DNA from: Occultella glacieicola
Lineage (GTDB): Bacteria; Actinomycetota; Actinomycetes; Actinomycetales; Beutenbergiaceae
Direction of reading: 5' to 3'
Length of the DNA: 64,000 bases
NCBI RefSeq assembly: GCF_004353825.1
Contig: NZ_SMNA01000007.1
Location: forward strand, 248,001 to 312,000
In this document: positions 1-64,000 of the stretch, one piece after another
Position numbering within the stretch: the first letter of the stretch is position 1
Layout: every line of letters starts with the position of its first letter
Made by a program: the position numbers and the translations under genes
Notes under the pieces: model-generated
What the model was told of the DNA's origin: nothing
Seen by the model: only the letters and a program-made list of their open reading frames with translations
Databases searched by the model: none

Positions 1-1011
1 GAGAAGGCCGGCGTGCTGTTCGGCACCCCGATCGAACGGCTGCGCCGGATGAACGAGCCGGCGTACCAGTTCTACCTGGACCGCAACCCGTACGTGGACC
101 TCGAGACGGAGATGCTCGAGGTCGACGTGTGCGCCCAGCACAACAACGGCGGCCTGGTCGTGGACGCCTGGTGGCAGTCCAACGTGGCCGGCTTCTTCCC
201 CGTCGGTGAGGCCGGCGGCGCACACGGCGTCTACCGCCCGGGCGGGGCCGCCCTGAACAGCGGGCAGGTGGGTGCCACCCGCGCCGCCCAGTTCATCGCG
301 GCCCGGCGTACCGCTGCGCCGGTCGGGGTCGCGGAGTTCACCGCCGCCGCCGAGCCGGTGCTCGCCGACGCCCTCGCGCTGATCGCGGGAGCCAGCGAGC
401 GTGCCGCGTCCGGCACCCCGGACAACACCGGCGACCTGCTACGCGAGGTCGCCGAGCTCATGAGTGCCAAGGCCGGCCCGGTCCGCTCGGCCGCCTCCAT
501 CGACGAGGCGCTGGTCCAGGTGCACGCCTGGCTGAGCTCCTACGACGAGCTGATCAGCGCGGACGCCACCTCCCGACGGTCCGTGAACCGCACGTTCCTG
601 GTCCGGGACATCCTCACGACGGCGTACGTGTACCTGTCCGCGATGGCCGACTACGTCGCGCACGGCGGCCGTTCGCGCGGCTCGGTCCTGTACACCGACC
701 CCGACGGCGGTCTACCGCTGGTCGGTCACGGCGAGTCGGCCGATCAGGAACTGGACCTTCCGGAGATCTTCAGGTTCACCCTCGACGGCGGAGCCCTGGA
801 CCCCGAGATCCAGGAGTCGGCGTGGGCTCGCCCGGGCGAGGGCGACGACGGTGCAGGGCTGGCCGGGTGGGTCGGTCCGGTCCCGCGGGAGGCCGCCGAC
901 CCGGCCGGCCGGCCGCTGTTCCGGTGGCGGCCGGTGCGACCGATCCCGTCCGGTGACGACTTCTTCGAGAACGTCTGGCGCCAGTTCCGCGAGGACGGCA
1001 ACATCCACTGA
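1..1011 (+). CDS. FAD-binding oxidoreductase, succinate dehydrogenase/fumarate reductase flavoprotein-like; 5'-truncated by window edge
   Basis: C-terminal flavoprotein motifs AQHNNGGLVVD, GFFPVGEAGG, RPGGAALNSGQVG and RSRGS; frame open from window start. Confidence 0.75.
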   Translation, partial: EKAGVLFGTPIERLRRMNEPAYQFYLDRNPYVDLETEMLEVDVCAQHNNGGLVVDAWWQSNVAGFFPVGEAGGAHGVYRPGGAALNSGQVGATRAAQFIAARRTAAPVGVAEFTAAAEPVLADALALIAGASERAASGTPDNTGDLLREVAELMSAKAGPVRSAASIDEALVQVHAWLSSYDELISADATSRRSVNRTFLVRDILTTAYVYLSAMADYVAHGGRSRGSVLYTDPDGGLPLVGHGESADQELDLPEIFRFTLDGGALDPEIQESAWARPGEGDDGAGLAGWVGPVPREAADPAGRPLFRWRPVRPIPSGDDFFENVWRQFREDGNIH

Positions 1012-1033
1012 CGCACTAGACCGAGGGGTGCGG

Positions 1034-2479
1034 TCAGCCGACGTCCCACGCGGAGAGCGTCGGACCGCCCGACTGGCTCAGGGTGTAGTAGCGATCGCCG
1101 TCCAAGGCGAGCGGGATCGTGTTGCCGTTGGTCCGGAGTTCCCAGGCCAGGTCCCCGGTGCGGACGTCGATACCGACGAGCGACTCGCCGGTCCCGGCGA
1201 ACCCGGCCAGGACCTGTCCGTCGGCGAAGGTGGGGACGAACCCGGCCTCCGGGCTCAGCGACCACAGCTCGGCACCGGTGTGCTCTTCCACCCCCACAAT
1301 GCCGGGGCCATTGGTGGCGACGACGATGCCGTCGACGCGGGCCATGACCCACTCGTCGGGTCGGCTCCAGAGTTGTGCACCGGACGCGGCGTCGGTAGCG
1401 ACCAACTCCGTCGGCCCGAACGCCCCCGTTGGTCGGGTCGTCTCGAGCGAGCGGATCGCCACTGCGGAGCGCGGGTCGTCATCGATCTGGAGGTACTCCT
1501 GACCCGGGGCGAGCGGGATCGGGTCCCGGTCGGGGGAGTACACGAGCACCCCATCAGGGTCCCGCGCCACCAGCCAGCGTGCGCCGAGCCAGCCCGGCTC
1601 CGCCCGCGAGAGGTCCTCGACGAGCGCCCCCGTCGTCGAGTCGAGGACATGACCCTGCCCCTGCACCATCGCCGAGCCGGACGGACCGTCGGTCTCGCGG
1701 GCCACCGACACGAACACCTCGGACCCGAAGACGGCGATCGCCGGTTGCCACTCGCCGATGCCCGGTTCCAGGCCGACGGTCCAGGTGGGCTGTGTGGCCC
1801 AGCCCGGGACGTCCGCCGGTGGGTCGGCCCTGCCGGCCGGAGCGACGCCCGAACCCTGCCTCCCGGCCAGCGCGGTGGCCGCGCCGGCGTACCGGGACAC
1901 CAGGTACTCATCGGGCGTCAGGGAGATCGTCACGATCGCGTCGCCGTCCGTGATCGCCGACGCGACCCCGGGCAGGCCGGCGACGCCGACCGCGCCGGTC
2001 CGTGGGTCGATCAGCAGGATCTCGGTGCTCTGCCCGACACCGGAGACGCACAGCAGGCGGGCGCCGTCGTCGGTGCACCGGGGACCGTTCGCGCTGACCG
2101 TCCAGCGGTCCGCCCCGGTCTCCCGATCGATACCGAGGATCTGCTGGTCGGCCACCACCGCCACCCGTTCGGGCAGGAGCCGGAACTCGGAGCCTGCGGC
2201 GCTCATCGGCACGTCCCGGACCCAGGCCAGCCGTGGCGCCTCGGAGAGATTGGCGACGAGTCCCCAACCCGGGGGGACCGGTACCGGCGGTGCGATCAGC
2301 ACGCCGACGATCACGAGCGCGAGGGCGCCGGCCAGCCAGGGCGTGATCAGGGGCAGACTGCCACGGCGCCGACTCGCACCAGACCTGCCGGGCTCACGCT
2401 CGGCCGGCCCCGACGCGCCGTCGGGCTCCTCGTCCTCGAACGTCAGCGTGAACTCCTCGCTCGCCGACCCTCGCCTCAT
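1034..2479 (-). CDS. Membrane-anchored PQQ-like beta-propeller repeat protein
   Basis: N-terminal TM helix, then repeated D-x-x-TG-x-x-x-W blades (IDRETGADRW, TDAASGAQLW, IDVRTGDLAW). Confidence 0.75.
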   Translation of the reverse strand: MRRGSASEEFTLTFEDEEPDGASGPAEREPGRSGASRRRGSLPLITPWLAGALALVIVGVLIAPPVPVPPGWGLVANLSEAPRLAWVRDVPMSAAGSEFRLLPERVAVVADQQILGIDRETGADRWTVSANGPRCTDDGARLLCVSGVGQSTEILLIDPRTGAVGVAGLPGVASAITDGDAIVTISLTPDEYLVSRYAGAATALAGRQGSGVAPAGRADPPADVPGWATQPTWTVGLEPGIGEWQPAIAVFGSEVFVSVARETDGPSGSAMVQGQGHVLDSTTGALVEDLSRAEPGWLGARWLVARDPDGVLVYSPDRDPIPLAPGQEYLQIDDDPRSAVAIRSLETTRPTGAFGPTELVATDAASGAQLWSRPDEWVMARVDGIVVATNGPGIVGVEEHTGAELWSLSPEAGFVPTFADGQVLAGFAGTGESLVGIDVRTGDLAWELRTNGNTIPLALDGDRYYTLSQSGGPTLSAWDVG

Positions 2480-2485
2480 CGGTGA

Positions 2486-2923
2486 TCAGCCCGCGGGCTG
2501 CAGGCGCGCGCCGCTCCGCAGGAACGACCAGGCACCGCTGCGGGTGTCGATGGACACCGTGCTCCCGTCCTGCGATCTCACACAGGTGACCACCCCGTCG
2601 CCCGGATCCGTGCAGGCCACGGCGCCCGACCAGCCGAGGTCGTCGAGGGCACCCACAAGCGGGCCGTACCGCACGGTCTGTAGCGGATCGTCCGCCAGCA
2701 CCGAGATCTGCAGCGACGGCACGGGCTCGGCGAACGCCATGGCGGCGGCCCGGGGCAAGAGCGTCGGGGCGGTGAGCATGCCCACCACGATCAAGGCCAG
2801 CCCCGCGGCGACCCAGCCGCCCGGGTGCCCGGCCCGGCCGGGACCGCGGCCGGACGGGCCGGCCGGCGTGCCGTCGTCGGCCCCACCGACGGTGAACTCG
2901 TCGGCGACGGGCGTCCTCGGCAT
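2486..2923 (-). CDS. Short membrane protein, paralogous to the flanking beta-propeller genes
   Basis: MPRTPVADEFTV start, TM helix WVAAGLALIVVGMLTAP, Cys pair and one IDTRSGAW blade. Confidence 0.55.
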   Translation of the reverse strand: MPRTPVADEFTVGGADDGTPAGPSGRGPGRAGHPGGWVAAGLALIVVGMLTAPTLLPRAAAMAFAEPVPSLQISVLADDPLQTVRYGPLVGALDDLGWSGAVACTDPGDGVVTCVRSQDGSTVSIDTRSGAWSFLRSGARLQPAG

Positions 2924-2945
2924 GGCGTCATTGTGCCGCATCGGC

Positions 2946-4295
2946 TCACTCGAAGCGCCACAGGGTGAGCGAGGTGTTGGTCAGCAGAGCCAACCGGTCG
3001 CCGACCGGTTCGACGTCGAGCGGGTAGTCGCCGACGGTGGGCACCTGCCAGCGCAGCGACCCGGTGGCGGTGTCGAGGCCCGCGAGCGAGGTGTCCCCGC
3101 GGGCATCGACGGTGCCGATCAGCACCGTGTCGTCGGCACCGACGCAGGCACACCAGGCCAGTTCCGTGCCGTCGCCGGCCGGTGCGCTCCAGAGCCGTGC
3201 GCCGGTCTGCTCGACGAGCCCGAACAGTCCGGTCTCGGAGTAGACGAGCACCCGCCCGTCGAGCCGCGCGAACGGGTACGGATACGGCGGTTCCGACACC
3301 GACCAGAGGGGCTCACCGGTGGCCCGGGTCATGGCGTCGAGCTCACCGTCGCTCACCTCGAACACCACGTCGGAGCCCGGGTCGTCGTCCACGGGCAGGG
3401 TCACGCCGTTCGAGGGGAGGTGGACGTCGTCGACGTCCCGGTCTCCGGTCGTCGAGACCTGCCGGCCGCCGGCGTCACCGGCCGCCAGGGCGACGATCAC
3501 CCCGGGCAACTCGTAAACGAAGCCACGGTCGAGCCGCACCTCGCCGGTCTCGGCATCGAGCACGAACCCGGCGAACACCGAGACGAAGACCTCCCCGTCG
3601 ATCACCCGGAGCACCGGCGCGTAGGGCTCGCCCCGAAGCCCGGGGCCGATCAGGGTGCTCCACCGGGGCGGGGCGAGGGGGTCCGAGCCCTGCAGCCGGA
3701 CCAGCCGTTGACCGTCGGCGTCCTGCCGCAGCGCGATGATGTCCCCGCCGGTCTGGGTGACCAGGAGGGCACCCGGCATCGGGGTCCGGGAGACCGCGCC
3801 GTCGGTCGCGTCGATCCGCAGGATCGCCGCGTCGGGTCCCCGGCCGGCCCGGCACAGCAGTGGTTCGAACTGCCACGAGCAGGTCATCCCGGGCTCGGTG
3901 ACCTTCCAGAGCTCCTCGCCCTCGATCGCGTCGTACCCGGTGACCGTCGACCAGGTGCCCAGCACCACCCGGTCGTCGAAGACCGCCACCTGTGGCGTGT
4001 CGAGCCAGGAGGTGAGGTTCGGCATCGGCACGCTCCAGACCTCCTCGGGGGTCCGGGTCAGGTCCGCCTCGGCGACCACGCCCCACGCGGGCTGTGGTGG
4101 CGGGACGCTGAGCACCCCGGTCACGATGAGGGTGAGGGCCGCCGCGATCCAGGCAGGGGCCGAGGCGATCGTGACCTGGGCGGAGCCGGTCGGGGGGACC
4201 GAGGTGTCCCCGTCGGAGTCCGCGGGCGAATCACCCTCGATCGGAGCGTTCACGGCCTCGAGGGTGAACTCGTCGTAGTCGCCTGTGGCGCCCAT
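2946..4295 (-). CDS. Membrane-anchored PQQ-like beta-propeller repeat protein
   Basis: TM helix plus repeats YDAIEGEELW, LDAETGEV, TRATGEPLW, LDTATGSLRW. Confidence 0.75.
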   Translation of the reverse strand: MGATGDYDEFTLEAVNAPIEGDSPADSDGDTSVPPTGSAQVTIASAPAWIAAALTLIVTGVLSVPPPQPAWGVVAEADLTRTPEEVWSVPMPNLTSWLDTPQVAVFDDRVVLGTWSTVTGYDAIEGEELWKVTEPGMTCSWQFEPLLCRAGRGPDAAILRIDATDGAVSRTPMPGALLVTQTGGDIIALRQDADGQRLVRLQGSDPLAPPRWSTLIGPGLRGEPYAPVLRVIDGEVFVSVFAGFVLDAETGEVRLDRGFVYELPGVIVALAAGDAGGRQVSTTGDRDVDDVHLPSNGVTLPVDDDPGSDVVFEVSDGELDAMTRATGEPLWSVSEPPYPYPFARLDGRVLVYSETGLFGLVEQTGARLWSAPAGDGTELAWCACVGADDTVLIGTVDARGDTSLAGLDTATGSLRWQVPTVGDYPLDVEPVGDRLALLTNTSLTLWRFE

Positions 4296-4496
4296 ACTCG
4301 ATTGTCGTCCCGCGTGGCGCCGCCCGCTCGGTGGTTGACGCCACGGGGTGGTCCGGAGGTGCTGGCGGCGGAGGTCCGGGCACCGCCTGCCGTGTCGGCC
4401 TCGGCATGCGACACTGGAGGGGTGTCCGGCGCGATCAAGCGGTCACGCCAGGACGCCTGGAGGCGTCATCATGCACGATGAGCCCGAGGCGGCAGT

Positions 4497-5579
4497 ATGA
4501 GCAGTATCGCGATCGAGCGTCCGGTGACCGGCACGGTCCGGGACCGGCATGTGAGCGACTTCAAGGAACTCACCAAGCGGGTGCAGGAGGCCGGTCTCCT
4601 CAAGCGCAGTTACACCTACTACTGGTCGAAGATCATCGGCCTCACGTTCGGTGGGCTCGCCCTCGCGACGGCGTTCGTGCTGATCGGCAACAGTTGGTGG
4701 CAGATGGCGCTCGCCGTCGGCCTCGCCCTGTTGATGACCCAGGTCGCGTTCCTCGGGCACGACGCCGCGCACCGGCAGATCTTCGTCTCCGGCAAGTGGA
4801 ACGAGTGGATCTCCCTGATCCTGATCAACCTCTTCGTCGGCATGGGGCACGGCTGGTGGCAGCGCAAGCACACCAAGCACCATCAGGTCCCGAACAAGGT
4901 GGGCGCCGACCCGGACATCGGGGGCCGGGTGCTCGCATTCACCCCGGAGGGTTACGCGTCCCGCAAGAACCCGCTGACCCGGTGGCTCGCCACCCAGCAG
5001 GGCCGGTTCTTCTTCCCGCTGCTGCTGCTCGAGGGTGTGAACCTTCACGTGCAGGGCATCAAGGGCGTCCTCTCCAGGGGCAAGGTCAAGCGTCGCTGGG
5101 TCGAGTTGAGCTTCATCGCGTTCCGCCTCGGCAGTTACTTCGCACTCGTCTTCATCATCCTGCCGCCCGGCAAGGCCGCCGCGTTCATCGGCATCCAGCT
5201 CGCCGTGTTCGGCCTGTACATGGGCTCCTCGTTCGCGCCGAACCACATCGGGATGCCGCTCGTGCCGCCCACGGCCAAGATCGACTTCCTGCGCCGCCAG
5301 GTCCTGATGAGCCGCAACATCACCGGTGGCCGTGCGGTCGACACCTTCATGGGCGGTCTGAACTTCCAGGTCGAGCACCACCTGTTCCCCTCGATGTCCC
5401 GCCCGAACCTGCGCAAGGTCGCGCCGATCGTGAGGGCACACTGCGAAGCCCTCGGAGTGAAGTACACCGAGACCACGCTGATGCAGTCCTACCGGGTCGT
5501 GATCGCCTACCTGAACAGGGTCGGTCGCGGTGGCCTGGACGTGTGGGCGTGCCCGCTGGCGGCCCAGTACCGGGTGTAG
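4497..5579 (+). CDS. Membrane fatty acid (acyl-CoA) desaturase
   Basis: Three His boxes HDAAH, HTKHH, QVEHH and TM segments. Confidence 0.9.
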   Translation: MSSIAIERPVTGTVRDRHVSDFKELTKRVQEAGLLKRSYTYYWSKIIGLTFGGLALATAFVLIGNSWWQMALAVGLALLMTQVAFLGHDAAHRQIFVSGKWNEWISLILINLFVGMGHGWWQRKHTKHHQVPNKVGADPDIGGRVLAFTPEGYASRKNPLTRWLATQQGRFFFPLLLLEGVNLHVQGIKGVLSRGKVKRRWVELSFIAFRLGSYFALVFIILPPGKAAAFIGIQLAVFGLYMGSSFAPNHIGMPLVPPTAKIDFLRRQVLMSRNITGGRAVDTFMGGLNFQVEHHLFPSMSRPNLRKVAPIVRAHCEALGVKYTETTLMQSYRVVIAYLNRVGRGGLDVWACPLAAQYRV

Positions 5580-5581
5580 CA

Positions 5582-5626
5582 GGCATCGGAGCCGGTGCCT
5601 GCCCCGGCCTCGGCACCACCGATGCC
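5582..5626. terminator. Hairpin between convergent desaturase and fucosidase genes
   Basis: GGCATCGG...GGTGCC / GGCACC...CCGATGCC inverted repeat just after the desaturase stop. Confidence 0.45.
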
Positions 5627-5658
5627 CGACGGCGGGGGCCGGCCCGGTCCGGCCGGCG

Positions 5659-6948
5659 TCAGTTCGGCGGTGGCGTGGTCGGCGCGCGGTAGTCGGCCGG
5701 CAGGTCCGGCACCACGGCGCCGGCGGTGTCGTACCCCACGACCGCGGTGAGGTGACCCGTCGCGGACGCTGCGCCGTCGGCGTCCACGCGGATCAGCAGT
5801 TCGTGCACGCGGACCGGCTCGAAGACGTGCACCCTACGGATCCCGACCGTGCCCGCGGCGGCCAGCACCACGCCGTCGGGCGTGCGTACCTCGTGCCCAC
5901 GCACGTGCTGACCGCCGCTGAGGTCCTCGCGCAGCAGCAGGTGGTCGAGGCGCACCGGGCGCTCGAAGCGGGCTCGCACCGTGTCCCCGGACCCGGTCAG
6001 CGTGGCGGGGACCGGATCGTCGAACCGGCGGTCCCACTCGGCCCGCCAGGCGCACACCCGAGCCACGTCCTCGTCGGGGATGCGGCCACGCGCATCCGGC
6101 GGCAGGTTCAGCAGCAGGCCGGCGCCGAGGCCGATCGAGCGGTAGGCGATGGCGAGCAGGTGGTCCACCGACTTGGGCGACTCGGTGTCATGGTGGAACC
6201 AGCCGGGCCGGATCGAGACGTCGCACTCCGGTGGCAGGTACGCCGGTTCGGTGAGGGTGTCGGTGCCCTCGGTGTAGTTGTCCGCGTGGGTGCTCTCGAC
6301 CACATAGGTCACCGGATCGGTGGCCAGCCCGTCCTCATTGCCCACCCAGCGGATCGTCGGCCGGCCCATGTTGAACACCATGGCGCCCGGCTGCAGTTCG
6401 TCGATCAGGTCGCCGATCCGTGGCCAGTCGTAGGAGCGCCCCGCGGAGCCGGCCCCGTCGAACCAGAGCTCGAACAGGTCGCCGTAGTTCGAGCAGAGCT
6501 CACGGAGCTGGGCGAGGTAGAAGTCGTCGTACGCCGCGGGGTCGTCGTAGCAGGCAGCGTTGCGGTCCCAGGGGGACAGGTACAGCCCGAGGGCGAGCCC
6601 GCGACGGCGGCAGGCGGCGGCAACCTCGGCCACCAGGTCACCGTTCCCGTCCCGCCAGGGTGAGGAGGCCACCGAGTAGGTGGTGGTGGCGGTCGGCCAC
6701 AGGCAGAAACCGTCGTGGTGCTTGGCCGTCAGGACCGCGTAGCGCGCGCCGGCCTCGACCGCCGTGCGCACCCACTGGTCGACGTCCAGGTCGGCCGGGT
6801 CGAACGTGGCCGCCTCGAGGGTGCCGTCGCTCCACTCGCGGTCGTTGAAGGTGTTGATCCCGAAGTGCCAGAACACCCCGAGCCCGGCCTCCTGCCAGCG
6901 CAGTTGCGCCGGAGTGGGAACGGGCGTCGGGGTGTCGGAGCGGGTCAT
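5659..6948 (-). CDS. Alpha-L-fucosidase, GH29
   Basis: HFGINTF, LTAKHHDGFCLW, LYLSPWD, ELWFDGA, RWVGNE, ECDVSIRPGWF motifs. Confidence 0.9.
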   Translation of the reverse strand: MTRSDTPTPVPTPAQLRWQEAGLGVFWHFGINTFNDREWSDGTLEAATFDPADLDVDQWVRTAVEAGARYAVLTAKHHDGFCLWPTATTTYSVASSPWRDGNGDLVAEVAAACRRRGLALGLYLSPWDRNAACYDDPAAYDDFYLAQLRELCSNYGDLFELWFDGAGSAGRSYDWPRIGDLIDELQPGAMVFNMGRPTIRWVGNEDGLATDPVTYVVESTHADNYTEGTDTLTEPAYLPPECDVSIRPGWFHHDTESPKSVDHLLAIAYRSIGLGAGLLLNLPPDARGRIPDEDVARVCAWRAEWDRRFDDPVPATLTGSGDTVRARFERPVRLDHLLLREDLSGGQHVRGHEVRTPDGVVLAAAGTVGIRRVHVFEPVRVHELLIRVDADGAASATGHLTAVVGYDTAGAVVPDLPADYRAPTTPPPN

Positions 6949-7003
6949 GGCGCCATCCTTGCGGATCCGCGGGCTCGTGCGGACCGCTGCTGGGGTGGCC
7001 GGG

Positions 7004-7876
7004 CTACAGGTACGGCCGCACCAGCGTGTCGTACCGGGCCGCCATCGTGGCGATCGTCTCGTCGCCGGGGGCGTCCCAGATCTCCTGGTTGAAGATCTCG
7101 ACCTCCACGTCGCCGGCGTAGCCGGTCTCGGCGACCCAGGACGTGATGGTCGGGAAGTCGATGTACCCGTCGCCCATGAATCCGCGGGAGAGCAGGATGT
7201 CCTGGGCCAGCGGGAGCTGCCAGTCGCACACCTGGTAGGACGCGATCCGGCCGGAGGTGCCGGCCCTGACGATCTGCTCGCGCAGCTCGGGGTCCCACCA
7301 CACGTGGTAGGTGTCGATGACCACCCCGACCGTCTCGGCGGGGAACTGCTCGGCCAGGTCCAGGCACTGCTTCAACGTGGACAGCACGGCCCGGTCCGCC
7401 GCGAAGATCGGGTTCAGCGGCTCCAGGACGATCCGGACGTCGTGCTCGGCCGCGAACGGGGCCAGGTCGGCGACCCGGTCGGCCACCCGCTGCCGCGCCG
7501 CGACCAGGTCGCGGTCGCCGTCGGGCAGTGCCGGGCCCCCGGGCGCGCTCGCCGCCCCAAGACCGCCGACCACCATGACCAGCTCGCGGGTGCCCAACGT
7601 CGCGGCCTCGACGATCGCGGCCTTGTTGTCGTCCAGGGCGGCCGCCTTACCCGCCTCGTCCGCGGCGGTCAGGAACCCGCCACGGCACAGCGAGGAGACC
7701 CGCAGCCCGGCGTCGGCGACGATCCTCGCGGCGCTGGCCAGGCCGGCCTCGGCCACCCGGTCCCGCCAGAGCCCGACGGCCGGCAGCCCGGCCCGCACGG
7801 CGCCGTCGACGGCCTCGGCGAGGGTCCAGGCCTTCGTGGTGGCCGTGTTCAGGGAGAGCCGGCTCAGGTCCGCCAT
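7004..7876 (-). CDS. Sugar phosphate isomerase/epimerase (xylose-isomerase-like TIM barrel)
   Basis: LEPLNP, DTYHVWWD, QVCDW, GDGYID, EVEIFN metal-site motifs. Confidence 0.85.
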   Translation of the reverse strand: MADLSRLSLNTATTKAWTLAEAVDGAVRAGLPAVGLWRDRVAEAGLASAARIVADAGLRVSSLCRGGFLTAADEAGKAAALDDNKAAIVEAATLGTRELVMVVGGLGAASAPGGPALPDGDRDLVAARQRVADRVADLAPFAAEHDVRIVLEPLNPIFAADRAVLSTLKQCLDLAEQFPAETVGVVIDTYHVWWDPELREQIVRAGTSGRIASYQVCDWQLPLAQDILLSRGFMGDGYIDFPTITSWVAETGYAGDVEVEIFNQEIWDAPGDETIATMAARYDTLVRPYL

Positions 7877-9039
7877 CAGAGCTCGATCGGGGAGAGCTCG
7901 ATGCGGCGCCCCTGCGCGGAGGACGCCAGGCCGGCCTCGGCCAGCTGCACGCCTCGGGCGGCCGAGAGGAGGTCGTATCGGTGCTCACGACCGGCGACGG
8001 CGTCGCGCAGGAACTCCTCCCACTGCAGCTTGAAACCGTTGTCCAGGTCGTCGTTCGCGGGGACCTCGAGCCACTGGTCGCGGAACGGCTCGGTGACGGG
8101 CAGGTCCGGGTTCCAGACCGGCTTCGGGGTGTGCGCACGCTGCTGGGCGACGCACTTGCGCAGCCCCGCGACAGCGGATCCGTGGGTGCCGTCCACCTGG
8201 AACTCGACGAGCTCGTCGCGGTAGACGCGCACGGCCCAGGAGGAGTTGATCTGGGCGATGATCTCCTCACCGTTCGGGCCGGCGATCTCGAAGATGCCGT
8301 ACGCGGCGTCGTCGGCGGTGGCGTCGTACGCCTCGCCGCGCTCGTCCCAGCGGGTCGGGATGTGGGTCGCGGTCTTGGCGACCACCGACTTCACGGAGCC
8401 GAGGATGCCCTCGAGGACGTAGTTCCAGTGGCAGAACATGTCCGTGGTCATGCCGCCGCCGTCCTGGCTGCGGTAGTTCCAGGAGGGGCGCTGGGCGGCC
8501 TGGTGGTCACCCTCGAAGACCCAGTAGCCGAACTCCCCGCGCAGGGACAGGATGCGGCCGAAGAAGCCCTCGTCCACGAGCCGGCGCAGCTTCACCAGGC
8601 CCGGGAGGTACAGCTTGTCGTGGACGACGCCGGCGGTGACGCCGGTCTCGTTGCGGAGCCGGGCCAGCTGGATGGCCTCCTCGAGGGTCTCGGCGGTCGG
8701 CTTCTCGGTGAAGATGTGCTTGCCGTTGCGCATCGCCTGGGTCAGCGCGGCGTAGCGCCGGGAGGTGACCTGGGAGTCGAAGTAGACGTCGATGTCGTCG
8801 GCGTCGATGACCGCATCCTGGTCGGTGGTCCACTCGGCGATGTCGTGCTTCTCGGCGATCTCCCGGACCGCGTCCGCACGGCGTCCGACGAGGATCGGCT
8901 CGACCTGGACCTTCGTGCCGTCCTCGAGGACCACGCCGCCGGCCTCCCGGATCGGCAGGATCGAGCGGAGCAGGTGCTGGCGGTAGCCCATGCGGCCGGT
9001 GATGCCGTTCATGGCGATGCGGAGGGTGCGGGTCGTCAT
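7876..9039 (-). CDS. Gfo/Idh/MocA family NAD-dependent oxidoreductase
   Basis: MNGITGRMG Rossmann start, GKHIFTEKP, GGG..DMFCH. Confidence 0.9.
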   Translation of the reverse strand: MTTRTLRIAMNGITGRMGYRQHLLRSILPIREAGGVVLEDGTKVQVEPILVGRRADAVREIAEKHDIAEWTTDQDAVIDADDIDVYFDSQVTSRRYAALTQAMRNGKHIFTEKPTAETLEEAIQLARLRNETGVTAGVVHDKLYLPGLVKLRRLVDEGFFGRILSLRGEFGYWVFEGDHQAAQRPSWNYRSQDGGGMTTDMFCHWNYVLEGILGSVKSVVAKTATHIPTRWDERGEAYDATADDAAYGIFEIAGPNGEEIIAQINSSWAVRVYRDELVEFQVDGTHGSAVAGLRKCVAQQRAHTPKPVWNPDLPVTEPFRDQWLEVPANDDLDNGFKLQWEEFLRDAVAGREHRYDLLSAARGVQLAEAGLASSAQGRRIELSPIEL

Positions 9040-9089
9040 CGGGTCGTCGTCTCCTGGGATTCGGTGGGGGAGCGGGCACTCCCGTCCTT

Positions 9090-9103
9090 GGAATGCGCTT
9101 TCC
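9090..9103. promoter_or_regulatory. Putative LacI-family operator
   Basis: GGAATGCGCTTTCC near-palindrome with central CG, upstream of the Gfo operon; a similar site lies at 10635. Confidence 0.65.
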
Positions 9104-9278
9104 GTAGCGTACGTCCGGGGTTCGGCAACGTCAAGATCCGCATGCGACCACCCGCGAGGTGCCCACGGCTCGAGTCTCGACCGGCGGTCCCGACGACGCT
9201 TCCCGTTGTGGGCATGGCGGGATCACGTCATGCTTGGCTCGCTCTGCAGGACCAGCGGTGAACCCGGAGGACGATTCG

Positions 9279-9542
9279 ATGTCGGACATGTTCAACGACT
9301 TCAAGGACAAGGCGAGCGACGCACTGGAGAGTGCGAAGAGCAAGGTCGGCCCCGCCGTCGAGGGACTCACCGACAAGGCGGCCGACGTGTTCGGCGACGT
9401 CAAGGAGAAGGCCGGCGATGTCCTCGAGGACGTGAAGGGCAAGGCCGAGGACGTGATCGAGGACGTCAAGGACCGCTTCGACGGGGACGGCGACACCGAC
9501 TCGCCGGAGCCGCCCGGGACTCCGGGCCTGCCCCGGACGTGA
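9279..9542 (+). CDS. Small acidic amphipathic-repeat protein (CsbD/LEA-like)
   Basis: GGAGG RBS; 11-residue repeats DKAADVFGDVK/EKAGDVLEDVK/GKAEDVIEDVK. Confidence 0.75.
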   Translation: MSDMFNDFKDKASDALESAKSKVGPAVEGLTDKAADVFGDVKEKAGDVLEDVKGKAEDVIEDVKDRFDGDGDTDSPEPPGTPGLPRT

Positions 9543-9603
9543 CTCCCGACACCGACCGGCCGGCGCCGCCCGCCTGAACCGCGGACCCGGACGGGACCGC
9601 GGG

Positions 9604-10626
9604 TCAGGCCCGTGGTGGCGTGGAGTCGCGCAGCACGACGGTGCTCGCGACCCGCTCCAGCCGGGGCTCGGCGGCAGGCTCGCCGAGCGTCAGCTCGGTC
9701 GCTGTGGCGCCGACCTGCAGGAGTGGCACCCGGACCGTCGTCAGCGACGGGGTCACGTCCCGCAGGGTGACGATGTCGTCGAACCCGGCGATCCCGATCC
9801 CGGTGCCGACGGTCACGCCCGCGTCCCGGGCCGCGGCCATCGCGCCGACCGCCATCACGTCGTTGACGGCGAGGACCACGTCGACGGCGGCGCCCGAGTC
9901 GAGGAGTTCGCGCATGCCTTCGTAGCCGCCGTCCCGGGTGAAGGCCGAGCGCATGATGTGCTCGGGGGCCAGCGCGGCTCCGCGGCTCGCCAGCCCGGCG
10001 GCGAATCCCTCCATGCGGTCCCGGGCGGTGAGGTGCCCGGCCGGGCCGGCCAGTGCGGCGAACCGGCGGTAGCCGGCCGCGTGCAGCGCGACGGCCAGGT
10101 CGGCGGCGCCGGCGGTGTTCTCGATCGCGACCGTGTCCACGTCGAACAGGGGCTGCCCGATCATCGCGACCGCACCGCCACCGGCCCGGTAGGCCGAGAG
10201 GGCCGCGCGAAGACGGTCGTTGACGGTCTCGTCCTCGATCCGGCTCCCGGCCATCACGATGGCACGGGCCCGCTGGCTCTGGAGCACCTCGATGAAGGCG
10301 ATCTCGCGTTCCGGGTCGTGACCGGTGCTGGCCAGCGTGACCATGAGCCCGGCCCGTTCGGCGGCCGTGGTCACCCCGGCGGCGATCGAGGAGAAGTAGG
10401 GATCGGCGATGTCATGGACGATCAGACCGAGCGTGGTGGTGCGGCCACGAGCCATCGCCTGGGCGTTCGCGTCCGGCGAGTAGTGCAGCGCCGCGGCGGC
10501 CGCGAGCACCCGGTCCCGCAGTTCGGGGCGGACCGTCCGGTTGGCGCTGCCGTTGATGGCGCGGGAGGCGGTCGCGAGGGAGACGCCCGCCTCGCGGGCC
10601 ACGTCACTGAGGGTCACCGAGGCCAT
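9604..10626 (-). CDS. LacI family transcriptional regulator
   Basis: TLSDVAREAGVSLATASRAING HTH plus sugar-binding domain with GFDD. Confidence 0.93.
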   Translation of the reverse strand: MASVTLSDVAREAGVSLATASRAINGSANRTVRPELRDRVLAAAAALHYSPDANAQAMARGRTTTLGLIVHDIADPYFSSIAAGVTTAAERAGLMVTLASTGHDPEREIAFIEVLQSQRARAIVMAGSRIEDETVNDRLRAALSAYRAGGGAVAMIGQPLFDVDTVAIENTAGAADLAVALHAAGYRRFAALAGPAGHLTARDRMEGFAAGLASRGAALAPEHIMRSAFTRDGGYEGMRELLDSGAAVDVVLAVNDVMAVGAMAAARDAGVTVGTGIGIAGFDDIVTLRDVTPSLTTVRVPLLQVGATATELTLGEPAAEPRLERVASTVVLRDSTPPRA

Positions 10627-10634
10627 GTCTTGAT

Positions 10635-10648
10635 GGTAAGCGCTTTCA
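10635..10648. promoter_or_regulatory. Putative LacI autoregulatory operator
   Basis: GGTAAGCGCTTTCA, 8 nt from the lacI start codon; matches the 9090 site. Confidence 0.65.
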
Positions 10649-10687
10649 CCACCTCGTGGGGGAGGTGCCCCGGCGCCGGACCTGCGA

Positions 10688-10736
10688 GCGTGCGGTTGTG
10701 CGGCCTATTGACCGGATGTGCCGCACAGCCGCGCGC
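10688..10736. repeat. Imperfect 17-bp inverted repeat (REP-like or terminator)
   Basis: GCGTGCGGTTGTGCGGC-N15-GCCGCACAGCCGCGCGC. Confidence 0.5.
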
Positions 10737-10761
10737 CCGGTCTCGGATCCGATCGCAGCGG

Positions 10762-11403
10762 TCAACTGCCCGCCTGGGCCATGCGGCGGATCCAGGCGGC
10801 GTCCTCGGGGAGGAGGTCGCGCGGCAGCGGAACGGGGACTCGGCCACCGGGCACGCCGATCGCGACGATGGCGGTCCAGCCGCCACCCGGTGCGGGACCG
10901 GGCACCTGCTCCATCATCCGGTACTCGGCGCGTTCGGTGAGGTGGCAGTCGATCAGGAGTGCCTCACCGTCACCCGCCAGGCCGATCACCGCGGCCAGGC
11001 ACGCGCCCAGGTCGGCTCGGGCGTCGGGACCGGCGTACGGGCGGGACTGGAGCCCGAGCTCGCGTCCACCGGCCGGATCCTCCGGGTCGGGCGGGTACAG
11101 CAGGGCCTGCGCCACGAGCCGGCCGTCCCGCCGCAGTGCCACGCTGGCGCCGGGATCGAAGGCGGTGTCCGAGCCGGCCGTGAAGTCCGCGGCGAACTCC
11201 GCCCGGAGCCACCTCATCGGCGCGGCCGGCGACCACGCCGCGTGCTGGGCCGTGTCGTGCTCGAGGAAGACCTCAAGTGCCGCGTCGCGCTCGGCGTCCC
11301 GGATCGGTCCGACCGAGCCGGCCGGCCGTGGCCGCGAGGCCGGCCAGTCACGCAGCTCGGGGCCGACCAGGTAGCGCCACGGCGGTATCGCCTGGATCGC
11401 CAC
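10762..11403 (-). CDS. Hypothetical protein, possibly a degenerate GNAT-like fold
   Basis: Fills the gap between MFS and lacI; globular composition; SVALRRDGRLVAQALL resembles GNAT beta-strands; start uncertain. Confidence 0.5.
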   Translation of the reverse strand: MAIQAIPPWRYLVGPELRDWPASRPRPAGSVGPIRDAERDAALEVFLEHDTAQHAAWSPAAPMRWLRAEFAADFTAGSDTAFDPGASVALRRDGRLVAQALLYPPDPEDPAGGRELGLQSRPYAGPDARADLGACLAAVIGLAGDGEALLIDCHLTERAEYRMMEQVPGPAPGGGWTAIVAIGVPGGRVPVPLPRDLLPEDAAWIRRMAQAGS

Positions 11404-11468
11404 CCCACTGTGGCGCTCGGCCAACGCATGGCGGCCAGTCCACCACGCCCACGCGGCCGGCGTGCGCG

Positions 11469-12815
11469 TCAGTGCCCAGAGCCGGCGGCAGCGTCCTCCA
11501 GGACCGCACGGTCCGCGTCCGCCTGCGCCACCACCACCGGCGTGACCCGCGAGATCGTGTACGCGACGAAGATCAGGCACAGCCCGACGGCGCCGAGGAA
11601 CACCGCAGGTAACCCGAATGCCTCTCCGACCACGCCGCCGAGCAGCGCTCCGATCGGCATCGTGCCGTAGGTGACCGTGGCGGACGCCCCGCCGACGCGT
11701 CCGAGCAGGGCGTCCGGGATGAGTCGTTGCCGCATCGCCCGGGTGATCACATTGCCGACGATGTTCGTGAAGCCGACCACGACGAAGGCGGCACCGATGA
11801 CCCACGCATCCGGCACCAGCACCGGGACCGCCAACAGGGCCGAGTTGACGACCCAGACGACTCCGAGCAGCCGGGTCTCGCTGACTCGCGCGAGCAGGTG
11901 CTCGGCCAGCACCGAGCCCAGCAGAGCCCCGATGGCGACGGTGGTGATCAGGATCGCGTACATCTGCTCCGAAAGTCCCACGGCCGACCCGGGGCCGACC
12001 AGCCACAGCACGAACACGGCGAAGTAGGCGCTGTTGGCCAGGTTCATGGCAGCGGAGGTGATGACCAGCGGACGTAGCACCGCGTGACCGAGGAGGTACC
12101 GCAACCCGGCCAGGATCCGCGTGCCGATGGACTCCGCGGAGGTCTCGTCCCTGGCCTGGGCCGAGGTCCCAGTCCCCGGCACCCGAACGCCACCCACGTG
12201 GTCACCGGCACGATAGCTCCCGCGCAGGCCGAGGCCGATGCAGCCGATCGCCACACCGCACAGCAGGCCCGGCACGCCGAATGCCCAGGCCGGGCCCACC
12301 GTGAGCAGGAATCCTCCCAACGGCGCACCCACGAACTGGTTCGCGACCTGCTGCACGCCGAGCAGGCGACCGTTGGCGGACGCGAGGCGTGCGCGTGGGG
12401 TCACCGCTGGGATGAGGGTGCCCGCGGCGGTGTCGGCGAACACTTCGGCGGCGCCGAACACGAGCAGGAGACCGAGCAGGACCGGCATGGTCAGGGAGTC
12501 GGTGAGGGCGGCCGCAGTCGCCAACGTCAGAACGACCATCCGGAGCCCCATGGCGGCGACCATGATCCGCCGCCGGTCGCCACGGTCGATCAGCGCGCCG
12601 GCGTACAGCCCGAGCAGCAGCCAGGGCAGCCAGGTCGCGGCGGACAGCAGTGAGATCCGCAGCGGGGACGTGGTCAGCGTGAGGCCGATCAACGGCACCG
12701 CCACGAGCAGGATCCCATCAGCCAGGTTCGACGCGGCGGTGGACGCGAAGAGGGCGACGAACCGGTGGCCGAGCGGCTCCTTGGCCTTCGGCGTGGTGTC
12801 CAACGATGCGGTCAT
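11469..12815 (-). CDS. MFS transporter (efflux type)
   Basis: About 12 TM helices, motif A GALIDRGDRRR, GGAG RBS. Confidence 0.9.
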   Translation of the reverse strand: MTASLDTTPKAKEPLGHRFVALFASTAASNLADGILLVAVPLIGLTLTTSPLRISLLSAATWLPWLLLGLYAGALIDRGDRRRIMVAAMGLRMVVLTLATAAALTDSLTMPVLLGLLLVFGAAEVFADTAAGTLIPAVTPRARLASANGRLLGVQQVANQFVGAPLGGFLLTVGPAWAFGVPGLLCGVAIGCIGLGLRGSYRAGDHVGGVRVPGTGTSAQARDETSAESIGTRILAGLRYLLGHAVLRPLVITSAAMNLANSAYFAVFVLWLVGPGSAVGLSEQMYAILITTVAIGALLGSVLAEHLLARVSETRLLGVVWVVNSALLAVPVLVPDAWVIGAAFVVVGFTNIVGNVITRAMRQRLIPDALLGRVGGASATVTYGTMPIGALLGGVVGEAFGLPAVFLGAVGLCLIFVAYTISRVTPVVVAQADADRAVLEDAAAGSGH

Positions 12816-12836
12816 GGTGGTGCTCCTCGTAGAATG

Positions 12837-12882
12837 TGCAGAGAAACGGCTGCAGAGAAACCAATGCAGAGAAATCTCTGGA
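12837..12882. promoter_or_regulatory. Putative ArsR-family operator array
   Basis: TGCAGAGAAA x3 at 14-bp period; the last copy is followed by an inverted half-site TCTCTGGA. Confidence 0.7.
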
Positions 12883-12917
12883 ACTGTAGCGTCTGGAGGA
12901 TGGAGAGGGCAAGGGCT

Positions 12918-13493
12918 ATGGACGAACTCGCTCACGAACCGCGACTGGACGCGGCGGCGATGAAGGCGTTCGCGCACCCGTTGCGACTGCGGATGTTCTC
13001 GGTGCTCTCGAACTCGGGTCCAGCCACGGCGACCCTGCTCGCGCAGCGGCTCGGCGAGAACACCGCGCAGACGAGCTACCACCTCCGCCAGCTCGAGCGG
13101 CACGGGCTGGTGGTGGAGGATGCGAACTTGGGCAAGGGGCGTGAACGTTGGTGGCGCGCCGGTTCCTTCAGCATGCGCAAGAGCGCCGATGCCGCGACGG
13201 CGCCGGTCGAGGCGATGCTCCGCTCGGCGATGGTCGAGGATCAGGCGGCCACGTTGCAGGCCTGGCTCTCCGACGACACGGCGCAGGAAGAGTGGGTGAC
13301 GGCGTCCCTGGAACAGTCCACCACGGCGATCCTGACGGCGGCGGAGCTGGCGGCCATGAATCGTGAGGTCCAGGACGTGATCGAGCGCCACACCTCGGAG
13401 GGGACTGGCCGGGAGGCCGCACTTCGGGCGCAGTCCGACGGCTTGCGGCGGATCCGGGTCTACTACGACGGCTTCCCGCTACCCCAGGAGTGA
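12918..13493 (+). CDS. ArsR-like winged-helix transcriptional regulator
   Basis: KAFAHPLRLRM, ATATLLAQRLGE..SYHLRQLERHGLV, GRERWW. Confidence 0.88.
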   Translation: MDELAHEPRLDAAAMKAFAHPLRLRMFSVLSNSGPATATLLAQRLGENTAQTSYHLRQLERHGLVVEDANLGKGRERWWRAGSFSMRKSADAATAPVEAMLRSAMVEDQAATLQAWLSDDTAQEEWVTASLEQSTTAILTAAELAAMNREVQDVIERHTSEGTGREAALRAQSDGLRRIRVYYDGFPLPQE

Positions 13494-13511
13494 GGGCGCC
13501 GGTGGTCTTGG

Positions 13512-14711
13512 TCAGCGGGCCCGGGACAGCCAGGCGCTCGGGTCCTCGGTCACCCCGGCCAGGGCGGCCCGCGCCGCGCCGGTCAGCGCAGGCCGGTCGC
13601 CGGCCACCGAGGCGCGCACCTGCGGTGGTGCCCACCGCGAGGCGAGCACCCGGACCGTGAGTTCGCGCTCGAGCTCGGGACGCAGGTACTCGGTCAACGG
13701 TGCGAAACTGTTGCCAAGGACCACCTCGGAGACGTCGACCAGGTTGATGAAGGCGCCGACGGCCGTGCCCAGGGCCCGGGCCGCGCTGTGCACGGCGGCG
13801 AGGGCGCCGGGGTCCGCGGCGGCGAGCGCGTCGACCAGGTCCGGCGGACGGGCACCCTCGGGCAGGCCGGCCCGACGCAGCAGCGCAGCGCTTCCGGCGT
13901 AGGTCTCCAGGCAGCCGGTTGCGCCGCACCGGCAGGTGTCGCCGGCCGGGTCCACGCACACGTGCCCGAGCTCTCCGCTCCAGCCGTGCTCGCCGGCGAA
14001 GATCTCACCGCCGTGCACGATCGCCGCACCGATGCCGACGCTGCCGGACAGGTACAGGAACGAGTCGGTGGCCGAGCCCGCGGCCAGTTCCGCGCCGGCC
14101 GCGAACCTGGCCTCGTTGCCCAGGTGCAGTCGTCCGCCCGGGATCGGTCCGCCGAGGAGGGCCGCCGGAGTGACGGCCGTCCAGGCGAGGTTCGGCGCCA
14201 GCAGCAGCACGTCGTCGCGAAGCAGGCCGGGCAGGGCCAGCCCGGTGCCCGCCAGCCGGATGCCGCCGGCCGTGGCAGTGTCCGCGATCTCGATGCCGAG
14301 CGTGCCCAACTCGGACAGGACCGGCCCGGGATCGGACCCGCGCAGGTCCCGCTCCCGGGTCGCCTCCGCGAGCACCCGCCCGGACAGGTCGAGCACCCGC
14401 GCCGCCAGGTAGTCGATGTTCACCTCGAGGCCCAGAGCGCCAACCGTCCCGGTGGCCGGTCGGAGCGGGATGGCGGGGCGCCCGGCCGCCCCGGCGGTCA
14501 GCGGCGCATCCTCGGCGACGAGCCCGCCGTCGATCAGTTCGGTGACCAGGCGCGAGACCGTCGCCCGGGTCAACCCGGTCGCCGTGGCCACGTCGGCGCG
14601 TGAGGGCGGGGTCGGCGCGGTCATCACGGTCCGGGCGATCAGCGACAGGTTGTGCTCGCGCAGCGTCTCCTGCCGCACGGCCCCGCCGCCTCGTCCGCCG
14701 CTGCTTCGCAT
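13512..14711 (-). CDS. xylR: ROK family repressor of xylose genes
   Basis: [26 protein letters not shown] motif [16 protein letters not shown]; divergent from xylA. Confidence 0.85.
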
Positions 14712-14715
14712 GACC

Positions 14716-14760
14716 TTGACCCTAGCCGAATCCAGGGATAAGTTCAGCAGCACAACAAAC
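14716..14760 (+). promoter_or_regulatory. sigA-type promoter of xylAB with probable ROK operator
   Basis: TTGACC(14716)-N17-TAAGTT(14739); AT-rich AGTT-N9-AACA overlapping the -10/+1. Confidence 0.6.
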
Positions 14761-14790
14761 CCTTCCCAAACCTTGACCAAGGAGCCCGCG

Positions 14791-15972
14791 ATGGTGCGCA
14801 CGCCCACTGCTGATGACAAGTTCTCGTTCGGCCTCTGGACCGTCGGCTGGACGGCCCGGGACCAGTTCGGCGAGGCCACCCGGCCGGCCCTGGACCCGCG
14901 CGAATACGCGACCAAGCTGGCCGAGCTCGGCGCCTGGGGCGTCACCTTCCACGACGACGACGTGGTGCCGTTCGGCAGTGACGACGCCACCCGCGAGGAG
15001 ATCCTCACCGGCTTCAAGAAGGCAACCGACGACGCCGGGCTGGTCATCGAGATGGTCACCACCAACCTGTTCAGCCACCCGGTGTTCAAGGACGGCGGGT
15101 TCACCTCCAACGACCGCTCCGTGCGCCGGTACGCGCTGCGCAAGGTCCTGCGGAACGTGGACCTGGCCGCCTCCCTCGGCGCCTCCACGTTCGTGATGTG
15201 GGGCGGACGCGAGGGGAGCGAGTACGACGGCGTCAAGGACGTCAACGCCGCTCTCGACCGCTACCGCGAGGGCGTGGACATCGTGGCCGCCTACATCAAG
15301 GAGAAGGGCTACGGCCTCCGGATCGCGCTCGAGCCGAAGCCGAACGAGCCCCGCGGGGACATCCTGCTGCCCACCGTCGGCCACGCCCTCGGTTTCATCG
15401 CCGAGCTCGAGCACGGCGACATCGTGGGCCTGAACCCCGAGACCGGGCACGAGCAGATGGCGGGCCTGAACTACACCCACGGCCTCGGCCAGGCGCTGTG
15501 GTCCGGCAAGCTCTTCCACATCGACCTGAACGGCCAGCGCTCGATCAAGTACGACCAGGACCTGGTGTTCGGTCACGGTGACCTGCTCTCCGCGTTCTTC
15601 ACCGTGGACCTTCTCGAGAACGGCTTCCCCGGTGGCGGGCCCACCTATGACGGGCCGCGTCACTTCGATTACAAGCCGTCCCGCACCGAGGGTCTCGAGG
15701 GCGTCTGGGACTCGGCCAGGGCGAACATGGAGACCTACCTGCTGCTCGCGGAGAAGGCGAAGGCCTACCGAGCGGACCCGGCCGTGCAGGAGGCGTTCGT
15801 GACCTCCGGGGTTCTCGAGCTGTCCGAGTCCACCCTGGGTGTGGGCGAATCCGTCGCCGACCTGCTCGCGGACTCCACCGCGTTCGAGGGCTTCGACCCG
15901 GACGCCGCCGGGATGCGCGAGTACGCGTTCGTGCGCCTGAACCAGTTGGCGCTCCAGCACCTGATCGGCTAG
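14791..15972 (+). CDS. xylA: Xylose isomerase
   Basis: [55 protein letters not shown]. Confidence 0.97.
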
Positions 15973-15981
15973 GTCTAGTCC

Positions 15982-17427
15982 ATGGCATCGTCGCGGCAAC
16001 TCGTGGCCGGGGTGGACTCATCCACCCAGTCCTGCAAGGTCGTCGTCCGGGATGCGCGGACCGGGGCGCTGGTGCGCTTCGGCTCCGCGCCGCACCCGGA
16101 CGGCACGGAGGTGGATCCGGAGGCCTGGTGGGACGCCCTCCAGGTGGCGATCGGCGCCGCCGGCGGTCTCGACGACGTCGAGGCGGTCGCGGTCGGTGGC
16201 CAGCAGCACGGCATGGTCGCCCTCGACGCCGACGGCGCGGCGGTCCGCCCGGCCCTGCTGTGGAACGACACCCGCAGCGCGCAGGCGGCGCTCGACCTGA
16301 TCGACGAACTGAGCGACGGCACGCCAGGTTCCGGCGAACGGGCGTGGGCGGAGGCGACCGGCAGCGTTCCGGTCGCCTCCTACACGATCACGAAGCTGCG
16401 CTGGCTCGCTGAGCACGAGCCGGAGAACGCGGACCGGGTCGAGGCGGTGGCGCTGCCGCACGACTGGCTCACTTGGCGCCTGGCCGGGGACGGCCCGGGC
16501 ACCGACGGGCTGTCCCGGCTCACCACGGACCGGTCCGACGCCTCGGGCACCGGGTACTTCGATGCCGCACGTAACTCCTACCGGTTCGACCTGCTCGAGC
16601 GCGCGTTCGGGCGCCGGATCGGTGTGCCCGCGGTGATCGGGCCGGCCGAGCAGGCCCGGGACCGTGACGGCCTGGTACTCGGACCGGGGGCCGGGGACAA
16701 CGCCGGCGCCGCGCTCGGCCTGGGTATGGGCAGTGGTGACGTGGCGCTCTCGATCGGCACCTCCGGGGTGGTCAGCGCCGTATCGCAACGCCCGACGGCC
16801 GACGCGTCCGGTCTGGTCTCCGGCTTCGCCGATGCGACGGGCCTGTTCCTGCCGTTGGCGGCGACCCTCAATGGCAGCAGGGTCCTGGATGCGATGCGCG
16901 CGCTGCTCGGGCGGGAGCACCGAGAACTGGCCGAACTCGCCCTGTCCGCCCCGGCCGGGTCGGACGGACTGGTCCTGGTGCCCTACTTCGAGGGCGAACG
17001 CACCCCGAACAAGCCGGACGCCACGGGCGCGCTGCATGGCGTGCGCCTCGGGAACACGACGCCCGCGCACCTGGCTCGCGCCGCCGTCGAAGGTCTGCTC
17101 TGCGGACTAGCGGACGGGCTGGACGCGGTGCGTGAGGCGGGCGTTGCGGTGGAGCGGATCGTTCTCATCGGTGGCGCCGCGCAGTCCGAGGCGGTCCGGC
17201 GGATCGCCCCGACCGTGCTCGGGCTGGACGTGACCGTGCCCCAGCCCGGTGAGTACGTGGCCGACGGCGCCGCCCGCCAGGCCGCGTGGGTGCTGCTCGG
17301 CGAGGACGAGCCTCCGGCGTGGCCGCTCGCCGGGGAGAAGACCTACCGCTGCGAGGGCGGAGCCACGCCCCGCCTGCGGGAACGCTACGCCCTCGCCCGC
17401 GAGATGACGCTCTCGACGGAGCGCTGA
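15982..17427 (+). CDS. xylB: Xylulokinase
   Basis: FGGY kinase motifs [25 protein letters not shown]; follows xylA. Confidence 0.93.
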
Positions 17428-17428
17428 C

Positions 17429-17785
17429 GTGCGTCGGTTCGAACTGCCGCGGCGCGTCATCGACGCCTTCGCGAGCGCCGGCGTACAGATGGACCTCCTG
17501 CCGTACGTCGCCGGCGCGAGCCGGGCAGAGGTGCGGGTCGCGCTCATCGAGCCGGGCGGCACCATCGGCAGGCACCGGGCCACCCGGAGCCAGGCGTTCG
17601 CGGTGGTCGCGGGGGAGGGTGAGGTCGCGGCCGCCGATGAGGTCCGCCATCCCCTGCAGGCGGGGCACGTGGTCGTCTGGGAGGCCGGGGAGCTGCACCA
17701 GTCCTGGGCGACGACCGCGATGACGGTCGTGATCGTGGAGACGGACGGGCGTATCGAGACGACCGAGCACCACCGGGAGCTGTAG
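17429..17785 (+). CDS. Cupin domain protein
   Basis: GTIGRH..Q..VVAGEG and GHVVVWEAGELH cupin motifs. Confidence 0.75.
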   Translation: MRRFELPRRVIDAFASAGVQMDLLPYVAGASRAEVRVALIEPGGTIGRHRATRSQAFAVVAGEGEVAAADEVRHPLQAGHVVVWEAGELHQSWATTAMTVVIVETDGRIETTEHHREL

Positions 17786-17838
17786 TCGACCGCGCGTCAC
17801 TGGACGCTGTCGGCGCGCTGGCGGCGGATACTGGGACG

Positions 17839-18585
17839 GTGAGGGCCGGGGGACGGCGCCGGAGGGCGACGCGTGGTGGCCGCGTGGGCGGCGCCGTCGA
17901 GCAACCCCTCCCGCGCCATGTCGGCATCGTCATGGACGGGAACCGGCGCTGGGCCCAAGCGATCGGCCAGACCGCGGGCTTCGGCCACAGGGCGGGCGCC
18001 GACCATCTCGGCGACGCCCTCGAGTGGCTGCGGACGCGTGGCGTCGACCACGTCAGCGTGTTCGTCCTGTCGGTCGACAACATCCGGAAACGTTCGGCCC
18101 AGGAGGTCGGCCACCTCTTCGGGCTCATCGAGTCCGTGCTCCCGGCCACCATTGAGCGGTCGCAGCACTGGCAGGTCCACATCTCCGGCGATCTGGCACT
18201 GGCCCCTCCAGGGGCGCGCCGAGCCCTGCGACGCGCGGTCGAACTCAGTCGGGGCCGAGCCGGGCAGCTCACGCTCGGCATCGGCTACGACCCGCACGCC
18301 GACATCGTCGCCGGCGTCCGGGCCGCGCTCGCGGACGGTGCCGCGGAGCTGGACGGCGAGGACCTGGTCCGGGCGATCGGCGAGCGCCTGCCCGGCGGGC
18401 CGGTTCGGGACATCGATCTGGTCATCCGGACCAGCGGGGAGCGCCGGATCTCGGGCTTCTTCCCGTGGCAGGCCGCCCGCGCCGAGATCGTCTTCTCGCC
18501 CAAGATGTGGCCCGCGTTCACCGAGGCCGACCTTGATGCGGCACTCGCGGAGTATGCCCGCCGACGTGTCGCGGTCCGCATCTGA
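17839..18585 (+). CDS. cis-prenyltransferase (UppS family)
   Basis: PRHVGIVMDGNRRWA and DLVIRTSGERRISGFFPWQ; start uncertain. Confidence 0.88.
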   Translation: MRAGGRRRRATRGGRVGGAVEQPLPRHVGIVMDGNRRWAQAIGQTAGFGHRAGADHLGDALEWLRTRGVDHVSVFVLSVDNIRKRSAQEVGHLFGLIESVLPATIERSQHWQVHISGDLALAPPGARRALRRAVELSRGRAGQLTLGIGYDPHADIVAGVRAALADGAAELDGEDLVRAIGERLPGGPVRDIDLVIRTSGERRISGFFPWQAARAEIVFSPKMWPAFTEADLDAALAEYARRRVAVRI

Positions 18586-18597
18586 CCGCAACGGCGG

Positions 18598-19803
18598 CTA
18601 GAGGCTGCCGACCACCACCTCGAACCAGTTCCGCCGTCCGACGCGCAGGATCGAGCCGGTCGAGAGCTCGGGGCGCGCGTCGGCCTCACGCAGCGGCCGG
18701 CCGTCCAACGACACGGCGCCGTCGGCGATCAGCCGTCGCGCGGCGTTGCGGGACAGTTCGGGTCGGGCTGTGAGAACGATCTCGAGCAGCACGCTGGTCG
18801 GCGAGGCGATGAGGTGCGGGACGTCGTCGGGCAGCCCGTTGCCCGAGAACACCCGCGTGAACTCCGCCCGTGCCCGGTCCGCAGCAGCCGCACCGTGGTA
18901 GCGGGCGACGATCGCCTCGGCGAGGTCGAGCTTCGCGTCGCGGCTGTTCGCGCCGCCCTGCCGGGCGCGGCGCTCGAGACCGGCGACGACGGCGTCCGGC
19001 AGGTCGGTGTAGACACGCGCCCAGGTGTCGATCAGGTCGTCCCGGAGCGTCATCAGCCGCCCGAACTTCTGGGTCGGGGAGTGCGCCAGGGCGACGTAGT
19101 TGTTCAGGGACTTGGACTGCTTGGCGCCGCCGTCGAGCCCGGGGGTGATGGTGCTGGTGATCACGGTCTGCGGACGCTGGCCGTGCTTGGCCTGCAACTG
19201 GCGACCCACGGTCTCGTTGAACAGCTGGTCCGAGCCCACGATCGTCAGGTCCGAAGCGAGGGCGACGCTGTCGTAGCCCTGCAGCACCGGGTAGATCAGC
19301 TCGTGGACACCGATCTCCTGACCGTCGCGGACGCGTGCCTGGAACATGTCGCGGGCGATGAGTTGGGCGTGCGTGACGAGACTGAGCTCACCCATCAGGT
19401 CGGTGACCGCCATGGCGTCGAACCATTCGGAGTTGCGTCGGACCTCGAGCACCGCCGGGTCGTCGCGGAGCACCACGGAGACCTGTCGCAGGAACGCCCG
19501 GGCGTTCGTCTCGATCTCCTCCGGGGTGAGCACGGGCCTGGTCCGGTCCCGGCCGGTCGGGTCTCCGATCCGCGTCGTGGTGTCGCCGAGCAGGAACACG
19601 ACGACATGACCGAGATCCTGCAGGTAGCGCATCATCCAGAGGTTGACGGCGTGGCCCAGATGCAGGTCGGGCGCGGTGCAGTCGACGCCGAACTTGATCC
19701 GCATCGGCCTCCCCGAGGCGAGTCGATCGATGAGGTCGGTGCGGCCGAAGATCTGGTCGGTGGTCCGTCCCAGGTGGGTGAGCACGTCCTGGCTGTCGTT
19801 CAT
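18598..19803 (-). CDS. tyrS: Tyrosine--tRNA ligase, type-2 (TyrZ-like)
   Basis: IKFGVDCTAPDLHLGH (HIGH), YPVLQGYD, GSDQLFN, KQSKS (KMSKS), C-terminal S4 domain; GGAGG RBS. Confidence 0.92.
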   Translation of the reverse strand: MNDSQDVLTHLGRTTDQIFGRTDLIDRLASGRPMRIKFGVDCTAPDLHLGHAVNLWMMRYLQDLGHVVVFLLGDTTTRIGDPTGRDRTRPVLTPEEIETNARAFLRQVSVVLRDDPAVLEVRRNSEWFDAMAVTDLMGELSLVTHAQLIARDMFQARVRDGQEIGVHELIYPVLQGYDSVALASDLTIVGSDQLFNETVGRQLQAKHGQRPQTVITSTITPGLDGGAKQSKSLNNYVALAHSPTQKFGRLMTLRDDLIDTWARVYTDLPDAVVAGLERRARQGGANSRDAKLDLAEAIVARYHGAAAADRARAEFTRVFSGNGLPDDVPHLIASPTSVLLEIVLTARPELSRNAARRLIADGAVSLDGRPLREADARPELSTGSILRVGRRNWFEVVVGSL

Positions 19804-19861
19804 GTGGTCCTCCTCGATGGTGGGCTCGAGCGGGGACCCGTGCAGCCACTCGCTCAGAGAC

Positions 19862-19893
19862 GACGAAAGGTGAGGACCATGTGGTCCTCACCT
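19862..19893 (-). terminator. Intrinsic terminator-like hairpin in the tyrS leader (attenuator)
   Basis: Perfect inverted repeat AGGTGAGGACCA-N2-TGGTCCTCACCT running into TTTCGTC on the minus strand. Confidence 0.65.
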
Positions 19894-19920
19894 GTGGCTC
19901 CGGGGTGGCGGCCGGCGACG

Positions 19921-19983
19921 TCAGGGGCGCGCGGGCGAACGGCTCACACCGGAGCCGTTCGGATACACGCGACGCGTCAGCAC
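19921..19983 (-). CDS. Putative leaderless leader peptide MLTRRVYPNGSGVSRSPARP
   Basis: TACGCT -10 (19996-19991) 7 nt before GTG; single TAT Tyr codon; lies upstream of the terminator and tyrS. Confidence 0.5.
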   Translation of the reverse strand: MLTRRVYPNGSGVSRSPARP

Positions 19984-20076
19984 GCTCGGCAGCGTATCCG
20001 ATCGGGAGAGTGGTGCAGCGTGGAACGGAGGCGGTCGCGGAGGTGCCGCTCCCGTCCGGCGCACTACCGTGTGCAG

Positions 20077-21312
20077 ATGTCACCTCTGCGGTTGGCGCTC
20101 GTCTGCCTGCACACCTCACCGGCAACCGAACCGGGTGCCGGTGACGCGGGCGGGATGAACGTCGTCGTCTGGCAGCAGGCGCAGGCGCTCGCCGCGCTCG
20201 GTCACCGGGTGGACGTGATCACGCGGCGATCCGACCCGGCCCAGCCGGAGCACACGACCCCCAGCCCACACCTGACCCTGCGGTTCCTCGACGCGGGCCC
20301 AGCGCAGCCGCTGCCGAAGGGTGCCCATGAGGATGTCGTGGCGGACTTCGGTGCTGAGTTGGCGCGGGTCGCGGAGCTCGGGCGATTCGGGCGCTACGAC
20401 CTGATCCACTCCCACCACTGGTTCTCCGGGGTCGCGGCACTGCCGGTCGCGCGGTCCCTCGGCACCCCGCACGTGCAGAGCTTCCACTCGATCGCCGCAC
20501 CGGAGGCCACGCCGCTGTCCGCGGGGGAGCGGCCGGAGTCGCCGGGACGGCTCGCCGGGGAGGCGATGCTGGCGCGCGAGTCGGACCTGGTCGTGGCGAT
20601 CAGCGCCGCCGAGGCGCGGACCGTCACCGGCCGGCTCGGCGCTGACCCCGATCGGGTGGTGATCGTCGGGCCGGGCGTGGACAACAACCTGTTCCACCCG
20701 GATCTGCGGCGACCAGGGGCCGGCGGCGCCGGACCTGCGCCGGATCCCGGGCACCTGCTCGTGGCCGGGCGGCTGCACCCGCTCAAGGGGATCGACCTGG
20801 GCATCGAGGCGCTCGCGCTGCTCCCGGAGCCACGGCCGCTCCTGGTGGTCGCCGGCGACCCGGCCAGCGACACCGCCGAGTACGCGCAGTGGTTGCACGA
20901 GCTCGCGAGGGCGCGTGGCGTCGCGGACCTGGTGCAGTTCGCCGGAGCCCAGCACCGGGCGGACCTGGCGGCGCTGATGCGCACGGCGCGAGCGGTCCTG
21001 GTGACCTCCCACTCCGAGACCTACGGACTGGTGGCGCTGGAGGCGTCGGCCTCGGGCGTCCCGGTGGTGGCCGCAGCGGGCGCCGGCGGGCTCGCCGAGG
21101 CCGTGCTCGACGGCGTCACGGGGCTGCTCGTGCCGACCCGCGTCCCCGGCGACTGGGCCGCGGCGATCGAGCGGGTCCTCACCGAGCCGGGCCTCGCAGG
21201 TGCCCTCGGGGGTGCCGGTCGGGACCGGGCCCTCGGCCTGGACTGGGAGAACTCGGCGCGGGACCTGCTCGAGGCCTACGTCAGTGCAACAGCGCGACGA
21301 CCGCGATCATGA
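20077..21312 (+). CDS. GT4 glycosyltransferase, MshA-like
   Basis: HTSP..GDAGGMNV, HSHHWFSG, GRLHPLKG, SETYGLVALEA; TACCGT -10 6 nt before ATG. Confidence 0.85.
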   Translation: MSPLRLALVCLHTSPATEPGAGDAGGMNVVVWQQAQALAALGHRVDVITRRSDPAQPEHTTPSPHLTLRFLDAGPAQPLPKGAHEDVVADFGAELARVAELGRFGRYDLIHSHHWFSGVAALPVARSLGTPHVQSFHSIAAPEATPLSAGERPESPGRLAGEAMLARESDLVVAISAAEARTVTGRLGADPDRVVIVGPGVDNNLFHPDLRRPGAGGAGPAPDPGHLLVAGRLHPLKGIDLGIEALALLPEPRPLLVVAGDPASDTAEYAQWLHELARARGVADLVQFAGAQHRADLAALMRTARAVLVTSHSETYGLVALEASASGVPVVAAAGAGGLAEAVLDGVTGLLVPTRVPGDWAAAIERVLTEPGLAGALGGAGRDRALGLDWENSARDLLEAYVSATARRPRS

Positions 21313-22222
21313 CCGGCAGCGACAACACCGTGGTGACCAGCTGCGCGTCGCGTGCGATCGCCTGCCCCTGCCCGTACTGGAGGGCATAGACCAGCACGTT
21401 CTGCGCCGTCGGGAGTGCCGCCATCAGCACCACGCCGAGCGCCGCCTCGTGATCGAGCGAGAACGCGGCGGCGAGCCCGAAGGCGAGCAGGGGGTGGACG
21501 ACGGCGCGCAGTGTGGTCACGACGACCAGATCGGGCATCGGGGCACGGCCGGCGACCGGCCGCTCGGCCGCGCCGGACCCCTTCTTCGACCCGACCAGGG
21601 ACAGGCCGAGCGTGATCAGCGCAAGGGGGGCGGCGGCGGCCCCGACGAGCCGGAACGGCTCGAGGACGAAGTCCGGCGGCGACCAGGGCAGCACGGCGAG
21701 CACGATCCCGATGGCCGCGGCGATCGTCACCGGGTTCGTCAGCGGCCGCAGGATGAGCTGGCGGCGGGAGGCGGAGCCCGCCGGCCGGGTGTCCAGGATC
21801 GCGAACGCCACCGGAGCCAGCACGAGCAGCTGCACGAGCAGCACCGGCACGACCGGCACGGCGGTGCCCAGCACATAGACGGCCAACGGCAGGCCGAGGT
21901 TTCCGGCGTTGAGGTAGGAGCTCGACAGTGCGCCGACCGTCGACTCCCCGGTGCCGCGGTGCAGCACGAGCCGGAAGACCACGCCGCCGATGACCGCGAC
22001 CGCCAGCGTGGAGACGACGGTGGTCAGAGCGCTGGTGGTGAACAGCAGGCCGAGGTCCGTCTCCGCGATCGTGGTCAGCAGCAGCGACGGGGTCGCGACC
22101 GTGAACACGAGCTTCGCGAGCACGAGTTGGGCGTTCGCTCCGAGGACCTTGGCGGTGCCCAGGATCCAGCCGATGACGGCGATCACCGTCATCGTCCCGA
22201 GGGCGACGAGGATCCCGCTCAC
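21281..22222 (-). CDS. AEC (auxin efflux carrier) family transporter
   Basis: About 10 TM; YLNAGNLGLP and MAALPTAQN motifs. Confidence 0.88.
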   Translation of the reverse strand: MSGILVALGTMTVIAVIGWILGTAKVLGANAQLVLAKLVFTVATPSLLLTTIAETDLGLLFTTSALTTVVSTLAVAVIGGVVFRLVLHRGTGESTVGALSSSYLNAGNLGLPLAVYVLGTAVPVVPVLLVQLLVLAPVAFAILDTRPAGSASRRQLILRPLTNPVTIAAAIGIVLAVLPWSPPDFVLEPFRLVGAAAAPLALITLGLSLVGSKKGSGAAERPVAGRAPMPDLVVVTTLRAVVHPLLAFGLAAAFSLDHEAALGVVLMAALPTAQNVLVYALQYGQGQAIARDAQLVTTVLSLPVMIAVVALLH

Positions 22223-23130
22223 GGGGCCGACCGCTCCTCGAGGAAGCGCTGCACCACCGAGGAGTCCAGGTCACCGAGGCCCGCCGTGACCACCTCCGCG
22301 AACAGGCCCCGCAGGAACTGCACGTGCTCGGTCGGGGTGCCGACCGAGCGCGCCTGCGCGAGGGCGAAGTCGAGGTCCTTGATCATCAGGCGGGCGGCGC
22401 TCGCTGGTTCGTGGTCGTGGGCGACGAACCTCGGGCCCTTGACCTCCAGGAGCCGGCTGCCCGCGTAGCCACCGCCGACGGCCTCGAACAGTGCCGAGAG
22501 GTCCAGGCCCGACCGGTCGGCGATCACCGCGGCCTCCGCGAGGGCCACCGTGGTGGCCGCGACGACCAGCTGGTTGCACGCCTTGGCGACCTGGCCGGAT
22601 CCGAGCGGGCCCAGGTGGGTGGACCGGCCGCACGGGGCGAGCACGTCCGCCGCCGTCGCGGCGTCGGTGTCCGCGCCGCCGATGAGGATCGACAGGGTCC
22701 CGGCGATGGCGCCCTCCCGGCCGCCGCTGACCGGGGCGTCGACCACGCGCACGGCGCCACCTGTACGCTCGGTCAGCTCGACGCCGAGCGCGCGGACGCC
22801 GTCGGGCGCCGACGTCGAGCAGACCACGAGGAGGAGGTCGCCGGTGCGCCCGGAGAGCACTCCGGCGGGCCCTTCGAGAACCTCCCACAGCTCGGGCAGG
22901 TCCGGCAGCACGGTCACGATGACGGTGCACTCGGCTGCGAGGGCCGCGGGTGACGGCGCCCAGACCGCGCCCGCCGCGACCAGGTCCGCCGCCGCCGCGG
23001 GGCGGCGCGCGGTCACGTGCAGGCGCCCGGGATCGTCCGCGGCGGCCAGGAGGTGTGCGGCCATCGGCGCACCCATGGTGCCGAGGCCGATCACACCGAG
23101 GCCGCCGGTGCGGGGCTCGCCGGATGTCAT
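22219..23130 (-). CDS. Beta-hydroxyacid dehydrogenase (3-hydroxyisobutyrate/tartronate semialdehyde reductase family)
   Basis: GVIGLGTMGAPMA, DAPVSGG, KACNQ, KDL motifs. Confidence 0.9.
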   Translation of the reverse strand: MTSGEPRTGGLGVIGLGTMGAPMAAHLLAAADDPGRLHVTARRPAAAADLVAAGAVWAPSPAALAAECTVIVTVLPDLPELWEVLEGPAGVLSGRTGDLLLVVCSTSAPDGVRALGVELTERTGGAVRVVDAPVSGGREGAIAGTLSILIGGADTDAATAADVLAPCGRSTHLGPLGSGQVAKACNQLVVAATTVALAEAAVIADRSGLDLSALFEAVGGGYAGSRLLEVKGPRFVAHDHEPASAARLMIKDLDFALAQARSVGTPTEHVQFLRGLFAEVVTAGLGDLDSSVVQRFLEERSAP

Positions 23131-23177
23131 GCCCGGCACGGTACCGCCGATACGGGCGGCGCCCGGGGGGTGGTCGC

Positions 23178-25100
23178 TCAGTGGACGCCCGGCAGGCCCG
23201 GCAGCAGCGCTTCGATCTCGTCACGGTCCAGGACACGGTCGACCAGGAGCGCGTGCAGCTCGAGCGGTAGGTCCTCACCCTCGGCGACGGTGAGGGGGGT
23301 GTCCCAGGCGAGCGCCGGGCCCACTCCGAGGTAGTCCGCGGCGCGGGCGAACCATGGCCGCGCCGTGGCGCCCTGGACCAGGAGGGCGGTCCAGGAGCCG
23401 TCCTCGGTGGCCCGGGATACGGCGAGCCACGGCGAGGTCGAGCCGTGCGCCGTCTCCTCGCCCTCGCCGTCGGCGACGAGGAGAGTCGTCGGGCCGCCCG
23501 GTCCGAACCGCCAGAAGATCCCGCCGTAGCCGGCGCCCGGCCGGCCGGACGTGGCCGGGCTCTCGATCGTCAGGGCTCGGACGGAACGCAGGTCGCTGCG
23601 CCAGCTCAACTGCCAGCCGTCCGCCTCGGGCCGGGTCACGGCGGTCAGCTCGCGGTCCTCCTCGATGAGCACCTCGCCCTCGTGGGAGTGCCAGACGAGG
23701 TGCTCGGTCAGTGCGGCTCCGGTCAGGGTCATCTCATGCGGGACCTGGGTGCCGTGGTTCTCGAGCAGGGTCGGCCCGGCGCCACGGACGAAGGTGCGGC
23801 CACCCCAGAACGACGTGCCGTTGACCGCCGGCACCGCGAGCGACAGCCCGTACTGGTGGCGGTGGTCCACCGGGCTCTGCTCGGTGACCATGGTGCCGCC
23901 GAGGGTGTAGATCGGGTGTAGGAACGGACGTGGCGCGTGCACGTCCGGCAGGGCCGCGTGACGCTGGTACCGGGCCAGTTCGAGCCCGTCGACGCCGAGG
24001 ACGCCGGCCTCGTCGTCGCGGCTCCAGAGCAGGACGCCCGGGGGAGCGGGCACCGCGCTGGTCTCGGCGCCGGTGACCTCGGCAGCCGGTCCGCTGCGCT
24101 CGCGGGGGACCGGGCCGGAGCTGGCTCGCTCCACCAGACGGGGACGGAAGTACAGCGAGGGTCGCTCGGCGCCGCCGAGGATCAGCTGGTGCAACTGCTC
24201 CCAGGCCTGCCGGCCCAACTCGGATTGCGGTACCGCCATCGTGGTCAGCGACGGCGTCGCGTACCGGGCGAACGCGATGTCGTCGAATCCGACCACCGAG
24301 ATGTCCCCGGGCACGTCCACCCCGGACTCGTTGAGCTTCCCGAGCAGTCCGAAGGCGACCAGGTCGTTGTAGGCGAGCACCGCCGTCGCCCGGGACGCCA
24401 GCACGGCATCGAGCGCCGCGTAACCGTCCTCGATCATGGCCCCGCACGGCTCGTACCGGATGCTCAGGTGCGGGTACTCGCCCTCGAGCGCCCGCAGCGC
24501 CCGCAGCCGGACGGTGTTGGACGCGCTGCTCTCCGGACCGGCGAGGTAGATGAACCGGCTGTGCCCGAGCTTGATGAGCCGCTCGGTGAGGGTCCGGATG
24601 CCGTCGGCGTAGTCGACCGAGAGCACGGGCACGGAGCCGTCCTCCGGGTCCCGGTTCACCACCACGACCGGCCCGGCGACCGCGAGGACCTGGGCCAGCT
24701 CGGCGTCCGGCATCCGGGGCGAGCACAGGATCAGGGCGTCGCAGCGTCGCCGCGCCTCGAGGGCCAGTTCGAGTTCGCGGCCGGGATCCTCCACGCTGTC
24801 CGCCACCAGGACCCGGTAGGAGTCCCGGGCCGCTGCCTGGTTGGCGCCGCGCAGGATCTGCTGGAACATCGGGTTCGCCAGGTCGGGCACCAACAGCGCG
24901 ACGGTCTGGGTCCGGCCGAGGGAGAGGCTGCGCGCGACGGTGCTGGGGCTGTAGTTGAGTTCGGCGGCCACGGCACGCACCCGCTCGGCGAGGTCCGCGC
25001 GGACGGTGGACCGACCGTTCATGACCCGGGAGACGGTGGCTCGGGAGACGCCGGCGGCGTCAGCGACCTCGGCGATGGTGGCGACCCGCGTGGCGTTCAT
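23178..25100 (-). CDS. LacI family regulator fused to a C-terminal PmoA-like (DUF6807) domain
   Basis: LacI HTH and ligand domain (~330 aa), then RPFLHPIYTLGG, DHRHQYG, FWGG, GYGGIFWR. Confidence 0.8.
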   Translation of the reverse strand: MNATRVATIAEVADAAGVSRATVSRVMNGRSTVRADLAERVRAVAAELNYSPSTVARSLSLGRTQTVALLVPDLANPMFQQILRGANQAAARDSYRVLVADSVEDPGRELELALEARRRCDALILCSPRMPDAELAQVLAVAGPVVVVNRDPEDGSVPVLSVDYADGIRTLTERLIKLGHSRFIYLAGPESSASNTVRLRALRALEGEYPHLSIRYEPCGAMIEDGYAALDAVLASRATAVLAYNDLVAFGLLGKLNESGVDVPGDISVVGFDDIAFARYATPSLTTMAVPQSELGRQAWEQLHQLILGGAERPSLYFRPRLVERASSGPVPRERSGPAAEVTGAETSAVPAPPGVLLWSRDDEAGVLGVDGLELARYQRHAALPDVHAPRPFLHPIYTLGGTMVTEQSPVDHRHQYGLSLAVPAVNGTSFWGGRTFVRGAGPTLLENHGTQVPHEMTLTGAALTEHLVWHSHEGEVLIEEDRELTAVTRPEADGWQLSWRSDLRSVRALTIESPATSGRPGAGYGGIFWRFGPGGPTTLLVADGEGEETAHGSTSPWLAVSRATEDGSWTALLVQGATARPWFARAADYLGVGPALAWDTPLTVAEGEDLPLELHALLVDRVLDRDEIEALLPGLPGVH

Positions 25101-25229
25101 GCGTCCGCTCCGGCCGGCGGGGCGGTGGCGGGGCAGGTGACACCGTCGAGGTGGCGCCCGGTCGGCGTGGTGGTCAGCGACATCGCGTGTCCTCCGGATC
25201 GTGAGGTCTGCGTGCAGACTACCCGATCA

Positions 25230-25241
25230 GAAACCGATTTC
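25230..25241. promoter_or_regulatory. Putative LacI operator (second copy at 25421-25434)
   Basis: GAAACCGATTTC and TGAAACCGGTTGCC near-palindromes upstream of the LacI fusion. Confidence 0.55.
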
Positions 25242-25456
25242 ACGACCTCTGCGGCAACACGGGCGAACCTGCCCCCGAAAGCGCGCTCAGGCCGAGTCTA
25301 GCGGGCTCGTCCACGGCGATCCGGGGGTACTCGACAATCCGCGCGTCGGCACGCGCCACGGCGAGGTGCGGTTGGTGTCCGGAGCGCACCGCGCGATATG
25401 GCGCACTGGCGCGCAGAGCCTGAAACCGGTTGCCCCGGGTTGGTGTGTCGGGATGG

Positions 25457-25490
25457 CGAACGGCCCCCTCCCGGGGGAGAGGGCCGTTCG
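25457..25490 (-). terminator. Terminator hairpin after glpK
   Basis: CGAACGGCCC..CTCCC/GGGAG..GGGCCGTTCG inverted repeat 17 nt past the stop. Confidence 0.7.
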
Positions 25491-25507
25491 GGTTGGGGTG
25501 CGTCGGC

Positions 25508-27025
25508 TCAGGCCTCGGTGTCCCCGTCGACCCAGTCGAAGGTCTTCGTGACGGCCTTCTTCCAGTTCCGGTAGAGGCGCTCGCGGTCGCCGGAGTCCAT
25601 CGAGGGCTCCCACCGCTTGTCCTCGGCCCAGTTGTCGATGACGTCCTGCTCACCGCTCCAGAAGCCGACCGCGATCCCGGCGGCGTAGGCGGCACCGAGC
25701 GCGGTCGTCTCGGCGACCTGCGGACGGACCACCGGCACGCCCAGGATGTCCGCCTGGAACTGCATGAGCGTCTCGTTGGCGATCATGCCGCCGTCGACCT
25801 TCAGTTCGGTCAGGTCGACGCCCGAGTCCGCGTTCATGGCATCGAGCACCTCGCGGGTCTGGAACGCGGTGGCCTCCAGGACGGCGCGAGCGATGTGGCC
25901 CTTGTTCACGTACCGGGTCAGGCCTACCAGGGCGCCGCGCGCGTCCGCCCGCCAGTACGGCGCGAACAGGCCCGAGAACGCGGGCACGAAGTACGCGCCG
26001 CCGTTGTCGTCGACCGACTTGGCCAGGTCCTCGACCTCCGGGGCGGAGGAGATGATGCCGAGGTTGTCCCGCAGCCACTGCACGAGGGATCCCGTGACCG
26101 CGATGGAGCCCTCGAGGGCGTACACGGCAGGCTGGTCACCGATCTTGTAGCAGACGGTGGTGAGCAGGCCGTTCTCGGACGGGATCTGCTCCGTGCCCGT
26201 GTTGATGAGCATGAAGTTGCCGGTGCCGTAGGTGTTCTTGGCCATGCCGACCTCGAAGCAGGCCTGGCCGAACGTGGCGGCCTGCTGGTCGCCGAGGATC
26301 CCTGAGATCGGCACGCCGGGGACCATGCCGCCCTCGCGGCCCTTGCCGTAGACCTCGGAGGAGGAGCGGATCTCGGGCAGCATCGACGTCGGGATGCCCA
26401 TGTCCGCCGCGATCTCGGCGTCCCAGTCGAGCGTCGACAGGTCCATCAGCATCGTTCGGGAGGCGTTCGTCACGTCGGTGATGTGGACGCCACCGTCCTT
26501 GCCGCCGGTCATGTTCCACAGCACCCAGGTGTCGGTGTTGCCGAACAGCAGGTCCCCGGCCTCGGCCTTCGCCCGGGCACCCTCGACGTTGTCCAGGATC
26601 CACTTGACCTTGGGGCCGGAGAAGTAGGTGGCCAGCGGCAGGCCGACCTTCGCCTTGTACTTCTCGGCGCCCTCGTCGCCACCGAGTTCCTCGACGATCT
26701 TCTGCGTGCGAGTGTCCTGCCAGACGATCGCGTTGTAGACGGGCTCACCGGTGTTCTTGTCCCAGACCACCGCGGTCTCGCGCTGGTTCGTGATGCCGAC
26801 GGCGGCGATGTCGCGGTGGGTCAGGTTGGCCCGGGTCAGGGCCAGAGCCACGACCTCGCGGACGTTCTTCCAGATCTCCAGGGCGTCGTGCTCCACCCAC
26901 CCCGCCTTGGGAAAGATCTGCTCGTGCTCGAGCTGCCCGGACTCCACGATCTGACCGGAGTGGTTGAAGATGATCGCCCGGGAACTGGTGGTGCCCTGAT
27001 CGATGGCGAGTACGTAGTCGGCCAT
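25508..27025 (-). CDS. glpK: Glycerol kinase
   Basis: [38 protein letters not shown]. Confidence 0.97.
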
Positions 27026-27134
27026 GGTGTTTCCTCTCACTTCCTTGTGGTGCGCCCGGCGGGGCGGGCGTTTCGTGCGATGGGGTCATGGTCGGCCGGG
27101 CGCGAGCCCGTGCGGGACGCGCCCGGCCGGTGGA

Positions 27135-27884
27135 TCAGAGGGTCGCGGTGGCGAGCAGACCGGCGATGACACCGCCGACGATCGGACCGGCGACCGGCAC
27201 CCAGGAGTAGCCCCAGTCGCTGGAGCCCTTGCCCTTGATCGGCAGCAGTGCGTGCGCGATCCGGGGACCGAGGTCACGCGCCGGGTTGATGGCGTACCCG
27301 GTCGGGCCACCGAGGCTGGCGCCGATGCCGACCACCAGGAGTGCGACGGCGAGCGGCCCGAGGCCCGAGGGTGTGTGGCCGAACGCGATGATCACGAAGA
27401 CCAGCACGAACGTCCCGATGACCTCGGTGATGAAGTTCCACCCGTAGGACCGGATCGCAGGCCCGGTCGAGAAGACGGCGAGCTTGGTGCCGTCGTCCGC
27501 GGGCTCGTCGAAGTGCTGCTTGTAGGCCAGCCAGCACACCACGGCACCGATGAACGCGCCGATCATCTGAGCGAGGATGTAGACGAACGCGTTCGGGACG
27601 GTGCCCGCGATGGCCTCGAGCCCTGCGTCGGGGTTCCCCGGGAAGAACTCCGCCCCGTTGGCGAGGAGTCCGAGGGTGACGGCGGGGTTGATGTGGGCGC
27701 CGGTCGAGAACGCGACGTACACGCCCGCGAACACCGCCAGACCCCATCCGAAGTTGATCAGGAGCCATCCCCCGTTGTTGCCCTTGGTCCGGGGCAGCAC
27801 CACATTGGCCACCACGCCACACCCGAGCAACGTCAACATTGCGGTTCCCAGCACTTCAGGCAAGAAGATCGCACCGAAGTCCAT
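27135..27884 (-). CDS. glpF: Glycerol uptake facilitator (MIP)
   Basis: Two NPA boxes (HINPAVT, AINPARD). Confidence 0.95.
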   Translation of the reverse strand: MDFGAIFLPEVLGTAMLTLLGCGVVANVVLPRTKGNNGGWLLINFGWGLAVFAGVYVAFSTGAHINPAVTLGLLANGAEFFPGNPDAGLEAIAGTVPNAFVYILAQMIGAFIGAVVCWLAYKQHFDEPADDGTKLAVFSTGPAIRSYGWNFITEVIGTFVLVFVIIAFGHTPSGLGPLAVALLVVGIGASLGGPTGYAINPARDLGPRIAHALLPIKGKGSSDWGYSWVPVAGPIVGGVIAGLLATATL

Positions 27885-27974
27885 GTTGTGCCTCTCTTTC
27901 TGATTCGGGAGGAACTATTTCGTGAACGCCCCATCGCGCCACAACGCACATACTGCCGCTGCGCGGCCTTGTGG

Positions 27975-29711
27975 TCAGGAAGGCTCGGCGAGCGAAATCA
28001 TCGGGGCGATGTCGCCGGCCTGGAGTCGTGCGTGCTCCCCCTCCTCGTCCGTCGCGGTCTGGGCGGCTGCCTCGGTCGCCGCACGGCGGTCGAGGTAGGA
28101 ACGCCGCTCGGTCTCGCGGCGGGAGGAGTCCCACCCGAGGATCGGTGCGATGATGTCGAGGATCTCGTCCAGGGCTCCCACGCCGGCGTCCGGGACCTCG
28201 TACTCGAGGCGGGTCCGGTGCACCAGCACGTCCTCGAGATGCAGGACGAGTTCGTGGGTGGCGGCGAACGCGATCTCCGCGCGCAGGTACGCCGGAGCGT
28301 GCTCCAGCGGCCGGGCCAGGTCCGGTTGGGCCTCGACCGAGGCGACGATCTGGGTCAGTTGGGAGCCGTACCGGTGCAGCAGGTGGTCGACCATCGCCTT
28401 CGTCCAGCCGTACTTCTCGGCGAACGCCCGGGACTTGCGACGAACGGCCTGCAGCCCCACGGCCCCGGCGAGCGGGATGTGGTCGGTGATCGACGGCAGC
28501 GACTGGGCCCGGTCGCCGAGGGCGAAGTCGACGGCGTCCTTGGCCATGACCCGGTAGGTGGTGAGCTTCCCGCCGGCGATCGCCGTCAGCCCGGGGGCCA
28601 CGGAGGCCACGGTGTGCTCGCGGGAGACCTTCGCCGAGGAAGTGCCCTCCTTCGTGCCCGGCTGCAGCAGCGGGCGCAGCCCGGCCCAGGTACCGACGAT
28701 GTCGTCCTTGGTGAGCGGCTCGGCGAGGACGGCGTTGGCGTGTTCGAGCACGTACTCGATGTCGGTGTTCGTGGCCACGGGGTGACGCAGTTCCTGCGTC
28801 CAGGGCGTGTCCGTGGTGCCGATCACCCAGTACCGGGACCACGGGATCACGAACAGCACGCTCTTCTCGGTCTGCAGGATCAGGCCCTTCTCGCCGCGGA
28901 TCCGCTCACGCGGCACCACGATGTGGATGCCCTTGGAGGCGAGCACGTGCAGCCCACCCTCCTCGGCGGCGAGGCCCTCGGTCTCCTCCGTCCACACCCC
29001 GGTGGCGTTGATCACCTGGTCGGCCCTGACCGTGTGGCGGGCACCGGTCTCGGCGTCGACCAACACCGCGCCGTCCACCCGGTCGGCGGTCTTGGTCAGC
29101 TCGACCACCTGCGTCCGGGAGGCTGCCAGCGCGCCGTACTCGGCGGCGGTGCGGACCAGGGTCACCACGAGGCGGGCGTCGTCGACGCTTGCGTCCCAGT
29201 ACTGGATCGCGCCGATCGCGGCGTCGTGGCGCAGGTCCGGGAACACCCGCTCGAGTTCCTTGCGGGAGATGTGCTTGTGGAACGGCATGGCCCGGCGCCG
29301 CGAGGACAGCGAGGCGAGCGCGTCGTAGAGCCCGACGCCGGAGCCGACGTAGAACCGCTGCCAGAACCGGTGCTCGAGCGGGTACAGGAACGGCACCGGG
29401 CGGACCAGGTGCGGTGCGATCTCGGTGAGCAGCAGGTCCCGCTCGGTGAGCGCCTCGTGCACCAGCGTGAAGTCGAGCATCTGCAGGTAGCGGAGGCCGC
29501 CGTGCACGAGCTTGCTGGACCGGCTCGAGGTCCCGGAGGCCCAGTCCTGGGCCTCCACGATGCCCACCCGCAGGCCACGGGTCGCGGCGTCGAGGGCGAT
29601 CCCTGCGCCGGTCACGCCGCCCCCGATCACAAGGACGTCGAGCGGTGTGCCGTCGGACATCGCGGCGAGAGCATCGGTTCGGGTCTGGGCGGTCAGCGCA
29701 ATGGTGGCCAC
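27975..29711 (-). CDS. glpD: FAD-dependent glycerol-3-phosphate dehydrogenase
   Basis: IGGGVTGAG, GTSSRSSKLVHGGLRYL, GGKLTTYR; GAGGAGG RBS before GTG. Confidence 0.95.
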   Translation of the reverse strand: MATIALTAQTRTDALAAMSDGTPLDVLVIGGGVTGAGIALDAATRGLRVGIVEAQDWASGTSSRSSKLVHGGLRYLQMLDFTLVHEALTERDLLLTEIAPHLVRPVPFLYPLEHRFWQRFYVGSGVGLYDALASLSSRRRAMPFHKHISRKELERVFPDLRHDAAIGAIQYWDASVDDARLVVTLVRTAAEYGALAASRTQVVELTKTADRVDGAVLVDAETGARHTVRADQVINATGVWTEETEGLAAEEGGLHVLASKGIHIVVPRERIRGEKGLILQTEKSVLFVIPWSRYWVIGTTDTPWTQELRHPVATNTDIEYVLEHANAVLAEPLTKDDIVGTWAGLRPLLQPGTKEGTSSAKVSREHTVASVAPGLTAIAGGKLTTYRVMAKDAVDFALGDRAQSLPSITDHIPLAGAVGLQAVRRKSRAFAEKYGWTKAMVDHLLHRYGSQLTQIVASVEAQPDLARPLEHAPAYLRAEIAFAATHELVLHLEDVLVHRTRLEYEVPDAGVGALDEILDIIAPILGWDSSRRETERRSYLDRRAATEAAAQTATDEEGEHARLQAGDIAPMISLAEPS

Positions 29712-29883
29712 GTTGTTCCTCTCCTCCTCGAGCCTGCCTTCGGGCCGCGCGATCCACGTCGGACGCCGACCCAGCTGGCCCTGGGGGACATGTTTGCCCG
29801 CTCCGCACGAGTGCGCAATCATCGTGCACGAATGTGCAACGCCGCTCGGGCGACGTGAGCGATACGTGAAGGCGAGGTATGCG

Positions 29884-30870
29884 ATGCGTGAGGACGACGC
29901 CTTCCGGGCGGCCACGATGTACTACCTGCAGGACCAGACCATGGACGTGATCGCCCGGACGCTCGGGGTGTCCCGCTCCACCGTGTCCCGGCTGATCAAG
30001 TCCGCCCGGGACGACGGCATGGTGCGGATCTCACTGCGTCCGCCGAGCAGCACCGGGTCCCAGCTCGGGCACCGGCTGGCTGCGACGTTCGGGATCAAGG
30101 CGCATGTGGTCTCCGTCCGGGAGAGCGCCTCGGAGGTGCACCGGCTCGAGCAGGTGGCGATGGTCGCAGCCGGCCTGATCTCCGAGTGGTTCTCCTCGGA
30201 CATGGTGCTCGGCGTGGCCTGGGGCACCACGGTCGCGGCGATCTCCCGCCACCTGAAGTCCTCGCCGAGCCGCGGCAGCGTGGTGGTGCAACTGAACGGC
30301 GCCGCGAACACCTACGCGAGCGGGGTCACCTACGCCAGCGACCTGATCGCCGCGATCGCCGCCGCGTTCGACTCCACGATGTACCACTTCCCGGTGCCCG
30401 CGTTCTTCGACTACCCGGAGACGAAGCGCCTGATGTGGCGCGAGCGAAGCGTGCAACGGGTGCTCGAGATGCAGCGTCGGGTCGACGTCGCGCTCTTCGG
30501 CGTCGGGGCCCTGTCGGCCGAGGTGCCCTCCCACGTGTACTCCTCCGGATATCTTGACGACGCCGAGATCGCCTCCCTCGTCGACGACCGCGTGGTCGGC
30601 GACGTGTGCACAGTCTTCCTGCGCGGGGACGGCAGCTTCCGGGACATCGAGATCAACGCCCGGGCCACCGGGCCGACCCCGCGGGAGCTGCGCACGATCA
30701 AACGCCGCGTGTGCGTCGTGGTCGGCGAGGCGAAGGGTCACGCGCTGCTCGGGGCGCTCCGGGCCAGGGTCGTGACGGACCTGATCACCGATGAGACCAC
30801 GGCCCGATATGTCCTGGGCCTGTTGCGCGGCGCGCCCGGCTCGCCCGCGGGTGGCAGGCTGGGGCCGTGA
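29884..30870 (+). CDS. SorC/DeoR-type sugar-binding regulator of glp genes
   Basis: MYYLQDQT..IARTLGVSRSTVSR, GVAWGTT, LITDE; divergent from glpD. Confidence 0.88.
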   Translation: MREDDAFRAATMYYLQDQTMDVIARTLGVSRSTVSRLIKSARDDGMVRISLRPPSSTGSQLGHRLAATFGIKAHVVSVRESASEVHRLEQVAMVAAGLISEWFSSDMVLGVAWGTTVAAISRHLKSSPSRGSVVVQLNGAANTYASGVTYASDLIAAIAAAFDSTMYHFPVPAFFDYPETKRLMWRERSVQRVLEMQRRVDVALFGVGALSAEVPSHVYSSGYLDDAEIASLVDDRVVGDVCTVFLRGDGSFRDIEINARATGPTPRELRTIKRRVCVVVGEAKGHALLGALRARVVTDLITDETTARYVLGLLRGAPGSPAGGRLGP

Positions 30871-31463
30871 TTCCCGATGGCACCGACAGCATCGACAACA
30901 CCGGCGCGACCGCCCACCCCGGGCCGGTCGGCGAGTCCGAGGTACGGATCCGGCCGGCGCTCCCGCGGGACGTGCCGACGATCCGGAGCCTGGTCGAGCC
31001 ATACGCCGAGCGCCGGATCCTGCTCGCGAAGGACCTGGTCGGCTACTACGAGGGCGTCCAGGAGTTCCTGGTGGCGCAGGTCGGCACGGACGTGGTCGGT
31101 TGCGGCGCCCTGCACGTGATGTGGGAGGACCTCGCCGAGGTGCGCACGCTCGCGGTGCACGAGGGCAGCCGTGGCACCGGCATCGGACACCTCATGCTCG
31201 AGGCGCTCCTGGCCCGGGCCCGCGACCTCGGCCTCACGCGCGTCTTCTGCCTGACGTTCGAGGTGGACTTCTTCACCCGGCACGGGTTCGCGCCGATCGT
31301 CGGTGACGTGGTCGACGAGCGTGTGTTCCACGAACTGCTGCTCTCCCGCGACGACGGCATCGCCGAGTTCCTCGACCTGGCCAGGGTGAAGCCGAACACG
31401 CTCGGCAACACCCGCATGCTGAAGGTCCTGGACCGGCCCGACGGCGCCGCCGCGGCGTCGTAG
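30867..31463 (+). CDS. argA: Amino-acid N-acetyltransferase (short GNAT ArgA)
   Basis: GCGALHVMWEDLAEVRTLAV, FCLTFEVDFF, AEFLDL..VKPNTLGNTRM. Confidence 0.85.
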   Translation: MIPDGTDSIDNTGATAHPGPVGESEVRIRPALPRDVPTIRSLVEPYAERRILLAKDLVGYYEGVQEFLVAQVGTDVVGCGALHVMWEDLAEVRTLAVHEGSRGTGIGHLMLEALLARARDLGLTRVFCLTFEVDFFTRHGFAPIVGDVVDERVFHELLLSRDDGIAEFLDLARVKPNTLGNTRMLKVLDRPDGAAAAS

Positions 31464-31487
31464 GTGCCGCACCGGGGCGCGGGCTGC

Positions 31488-32036
31488 TCAGGCGCGCGAC
31501 ATCGGCGCGAGCAGCACCCTGACCCGCACGATCGCCAGGACGACCGCGACCTGGAGGGTCAGGACGGCTCCGACCGCGGCGCCGAGCAGGCCGGCCGGGG
31601 CGGCGATCGCCCAGGCCGCGACGCCGACGACCGCGGCGGCCACCACGACCCGGAGCAGGATCGCGAGCCGGCGCGCGGTGTGCTCGACGGTTCGGGTCGG
31701 CAGGTGGCTGCGCGCTGCTCCGCGCGAGTCGGGGCTGCCGGGCTCACCGACCCCGCGCAGGATCGTGGCCAGGCCCAGCCCCGCCACCACCGCGCCGGTG
31801 ATCGCGAGCAGTTGGCCGGCCCCGAGGAGCGTGAGCCCGGCGATCATCGGCAGGTCCCGGCCCTGCTGACCCGCCATGCTGAGAGCACCGGCGCCGATGA
31901 GGCCCAGCACCAGGGCCACCGCACACATCGCGAGCAGGGTCCGGGTGTGGGCCTGTACGGCACGTGAGATCACCACGTCCGCCGGGGTCCCGACGGGCGC
32001 CGATCCCGATTCCGGCGCCGGAGATGGGGAGGTCAC
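31488..32036 (-). CDS. Hypothetical membrane protein (about 4 TM)
   Basis: Four hydrophobic segments; start approximate. Confidence 0.6.
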   Translation of the reverse strand: MTSPSPAPESGSAPVGTPADVVISRAVQAHTRTLLAMCAVALVLGLIGAGALSMAGQQGRDLPMIAGLTLLGAGQLLAITGAVVAGLGLATILRGVGEPGSPDSRGAARSHLPTRTVEHTARRLAILLRVVVAAAVVGVAAWAIAAPAGLLGAAVGAVLTLQVAVVLAIVRVRVLLAPMSRA

Positions 32037-32122
32037 GACATCCGAGCCTACCGGCCGCGTGTCCGGCTGCCCCGTCCCGCGATCGGAGGGCCTCCACCGG
32101 AGGCTCGCGGGCGCGGGAGTCC

Positions 32123-33097
32123 TCAGGTGAGCGGCAGCGCGTAGCCCAGCACGACGCCGTCGGGCGCCGTCGTCGCCGCGACCAGCCCGTCCGTGAGCAG
32201 CCCCGCCAGGGCCCGCTCGTACTGCGGGCCCGGCTCCCAGGCCCGGGCCAGGTCCGTCGGCGTCACCGGGCCGGTCGCCTGCCGCACCATCGCCAGGATC
32301 CGACCCCGGGCCTGGCGATCCGTGCCGTGCCAGGCCTGGGTCCGCCGGTTCGAGGCATGGGCGTCGGCCGGGCGTCCGGCGAGCAGCCAGGCACACTCGG
32401 TCCGCACCGGGCAGGCGGAACAGGACGGGGCGCGGGCCGTGCAGACCAGCGCACCGAGTTCCATCAGCGCCGCGTTCCACCGCGCCGACTCCTCGTCGCC
32501 GTCCGGCAGCAGGGCGCGGGCGCGTTCGGACTCGGCCACCACCTGGGTCGGCGGCGGTAGCGCGCGCCCGCCGACCAGCCGGGCCAGAACGCGGCGCACG
32601 TTCGTGTCCAGCACGACGGCACGGCGGCGGTACGCGAAGGCCGTCACCGCGGCCGCGGTGTAGGTGCCGACGCCGGGCAGGGCGAGCAGGTCCGCCATCC
32701 CAGTGGGGACCAGGCCGCCGTGGTCGCGGCTGATCGCGGCCGCCGCCTCCCGCAGCCGCAGGGCCCGGCGGGGGTAGCCGAGCCGGTCCCAGGCCCGCAG
32801 CACGTCCGCTGGGCTGGCGGCGGCCAGGTCGGCCGGGGACGGCCACCGTGCCATCCAGTCCCGCCACCTCGGCTCCACCCGGGCGACCGGGGTCTGCTGC
32901 AGCATGATCTCGCTGACCAGCACGCCCCAGGCGCCGGTCGCCGGGTCACGCCAGGGCAGGTCCCTGGCCTCGGCGGCGAACCAGTCGAGCAACGCCGTGT
33001 GCAGATCGGACGCCGACGAACCAGGCACGTGCCGGCGCGTCCGGATGGGAGCGGCACCATGAGCAGCGACGTCGCCGAGGTCCACCGGTGTCGTCAT
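32123..33097 (-). CDS. mutY: A/G-specific adenine glycosylase
   Basis: VSEIMLQQT, LGYPRRA, HhH LPGVGTYTA, DTNVRRV, C-x6-C-x2-C-x5-C Fe-S motif. Confidence 0.93.
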   Translation of the reverse strand: MTTPVDLGDVAAHGAAPIRTRRHVPGSSASDLHTALLDWFAAEARDLPWRDPATGAWGVLVSEIMLQQTPVARVEPRWRDWMARWPSPADLAAASPADVLRAWDRLGYPRRALRLREAAAAISRDHGGLVPTGMADLLALPGVGTYTAAAVTAFAYRRRAVVLDTNVRRVLARLVGGRALPPPTQVVAESERARALLPDGDEESARWNAALMELGALVCTARAPSCSACPVRTECAWLLAGRPADAHASNRRTQAWHGTDRQARGRILAMVRQATGPVTPTDLARAWEPGPQYERALAGLLTDGLVAATTAPDGVVLGYALPLT

Positions 33098-33252
33098 GGC
33101 ACCAAGCCTAGGTTGATCGGCCTCAGCGGGTTCGCTCCGCCCGGCGAACCCGAACCGCGGCGTCGACCGAGCCCGTTTCCGGCCAGCGAGCCCTTCGCGC
33201 GGCGCTCGGTCGGTCGGGCCGTGCTCGGTCGGCGGGGCGCCCGAGTGCTGCA

Positions 33253-34050
33253 TCAGCCGCGGCGCCGCCCGGAACCGCCGCGCCGCCGACCGGTGGACCC
33301 GCGCGCGCCACCCTTGCCGCGTCGCCCACCGGGGGGAGTGCGCTGTTTCCTGCCGGACGTCGCACCCCGCTCTGCGGCGCCGGCTGCGGGGGAGGCACCG
33401 CCGTCGGGCTCGGTCCGGCGACCGCGCGAGGAGTTCACGGTCCGCCCACGGACGATGCCGACGAGGTCCTCCACCTGGTCGGTGGTGCGCTCGCTGACCC
33501 AGGTGAGCTGCACCGGCGCCAGGGGGCCGCCGTCGAACGTCCGGTGGGTCACGTCCTTGCGGTGGTGCAGCCGGGCCAGTGATTTCGGCACGATGAGCAC
33601 CCCGATGCCCGCGGCCACGAGCTCCACGGCGGCCGCGGTCGTGGCGGGCCGGTCGCGGGCACCGATCCCGGGCAGGCCGGCCGGGTCCGCGAACAGGACG
33701 TCGTCGAGCGGATGGAGGACGACCTGTTCGGCGAGGTCCGAGGCGGTCACGGGCTCGTCGGTGTCGAGGGCGGCGAACAGGTGGTCGCGGGCGACCACGA
33801 CCACCGGGACCTCCTCGTACACCGTGATGGCGCTGAACCTCGCGCCGTCGAGCGGCGGGCGGGCCAGGGCGGCGTCCGCGCGTCCGGCGACCAGGTCGTC
33901 GGCGGCCCTCGCCGCGTCCAGCGGCACGAGGGTCAGTGGGATCCGGTGCCGCTCCCGCCAGATCGTGGCCCACTTGGCAGGGGTGACCCCGGGAACGTAG
34001 CCGAGCCGGAAGCCCGGGACCGCCGCGGGTTCGTCGGGTCCGGCCTCCAT
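33253..34050 (-). CDS. Stand-alone LysR substrate-binding domain protein
   Basis: FRLGYVPGVTPAKW, VAAGIGVLIVP, GRTVNSSR; no HTH. Confidence 0.8.
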   Translation of the reverse strand: MEAGPDEPAAVPGFRLGYVPGVTPAKWATIWRERHRIPLTLVPLDAARAADDLVAGRADAALARPPLDGARFSAITVYEEVPVVVVARDHLFAALDTDEPVTASDLAEQVVLHPLDDVLFADPAGLPGIGARDRPATTAAAVELVAAGIGVLIVPKSLARLHHRKDVTHRTFDGGPLAPVQLTWVSERTTDQVEDLVGIVRGRTVNSSRGRRTEPDGGASPAAGAAERGATSGRKQRTPPGGRRGKGGARGSTGRRRGGSGRRRG

Positions 34051-34087
34051 CCGCTCACCCTAACGGTGAGGACCTACTCTGGTGCCC

Positions 34088-34462
34088 ATGAGTACCAAGG
34101 ACTCCTCCCAGACGATGAAGCCGACCACCGCGGCGAAGCGGCTCGGCATCTACCTGCCGGCGGCGCCGGAGGAGTTCCGGGCGTCCACACCCAGCCGGGC
34201 GGAGCTGGAGGATCTGGAGCGCAACCCCCCGGAGTGGTTGGTGGCGCTGCGTCGCAACGGCCCGCACCCGCGGCCCGTGGTGGCGGGCCGGCTCGGGGTC
34301 TCGATCAGCGGGCTCGCCCGCGGCGGGGTGAGCGAGGCCCTCACCACCGAGCAGATCCAGGCCCTGCGCGACGACCCGCCGCAGTGGCTGGTGGCCGAGC
34401 GGGCGATCCAGGCCAAGGTCCGCGCCGAGGAGGAGCGGCTGCGCACCGAGCGCGCCGACTGA
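34088..34462 (+). CDS. DUF5997-like protein
   Basis: QTMKPTTAAKRLGIYLPA, NGPHPRPVVA; divergent partner of the LysR-domain gene. Confidence 0.75.
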   Translation: MSTKDSSQTMKPTTAAKRLGIYLPAAPEEFRASTPSRAELEDLERNPPEWLVALRRNGPHPRPVVAGRLGVSISGLARGGVSEALTTEQIQALRDDPPQWLVAERAIQAKVRAEEERLRTERAD

Positions 34463-34525
34463 GAAGCCCACCACACCCCGGAGAGCCTCGGCGGAGTTCG
34501 CCACGAGCGGCGTTACCGTCGGGTC

Positions 34526-35260
34526 GTGAGTACCCAGACGAGAGGTAGGAGCCCGAGGCAGCGACCCGCCCCGGCCGCCGGGTCCTCGAGATCGGGACGC
34601 CGGTCCCCGTCGGCGAAGAGCCAGTCGACCGCGCGGCCCGGACCGAGGCGGCCCAGCCGCGGCACCTACCTGCGCCGCCGCCTCGTGGTGCTGGTGCTCG
34701 CGGCCGCCGTGATCGGCGGGATCGCGTTCGGGGTGACCCGGTTCCTGCTGCCGGCGCTCACTGCGGGGGATCCGACGCCGTCGGCCTCGACCGACCCGGC
34801 CGATGGCACGACGCCCATCGAGCCCTCGTCCGGAACCCCGGACGAGGAGGCGCTGTCCAACCCGGTCGGCTGCCTGCCCGCGGCCGTCGGACTGACCCTG
34901 ACCCCCGCCGCGGCGAGTACCGCCGCCGGCGCCGGCCTCGGCGTGGCCGTCGAGATCGTCAACACGGGCCAGGTCCAGTGCCTGCTGGACGTGGGCGCCG
35001 GTGCCCTGACCCTGGACGTCTACTCCGGCGAGGACCGGGTCTGGTCCACCACCGACTGCCCGGCCGCGGCGGCCGCACTGCCGGTGCTGCTGGACTCCGG
35101 CGCCGGCGAGTCGGCCTCGTACACCTGGCCCGGGACCCGCAGCGCGGCCGGGTGCCCCGGCGGGCAGCCGGTCGCCGGGGCCGGGACCTACCGGCTCGTG
35201 CTGGGGCTGACCACCGACGGCGGTCCGGTCACGACCGAGCAGGCCTTCACCGTCTCCTGA
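34526..35260 (+). CDS. Membrane protein, Rv3587c-like
   Basis: YLRRRL plus TM helix, four Cys, RVWSTTDC; position next to disA. Confidence 0.7.
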   Translation: MSTQTRGRSPRQRPAPAAGSSRSGRRSPSAKSQSTARPGPRRPSRGTYLRRRLVVLVLAAAVIGGIAFGVTRFLLPALTAGDPTPSASTDPADGTTPIEPSSGTPDEEALSNPVGCLPAAVGLTLTPAAASTAAGAGLGVAVEIVNTGQVQCLLDVGAGALTLDVYSGEDRVWSTTDCPAAAAALPVLLDSGAGESASYTWPGTRSAAGCPGGQPVAGAGTYRLVLGLTTDGGPVTTEQAFTVS

Positions 35261-35269
35261 TCCGGCCGG

Positions 35270-36349
35270 TCAGACGAATCGTTCGAGCAGCGAGGACTCC
35301 GCCTGCCGGGACAGGCCCTCGCGGACGGCCCGGGCACGCTGGGTACCCACACCCTCGACCACCTCGAGGTCGTCGATGGTGGCCGAGAGCATCCGCTGGA
35401 GCGAGCCGAAGTGCTCCACCAGGGCCGTGACCACGGACATCGGCAGACGCGGCACCTTCGTCAGCATCCGGAAGCCGCGTGGGGCGATCGCCGAGTCCAG
35501 GGACTCGCCCTGGCGGCCGCCCACGCCGATCACCCGGGAGATCTGGGTGAGGTCGATCAGCTGGGTGGAGTCCAGTTCCGCGAGCGCGTCGAGCACGTCG
35601 TCGAGGGTGCGGGCGCTGCGCGGGTCGAGGTAGTCACGGACCACGAGCTCCAGGTCCGGCCCGATGCCGCCGATCAGTTCGTCGAACTGGAGGGCGAGCA
35701 GGCGCCCGTTCGTGCCGAGCTCGACGACGTAGTCCGAGATCTCCGCGGAGATCCGGCGCACCATCTCCAGCCGCTGGACCACGGCCGCGACGTCGCGCAC
35801 CGTCACCAGGTCCTCGATCTCGAGAGCGGAGAGGGTGCCGGAGACCTCGTCCAGGCGGGCCTTGTAGCGCTCCAGGGTGGCCAGGGCCTGGTTCGCCCGG
35901 GACAGGATCACGTCCGAGTCCTCGAGCACGTACCGGCTGCCGCCGACGTAGAGGGCGACGATCCGCATGGACTGGCTGACCGAGATCACCGGGAAGCCGG
36001 TCTGTTTGGCCGCCCGCTCGGCGGTCCGGTGCCGGGTGCCGGACTCGGTGGTCTCGATCGTGGAGTCCGGCAGCAGCTGCACCTGGGCCCGCACGATCCG
36101 GTTGCGGTTGTGGTCCACGACGATCGCGCCGTCCATCTTGGCCAGCTCTCGCAGCCGCGTGGAGGAGAAGTCCACGTCCAGTTCGAAGCCGCCGGAGCTG
36201 ATCTCCTCGACCACGGGGTTGTACCCGAGCACGATCAGGGCCCCGGTGCGCCCGCGCAGGATCCGCTCAAGGCCGTCCCGCAACTCGGTTCCCGGCGCGA
36301 CTGCGCGCAGGGTCTCCCGGAAGAGTTCGGGCAAGGCCACGTCAGCCAC
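35270..36349 (-). CDS. disA: DNA integrity scanning diadenylate cyclase
   Basis: APGTELRDG, KMDGA, GTRHRTA motifs, C-terminal HhH. Confidence 0.96.
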   Translation of the reverse strand: MADVALPELFRETLRAVAPGTELRDGLERILRGRTGALIVLGYNPVVEEISSGGFELDVDFSSTRLRELAKMDGAIVVDHNRNRIVRAQVQLLPDSTIETTESGTRHRTAERAAKQTGFPVISVSQSMRIVALYVGGSRYVLEDSDVILSRANQALATLERYKARLDEVSGTLSALEIEDLVTVRDVAAVVQRLEMVRRISAEISDYVVELGTNGRLLALQFDELIGGIGPDLELVVRDYLDPRSARTLDDVLDALAELDSTQLIDLTQISRVIGVGGRQGESLDSAIAPRGFRMLTKVPRLPMSVVTALVEHFGSLQRMLSATIDDLEVVEGVGTQRARAVREGLSRQAESSLLERFV

Positions 36350-36406
36350 TGTGGTTCCCCCAAGGAGGTTCGATCCGTTCCGCTGCCGACGCAGCCGGGG
36401 CCAACT

Positions 36407-37810
36407 CTACGCGAGTCGGATCGGGCGGCGCCGGACACCGAACTGGGCGGCCGTGATCGCCTGCAGGAGGTCCTCGGCGCGGACCACCTCGATGGCCGCC
36501 GGCGGCTCGCCCTCGAGATCCGTGGCGGCCGGGATGATCGCCCGGGAGAAGCCGAGGCGGGCCACCTCCGCGAGGCGCCGGCGGGTCCCGACGGCGGGGC
36601 GCAGGTCGCCCGCCAGGCCTACCTCGCCGATCGCGACCAGGCCGTCCACGAGCTCGAAGTCCTGCCGGGCGCTGACCACTGCGAGGGCGATGGCCAGGTC
36701 CGCGGCCGGTTCGATCGCCCGCGCGCCGCCGACCGTGGAGACGTAGATGTCCATGCCGGAGGTGTCGATGCCGGCCCGGGAGCCCAGGACGGCCAGGGTC
36801 ATCAGCACCCGCGAGGACTCCACCCCGGCCGTGGTGCGGCGTGGGTTCGGCATCACGGTGCGGTTGGTGAGCGCCTGGATCTCGGTCGGCATGGGCCGGC
36901 GCCCGTCAAGAGTGACGGTGACGCAGGTGCCCGGCACCGGGTCCCGCTTCCCGGACAGGAACAGCCCGCTCGGATCCGCCAGCGAGTGGATGCCCGTCTC
37001 GGTGAGGCTGAAGCAGCCGACCTCGTCGGTGGTGCCGTACCGGTTCTTCACGGCCCGTACCATCCGCAGTTCGGCGTGCTTGTCCCCCTCGAACTGGCAG
37101 ACCACGTCCACCAGGTGTTCCAGGACCCGCGGCCCGGCGATCGACCCGTCCTTGGTCACGTGGCCCACCAGGATCACCGGCGTGGCCGTGCGCTTGGCCA
37201 CCGCGATCAGTGCCGCCGCCACCTCCCGCACCTGGGACACGCCGCCCGCGGAACCGTCCACCTGCGCGGACGCGATCGTCTGGACCGAGTCGATGACGAG
37301 CAGGTCGGGGGTGTGCGCCTCGATGTGCCCGAGCACCGTACCGAGGTCGGTCTCGGCGGCCAGCAGGAGGCCGGGACGGATCGCACCGATGCGTTCGGCG
37401 CGCAACCGGACCTGACTCGCCGACTCCTCACCGGTGACGTAGAGGACCTTCGACCCGGCCTCCGCCGTGCGGGCCGCCACGTCCAGCAGCAGGGTCGACT
37501 TGCCCACCCCTGGTTCGCCGGCGAGCAGCACCACGGCCCCGGGCACGATCCCGCCGCCGAGGACCCGGTCGAACTCCCCGACGCCGGTCGGCCGGTACCG
37601 GGCCTCCTCCGCGTCCACGTCCGCGATCGGCTGCGCCGGACTCCGCAACGGCGCGGCGACGGCGGTCCGCGGGCCGGTCGCGACGGCGCCGGCCTCCACC
37701 ACCGTGCCCCAGGCCTGGCACTCACCGCATCGGCCCACCCACTTCGCCGTGGTCCAGCCGCACTCGGTGCAGCGGTGGACGGGACGCTGGGCGCGGGCGG
37801 TCGAACTCAT
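36407..37810 (-). CDS. radA: DNA repair protein RadA/Sms
   Basis: C4 Zn finger, Walker A GEPGVGKS, KNRYG motif. Confidence 0.97.
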   Translation of the reverse strand: MSSTARAQRPVHRCTECGWTTAKWVGRCGECQAWGTVVEAGAVATGPRTAVAAPLRSPAQPIADVDAEEARYRPTGVGEFDRVLGGGIVPGAVVLLAGEPGVGKSTLLLDVAARTAEAGSKVLYVTGEESASQVRLRAERIGAIRPGLLLAAETDLGTVLGHIEAHTPDLLVIDSVQTIASAQVDGSAGGVSQVREVAAALIAVAKRTATPVILVGHVTKDGSIAGPRVLEHLVDVVCQFEGDKHAELRMVRAVKNRYGTTDEVGCFSLTETGIHSLADPSGLFLSGKRDPVPGTCVTVTLDGRRPMPTEIQALTNRTVMPNPRRTTAGVESSRVLMTLAVLGSRAGIDTSGMDIYVSTVGGARAIEPAADLAIALAVVSARQDFELVDGLVAIGEVGLAGDLRPAVGTRRRLAEVARLGFSRAIIPAATDLEGEPPAAIEVVRAEDLLQAITAAQFGVRRRPIRLA

Positions 37811-37959
37811 GCATCCGACGGTAGCGCCCGGTCACGACAATCCGCCGTCAGCGACGCGGCGCTGTGCACCGCCGCGCCGGGCAGGCATCGGCACCGACGC
37901 ACTCGCCCACTGGCGCGTCGCGCGAGACGTCGCCGCGGACCCCGCGATAGTGTGGGGAC

Positions 37960-38132
37960 CGCTCTTCCGGCGTGGCCTACGCCGAACCTCCTCGGGTCGA
38001 CCCCAGCTCGGTCCACTGCACAGTTGCGCACCGGAGGCAAAGGGACTCGGTCTCAGGTCGCCGTCGTCGGACACTCTGACGCCGTGCACCGGGCACCGCT
38101 GGGGGGACCGGGGCAGGGCACCGGAGTTGGAT
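37960..38132 (+). ncRNA. Candidate structured cis-regulatory leader RNA
   Basis: TAGTGT -10 at 37948; long interrupted stem 37987-38007/38098-38117, hairpins 37968-37984 and 38065-38081. Confidence 0.4.
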
Positions 38133-39158
38133 ATGACGACCGACCGAGCACTCAAGAACAAGATCCGGGACCGGGCCGCACGCACCGGCGAGTCCTACAC
38201 GGCCGCGCGCCGGCACCTCGTCCGCGACGAGGCGCAGTCCCGCGAGCGCCACGGTGCCCAACCCGACCAACCCGACCAACCCGACCAACACGTCCAGCCG
38301 GACGGTCCGTCGGTGCGGCTGGCGACCGCCCAGACCACGCCGCGCGAGGACCCGGGCGACGCCGCCGCCTTCGCCGCGGCCGGCGACGAGGTGGTGGCGT
38401 TGATCGACGACGCGGCGCGGTTGGAGGCGAGACTGCTGCACCTGCCGGAGGCGGCCCTGTGCTTCCCCTCGAAGTGGCTGCTCTCCAGTGTTCCGGGGGA
38501 GGTCGCCGAGGCGGACTGGACGAAGTTCGCCTGGGACGCTCAGGACCTGGCCCTCACGCGGATCCGGGCCCGGGCCGCGGACCGGGGCGTGTGGGTGGTG
38601 CTCGGTGCCGTCACCCACGGCGGGGCCGACACAGCGCGACCGCACCTGAGCCTGCTCGTCATCGACCCGACCGGGCGGATCCACACGACCTACCAGGAGC
38701 GGCTGCTGTCCCGGACCAAGGCGTCCTACCTCTACGAGGCCGGCACCCGCTCGACCCTCTTCGAGGTCGACGGCGTCAGGTTCGGGTGCACCTCCGGCCT
38801 GGAGATCCTGTTCCCGGAGGTGTACGGCGACTACCAGGCCCTCGGAGCCGACTGTGTCCTGTACTCCACCGCCGGGCCGGGCGAGCCCGAGGCCGCCGGC
38901 ACCCTGGCCTCGTCGGCGCTGGTGGCGGCACGCCACGACGGGCTGTGGATCAGTTACGCCGTGCACAGCGACAAGGCGGCGCACGAGCCGGCGGGCCTGA
39001 TCGACCCGAACGGGAGCTGGCGGGCGCGGTGTGAGGCCGTCGACGCGCCGGGGCTCACCGTCGCCACGGTGACGGCGCGGCCGGAGGACGGGGCCCGGCA
39101 GTGGCACCGCTGGACGTCGCAGGCCTACCGCGCGGGCCGGTCCGAGGCGGGTGTCTGA
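38133..39158 (+). CDS. Carbon-nitrogen hydrolase-fold protein with basic N-terminal 'TGESYTAARR' module
   Basis: GGAG RBS; LHLPEAAL, LLVIDPTG, FEVDGVRFG..LEILFPE, GADCVLYS, GLIDPNG nitrilase-fold motifs. Confidence 0.8.
   Translation: MTTDRALKNKIRDRAARTGESYTAARRHLVRDEAQSRERHGAQPDQPDQPDQHVQPDGPSVRLATAQTTPREDPGDAAAFAAAGDEVVALIDDAARLEARLLHLPEAALCFPSKWLLSSVPGEVAEADWTKFAWDAQDLALTRIRARAADRGVWVVLGAVTHGGADTARPHLSLLVIDPTGRIHTTYQERLLSRTKASYLYEAGTRSTLFEVDGVRFGCTSGLEILFPEVYGDYQALGADCVLYSTAGPGEPEAAGTLASSALVAARHDGLWISYAVHSDKAAHEPAGLIDPNGSWRARCEAVDAPGLTVATVTARPEDGARQWHRWTSQAYRAGRSEAGV
38259..38289 (+). repeat. 9-bp tandem repeat (CAACCCGAC x3.4) encoding a QPD linker
   Basis: Visible directly between the two domains. 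Confidence 0.85.
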
Positions 39159-39226
39159 CCCATGGGTGGGCCCGGCCCGGGCAGAAGTGGCCCTAGTCTG
39201 GTCCGGACCTACCCGAAGGGACGTTC

Positions 39227-39817
39227 ATGGCCGCGATCGGCAAACTCGAGCTGAACCGGCGCACCGTCACCATCGGTGTGTTGGTGATCGTGGTGGTGGC
39301 GGCGGTCACCGTTTTCGTGGCGATGTTGACCTCGGACCGTGGCGGCGCCGCGTCGGCGCCGACCACGACCGTCACGACCACCGGGCCGGTGCCCACCCCG
39401 CAGACCGAGCCGATCGCCCGGGACACCGCGACGGCTCTGCTCGCTGCGCTCCCGGACACCGTGCTCGGCTACGCCGTCAGCGCGCAGGTCGCCGACGAGG
39501 CGATGGTCGCCGCCGGCGCGATCGAGGGCTGGCAGCTCACCTACACCGGTGCCGACGGGGACGTCACGGTCCGGCTCGGCCAATGGGAGACCGCCGACGA
39601 GGCCGCCGCCGCGCTGCCCGGACTGGCCGCCGCGGACGGCGCCGAGGTCGTCGAGGAGGGCGAGGTCGAGGCCGCGGGTGCGCCGGCCGGGACGTTCCAG
39701 ATCCTCTCCGTCGACGGCGCCGGCCGGGCCGCGTGGACGAACGGCACCGTCGCGATCGTGGTGGACGGACCGGACGCCGACGAGGTCCGGGCCGTGTACC
39801 TGGCCTACCCGCTCTGA
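39227..39817 (+). CDS. Hypothetical membrane-anchored protein
   Basis: N-terminal TM, Thr/Pro linker, acidic domain; directly upstream of proC. Confidence 0.7.
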   Translation: MAAIGKLELNRRTVTIGVLVIVVVAAVTVFVAMLTSDRGGAASAPTTTVTTTGPVPTPQTEPIARDTATALLAALPDTVLGYAVSAQVADEAMVAAGAIEGWQLTYTGADGDVTVRLGQWETADEAAAALPGLAAADGAEVVEEGEVEAAGAPAGTFQILSVDGAGRAAWTNGTVAIVVDGPDADEVRAVYLAYPL

Positions 39818-39858
39818 CCGCGCCGTCGGCCGGTCAGCAACCAAGGAGGGACACCGAC

Positions 39859-40680
39859 GTGGCACAGCAGAACGAGACGGACGTCGCCCTGATCGGCGCC
39901 GGGGTGATGGGTGAGGCGATCCTGTCCTCCCTGGTCGGCGCCGTCGGTGCCGACCGGGTCCGGATCAGCGACGGCCGCGCCGAATACGGCGCCGCCGTGG
40001 CCCAGCGGCACGGCGTGCGCTGGTGCGCCACGAATGCCGAGGCCGTCGACGGCGTCGGTGCGGTCGTGATCGCGGTCAAGCCCAAGGACGTGGGCGGGCT
40101 CGTGGGCGGGCTCGCTGGAGTCCTGGCCGACGAGGCGCTGGTGGTCTCGGTCGCGGCCGGGATCCCGACGGCGTTCCTCGAGTCCCGGCTCGGCGCCGCC
40201 AATCCCGTGGTCCGGGTGATGCCCAACACGCCCGCCACGATCGGTCAGGGGGTCAGCGCTCTCAGCGCCGGGTCGCACGCCACCGCCGAACACCTGGAGC
40301 GCACCGAGGCCCTGCTCGCGGGCACCGGCACGGTGCTGCGCGTGGACGAGGCGTACCAGGACGTGGTCACCGGGATCTCCGGGTCAGGCCCGGCCTACGT
40401 CTTCTACCTGATCGATGCCCTCGCCGAGGCCGGCGTGGTCGGCGGGCTCAGCCGTGAGGTGGCCCTGGATCTGGCCCGTGCGACCGTCGCCGGCTCCGGT
40501 GCGATGGCCCTCGCCTCCGGTGAGCACCCGGCGATCCTGCGGGAACGGGTCTCCTCGCCTGCGGGCACCACGGTGGCGGGCGTGCGCGAACTCGACGAGC
40601 GGGGTGTGCGGGCCGCCGTCATCGCGGCCGTGGACGCCGCCCGGGCGCGCTCCGTGGAGCTCGGCCGCGACCTGACCTGA
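39859..40680 (+). CDS. proC: Pyrroline-5-carboxylate reductase
   Basis: IGAGVMG, AVKP, RVMPNTP, SGSGPAY, VSSPAGTT; AAGGAGG RBS. Confidence 0.95.
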   Translation: MAQQNETDVALIGAGVMGEAILSSLVGAVGADRVRISDGRAEYGAAVAQRHGVRWCATNAEAVDGVGAVVIAVKPKDVGGLVGGLAGVLADEALVVSVAAGIPTAFLESRLGAANPVVRVMPNTPATIGQGVSALSAGSHATAEHLERTEALLAGTGTVLRVDEAYQDVVTGISGSGPAYVFYLIDALAEAGVVGGLSREVALDLARATVAGSGAMALASGEHPAILRERVSSPAGTTVAGVRELDERGVRAAVIAAVDAARARSVELGRDLT

Positions 40681-40734
40681 CCGGCGAGCCCCGGCGGGCC
40701 CGAGGCGTACCGCCCCCTCGGGCGGCGCGATGGT

Positions 40735-40843
40735 GAGAGTGCTGAAGCGGCTGCCACAAGTGCACTCTCGCGCCGCGCTCGCGCCGGCCTCGCGCGCGGC
40801 TCGGGCCGGGAGTGTTGAAATGGCTGCCACAAGTGCACCCTCG
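40735..40843. repeat. Pair of 36-bp palindromic direct repeats (REP-like)
   Basis: 40735-40770 and 40808-40843, 31/36 identical, ends GAGAGTGC...GCACTCTC. Confidence 0.75.
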
Positions 40844-40866
40844 AGCGGTGCGGCGGCTGGAGACGC

Positions 40867-41565
40867 TCAGGGTCGCCGCGCGAACTTCTCCAGCAGCACC
40901 GTGTCCCCGGACAGGATCAGCGTGTCCGCCGCGTCGATGCGGGTGTTCTCGGTCGCGTACTCGAACGGCTGACCGGGCGGCTTCACCCCGATGACCGTGA
41001 TCCCGTACTTCTTGCGGATCTGCGACTCCCCGACCGTGAACCCGTGGGTCTCCTGCGGCGGACGCATCTTGACGATCGTGAACCCGTCCTCGAGCTCGAT
41101 GAAGTCGAGCATCCGCCCGGAGACCAGGTGCGCCACCCGGGCGCCGGCGTCGTGCTCGGGGTAGACCACGTGGTGGGCGCCGATCCGCTGCAGGATTCGG
41201 CCGTGCTCGGCCGAGATCGCCTTCGCCCAGATCAGCGGCGTACCCAGATCCACGAGGTTCGCGGTGATCAGCACACTCGCCTCGAGCGAGGTACCGACCC
41301 CGACCACCGCGATCGGGAACTCCTTGGCACCTAGCTGGATCAGCGCGTCGGCGTTCGTGGCGTCCGCCTCCACGAGGGGCAGCCGCCCGCTCCAGGTCTG
41401 GACCAGATCAGGGTCCCGCTCCACCGCGAGCACATCGCGGCCGAGCTCGTCCAGGGTCACCGCGAGCGAGGCGCCGAAGCGACCCATCCCGATCACCAGC
41501 ACCCCGGCGTCGGTGGCACCCTGCACACCCTTGGACGTGTTCCCACGTGCTCTGCTGTCAACCAA
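40867..41565 (-). CDS. trkA: Trk/Ktr potassium uptake NAD-binding subunit
   Basis: VIGMGRFG, IGAHHVVYPE, RCK_C domain; TTG start overlapping the trkH stop. Confidence 0.9.
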   Translation of the reverse strand: MVDSRARGNTSKGVQGATDAGVLVIGMGRFGASLAVTLDELGRDVLAVERDPDLVQTWSGRLPLVEADATNADALIQLGAKEFPIAVVGVGTSLEASVLITANLVDLGTPLIWAKAISAEHGRILQRIGAHHVVYPEHDAGARVAHLVSGRMLDFIELEDGFTIVKMRPPQETHGFTVGESQIRKKYGITVIGVKPPGQPFEYATENTRIDAADTLILSGDTVLLEKFARRP

Positions 41566-42934
41566 TGATCGGCCTCTCCTCGGGCATCCGGATGACCCGG
41601 CGTCGTTCACGCAGGGCCAGCGCGGCGGCAAGTGTCATTGTCCCGGTGCGGCCCGCGAACATCAGCACGACCAGCACGTAGTGCGAGGACGTGGGCAGGT
41701 CCGCCGTGATCCCGGTGCTCAGTCCGCAGGTCGCGAACGCCGAGATCACCTCGAACAGGATCACGTCCAGGTGCAGGTCCGTCTGCACCAGCAGGGCCAG
41801 GGTGGCCAGGCCCACGAACGTGGCGCCGATGAACGAGACCGCGATGGCGAGCCGCACGATCGTCAGCTCGATCCGGCGCCCGAACGCCTCGATGTCGCGG
41901 TCGCCACGGGCCTCGGCGACGATGGCGAGCAGCATCACGGCGAACGTGCCCACCTTGATCCCACCGCCCGTGGACGCACTGCCGCCGCCGACGAACATCA
42001 ACGCGTCCTGCATGAACCAGGTGGCCTCGCTCATCTGACCGACGTCCACCGTGGAGAACCCGCTCGAGCGCGGCGTCATCCCAGCGGTCAGGGCGCCGAG
42101 GATCCGGTCGGCGACCGGCAGCTTCCCCAAGGTCGCCGGGTTGGTCCACTCGAAGGCGCCGATGAGCAGGGCGCCGAGCGCGAACAGTCCGGCGCTGGTG
42201 ATCAGGGTGAGCTTGGCGTGCAGGGTCCACCGACGCGGCTGGCGCAGGTTCGTGGCCACCGACAGGATCACCGGGAACCCGAGCGCCCCGATGAAGGTGC
42301 CGACGATGATCGGCAGGCACATCCACCAGTCGCCGACGTAGTCGTACAGGCCGCCGGGGATGATCCCGATGCCGGCGTTGTTGAAGATCGAGACCGCCAG
42401 GAACCACCCGTTCCAGGCCGCGGAGCCGAGACCCTGCCCCATCGCCAGGAACCGGGGGATGAGCACGAGCGCGAGCACGGCGGTCAGGCTCAGGGAGGCG
42501 ACGATCACCGCCCGGATCAGGGTTCCGACCTCCCCGAGCCTGGTGGTCTTGGTCTCCTGGGCGGCGAGCATCCGCTGGGTCAGCCCGATCCGGCGGGACA
42601 CGGCGAGCCCGAGGATCGAGGCGAGCGTCATGACGCCGAGCCCGCCGACCATGATCGCGAACATGATCACCACGTGGCCGAAGGTGGACCAGTACGTGGC
42701 CACGTCCACGATCGTCAGGCCGGTGACGCAGACCGCCGAGGTGGCCATGAACAACGCGTCCATGAACGGCGCGGACTCGCCGGACGTGGTGGCGATCGGA
42801 AGGGACAGCAGGGCGGTGACGACCGCGATCACCCCGACGAAGACCATCAGCGTCAACCGTGCGGGCGAGCGCCGGGCGATGGCGTCGACGGCGTCGCGTC
42901 CGGCGCGCAGGAACGCCGGGATCTCTCGCGCCAC
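41558..42934 (-). CDS. trkH: Trk/Ktr potassium uptake membrane subunit
   Basis: SAVCVTGL, FNNAG, PRSSGF, STGGGIK, SAFATCGLS pore loops. Confidence 0.92.
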   Translation of the reverse strand: MAREIPAFLRAGRDAVDAIARRSPARLTLMVFVGVIAVVTALLSLPIATTSGESAPFMDALFMATSAVCVTGLTIVDVATYWSTFGHVVIMFAIMVGGLGVMTLASILGLAVSRRIGLTQRMLAAQETKTTRLGEVGTLIRAVIVASLSLTAVLALVLIPRFLAMGQGLGSAAWNGWFLAVSIFNNAGIGIIPGGLYDYVGDWWMCLPIIVGTFIGALGFPVILSVATNLRQPRRWTLHAKLTLITSAGLFALGALLIGAFEWTNPATLGKLPVADRILGALTAGMTPRSSGFSTVDVGQMSEATWFMQDALMFVGGGSASTGGGIKVGTFAVMLLAIVAEARGDRDIEAFGRRIELTIVRLAIAVSFIGATFVGLATLALLVQTDLHLDVILFEVISAFATCGLSTGITADLPTSSHYVLVVLMFAGRTGTMTLAAALALRERRRVIRMPEERPIIG

Positions 42935-43011
42935 CTGCTCTCCTCACCGCTGCGCCGACGGACCGGACCCTACTGTGCCACCAATGGCCCGGCGTGGCGT
43001 TACGGTGAGGC

Positions 43012-44199
43012 ATGACCACGCCGCCCGCGTCCGTCGCGCTCGCTTGGAGCCCGGACCTGCTGGGGTACGACTTCGGTGTGGGGCATCCGATGGCACCCGC
43101 CCGGTTGCGGCTCACGATGGACCTGATCCGGGCACTCGGCCTGCTGGACGCGCCCGGGGTGCGGGTGCTCGAGACCGGCGAGGCCGGGGACGACCTGATC
43201 GCGACGGTGCACGACCGGGACTTCATCGCCGCGGTCCGGGCCGGTGGAGACGGGCTGCCGGACCCGGTCCGGGGCCTCGGCACCACGGACAACCCGGTGT
43301 TCCCGAGGGTGCACGAGGCGTCCGCACGGATCGTCGGGGCCACGGTCGCCGGCGCGGAGGAGGTCTGGTCCGGCCGCTCCCGGCACGCGGTCAGCCTCGC
43401 CGGTGGCATGCACCATGCGATGTCCGCGGCGGCATCCGGATTCTGCATCTACAACGACGTCGCGGCCGCGATCGGCTGGCTGCTGGCACACGGCTGCGAG
43501 CGGGTGCTGTACGTGGATATCGACGCCCACCACGGCGACGGCGTGGAGCGGGCGTTCTGGGACGATCCGCGGGTGGTCACCGTCTCGGTGCATCAGAGCG
43601 GCGAGTCGCTGTTCCCCGGCACCGGGTTCGCGCAGGACGTCGGCGGCCCGAACGCACGCGGGTCCGCGGTGAACGTGCCGTTGCCCGCGCACACCCCGGA
43701 CGTGCCCTGGCTGCGTGCCATCGAGGCGGTGGTGGGCCCGATCGCCGCGGAGTTCGCCCCGCAGGTCGTGGTCAGCCAGCACGGGTGCGACACCCATCGC
43801 CGGGACCCGCTGACCACCATGGACATCTCGATGGACGGGCTGCGCGCCGCGGCAGCCCTGATCGGGGAGGTCGCCGACACCCACGCGGGCGGGCGGTGGC
43901 TCGCGACCGGGGGTGGTGGGTACGACATCCTGTCCACGGTGCCGCGGGCCTGGGCGCACCTGGTCGCGGTGAGCGCCGGGCTGGACCTGCCGGCGTCCAC
44001 GCCGGTGCCCGCGTCGTGGCGCGAGGAGGTCGCGGCGATCTCGGACCAGGACGTACCGGCGACCATGGGCGACGGCGTGGAGGTGGGCTTCCGGCCCTGG
44101 GTGGATGGTTTCGACCCCGACGACCCGGTCGACCGGGCCATCATGGCGACCCGCCGCAGCGTCTTCCCATGGCACGGTCTTGACCCGCTCACGGCGTGA
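43012..44199 (+). CDS. acuC: Zn-dependent deacetylase, AcuC/HDAC family
   Basis: HPMAPAR, GGMHHA, GFCIYND, DIDAHHGDG, GGGGY. Confidence 0.9.
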   Translation: MTTPPASVALAWSPDLLGYDFGVGHPMAPARLRLTMDLIRALGLLDAPGVRVLETGEAGDDLIATVHDRDFIAAVRAGGDGLPDPVRGLGTTDNPVFPRVHEASARIVGATVAGAEEVWSGRSRHAVSLAGGMHHAMSAAASGFCIYNDVAAAIGWLLAHGCERVLYVDIDAHHGDGVERAFWDDPRVVTVSVHQSGESLFPGTGFAQDVGGPNARGSAVNVPLPAHTPDVPWLRAIEAVVGPIAAEFAPQVVVSQHGCDTHRRDPLTTMDISMDGLRAAAALIGEVADTHAGGRWLATGGGGYDILSTVPRAWAHLVAVSAGLDLPASTPVPASWREEVAAISDQDVPATMGDGVEVGFRPWVDGFDPDDPVDRAIMATRRSVFPWHGLDPLTA

Positions 44200-44340
44200 G
44201 TTGGGGCCGTTGGATTCCCGAACCGGCCGCTGACCCCCTAGGATTTACTTCTGTGCCACGGTGGGGCCGTTCCGACGCGCCACCGCCCGGCACCACATGA
44301 CAGTGGGTGTGTCCGCCGACGGACACCGCGATCGGGAGAG

Positions 44341-44559
44341 GTGAGCGACGTGGCCGAGGCCGAGCCGCCGCGCTTCCTCACCGTGGCCGAGGTCGCCGAG
44401 CTGGCCCGGGTGTCCCGGATGACCGTGTACCGGATGGTGCACGCGGGCGAGCTCCCCGCGATCCGGGTCGGCAAGTCCTACCGGGTGCCGCAGGCGGCCG
44501 TGCAGGAGCTGCTCTCCGACGGCCTCGGTGCCTGGGAGGGGACCGGAACCGGGCGCTGA
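44341..44559 (+). CDS. Small excisionase-like HTH protein (Rv0500A-like)
   Basis: FLTVAEVAELARVSRMTVYRMVHAGELPAIRVGKSYRV. Confidence 0.9.
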   Translation: MSDVAEAEPPRFLTVAEVAELARVSRMTVYRMVHAGELPAIRVGKSYRVPQAAVQELLSDGLGAWEGTGTGR

Positions 44560-44752
44560 TCCATACCCGGTAGGATGACCCCCTGATGTAGTGCTGATGT
44601 GTGTCAGCGCGTGCGCCCCGAGAAGTTCGGGCGTCGGCCGAGCACCCGTCGTTAGTTCTCTGTTCATCCGAGTCCGCCTCGAGGTCGGGTCGGAGCCGCA
44701 CGGCTTCCGCTCGCGCTCACGGCGGGTCTCATCCCAGTCGTAGCGAGGTCCC

Positions 44753-44851
44753 ATGGGTTCAGTCATCAAGAAGCGCCGTAAGCGGATGGCGAAGAAGAAG
44801 CACCGCAAACTGCTTCGCAAGACGCGTCACCAGCGCCGCAACAAGAAGTAG
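44753..44851 (+). CDS. 30S ribosomal protein bS22 (absent from the ORF track)
   Basis: Translates to MGSVIKKRRKRMAKKKHRKLLRKTRHQRRNKK; GAGG RBS; conserved position after the HTH gene. Confidence 0.95.
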   Translation: MGSVIKKRRKRMAKKKHRKLLRKTRHQRRNKK

Positions 44852-44900
44852 CGTGCCGGGCGCCCAGCGCCCAGCAGTCGGCCGAGACCGGACCGTCCGG

Positions 44901-44932
44901 CCGGGCCCGGACATCGTGATGTCCGGTCCCGG
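44901..44932. terminator. Hairpin between convergent bS22 and HAD genes
   Basis: CCGGGCCCGGACATC-GT-GATGTCCGGTCCCGG. Confidence 0.65.
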
Positions 44933-44976
44933 ACGGGATGTCCGGTCGTCGCGGGTTCGGGCCCGACGGCGCAGGC

Positions 44977-45777
44977 TCAGGCGCGTAGGCGCCGCACCAC
45001 GGCGCGGGTCGCCACAGCGCCCACCCAGACGGCACCGGCCCAGGAGGCGGTCCGGACCCCGCGACGGACGTCCCGCCGTCGGCGGCGGAAGTCCCGTACC
45101 TGCCAGCCGCGCTCGCCGGCGACCCGCCGCAGCCGCGCGTCGGGGTTGATCGCGAACGGGTGCCCGACCAGGCTCAGCAGCGGCGCGTCGTTGACCGAGT
45201 CCCCGTATGCGGACGAGGCCGCCAGGTCGAGACCCTGCTCGTCGGCGATCCGGCGGGCGCCGTCGGCCTTGTGCTCTCCGTGCATCATGTCCCCGACCAG
45301 GCGGCCCGTGTAGAAGCCGTCCTTGGACTCGGCGACGGTGGCCAGCGCGCCGGTAGCGCCGAGCCGGCGGGCGACCAGCTCGCCGAGCTCCCTGGGTCCG
45401 GCCGTGATGATCCAGACCTGGTCCCCGGCCGCCAGGTGCGACTCGATCAGTTCCCTGGTGCCGGGAAAGACCCGGTCCGCGAGCACCTCGTCATAGACCT
45501 CGTCGGCGATGGCGGCCACCTCGGCGACCGAGTGGCCCTTGATCAGCCCGAGCGCGCGCCCCCTGAGGTCGTCGATGTGGCTGAGCCGCTCGCCGAAGGT
45601 CAGGTAGTAGACCGTGTGGACGCCGAAGAAGGCGATGTCGCGGCGGCGGAAGAAGCCGCGCTGGAACAGTCGCCGGGCCAGGTGGTATGCCGATGCGCCA
45701 CGGATGATCGTGTTGTCCACGTCGAAGAACGCGGCGGCCCCGGTGGCCTCGCGCTCGGATGGCTGGTCGGCGGACAC
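44977..45777 (-). CDS. HAD-IB family hydrolase (SerB1-like)
   Basis: FFDVDNT, AYGDSVND, INPD motifs. Confidence 0.88.
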   Translation of the reverse strand: MSADQPSEREATGAAAFFDVDNTIIRGASAYHLARRLFQRGFFRRRDIAFFGVHTVYYLTFGERLSHIDDLRGRALGLIKGHSVAEVAAIADEVYDEVLADRVFPGTRELIESHLAAGDQVWIITAGPRELGELVARRLGATGALATVAESKDGFYTGRLVGDMMHGEHKADGARRIADEQGLDLAASSAYGDSVNDAPLLSLVGHPFAINPDARLRRVAGERGWQVRDFRRRRRDVRRGVRTASWAGAVWVGAVATRAVVRRLRA

Positions 45778-45879
45778 CACCTCACTGTAGTCATGACGAG
45801 CTCGCGCCGGCCGCTGCCGGGACGACGTGCCAGCGCGTCCCGACCGCGGGCGACGGCGGCCCTCGATAGCATGTTCGGC

Positions 45880-46143
45880 ATGGCCGAGACACCCGCGACC
45901 GACGGGGCCGCACCACGGGTCACGCTGTTCAGCCGGCGGGACTGTCACCTGTGCGACACCGCTCGACGCGCGGTGCGTGCGGTCTGTGAGCCCGACGGCG
46001 TCGCCTGGGCCGAGGTGGACATCGACACCGATCCCGGGCTGCAGGACCGCTACGGCGAGCTCGTGCCGGTCGTGACGGTCGACGGGGTGCAGGTGGGCTA
46101 CTGGCGGATCGACCCGGAGCGGATCCGCTCGGCGCTGCACTGA
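45880..46143 (+). CDS. Glutaredoxin-like protein (DUF836)
   Basis: CHLC motif, VPVVTVDG; TAGCAT -10 7 nt before ATG. Confidence 0.85.
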   Translation: MAETPATDGAAPRVTLFSRRDCHLCDTARRAVRAVCEPDGVAWAEVDIDTDPGLQDRYGELVPVVTVDGVQVGYWRIDPERIRSALH

Positions 46144-46290
46144 CCCCGGTCCGGTCCGGGCCACGTGCCCGCCCATCGGTCCGGCCTCCGGCGTCGAGAT
46201 AGGACCGGACTCCTCGAGATCACCGCTGCGCAGGGGCGATCTCGAGATTGCACGTACGAGGTCACCGGCGCGGAGCCGAGCCGCGGACGA

Positions 46291-46325
46291 CGACGGAGCG
46301 CAGCCCTGGGGGCTGCGCTCCGTCG
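46291..46325 (-). terminator. Terminator hairpin after the YceI gene
   Basis: Perfect 16-bp stem CGACGGAGCGCAGCCC-TGG-GGGCTGCGCTCCGTCG. Confidence 0.75.
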
Positions 46326-46361
46326 GTGCGCTACGTGCTCCGGGGTCGAACCCGGAACGGG

Positions 46362-46916
46362 TCAGGCGTTGACCGAGGCGGTCTCCTTGACGGCCTCGAC
46401 CTCGATCGAGAGCTTGACCTTGTCGCCGACCAGCAGGCCGCCACCCTCGAGGGCGACGTTCCAGGTCAGGCCGAAGTCCTTGCGGGAGATCTCGGTGACG
46501 GCGGAGAAGCCGACCTTGTCCGCCCCGTCGGCGTCCGCGAGCGCGCCGTTGAACTCGACCTCGAGGGCGACGGGCTTGGTCACGCCGTTCACGGTCAGGT
46601 CGCCGTTCACCACGAACTCCGCACCCGAGCCCTCGACGGAGCTGGACACGAAGGTCCACTCGGGCTTGTTGGCCGCATCCCAGAAGTCCGGGCTGGTCAG
46701 GTGGCCGTCGCGGCCCTCGTTGCCGGTGTGCACGGAGCCGGAGGCGATGGTGACGTTCGCGGAGGAGTCCGCGAAGTCCTCGGCGACCGTGAAGGAACCG
46801 GAGAACTCGGTGAAGCGGCCCTTGACCTTCGCGATGCCCGAGTGACGGACCTGGAAACCGACCTCGCTGTGGCTCGCGTCGATGACGTAGGTACCGGCGG
46901 GGATGACATTGCTCAT
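46362..46916 (-). CDS. YceI family isoprenoid-binding protein
   Basis: IDASHSEVGF, VKGRF, RDGHL..DFWD, GDLTVNGVT, SRKDFG. Confidence 0.92.
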   Translation of the reverse strand: MSNVIPAGTYVIDASHSEVGFQVRHSGIAKVKGRFTEFSGSFTVAEDFADSSANVTIASGSVHTGNEGRDGHLTSPDFWDAANKPEWTFVSSSVEGSGAEFVVNGDLTVNGVTKPVALEVEFNGALADADGADKVGFSAVTEISRKDFGLTWNVALEGGGLLVGDKVKLSIEVEAVKETASVNA

Positions 46917-46949
46917 GCTGGTGTACTCCTGGGTTCGGTGAGGTATTGC

Positions 46950-47008
46950 TTGAACGAGTAGTTGAACGTTGTAGTAATGAGGATGCCGGAGACCTAGGCT
47001 GATGTCAA
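46950..47008 (-). promoter_or_regulatory. YceI-gene promoter with likely MarR site
   Basis: TTGACA(47008)-N17-CATCCT on the minus strand; AT-rich TTGAACG x2 downstream of it. Confidence 0.5.
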
Positions 47009-47056
47009 GGGGCTCCACCGAACATGACCGGGGCGCACGCAGAAGGAACAGGTCGT

Positions 47057-47563
47057 ATGACACAGACGCCGATCGACACGCCGACCCAGACGCCGCCGGG
47101 CGCCGAGGTCCGTTGGCTCGATGCCGAGCAGCAGGCCGCCTGGCGGGCCCTGCTGACGGGCACCTCGGTTCTCTTCGAGGCGCTCGGCCGTGATCTTGAG
47201 CACGGCACGGGCCTGAGCCTCCACGAGTACGAGGTGCTGGTCCGGCTGTCCGAGGCACCCGGTCGGGTGCTCCGGATGTCCGTGCTCGCCGAGGAGCTCG
47301 TGCACTCCCGCTCGCGCCTGACGCACACGGTGAGCCGGATGGAACGTGACGGGCTGGTGTCCCGGTGCAGCAGCTCCCAGGACGGGCGGGGCGTTGACTG
47401 CATGCTCACCGACGCGGGCATGGCCCGGCTGGAGGAGGCCGCACCCGTGCACGTGGCCTCGGTCCGCCGTCGGCTGATCGGCGCGCTGTCGAGGGAGCAG
47501 CTCCTCGATCTCGGCGTCGCGTTCAACCAGATCGACGACGCGGTCCGGGCGCACCGGAGCTGA
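47057..47563 (+). CDS. MarR family regulator
   Basis: LSLHEYEVLVRL, RMSVLA, SRSRLTHTVSRME..GLV, DGRG. Confidence 0.9.
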   Translation: MTQTPIDTPTQTPPGAEVRWLDAEQQAAWRALLTGTSVLFEALGRDLEHGTGLSLHEYEVLVRLSEAPGRVLRMSVLAEELVHSRSRLTHTVSRMERDGLVSRCSSSQDGRGVDCMLTDAGMARLEEAAPVHVASVRRRLIGALSREQLLDLGVAFNQIDDAVRAHRS

Positions 47564-47606
47564 CCGACTGCGCGGAGCACACCGGAAACTTTGCGAGACT
47601 GGGGCC

Positions 47607-48251
47607 ATGTCGCGTACCACCGTCCACCTGCTGCGCCACGGCGAGGTCAACAACCCCGATCGGGTCCTCTACGGGCGCAAGCCGGGCTATGGGCTCTCCG
47701 AGCGTGGCCACCAGATGGCCGAGCGGATCGCGGACGTGTTCACCGTGCGGGGGGCGGACCTGGTGCACCTGGTCGCCTCGCCGCTGCAGCGTGCCCAGGA
47801 GACCGCCGCCCCGCTGGCCCGGGCGTTCGGCCTCACCGTGCGCACCGACGAACGGGTGATCGAGGCCGAGAACTACTTCGAGGGCTCGACCGTCGGCCGG
47901 AACCCGGCGCAGTTGCTCAACCCCGCGCACTGGGCGAAGCTCATCAACCCGCTGCGCCCGTCCTGGGGTGAGCCGTACACCGAGCAGGCGGCGCGGATGT
48001 TCGCGGCGATCCGGGACGCCCGGAGTGCCGCGGACGGTCACGAGGCCGTGATCGTCTCCCACCAGCTCCCGATCTGGGTGGCCCGCAGCACCATCCTCGG
48101 CAGATCGATGCTGCACGACCCCCGCCGGCGCCGACTCACGCTGGCCTCCCTGACCACGCTCACGTTCGAGCGGGGCACCCTGCTTGCGGTCGATTACACC
48201 GAGCCCTGCGCGGACCTGCTGCCCGATGCGACGACGGCGGTGCTCCCGTGA
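47607..48251 (+). CDS. Histidine phosphatase family protein (Rv0525-like)
   Basis: LRHGEV, SPLQRAQET, VSHQLPIW. Confidence 0.9.
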   Translation: MSRTTVHLLRHGEVNNPDRVLYGRKPGYGLSERGHQMAERIADVFTVRGADLVHLVASPLQRAQETAAPLARAFGLTVRTDERVIEAENYFEGSTVGRNPAQLLNPAHWAKLINPLRPSWGEPYTEQAARMFAAIRDARSAADGHEAVIVSHQLPIWVARSTILGRSMLHDPRRRRLTLASLTTLTFERGTLLAVDYTEPCADLLPDATTAVLP

Positions 48252-48868
48252 GGCGCACCCGGCCGGCCGGCCGCGGGACCCGGCGGCGTGCGCCGCTCGC
48301 CGCGGCAGCGCTGGTCGCCGCCGCGCTGATGCTCGCCGGCTGCGCCGGCGAGCCGGCGCCGTCCGGGACCGGCGAGGTGAACCAGGGGTCCTACGTCAAT
48401 GGTGACGGTTCCGTGCAGGCCTGGGCCGCGGCCGACCGCGGCGACCCGGTCGAACTCGCCGGAGTCTCCTACGCCGACGAGCCGATCGACGTGGCGGACT
48501 GGCGAGGGGACGTCGTGGTCCTGAACTTCTGGTACGCCGCCTGCCCGCCGTGCCGGGCCGAGGCGCCGGACCTGGCCGCGATCTCGACCGACTACGCCGA
48601 CCAGGGCGTGCACCTGCTCGGCGTGAACCACACCGATGACGCGGGCACTGCGCAGTCCTTCGAGCGCCGGTTCGAGTTGCCCTACCCGAGCCTCGACGAC
48701 GCCGAGGCCGCCGGGGTCGCCGCGATGCAGGGTGCGGTCCCGCTGAGCGCGATGCCGAGCACCGTGGTCCTGGACGGCGAGGGTCGGGTCGCGGCCCGGA
48801 TCATCGGGATCGCCGACCCGACCGTCCTGCGCGGGATCATCGACGACGAACTCGCCGCCGGCGCATGA
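48248..48868 (+). CDS. TlpA/ResA-type thioredoxin lipoprotein
   Basis: Lipobox LAGC, NFWYAACPPC. Confidence 0.9.
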   Translation: MRRTRPAGRGTRRRAPLAAAALVAAALMLAGCAGEPAPSGTGEVNQGSYVNGDGSVQAWAAADRGDPVELAGVSYADEPIDVADWRGDVVVLNFWYAACPPCRAEAPDLAAISTDYADQGVHLLGVNHTDDAGTAQSFERRFELPYPSLDDAEAAGVAAMQGAVPLSAMPSTVVLDGEGRVAARIIGIADPTVLRGIIDDELAAGA

Positions 48869-48896
48869 GCGCCCGGACGCGGCCGGCCGGCACGCC

Positions 48897-49691
48897 ATGA
48901 CCTGGCTCGAGGAGCTCAGCCGCACGTTCGCCGAGACCGTGTTCTCCGGTTCGATGCTGGCCGCGGTGCCGATCGCCCTGCTGGCCGGGTTCGTCTCGTT
49001 CGCCTCCCCGTGCGTGCTGCCGCTGGTACCCGGCTACCTCGGCTACGTGGGCGGGATGGTGGGCGCGGACTCCGGCGGACCCACCCGCGGTGGTGCGAAG
49101 GGGTCGAGCGGATCGAGGGCGCGCCTGGTGGTGGGCATCCTCGGGTTCGTCGCCGGGTTCACGTTGGTGTTCGCCGTGATGACCCTGGCGCTGACCTCCG
49201 TCGGCCTGTACCTGTACCGCTGGCAGGACCTCATCACCCGGGTGCTCGGGATCCTCGTGCTGTTGATGGGCCTGGCGTTCCTGGGCGCGGTGCCGTTCCT
49301 GCAGCGCGAGCGCCGGTTCCACATGAGCCCCCGGGCCGGGGTCTGGGGAGCGCCGCTGCTCGGCATCGTGTTCGGCTTCGGTTGGGCCCCGTGCATCGGC
49401 CCCACGCTCGCGGCCGTCCAGGCGCTCGCGATCGACGGCGGCGACCTGGGCCGGGCGATGACCCTGGTGATCGCGTACTGCCTCGGCCTCGGCCTGCCGT
49501 TCGTGCTCGTGGCTCTCGGGCTGAAGTCGTCCGACCGACTGATGGGCTTCCTGCGTCGGCACCGGCTGGCGATCATGCGCCTGGGCGGTGGCCTGCTCGT
49601 GCTGCTCGGCCTGGCCCTGATCACCGGGGTCTGGGCGTCGCTGGCGAACTGGCTGCAGGGCTTCATCGACGGATTCGTGACGGTGATCTGA
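48897..49691 (+). CDS. ccdA: Cytochrome c biogenesis protein CcdA
   Basis: SPCVLPLVPGY and GWAPCIGPTL. Confidence 0.93.
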   Translation: MTWLEELSRTFAETVFSGSMLAAVPIALLAGFVSFASPCVLPLVPGYLGYVGGMVGADSGGPTRGGAKGSSGSRARLVVGILGFVAGFTLVFAVMTLALTSVGLYLYRWQDLITRVLGILVLLMGLAFLGAVPFLQRERRFHMSPRAGVWGAPLLGIVFGFGWAPCIGPTLAAVQALAIDGGDLGRAMTLVIAYCLGLGLPFVLVALGLKSSDRLMGFLRRHRLAIMRLGGGLLVLLGLALITGVWASLANWLQGFIDGFVTVI

Positions 49692-51410
49692 GTGGCCACC
49701 AGGTATGAACCCGAGGGTCTTGCCACGGCCGACGAACGCGTCGATCCGGGCCCGAAGGCCGGATCGCGCGGCTCCGCCGGCGGTACCGGCGCTTCGGGCG
49801 GCCGGGGGAGCGGGGCGCCCCGGGGCGGGGCTGGCCTCGGCGTGCGGGGCTGGCTGCGGTGGATGTGGCGGCAACTGACCAGCATGCGAGTGGCGTTGCT
49901 GCTGTTGTTGCTGCTGGCCGTGGTGGCCCTGCCGGGCGCGTTCTTCCCGCAGCGCAGCGTCGACCCGAACGCGGTGCAGCAGTACTTCCTCGACCATCCG
50001 GACACCGCGGAGTTGTTGGACTCGCTGCATCTGTTCGACGTGTACTCCTCGCCGTGGTTCTCCGCGGTCTACCTGCTGCTGTTCGTCTCCCTGATCGGCT
50101 GCATCGTGCCCCGCACCTGGGTGCACCTGAAGAACCTGCGCGCCGAGCCGTCCCGGGTCCCGAGCCGGTTCACCCGGTTCGAGGTCCGTGGTCAGACCCG
50201 CGCCCTCGGGACCCCGGACGAGGTCCGGGAGCGGCTCCGGGTGGCCCTCGGCCGCCGGTACCGGCGCCGGCTCGCCAGCGAGCGTGGCAAGGCCGCCGAC
50301 GGCGCAACGAGGACCGCGCTGACCATCTCCGCCGAGCGGGGCTACGGCCGGGAGACCGGGAACCTGGTCTTCCACCTGGCGCTCGTGGGTCTGCTCGTGG
50401 TGACCGCGTGGGGGCAGCTCGTGCACTATCGCGGCCAGGTGGTGCTGATCGAGGGGGACACGTTCGTCAACGCGCCGCTCGACTTCGACTCCTTCGACAC
50501 CGGCAGCTGGTTCGGTCCGGAGTCCCAGGAGCCGTTCCGGGTCCGCCTCGACTCGTTCGAGTCCGAGTTCACGGTCGACTCCCAGCCGCGGGAGTTCATC
50601 GCCGGGGTCACGCTGACCACGACGGACGGCAGCACCCGCACCGAGGACATCCGCCTGAACCATCCGCTGGAGACCAACGACACCCGCGTCTACCTCACCG
50701 GGAACGGGTATGCCCCCCGGTTCACCGTGACCGACGGCACCGGCGAGGTGGCGTTCTCCGGGGCCGTGCCGTTCCTGCCCACCGCAGACCCGAACTACAC
50801 CTCCAACGGGGTGGTGATGGTGCCGGACGCGAACGACGGCGAGCACCAGCTCGGCTTCAACGGGGTGTTGCTGCCCACCGCGGCCGCGGACGAGGAGGGG
50901 AACCTGACCGGGTCCGCCTATCCCCAGCCGTTCGACCCCGCCGTGGTCCTGAACGTCTGGGTCGGTGACCTCGGCCTGGACAGCGGCGTGCCGCAGAACC
51001 TCTATCTGCTGGACACCACGGACATGGACCAGGTCACGACCACCGAGGACGGAACCGAGTCGCCCCTGCAGGTGACGCTGCGGCCCGGTGAGTCGGCCGA
51101 GCTGCCGGACGGGCTCGGCACCATCACCTTCGAGGACCTGCCGCGGTTCGCCGCGTTCGACGTGCGCCACGACCCGTCGATCGTGTGGATGGGTGTGTTC
51201 GCCGGCCTCGCTTTCGCCGGCCTGGTGGCGTCCCTGTTCCTGCCGCGGCGACGCATCTGGGTGCGACTGGTGGAGGGTACCGACGGGGCTACAGTGGTGT
51301 CGGCCGCGGCCCTGGCGCGCGGCGACGATCCCGGTCTCCAGCGCGAGCTGGACCGGGTCCTGGCGGTGCTCGACGACGATCGGCCCGCGACGACGGAGGA
51401 GGACCGATGA
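49692..51410 (+). CDS. resB: Cytochrome c biogenesis protein ResB
   Basis: WRQLTSMRVA, SLIGC, GNLVFH, NHPL, DP motifs. Confidence 0.92.
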   Translation: MATRYEPEGLATADERVDPGPKAGSRGSAGGTGASGGRGSGAPRGGAGLGVRGWLRWMWRQLTSMRVALLLLLLLAVVALPGAFFPQRSVDPNAVQQYFLDHPDTAELLDSLHLFDVYSSPWFSAVYLLLFVSLIGCIVPRTWVHLKNLRAEPSRVPSRFTRFEVRGQTRALGTPDEVRERLRVALGRRYRRRLASERGKAADGATRTALTISAERGYGRETGNLVFHLALVGLLVVTAWGQLVHYRGQVVLIEGDTFVNAPLDFDSFDTGSWFGPESQEPFRVRLDSFESEFTVDSQPREFIAGVTLTTTDGSTRTEDIRLNHPLETNDTRVYLTGNGYAPRFTVTDGTGEVAFSGAVPFLPTADPNYTSNGVVMVPDANDGEHQLGFNGVLLPTAAADEEGNLTGSAYPQPFDPAVVLNVWVGDLGLDSGVPQNLYLLDTTDMDQVTTTEDGTESPLQVTLRPGESAELPDGLGTITFEDLPRFAAFDVRHDPSIVWMGVFAGLAFAGLVASLFLPRRRIWVRLVEGTDGATVVSAAALARGDDPGLQRELDRVLAVLDDDRPATTEEDR

Positions 51411-52423
51411 ACAGCGATCTCGGCGACATCAGCACCCTGCTGATCTATGGGGCGATGGCCTCCTACGTGGTCGCGATGATCGCGTTCGCCGTGGACGTCA
51501 GTGCGCTCGGCATCGGGGCCCCGAGGGACCGCCGACGCCGTGCCGCCGGGATCGGCATGGCCACGATGTGGCTCGGGGCCGGGCTCCAACTGGTGGCGAT
51601 CGTGGTCCGCGGACTGGCCGCCGGGCGGGTGCCGTGGGCGAACATGTACGAGTTCACCCTGATGTTCACGTTCTTCGTGGTCGCGATCTTCCTCGGCCTG
51701 CAGACCCGCAGGGACGTGCGCTATCTCGGTGTCGGGGTCTCGATGCTCGCGTTCCTGGCGCTGATGCTCGCCGTCACGGTGCTGTACGTCGAGGCCGACG
51801 GCGTCCAGCCGGCACTGCGCAGCTACTGGCTGGTCATCCACGTGTCCGTGGCCACGCTCGCCACCGGGCTGAGCGGGTTGGCGGCGATGATCTCGGTCGC
51901 CCAGCTGGTCAAGGCCCGCACCGAGCGGGCCGGGGCCCGCGGCGGGCGGGCGCCGGTCACCGCTGCCGCGACGTCCACGGCGACGGCGGAGGTCACCTCG
52001 GGCGCGACGGCGGACCTCGGTCCGGGTGCGACCGCGACGGCCGTCGCCGAGACGACGACGCCGAAGCAGCCCCGCGCGACGTTCGGTTCGCGGATCATCG
52101 AGGCACTGCCGCCGTCGGCCAACATGGAGCGCCTCGCCTACCGGCTCAACGCCGTCGGGTTCGTGGCGTGGACGTTCACCCTCGTGGCCGGCGCGATCTG
52201 GGCCGAGCACGCCTGGGGCCGGCCCTGGGGCTGGGACCCGAAGGAGACCTGGACGTTCGTGATCTGGGTCATCTACGCGGCGTACCTGCACGCGCGAGTC
52301 ACGACCGGCTGGGCCGCGGAGAAGTTCGCCTACTTCGCGCTCGTCGGGTTCATGGCGGTGCTCGCCAACTTCTACATCGTGAACATCTTCTTCAGCGGCA
52401 AGCACTCCTACGCCGGCCTCTGA
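51407..52423 (+). CDS. ccsA: Cytochrome c biogenesis protein CcsA/ResC
   Basis: WWD domain GAIWAEHAWGRPWGWDPKETW, terminal HSY. Confidence 0.93.
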   Translation: MNSDLGDISTLLIYGAMASYVVAMIAFAVDVSALGIGAPRDRRRRAAGIGMATMWLGAGLQLVAIVVRGLAAGRVPWANMYEFTLMFTFFVVAIFLGLQTRRDVRYLGVGVSMLAFLALMLAVTVLYVEADGVQPALRSYWLVIHVSVATLATGLSGLAAMISVAQLVKARTERAGARGGRAPVTAAATSTATAEVTSGATADLGPGATATAVAETTTPKQPRATFGSRIIEALPPSANMERLAYRLNAVGFVAWTFTLVAGAIWAEHAWGRPWGWDPKETWTFVIWVIYAAYLHARVTTGWAAEKFAYFALVGFMAVLANFYIVNIFFSGKHSYAGL

Positions 52424-52454
52424 GCGGGCTCCGAACCCCCCGAGCGTAGGGCCG

Positions 52455-52919
52455 CTACGCGCGGTCCTCGGTGTCGCCGGGGTTGGTGCCGGTGCGGGGC
52501 CCTTCGTGACCGTCGGGGCCGTCGCCGGGTTCCTTGGCCGGCTTCGTGCGCTCGGCCGGCCCGCTCGGCGGCAGCGCCGGGGGAGTGGGCGGTTCCGGGG
52601 CCTTCGTGACCTCCGGCGGCTTCGGCCGGTTGAGCCCGGCCAGGAACTCGGGGTCGTCGTCGGGCGCGACCGGCCGGGACGGACGCCGCTGGCTCCGGGG
52701 TGCGCGGTACTCCTCGGGGCCGGCGTCGCCGCGGGCGGCGACCGGCAGCCGCGACACGACCAGCCAGATCAGGGCACCGACCCCCGGTGCGATGATGATC
52801 ATGGCCACCCAGAGCCAGGTCGGCAGCCCGAGGCGCCGCCGGTCGTCCTCGGTGCGGGTGACGTCGAGAATGGCGTAGGTCATGAGGCCGATGATGGCCA
52901 GGACGAGCAGGAACCTCAT
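52455..52919 (-). CDS. PLD nuclease N-terminal (PLDc_N) domain membrane protein
   Basis: YAILDV..LP.WLW..P.VGAL.W, APDDDPEFL. Confidence 0.8.
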   Translation of the reverse strand: MRFLLVLAIIGLMTYAILDVTRTEDDRRRLGLPTWLWVAMIIIAPGVGALIWLVVSRLPVAARGDAGPEEYRAPRSQRRPSRPVAPDDDPEFLAGLNRPKPPEVTKAPEPPTPPALPPSGPAERTKPAKEPGDGPDGHEGPRTGTNPGDTEDRA

Positions 52920-52925
52920 TGTCAG

Positions 52926-52935
52926 AGCCTACGCT
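52926..52935. promoter_or_regulatory. Bidirectional overlapping -10 elements
   Basis: TAGGCT (minus) and TACGCT (plus) share a TA; each is 6 nt from an ATG. Confidence 0.7.
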
Positions 52936-52941
52936 GAGTCC

Positions 52942-53388
52942 ATGGCTCTCCTCATCTACAGCGTGCTCCGGATCCTGCTGGTGGTCGCCGCCGGTGCCGT
53001 GCTGTATCTGCTCGGCCTGCGCAGCTGGCTCCTCGTGCTGGCCGCGGTCCTGGTCGGTGCGGGCCTGTCCTACGTGCTGCTCGAGGGGCCACGTCGAAAG
53101 GCCGCCGATGCGGTGGCCGCGCGGCGGGCGGGCGGGGACCGGTTCTCCCGGGCGCTCGCAGACGAGGCCGCGGAGGAGGACGCGGAGGCCGATTCGATGG
53201 CCAGACTCAGGCGGGAGGCTCGATCGGAGCCCGTCCGCTCAGGCGGTGCCGAGGAGCAGGGCGGCCAGCAGGACCAGGCCGAAGGCGAGCTCGAGGAGTC
53301 CGGTGTCCCGCAGGACTCCGATGAGGTCGCGACCGGTGGCCCCGCCGAGGACCCGGCGCGCGAGGATCACGACCACCGGCGCCAGTAG
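52942..53388 (+). CDS. DUF4229-like membrane protein
   Basis: YSVLRILL, two TM helices, LSYVLL, DEAAEED; position beside menA. Confidence 0.75.
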   Translation: MALLIYSVLRILLVVAAGAVLYLLGLRSWLLVLAAVLVGAGLSYVLLEGPRRKAADAVAARRAGGDRFSRALADEAAEEDAEADSMARLRREARSEPVRSGGAEEQGGQQDQAEGELEESGVPQDSDEVATGGPAEDPAREDHDHRRQ

Positions 53389-54117
53389 CAGGAGCAGCAG
53401 CGCCCACGGGGTCCACGCGGTCACCGCGAGCCCGGCGAGCAGCGCGCCCACGACCATCGCCACGTAGGCGCCCCGCGCCCGCCGCACCCCGAGCCGGACG
53501 GCCAGGGTGCGCTTGCCGACGCCGGCGTCGGTGGGGATGTCGCGGATGTTGTTGGCCATCAGGAGCGCGCACGCGAGCAGGCCGATCCCGACCGCACCGA
53601 GGACGGCCGGACCGGTGATCCGCAGCGCCTGCGAGTAGGTGGTGCCGAGGGTGGCGACCAGCCCGAAGAACACGAACACCGCCACCTCGCCCAGGCCCCG
53701 GTACCCGTACGGGGAGCGTCCGCCGGTGTAGAACCAGGCGGCCACCACGCAGACCACCCCGACGGCCAGCAACCACCACACCCCGGACACCGCACACAGC
53801 GCCAGCCCGAACAGTCCGGAGACCCCGAACGCGCCGAATGCCGCGGCCTTGACCCGCTTCGGCGGGACCGCACCGGACGCCGTCAGCCGTTGTGGCCCGA
53901 CCCGGACGTCGTCGGTGCCGCGGATGCCGTCGGAGTAGTCGTTGGCGAAGTTCACGCCGACCTGCAGGGCCAGGGCCACCCCGGCGGCCAGCAGGGCGCG
54001 CAGCACCGACGCCGAGCCGACGAACGCGGCCGCGCCGGTGCCGGCCAGAACGGGTGCGACCGCCGCCGGCAGGGTGCGCAGCCGGGCCCCCTCGAGCCAG
54101 TCACTCACCGAGGGCAT
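53239..54117 (-). CDS. menA: 1,4-dihydroxy-2-naphthoate polyprenyltransferase
   Basis: RLRTLPA, NFANDYSDG, NNIRDI, GKRTLAV. Confidence 0.95.
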   Translation of the reverse strand: MPSVSDWLEGARLRTLPAAVAPVLAGTGAAAFVGSASVLRALLAAGVALALQVGVNFANDYSDGIRGTDDVRVGPQRLTASGAVPPKRVKAAAFGAFGVSGLFGLALCAVSGVWWLLAVGVVCVVAAWFYTGGRSPYGYRGLGEVAVFVFFGLVATLGTTYSQALRITGPAVLGAVGIGLLACALLMANNIRDIPTDAGVGKRTLAVRLGVRRARGAYVAMVVGALLAGLAVTAWTPWALLLLLLAPVVVILARRVLGGATGRDLIGVLRDTGLLELAFGLVLLAALLLGTA

Positions 54118-54323
54118 GCGGACTCCGTTCCTGTGGGCAGGCACCCGGGATGGAGTGCGCTAGCGAGGATATAGCGCCTGGTCTGTGGCATGAGCATCTA
54201 CCTGGTGCCCCATCCGTAGGCGACGCATCACGTCGACGTCGCCCACCTGAGCCGGACCGCCCACCTCACGCCGTAGGCAGCGGAACCGTCGAGGAGCCGA
54301 CCCCGAGAGGCGACGCCGCCCGG

Positions 54324-55505
54324 CTAGCCGTGCTGCTCGCCCAACCCGGCGGCGAGGTCCGCGGCCGCGCTCGCGGCCACGGCCCGCCGGTCCACCTTGC
54401 CGGGTCCGCGCAGCGGCAGTCCCGCGCGCACGAGCAGGGCGCGCGGCGCCGCCGGGCCACCGCCGGCAGCGGCTCGCACGGTGGCCAGGTCGGGCGGGGC
54501 GACGCCGGGCCGGGGCACCACCACGGCCGTGACCGACTCGCCCCATTCGGCGTCCGGGACCCCGACCACGGCCACCTCGGCGACCGAGTCCAGCGCGGTG
54601 ATCGCCCGCTCCACCGCGGCCGGGTGCACGTTGAGGCCCCCGGTGACCAGCACGTCGTCGACGCGCCCGAGCACGGCGAGGGTGTCGCCCTCCAGGGTGC
54701 CGGCGTCCCCGGTGCGCAGCCACCGGCGGCCCGCGAACTGCACGAACGGGTCCGGACCGTCGTCGAGGTAGCCGTCGGCCAGCACGGCCCCGGCGAGGTG
54801 GATCCGGCCGTCGGCGGCCAGCCGCACGTCGACGCCGTCGAGCGGGACGCCGTCGTACACGCAACCGCCACAGGTCTCGGTCATGCCGTAGGTGGTCACC
54901 ACCGGGATCCCCGTCTCCCGGGCAGCGGCCAGCACGCCTCCCGCGGTGGCCGCGCCGCCGACGAGCACGGCGGCGCAGGTGCGCAGGAGGTCGACGGCGG
55001 AGCCGCCGTCGGTCAGGACCCGCACCAACTGCGTGGGCACCAGGGAGAGGTATCGGGGCACGTCGGTGCGCATCGCGCGCAGGCCGGCGGCCAGGGCCGC
55101 CGGCGTGAACCGGCCGGGGCGGACCACCACCGGGACGGTCCCGGCCAGGACCGAGCGGATCAGCACCTGCAGGCCCGCCACGTGGTCGGTCGGCAGGGCG
55201 AGCAGCCACTGCCCCGGTCCGGACAGTCGGGCCTCGGTGGCCGCCGCGCTGGCCCGAAGCGCCGCCGCGCCGAGTGCGACCGGGCGGCCGACGCCGCTGG
55301 TCGAGCCGGAGGTGGTCAGGATGGCGGCGGTGCCGGACCCGGCTCGATCGGCGACCGCCGTCGTCGTCGGGGCGTTCGTGACCGCCGGGCCGGTGCCGTC
55401 GAGTGCCGCCGTGATCGCCGCGAGCAGGTCGTACGGCACCGGGGCCGGCCGGTCGTCGGGGCCGGCTGCGGGACCCGGTTGACCGGGGGTGGTGGATGCG
55501 GGCAC
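54324..55505 (-). CDS. menE: O-succinylbenzoate--CoA ligase
   Basis: TSGST, SLVPTQL, TYGMTET, TGD, GKVDR; men cluster context. Confidence 0.88.
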   Translation of the reverse strand: MPASTTPGQPGPAAGPDDRPAPVPYDLLAAITAALDGTGPAVTNAPTTTAVADRAGSGTAAILTTSGSTSGVGRPVALGAAALRASAAATEARLSGPGQWLLALPTDHVAGLQVLIRSVLAGTVPVVVRPGRFTPAALAAGLRAMRTDVPRYLSLVPTQLVRVLTDGGSAVDLLRTCAAVLVGGAATAGGVLAAARETGIPVVTTYGMTETCGGCVYDGVPLDGVDVRLAADGRIHLAGAVLADGYLDDGPDPFVQFAGRRWLRTGDAGTLEGDTLAVLGRVDDVLVTGGLNVHPAAVERAITALDSVAEVAVVGVPDAEWGESVTAVVVPRPGVAPPDLATVRAAAGGGPAAPRALLVRAGLPLRGPGKVDRRAVAASAAADLAAGLGEQHG

Positions 55506-55561
55506 GGACCCAGCGTAGGAGGCGGCCGGTCGCTCCCGGCACTGGGGCTAGAGTAAGCGCG

Positions 55562-56635
55562 ATGTTCAACGCGACCAGAGCCGGGATCCGGCGCAGGAAC
55601 GCCATCGGGATCCTCGCCGCCGCACTCCTCGTGCTGGTCGGATGCTCGGGGCAGCCCGAGGAGCCCGCCACCGAGATCGTCGAGGTCCCGCCGGAGGTGG
55701 TCGTCGCCAAGGCCGCCCCGCCGGAGCCGGCCGCCGTGATCGGCTGGCCGTTGACCGGCGTGCCCGGCGAGGTGGTCGAGCGCCCCGCGATGTCCATCAA
55801 GATCGAGAACTCGAACGCGTCCCGCCCGCAGACCGGGCTGCAGGCGGCGGACGTGGTCTGGGAACAGATGGTCGAGGGCGGCATCACCCGGTTCAACGCC
55901 GTCTACCACTCGACGCTCCCGGCCGAGGTCGGCCCGGTGCGGTCGGTGCGCCCGATGGATGCCGGGATCTCCGCGCCGTACGGAGGCCTGATCGTCTTCT
56001 CCGGAGGGCAGTCCCCGTTCGTGCAGGCGGTGCGGGACGCCGGACTGCAGGTGCTCAGCCACGACGGCGGCCAGGCCGGCTTCTACCGCACCCCGGACCG
56101 GTTCGCACCGCACAACCTGTACGGCACCCCGCAGGAGTTCCTCGACCAGGCGGACGACTCGCACAGCGCCCCGCCGCCGGAGCAGTTCGCGTTCGCCCGG
56201 ACCGCCGAGGCGGCCTCGGCGGTCACCGCGGGAACCGCCGCGGGCTCGATCGCGGTGCACTTCCCGCAGGCGCACCCGGGATGGACCTGGGACGCCGGGC
56301 AGGGGCTCTGGCTGCGCACCGAGGACGGTGCCCCGGCCACCACGAGCGACACCGGGCAACTGACCGCGGTGAACGTCGTGGTGCTGCGCGTCGACGTCGT
56401 CACGACCTCCTACACCGACCCGAGCGGCGCCTCCGTGCCCGAGACCGTGATGGCCGGCTCCGGGGAGGCCGTGGTCGCCACCGGCGGACGAACGATCACC
56501 GGGACCTGGACGAAGCCCGACGACGCGTCGCCGGTCACGTTGACCACCGCCGACGGTGCCGTCATCAGGTTGGCCCCGGGCAACACCTGGGTCGAGCTGC
56601 TGCCGACCTCGACCGGATCGATCTCGATCGGCTGA
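55562..56635 (+). CDS. DUF3048 family lipoprotein
   Basis: Lipobox LVGC, KIENS..RPQTGL, VEGGITR, GPVRSVR, APHNLY. Confidence 0.85.
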   Translation: MFNATRAGIRRRNAIGILAAALLVLVGCSGQPEEPATEIVEVPPEVVVAKAAPPEPAAVIGWPLTGVPGEVVERPAMSIKIENSNASRPQTGLQAADVVWEQMVEGGITRFNAVYHSTLPAEVGPVRSVRPMDAGISAPYGGLIVFSGGQSPFVQAVRDAGLQVLSHDGGQAGFYRTPDRFAPHNLYGTPQEFLDQADDSHSAPPPEQFAFARTAEAASAVTAGTAAGSIAVHFPQAHPGWTWDAGQGLWLRTEDGAPATTSDTGQLTAVNVVVLRVDVVTTSYTDPSGASVPETVMAGSGEAVVATGGRTITGTWTKPDDASPVTLTTADGAVIRLAPGNTWVELLPTSTGSISIG

Positions 56636-56715
56636 CGTCGCGCCACCCCGCCGCAGGATCCGGCAACGCCGCAGAGCCCGTCCACCAGGCACCACCCGAC
56701 CACAGGGAGAATCCC

Positions 56716-57483
56716 GTGTCCGCACCCGTACGCATCGCCGCCCAGCTCCAACCACAGCACGCCCCCGACTACGGCCTGATCCGCGACGCGGTGCTGCGCG
56801 CCGAGGACGCCGGGGTCGACATCGTCTTCAACTGGGACCACTTCTACCCCCTCAACGGGGACACCGACGGTCACCACTTCGAGTGCTGGACGATGCTCGG
56901 CGCCTGGGCCGAACAGACCGAGCGGGTCGAGATCGGTGCGCTCGTGACCGGCGGCGGATACCGCAACCCGGACCTGCTCGCGGACATGGCGCGCACCGTG
57001 GACCACATCAGCGGCGGTCGGCTGATCCTCGGCATCGGGGGCGGCTGGAACGAGAAGGACTACGAGAACTACGGCTACGAGTTCGGCACCCCGGGCACCC
57101 GTCTGGACCTGCTCAAGGAGTACCTGCCCCGGATCCGGTCCCGGTTCGAACAGCTGAACCCGGCCCCGGTGCGCGAGATCCCGATCCTCATCGGCGGGGG
57201 AGGGGAGCGCAAGACGCTGCGCCTGGTCGCCGAGCATGCCGACATCTGGCACTCCTTCTCGGATCTGGAGACCCTGCAGCGCAAGGGCGGCATCCTCGCC
57301 GACCACTGCGCCGACGTGGGCCGGGACCCCGCTCTCATCTCCCGATCGACCTCCTGGCCGGGCGCGGACGAGGCCGAGCAGTACGTGGCCGAGGGGGTTC
57401 GGCTGTTCACGATCGGCGTCAGCGGACCCGACTACGACCTGACCACGGTCCGCGACGCGCTCGCCTGGCGCGACGCGCGTTAA
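56716..57483 (+). CDS. LLM-class, probably F420-dependent, oxidoreductase
   Basis: WDHFYP, YRNPDLLADMARTVDHISGGR, IGGGGE. Confidence 0.88.
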   Translation: MSAPVRIAAQLQPQHAPDYGLIRDAVLRAEDAGVDIVFNWDHFYPLNGDTDGHHFECWTMLGAWAEQTERVEIGALVTGGGYRNPDLLADMARTVDHISGGRLILGIGGGWNEKDYENYGYEFGTPGTRLDLLKEYLPRIRSRFEQLNPAPVREIPILIGGGGERKTLRLVAEHADIWHSFSDLETLQRKGGILADHCADVGRDPALISRSTSWPGADEAEQYVAEGVRLFTIGVSGPDYDLTTVRDALAWRDAR

Positions 57484-57578
57484 CGCACCGACCACAGCCG
57501 GCACCCGGCCGTTGCGAGGTCGCCCCGCGGGCGGTCGCCCCGAGCAGTCCGACGGGACCGGGCCCCGACCACCCGAGG

Positions 57579-59282
57579 TCAGTGGCCGCCGTCGTGCCGG
57601 TACAGCCGCGCCTCCTCCTGGTCCAGCAGGTGCTCGGCCTTGGCGAGCGAGGTCGAACGGTGCACCCCGAGCGAGCGTGCCTCGATCAGGGCGGCCCGCT
57701 CGGCCTCGAGCACCCGTCGGCGCAACCGGACGTACACGGCGTGCGCGCCGCCGTCGCCCCCGGTCTCGCGGACCGCTGCGGCGCGCAGCACGCTCTCCGC
57801 GCGGACCCTGGTCAGGATCGTCGGCTCCACGGGCTCCTCACCCTCCAGCGCGGTGTCGCTGACGGTGGCCAGCCCGGTGGTGCTGATCTCCTCGAGCAGC
57901 GAGGCGAGGTCGTCGCGCTCACGCTCGGCGCTCGCGCCGGTGACCCGAAGTCGGCCGATCAGGGCGGGCAGGGTGCCGCCCTGCAGCAGCAGGGTCACCA
58001 GGGCGACCGTGAACGCGACCAGGATCAGCTGGGGCCGGTAGGGCAGGTCCCGGGGCAGCGACTGGGCCGCGGCGAGCGTGACCACACCGCGCATCCCGGA
58101 CCAGCCCAGCACCACGCCACCGCGCCAGCCGAGGCCCTCCGCGGTGAGCGAGTCCACGTCCGCGCGACGGCGCGCCAGCATGCGGCTGATCCGGGACGCT
58201 CGGGCCCGCACCCGCGGATCGTCCGTCGGGGCCCCGCGCAGCCGGTCGAGTGCCTGGTCCAGGTAGACCCCGCGGGTCTGCGCCCGGCGCGCGTCTCGGC
58301 GCAGGCTGGCGATCAGCGGCACCATGAACGCGAACCGGACCACGATCAGCACGGCCGTCATGAGCAGGCCGATCAGGACCGCGGAGCCGACGCCGAGGTC
58401 GTCGTCCTCGACCTGCACCACGAGGGTCGCCACCTCGGTGCCCATCAGGAGGAACACGCCGTTCTCGAGGATGAACTGCACCGTGCGCCAGTTCAGGCGC
58501 TCGCTGATCCGGTCCTGGGCGGTCAGCCGGGTGGCGCTGCGATGCCCGGCGACCAGCCCGGCCACCACCACGCTGAGCACCCCGGAGGCGCCCAGTTCCT
58601 CGGCGGGCAGATAGGCGATGAATGGCACCGCGAACGAGATCGAGGTGTTCAGCACCGGGTTGTTCAGCCGCGCCCGCACCGCGACGGTTGCGAACCCGAT
58701 CGCGATCCCGACCCCGATGGCGACGGCGACCGCGAACACGAAGTCACCGACGAATCCCCACAGCGAGACCACCCCTGCGGTGGCGGCGATCGCGGACCGA
58801 AGCAGCACCAGCGCGGTGGCGTCGTTGACCAGGCCCTCGCCCTCGAGCACCGTGACGAGCCGCCCGGGCAGCCCGAGCCGCTTGCCGATGGCGGTGGCCG
58901 CCACCGCGTCCGGCGGGCTGATCACGGCGCCGAGCGCGAACGCGGCAGCCAGGTCCAGGTCCGGGAAGATCAGGTAGAGCAGGTACCCGGAGACTGCGGT
59001 GCTGAGGATCACCAGCACCACCGAGAGCCCGGTGATCGCCTTGAGGTTGCGCCGGAAGTCCATCAGCGGCACGTTCACGGCCGCCGAGTACAGCAGCGGC
59101 GGCAGCACCCCGACCAGGATCCACTCCGGGTCGACCTCGACCGAGGGCGCGAACGGAAGGAAACTGAACAGGCTGCCCACGACGATCAGGATCAGCGGCG
59201 CGGCCACCCCGAGTTTCGGCGCGAACCTCGCCACCAGCACGATCGTGACGATCGCGGCGACGGCGGCGAGTGCGTACTCCAT
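57579..59282 (-). CDS. Cation:proton antiporter, CPA1 family
   Basis: LPPLLY, SPPDAVA, GEGLVNDA, GMRGVVTLA. Confidence 0.92.
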   Translation of the reverse strand: MEYALAAVAAIVTIVLVARFAPKLGVAAPLILIVVGSLFSFLPFAPSVEVDPEWILVGVLPPLLYSAAVNVPLMDFRRNLKAITGLSVVLVILSTAVSGYLLYLIFPDLDLAAAFALGAVISPPDAVAATAIGKRLGLPGRLVTVLEGEGLVNDATALVLLRSAIAATAGVVSLWGFVGDFVFAVAVAIGVGIAIGFATVAVRARLNNPVLNTSISFAVPFIAYLPAEELGASGVLSVVVAGLVAGHRSATRLTAQDRISERLNWRTVQFILENGVFLLMGTEVATLVVQVEDDDLGVGSAVLIGLLMTAVLIVVRFAFMVPLIASLRRDARRAQTRGVYLDQALDRLRGAPTDDPRVRARASRISRMLARRRADVDSLTAEGLGWRGGVVLGWSGMRGVVTLAAAQSLPRDLPYRPQLILVAFTVALVTLLLQGGTLPALIGRLRVTGASAERERDDLASLLEEISTTGLATVSDTALEGEEPVEPTILTRVRAESVLRAAAVRETGGDGGAHAVYVRLRRRVLEAERAALIEARSLGVHRSTSLAKAEHLLDQEEARLYRHDGGH

Positions 59283-59418
59283 GACAGAAACCTACGGGGT
59301 CGCCCGCCGGCATCAGACCTCGGGATGACGGCGCCATGGTGCCTCGGGAGGAGGGCGCCGGCCGGAGTCGCGCTCCGGGCACGATGTGCACGGCAGCGGC
59401 GGTGAGCAGGATCGGGAC

Positions 59419-59733
59419 ATGGCCACGATCACCCCCGCACCCACCACTGCCCGCGCGGCCCTGCCCGCGCGTCCACGACCCACAGCGCCCACGCAGCCGC
59501 GTCCCACCGGCCCGGCCGTGCCCGCTGTGCCCACCGGCCGGGCCGCGGACGACCGCGGAACGCACGCGCCGCCGTCGACCCGGTTCGCCGCCGTGGACGC
59601 CCGCCCGCGGCCGGTCCGCGACGGCCTGCTGCCCGCCACCCTGTCCCTGCTCGCCGTGCTCGGAATCCTCACCGGCCTCGCGGCCGCCGCGGGTTGGGTG
59701 GTCCGACTGCTCGCCGACTACATGCTCGGCTGA
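59419..59733 (+). CDS. Small hypothetical protein, Pro-rich with C-terminal TM
   Basis: Fills the gap between antiporter and menB; one TM helix at the C-terminus. Confidence 0.5.
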   Translation: MATITPAPTTARAALPARPRPTAPTQPRPTGPAVPAVPTGRAADDRGTHAPPSTRFAAVDARPRPVRDGLLPATLSLLAVLGILTGLAAAAGWVVRLLADYMLG

Positions 59734-59740
59734 GCCCGGC

Positions 59741-60712
59741 TCAGAAGTAGTACGGGAAGCCGGACCAGTCCGGCGGCCGACGCTCGAGGAACGCGTCCCG
59801 CCCCTCGACCGCCTCGTCGGTCATGTAGGCCATCCGGGTGGCCTCGCCGGCGAACACCTGCTGCCCGGCAAGTCCGTCGTCGGCCATGTTGAACGCGAAC
59901 TTCAGCATCCGGACGGCCTGCGGCGACTTGGTCGCGATGATCGCCGCCCATTCCAGGGCCCGCTCCTCGAGCTCCGCGTGCGGGACGGCCTCGTTGATCG
60001 CGCCCCACGCCTGCGCCTGCTCGGCGGAGTACGCACGGGCCAGGAAGAAGATCTCCCGGGCGCGCTTGTCGCCGACCTGCCGGGCGAGCAGCGCCGAGCC
60101 GTACCCCGCGTCGAAGGACGCCACGTCGGCGTCGGTCTGCTTGAACCGGCCGTGCTCGAGGGAGGCGATGGTCAGGTCCGCGACGACGTGCAGGCTGTGT
60201 CCGCCACCGGCCGCCCACCCGGGCACGACGGCGATCACCGGCTTGGGCATGGTGCGCATCAGCCGCTGCACCTCGAGGATGTGCAGTCGGCCGGCCCGGG
60301 CCGGATCGACGGCGGCCCCCTCGGCCCCCTCGGCGCCCTCGGCGCCGTCGGAGGAGTACCGGTACCCGTCCCGGCCACGGATCCGCTGATCGCCGCCGGA
60401 GCAGAACGCCCAGCCGCCGTCCTTGGGGCTCGGCCCGTTGCCGGTGAGCAGCACGGCGGCCACGTCCGGGCTCATCCGGGCGTGGTCGAGGGCGCGGTAG
60501 AGCTCGTCGACCGTGTGCGGGCGGAACGCGTTGCGGACCTCGGGCCGGTCGAACGCGATCCGGACCACCGGCAGGTCCCGTGGCCGGTCGCCGGTGCGGT
60601 CGACCCCGCGGTGATAGGTGAGATCGGTGAGGTCGAAGCCGGGGACCTCGCGCCAACGCTGCGGGTCGAACAGGTCGGAGACCTGGGCGGGGAGGGGAGC
60701 GGAGTCAGTCAC
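59741..60712 (-). CDS. menB: 1,4-dihydroxy-2-naphthoyl-CoA synthase
   Basis: RNAFRP, FCSGGDQR, GGGHSLH, SFDAGYG, EGRDAF. Confidence 0.96.
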   Translation of the reverse strand: MTDSAPLPAQVSDLFDPQRWREVPGFDLTDLTYHRGVDRTGDRPRDLPVVRIAFDRPEVRNAFRPHTVDELYRALDHARMSPDVAAVLLTGNGPSPKDGGWAFCSGGDQRIRGRDGYRYSSDGAEGAEGAEGAAVDPARAGRLHILEVQRLMRTMPKPVIAVVPGWAAGGGHSLHVVADLTIASLEHGRFKQTDADVASFDAGYGSALLARQVGDKRAREIFFLARAYSAEQAQAWGAINEAVPHAELEERALEWAAIIATKSPQAVRMLKFAFNMADDGLAGQQVFAGEATRMAYMTDEAVEGRDAFLERRPPDWSGFPYYF

Positions 60713-60779
60713 GCTGACACCTTAGGACGTGCGGCCGGTGCCCCCACCAGCATCGACACCGTCGCCCTATCCTGAACCG

Positions 60780-61787
60780 GTGAACCCCCGTGTCTACGCC
60801 ACGCCCCTGCGCACCCGCTTCCGTGGGCTGGACGTCCGGGACGGCGTGCTCGTGGCCGGGCCGGCCGGCTGGGGCGAGTTCTCCCCGTTCTGGGACTACG
60901 ACATCGCCGAGTCCGCGGCGTGGTGGCGCGCGGCGCACGAGGCCGCCACGCTCGGCTGGCCCGCCCCGCGGCGCACCCGGATCCCCGTCAACGTCACGGT
61001 GCCGGCCGTCGGTCCGGACCGGGCCGCCGAGATCGTGGCCGCCTCCGGCGGATGCACGACGGCGAAGGTCAAGGTGGCCGAGCCCGGCCAGTCCGTAGCG
61101 GACGAGCAGGCCCGCCTCGAGGCGGTGCGGAGCGCCCTCGGCCCGGGCGGCCGGATCCGCATCGACGCCAACGGCGCCTGGGACCTGGACACCGCGCTCG
61201 GCCGGCTCGCGGTCCTCGACCGCGCCGCGGGCGGGCTGGAGTACGCCGAGCAGCCCTGTGCCGACGTCGCCGACCTGGCCGCGCTGCGACGTCGGGGGTC
61301 GGTGCCGATCGCCGCGGACGAGAGCATCCGGCGTGCCGAGGATCCGATGGCGGTGGTCCGCGCCGAGGCCGCCGACGTCGTGGTGCTCAAGGTGCAGCCG
61401 CTCGGTGGTGTCCGCGCGGCCCTACGGATCGCCGAGGAGGTCGGCCTGCCCGTGGTGGTGTCCTCTGCGCTCGAGACGTCCGTCGGCATCGCGGCCGGGC
61501 TCGCGCTGGCGGCGGCGCTGCCGACGCTCGAGCACGCCTGCGGGCTCGCCACCGTGCACCTGCTCACCGCGGACGTGGTGGCCGACCCGCTGGTCCCGGT
61601 CGACGGCACGATCGCGGTCCGCCGGCCCGAACCCGATCCGGCCGCGCTCGAGGCGACCGCGGCCGACGACGTTCGGACGGCCCGGTGGCGCGCCCGGCTG
61701 GACGCCGTCGCCGAGCTCACCGGCCTGGCCGTTCCGGTCGGTGCGGACGCCTCAGCCGGGACCAGGGGCGGGGCGGTGTCGCGGTGA
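60780..61787 (+). CDS. menC: o-succinylbenzoate synthase
   Basis: GEFSPF, KVKV, RIDANG, EQP, ADESIR, CGL. Confidence 0.92.
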   Translation: MNPRVYATPLRTRFRGLDVRDGVLVAGPAGWGEFSPFWDYDIAESAAWWRAAHEAATLGWPAPRRTRIPVNVTVPAVGPDRAAEIVAASGGCTTAKVKVAEPGQSVADEQARLEAVRSALGPGGRIRIDANGAWDLDTALGRLAVLDRAAGGLEYAEQPCADVADLAALRRRGSVPIAADESIRRAEDPMAVVRAEAADVVVLKVQPLGGVRAALRIAEEVGLPVVVSSALETSVGIAAGLALAAALPTLEHACGLATVHLLTADVVADPLVPVDGTIAVRRPEPDPAALEATAADDVRTARWRARLDAVAELTGLAVPVGADASAGTRGGAVSR

Positions 61788-63637
61788 GCGCGGAGCCGAG
61801 CGGCCCGGCCGACCCGACCAGGCCGACGAGCCCGACGAGCCCGACGAGCACAGCCGCGCCCGGCACTCCGGTGCCGTCCGCCGCGACCGCCCGGGCCCTC
61901 GTCGGTGAACTCGTCGCGGCGGGGGTGCGCGACGTGGTGCTCGCCCCCGGCTCGCGCAGCGCCCCGCTGGCGTACGCACTGCTCGCCGCCGAGCGAGCCG
62001 GCTGGCTTCGCCTGCACGTGCGCGTCGACGAACGCAGCGCCGGGTTCGTGGCCCTCGGCATCGCGCGGGTCCGGCCGGCCGCCGTGGTGACCACCTCCGG
62101 CACGGCCGTGGCGAACCTCCACCCGGCGGTCCTCGAGGCGTCCCACTCGGGTGCGCCGCTGCTGGTGCTGTCCGCCGACCGTCCGCACGAGCTGCGCGGC
62201 GTCGGTGCGAACCAGACCACGGACCAGGCGGACCTCTTCGGCTCCGCGCTGCGGTGGTCCGGCGAGATCCCGGCCGACGATGCCGTGCCCGCCCGGGGCG
62301 TCCGGACCGCGGTGGTGCGGGCGGTCGCGGCCGCCCGCGGTCTCCGGTCCGCCCACCCCGGGCCGGTCCAGCTGAACGTCGCCTTCCGGGACCCGCTGGC
62401 ACCGGGCGACGACTGGGTCCCCGGCCCACCGCCGACGACCAGCACCGAGCTCACCCCCGCCGCGGTGTCGGCGCCGACGGTCCTGGACCGCGGGCCCCGG
62501 ACCGTGATCGTGGCCGGCGACGGCGCCGGTGCTGCGGCCGTCCGGCTCGCCGCGGTCAGTGGCTGGCCCGTGCTCGCCGAGCCGGGCTCGGGGGCCCGGC
62601 ACACGGCCGCTGCGGTCTCCGGCTACCGGGTCCTGCTCGCCCACCCCGGGCTCGGGCCGCGCATCGAGCGGGTGGTCGTGCTCGGACGACCCACGCTGAG
62701 CCGGCCCGTCTCGGCGCTCCTGGCCCGCACCGAACCGCGCGTCGTGGTCGTCGGCCCGGGGCCGGACTGGGTCGACGTGGCCGGCAACGCGGCCGCGGTC
62801 CACGGCGCCGTCGACGTGGCGGGTGAGATCACGATCGACGAGCGCGCCTGGGCGGGCCGGTGGGCGCTGGCCTCGGCGGCCGCGGAGCGGGCGCTGGCCG
62901 ACGATCCCACGAACGAGGCGGTCCCGACCGCCGAGCGGTCCGGCCCGATGGTTCCCGATCCGCTCGACGGTGCCCGGGTGGCACGGGCCGTGCTCGAGGC
63001 CGGCGGCACGGTGATGCTCGGTTCGTCGATGGCGATCCGGGACGCCGATCTGGCCGCGCCGGTCGGCGCCGGTGAGAACGCCGCCCGGGTGTTCGCCAAC
63101 CGGGGCCTGGCCGGCATCGACGGCACCATCTCCACCGCGACCGGGCTGGCCCTGGCCACCGGGTCGCCGGTGCGTGCGCTCATCGGGGACCTGACCTTCC
63201 AGCACGACGTCGGCGGGCTGGCCCGCGGCAGGCTCGAGCCGGAGGTGGACCTGCAGGTGATCGTGCTCAACGACGACGGCGGCTCCATCTTCGCCACCCT
63301 CGAACACGGCACCGCCGCCCACGCCGAGGACTTCGACCGGCTCTTCGGCACGCCCCAGGGCCTCGACCTCGGCGCACTTGCGGCGGGCTTCGGGGCTCGG
63401 CACCGGGTCGTCGCCACCTCCGCGGATCTCGCGGCGGCCCTCGCCGACCCCGGACGCGGCCGCAGCGTGGTGGAGGTGCGCCTGGACGGGGGCACCGCCC
63501 GGGCTCGTGCGCTCGCCCTGACCGGGCGGATCGGGGACGCCGTGGCCGCCGCGCTGGCGGACGCGGAACCGTCGACGAACTCCCAGGAAGCTCCCAGCCC
63601 GGGTCGAGGTGACCGCAAGGTCGATCGACTGAAGTAG
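61784..63637 (+). CDS. menD: SEPHCHC synthase
   Basis: PGSRSAPL, DERSAGF, TSGTAVAN, NRGLAGIDG, GDLTFQHD; GTGA overlap with menC. Confidence 0.95.
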   Translation: MSAEPSGPADPTRPTSPTSPTSTAAPGTPVPSAATARALVGELVAAGVRDVVLAPGSRSAPLAYALLAAERAGWLRLHVRVDERSAGFVALGIARVRPAAVVTTSGTAVANLHPAVLEASHSGAPLLVLSADRPHELRGVGANQTTDQADLFGSALRWSGEIPADDAVPARGVRTAVVRAVAAARGLRSAHPGPVQLNVAFRDPLAPGDDWVPGPPPTTSTELTPAAVSAPTVLDRGPRTVIVAGDGAGAAAVRLAAVSGWPVLAEPGSGARHTAAAVSGYRVLLAHPGLGPRIERVVVLGRPTLSRPVSALLARTEPRVVVVGPGPDWVDVAGNAAAVHGAVDVAGEITIDERAWAGRWALASAAAERALADDPTNEAVPTAERSGPMVPDPLDGARVARAVLEAGGTVMLGSSMAIRDADLAAPVGAGENAARVFANRGLAGIDGTISTATGLALATGSPVRALIGDLTFQHDVGGLARGRLEPEVDLQVIVLNDDGGSIFATLEHGTAAHAEDFDRLFGTPQGLDLGALAAGFGARHRVVATSADLAAALADPGRGRSVVEVRLDGGTARARALALTGRIGDAVAAALADAEPSTNSQEAPSPGRGDRKVDRLK

Positions 63638-63663
63638 TGCTCACAACGATCTTGGAGGATCCG

Positions 63664-64000
63664 ATGAGCACACCGAACCCCGCGCCGGGCTGGGCGAACC
63701 CGCACAGCGACCGGCCGCACCCCGCGTCGGCTCCGGGCAGCCGGCCGGCGCCGGGCCCCGCGGCCCCGCAGGCCGGCGTGAACCACTCCTACCCCTACGC
63801 CGCCCACTCCAGCACCCCGGGGTCAGCGGCGGGCGCCACCACCGGCATCCCGGGACCGCAGCCCTACGGCGCCTCCGGCCCGACGCCCCAGCCCGCCACG
63901 TTCGGCCAGGGCTCCGGCTGGCAGACCCCGCCGCCCGCCCCGGCCAGGACCGCGAAGCGGCCCCGGACCTGGCTCGCGGTCACCGCGGCCGCCGTCCTGG
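63664..64000 (+). CDS. Partial gene: Pro-rich N-terminus plus start of a TM helix, possibly an HtrA-like protease
   Basis: GGAGG RBS, open frame to the window end; product inferred from architecture only. Confidence 0.45.
   Translation, partial: MSTPNPAPGWANPHSDRPHPASAPGSRPAPGPAAPQAGVNHSYPYAAHSSTPGSAAGATTGIPGPQPYGASGPTPQPATFGQGSGWQTPPPAPARTAKRPRTWLAVTAAAVL

Follow-up and report, generated by a model that had tools for sequence, protein, structure and literature searches.

The locus described here lies in a window of 64,000 nucleotides from Occultella glacieicola; coordinates given without a locus name are window positions on the forward strand. Its central feature is an open reading frame of 341 amino acids at 38133-39158, opened by the ATG at 38133, which stands back to back with radA, with 322 intergenic bases between the two. 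One flank (35270-37810) carries disA and radA, both named by Pfam, and the other (39227-39817) encodes a membrane-anchored protein of 196 amino acids without a family, which also follows the gene in three orthologous loci. The intergenic space holds a leader of 164 nt (37969-38132), one copy of an RNA family that is represented in no Rfam model. A preliminary description of this DNA had proposed that such a leader and a short basic peptide at the head of the protein form a portable cassette in which the peptide binds its own leader. We use the word cassette in this sense, call the peptide the module, and call the domain fused to it the cargo.

The protein is built in three parts. The Arg/Lys-rich module is present as described, a basic segment with two predicted helices at residues 1-30 (38133-38222), delimited by conservation and AlphaFold. 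It is followed by a variable linker (38223-38309) with low pLDDT at residues 47-52; the (QPD)3 repeat seen there earlier is real, but it is specific to this genome, missing from the three closest orthologs (L003-L005), and incidental. The enzyme fold expected beyond the linker (38310-39158) is a nitrilase-fold domain, matched at residues 63-246 by Pfam CN_hydrolase (E 2e-12), with amidases as its Foldseek matches (E 3e-17). The register of the catalytic residues was set against NitFhit 1ems. In this register the window protein keeps the catalytic Glu106, and the positions of the Lys and the Cys of the Glu-Lys-Cys triad are occupied by Glu189 and Gly222. The same holds for 29 of the 29 cassette-bearing nitrilases, which share the fold and the first Glu with the PF00795 amidases but differ from them in both other residues, Lys being replaced by Glu or Asp and Cys by Gly. 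The window cargo is predicted to be a dead nitrilase, that is, a pseudo-enzyme with a conserved pocket. The dead state is confined to one clade, which points to one event.

Structure of the leader RNA

Taken alone, the window leader has a minimum-energy fold no better than that of its shuffled versions (z = -0.14; 80/200 shuffles as good), and neither a consensus promoter, in a strict sigma-70 scan, nor a terminator was found at it. The Rfam scan that had been suggested for it returned no match: the Rfam 15 covariance models gave none at gathering score in the window or in ten relatives, and further comparison with Rfam yielded chance matches only (E 1.5-5.7). The case for the RNA thus rests on its relatives. 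We scored the core GGCG-loop-CGCC-NNA-CCUC...GAGG-CAAA-GG, with a score designed on the sequences scored, in 115 distinct upstream regions (four unpublished loci included), and 109 of them reached at least 23, compared with 0 of 300 random pieces of the Occultella glacieicola genome. A covariance model was built from 76 of the scored regions, and 193 of 215 leaders were anchored for the counts of P4, P6 and the ribosome-binding site (RBS); the 22 dropped include the second copy in this genome.

These comparisons show a leader composed of P1, P2 to P4, a pseudoknot, a 7-bp kissing interaction and P6, and compensatory changes back every element except the invariant P1. P1 (37969-37983) is a GGCG/CGCC hairpin, 99.7% paired and nearly invariant in the 76 sequences, and the first hairpin drawn earlier at 37968-37984 survives in it; its loop (37973-37979) supplies the 5' half of the pseudoknot. 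After a conserved A at 37986 comes P2 (37987-37991 with 38033-38037), which is 98.2% paired in the 76 sequences with two-sided changes at four of five pairs, and which encloses P3 (37994-38000 with 38008-38014) to fill 37987-38037. P3 is paired in 87-100 of 100 cases and shows 9-24 coupled changes per pair on the cargo trees. A conserved CAAA junction (38038-38041) leads to the P4 hairpin (38042-38046 with 38050-38054), whose first three pairs are formed in 193/193, 193/193 and 185/193 leaders and which is 93.2% paired in the 76-sequence alignment; the pairs at its base in the window are G-C, G.U and G-C. The bases immediately behind P4 (38055-38059) pair with the P1 loop, closing the pseudoknot from the 3' side. 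The longest helix between the two strands measures 5.42 bp in own leaders against 4.18 +/- 0.07 bp in permuted ones, and all three counted pairs show two-sided change. Across P2, P4 and the pseudoknot (17 pairs), 95.9% are paired and 142 two-sided changes were counted, where shuffles give 37.9 +/- 6.0; slid-alignment controls for the same 17 pairs reach at most 56% paired.

The 7-nt loop of P3 (38001-38007) has a perfect 7-bp partner in its own leader in 82 of 111 cases, against 19.1 +/- 3.7 with permuted partners. The partner, which sits 31-45 nt 5' of the start codon (38098-38104 in the window), is itself the loop of the long hairpin P6 (38073-38127, placed by covariation and a constrained fold), and the interaction is therefore a kissing loop. 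On four cargo-cluster trees its three variable pairs show coupled change 9, 9 and 12 times or more, and they are paired in 145/145, a count inflated because the partner was chosen as the best match. The loop-closing pairs of P6 also covary.

The earlier reading of the leader stands in its main claim, since a conserved and covarying structure does lie upstream of the homologous peptide genes, but the secondary structure proposed was largely wrong; the three helices it named are those of the minimum-energy fold. Its long stem (37987-38007 with 38098-38117) has no comparative support, because the CCTCC in it pairs with 38033-38037, and 37994-38000 with 38008-38014. What is left of this stem is the pairing of CCCCAGC with GCTGGGG, as a loop-loop kiss. 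The inner hairpin at 38065-38081 keeps 6 of 7 pairs in L004 and L005 and 5 of 7 in L003 (by eye), but only in this genus; it would compete for 38073-38078 and is a possible local switch there. The four copies of GCACCG are found in the leader but are not conserved in the RNA family, and are incidental. As for the remark that most neighbouring genes are leaderless, three neighbours were checked: radA fits, but the other two have purine-rich, RBS-like stretches.

The GGAG RBS is confirmed at 38123-38126 and is 80-95% conserved in the 193 leaders. In the constrained fold of the window leader it is paired with the base of P6 (38073-38078), and we consider it plausible that this base can hide the RBS. 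Pairing with the 16 nt directly 5' of the start codon, the P6 5' arm forms a duplex worth -14.2 kcal/mol in own leaders, against -11.5 +/- 0.2 kcal/mol in swapped ones; the RBS core is no more likely to be paired there than in the swapped controls (0.70 vs 0.67). As the duplex energy favours the own leader but the pairing probability does not, occlusion is plausible rather than proven. No family-wide alternative fold was found. At the other end of the leader, the TAGTGT named earlier as a -10 element is present at 37948-37953, but the strict sigma-70 scan misses it. TAnnnT stands 6-9 nt 5' of P1 in 70 of 107 relatives, and at 15 nt in this genus, which suggests that the RNA normally begins at the 5' end of the transcript. 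In the window, transcription likely starts near 37960.

Several other structures were considered and rejected. A pseudoknot joining the P1 loop to the GGG behind CAAA and an anti-RBS role of the conserved CUC both failed, in that own pairs scored worse than permuted ones (79.6% paired in a further count); GGG and CUC pair together as P4. Extension of the RNA structure into the coding region gave a best pairing excess of 0.25, against 0.4-0.54 for real helices. Resemblances to glycine, c-di-GMP, HDV-like and pistol RNAs were dropped in view of the absent Rfam match and the wrong topology. HDV-like ribozymes have P2, P3 and L3 nested inside P1, whose two strands are just 6-10 nt apart here.

The module and its linkage to the RNA

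In 211 of 215 sequences, eight residues of the module (K8, R12, R14, T18, G19, E20, Y22 and A25) reach 98-100% conservation, a figure inflated because the set was picked with the module profile. Synonymous variation is free at the invariant positions, and the module is selected as protein. AlphaFold places helices at residues 5-18 and 22-40 with pLDDT of about 90. With the first 33 residues as query, 22 short-list relatives were obtained among 1.84 billion representatives; the Atlas matches are unnamed and score below 0.9. No match to the module was found in Pfam, NCBIfam or PDB sequences or in GenBank phages, and the full-length window protein was not found in viral contigs. A profile built from 11 module sequences matches 44 of 301 genomes of Actinomycetota (two weak matches and eight unpublished genomes included) and 472 of 599 candidate stretches in a species collection. 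The 80 matches listed among these 472 fall in Actinomycetota, Acidobacteriota, Pseudomonadota, Myxococcota, Chloroflexota, Gemmatimonadota, Planctomycetota and cyanobacterial lineages, and the nearest named locus is on an Occultella contig (L015).

It is conceivable that the module binds its own promoter DNA, as a transcriptional repressor resembling ClpC2, with the leader as its operator or as a separate element. The basic, helix-turn-helix-like shape agrees with this, as does a weak RHH match in one of the 11 module members (E 0.053), the module sequences matching no DNA-binding family otherwise. However, covariation of a loop-loop contact and a pseudoknot with G.U pairs is sensible only in single-stranded RNA, and no conserved palindrome exists upstream of P1. 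We regard DNA binding as very unlikely.

RNA and module are linked in both directions. Starting from the module, all 33 loci left out of the covariance model turn out to have the element where it is expected, four low scorers among them, although many of the 33 are kin of the training set. Ten weaker module matches have the RNA at eight loci; it is decayed at L315 (unpublished genome G186) and absent at L318. Starting from the RNA, a sequence pattern that used no protein information gave at least 120 metagenome and 9 viral stretches; with seven left out as too short, 111 of 122 have the module 140-210 nt downstream. Among the remaining 11, nine were judged by eye to be chance and two are 5' halves (L219, L246). 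In covariance-model searches, which cover the top 56-150 candidates per genome, 15 of 17 RNAs in 61 relatives and 16 of 19 in 80 genomes of the phylum come with a module, two of these matches being in unpublished genomes (G121, G158). The own genome has two RNAs and two module genes, and they are paired.

L318 (position 991, minus strand; G229) combines a divergent module with an 8-bp hairpin over the RBS, seen by eye, in place of the knotted RNA, and is possibly a sister system. Broken copies also occur: in L152 (1501-1700), L219 and L246 the 5' half of the RNA is joined to a gene interior or to unrelated DNA, and in L343 a nitrilase cassette gene is partly duplicated.

The nitrilases allow module and cargo to be separated. 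Seven module-less nitrilase relatives keep the Cys (six of the seven are shown with the Lys) and have no RNA, the best score being 14.5 bits. Six of the module-less relatives, with both Lys and Cys, are plasmid sequences from a cargo-side search, out of about 20 such matches. Among 12 genomic cargo-side matches, ten combine the RNA with a dead site, one has the Cys and neither module nor RNA, and one is a broken duplicate. Since module-less relatives of the same enzyme have no RNA, the RNA follows the module and not the cargo. These module-less nitrilases (L325-L330, L342) form a subfamily on Streptomyces plasmids that is probably active; the nitrilase gene of L327 follows a 185-amino-acid gene annotated as XRE, which we take to resemble a linear-plasmid terminal protein.

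Cargo diversity and further copies

The claim that such N-termini occur on many unrelated proteins is borne out, and the module is not restricted to nitrilase folds. Among 103 cargo proteins, 30 are BtrH_N/DUF4872, 25 CN_hydrolase and 24 DUF4287/AHSA1, 21 have no match, and Clp_N (L070), WD40 and DUF1835 occur once each; FHA, TPR, sigma-70 region 1.2 and bifunctional nuclease were also seen. By BLAST, 177 proteins fall into 18 cargo clusters, of which at least two singletons are frameshifted members of larger clusters. Leaders that are 76-82% alike precede different cargo, as expected if leader and module are indeed a portable unit. In the BtrH-type cargo the Cys column stands at 62.5% of 16, so that a dead state does not emerge there.

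This diversity bears on the possibility that the RNA works as a riboswitch, or senses stress, independently of the protein, with the module acting as a nascent-chain effect or as a degradation or localisation tag. A start close to the promoter, invariant junction bases, a kissing loop and an RBS in the last stem would all suit a riboswitch. Yet a riboswitch should follow gene function, and the genes here belong to 18 clusters and not to one pathway: whatever unrelated cargo follows, the RNA accompanies the module, and relatives of the same enzyme that lack the module lack the RNA too. We consider this explanation improbable.

The second cassette of this genome (L001:2701-4010, G000:C18:238700-240009) joins leader and module to an APH-like domain, which scores 0.98 in Atlas and has no Pfam match, and is conserved in the genus and in G010. 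With HGN and IVGW, this domain presumably carries Asn and Gly at the positions of the two Asp of APH kinases. Three giant-phage records of 213-497 kb carry two cassettes each before unrelated proteins (G357:C1:3088 and 493139; G360:C1:217116 and 225613; G358:C1:5465 and 9591), two of the records being near-identical here. Their leaders show compensatory changes in P1 and P2, and no known ligand domain was found in the phage cargo. The full cassette was also seen on Rhizobium and Sinorhizobium plasmids (L323:2853-3993, L324:2853-3990); in L323 the module ATG stands 108 nt downstream of the annotated start (2893), which falls within the RNA.

The surroundings of the cassette gene vary. At 85 loci the next gene is on the same strand in 47 and on the opposite strand in 38, which suggests that the cassette gene mostly regulates only itself, and no conserved downstream gene emerged from crude ORF calls. 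Short genes that overlap the cassette stop codon encode DUF1761 (L028, L053, L112), a glyoxalase (L085, L097) or STAS (L068), and may be co-regulated with it.

We also considered that the leader is a stable RNA in a lasting ribonucleoprotein, as a scaffold or tether, or that promoter, RNA and peptide are a selfish unit capturing genes. The compact double-pseudoknot fold, the exchange of cassettes between cargo, the two copies in each giant-phage record and the broken copies L152, L219 and L343 are in line with it. However, the RNA is always contiguous with the RBS and the start codon at 140-210 nt, no terminator follows it here, genomes hold 1-4 copies, and 32 downstream genes include one resolvase and no other mobility gene. 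This reading we hold to be slightly less probable than an independent riboswitch.

Proposed mechanism and known systems

The RNA is tied to the module whatever the cargo, and it lies on the module's own mRNA, with the promoter on one side and the RBS on the other; most simply, it is the module's binding site. We propose the following mechanism. A promoter would start transcription at or just 5' of P1. The leader would then fold into a double pseudoknot, made by the pseudoknot and the kissing loop, and thereby dock the RBS-bearing hairpin P6. The basic module, whose invariant residues include K/R/R/Y, would bind this fold, with P1/P4 and the invariant A's of the junctions as the probable contacts, and binding would set translation of its own mRNA, repression being judged somewhat likelier than activation. 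Finally, the fused domain would bind a ligand or protein and so alter the module's hold on the RNA; as the ligand would change this hold, the protein would be made when the ligand is present and act as a sensor and sponge. Considering that no operon is conserved, the output of the circuit would mainly be the protein itself.

The steps of this proposal differ in strength. A structured leader abutting or covering the RBS on its own mRNA is what an autogenous operator looks like, the RBS pairing being partly supported, and we think it probable that the module binds the leader; against this, physical linkage alone gives co-occurrence. A possible specificity contact is that of Asp6 with a guanine. 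In 189 cassettes, Asp at module position 6 (codon 38148-38150) coincides with G as the sixth base counted from the start of P4 (38047 in the window) in 69 of 70 cases, and in 69 of 72 in reverse; a tree-aware count over 1064 residue-base pairs places this pairing only between the 90th and 99th percentile. The full model, in which the module binds its own leader and controls translation, with the cargo as sponge or ligand sensor, we favour with slightly better than even confidence.

Plain feedback would explain the same RNA-module linkage. Binding of the module to the leader would then fix a low protein level, and the cargo, be it decoy, scaffold or phage effector, would not gate the binding. 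Cargo made of interaction domains (WD40, TPR, FHA, Clp_N, sigma-70 region 1.2), the phage proteins without assigned function and the variable linkers, which speak against fixed allostery, are in keeping with it. Against it, the nitrilases have lost catalytic residues while the pocket is conserved, and only where they bear the cassette; moreover, DUF1835 also occurs as a C-terminal extension of ECF264 sigma factors, according to 10.1101/2019.12.11.873521. Ungated feedback is unlikely in our judgement, if less so than the other alternatives.

Control of translation by a protein bound to its own mRNA has precedents, and several known systems resemble the proposed sensor-gated switch. Ribosomal proteins control translation of their own mRNA through pseudoknotted leaders (S15, S4, L20); the cassette has no known rRNA-binding protein, rRNA mimicry or Rfam match, and differs by a detachable peptide on unrelated proteins. 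Some cobalamin riboswitches use a kissing loop, and other riboswitches a pseudoknot that sequesters the RBS; as proposed for the cassette, the kiss docks the RBS hairpin. The cassette RNA has no Rfam match to them, and its gene association follows the peptide and not a pathway.

ANTAR (PF03861; AmiR, NasR, EutV, Rv1626) is a small helical RNA-binding output domain on varied sensors, whose actinobacterial cognate leaders often cover the RBS and whose target RNA has two hairpins with hexaloops (A1, G4), as described in PMC8164766. The two module helices can be superposed on those of ANTAR, with 32 residues aligned at 0.7-0.9 A, and four ANTAR proteins rank 5, 11, 12 and 20 of 48,161 chains, at weak Z scores of 3.6-4.1 that UBA domains equal, so that the likeness in shape is a lead. 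Homology by sequence could not be shown: PF03861 matches neither the window protein nor the 11 module sequences at E up to 10, and the hhalign probability of 0.3-0.7% is at chance level, 2 of 30 column shuffles doing as well. Unlike ANTAR, the module is N-terminal with only two conserved helices, and its RNA is a 160-nt double pseudoknot with loops of 6-9 nt (P1) and 7 nt (P3, P6) that are paired in pseudoknots, in place of two hexaloop hairpins; the only cassette targets found are the module's own genes.

A parallel in logic is mycobacterial ClpC2, which represses its own promoter, acts as a drug sponge and is released from repression by the ligand (PMC10030653). In the proposed model the cassette would share with it a small N-terminal regulatory domain, a ligand-binding copy of a cellular domain and self-only regulation, and a fusion of the module with Clp_N exists (L070). 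ClpC2, as that source describes it, binds promoter DNA, whereas the conserved element of the cassette is a structured RNA and its cargo is interchangeable. The regulatory logic is already known; the RNA family and the protein domain are uncatalogued. No description of either was found in the literature consulted, including PMC8632094 and PMC10318531, although supplements of motif surveys could list the RNA.

The module and its RNA add an uncatalogued domain and RNA family in 44 of 301 sampled Actinomycetota genomes and several other phyla, and the plasmid copies in Rhizobium and Sinorhizobium make the cassette testable in tractable hosts. As a tentative generalisation, to which we give somewhat less than even weight, module and leader may be a transferable switch for one-component regulators at the RNA level, with dead enzymes and decoys serving as sensors for differing signals. 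Such signals could be an antibiotic, a metabolite or a damaged protein, and giant phages could have adopted the switch. If the module gates the leader, the fused domains would be a list of testable sensors for ligands yet to be named, and several DUFs, as well as annotated carbon-nitrogen hydrolases that are unable to be active thiol enzymes, would gain a function. It would also offer synthetic biology a compact peptide-RNA switch, and, if true, would be among the smallest known natural protein-gated switches of translation.
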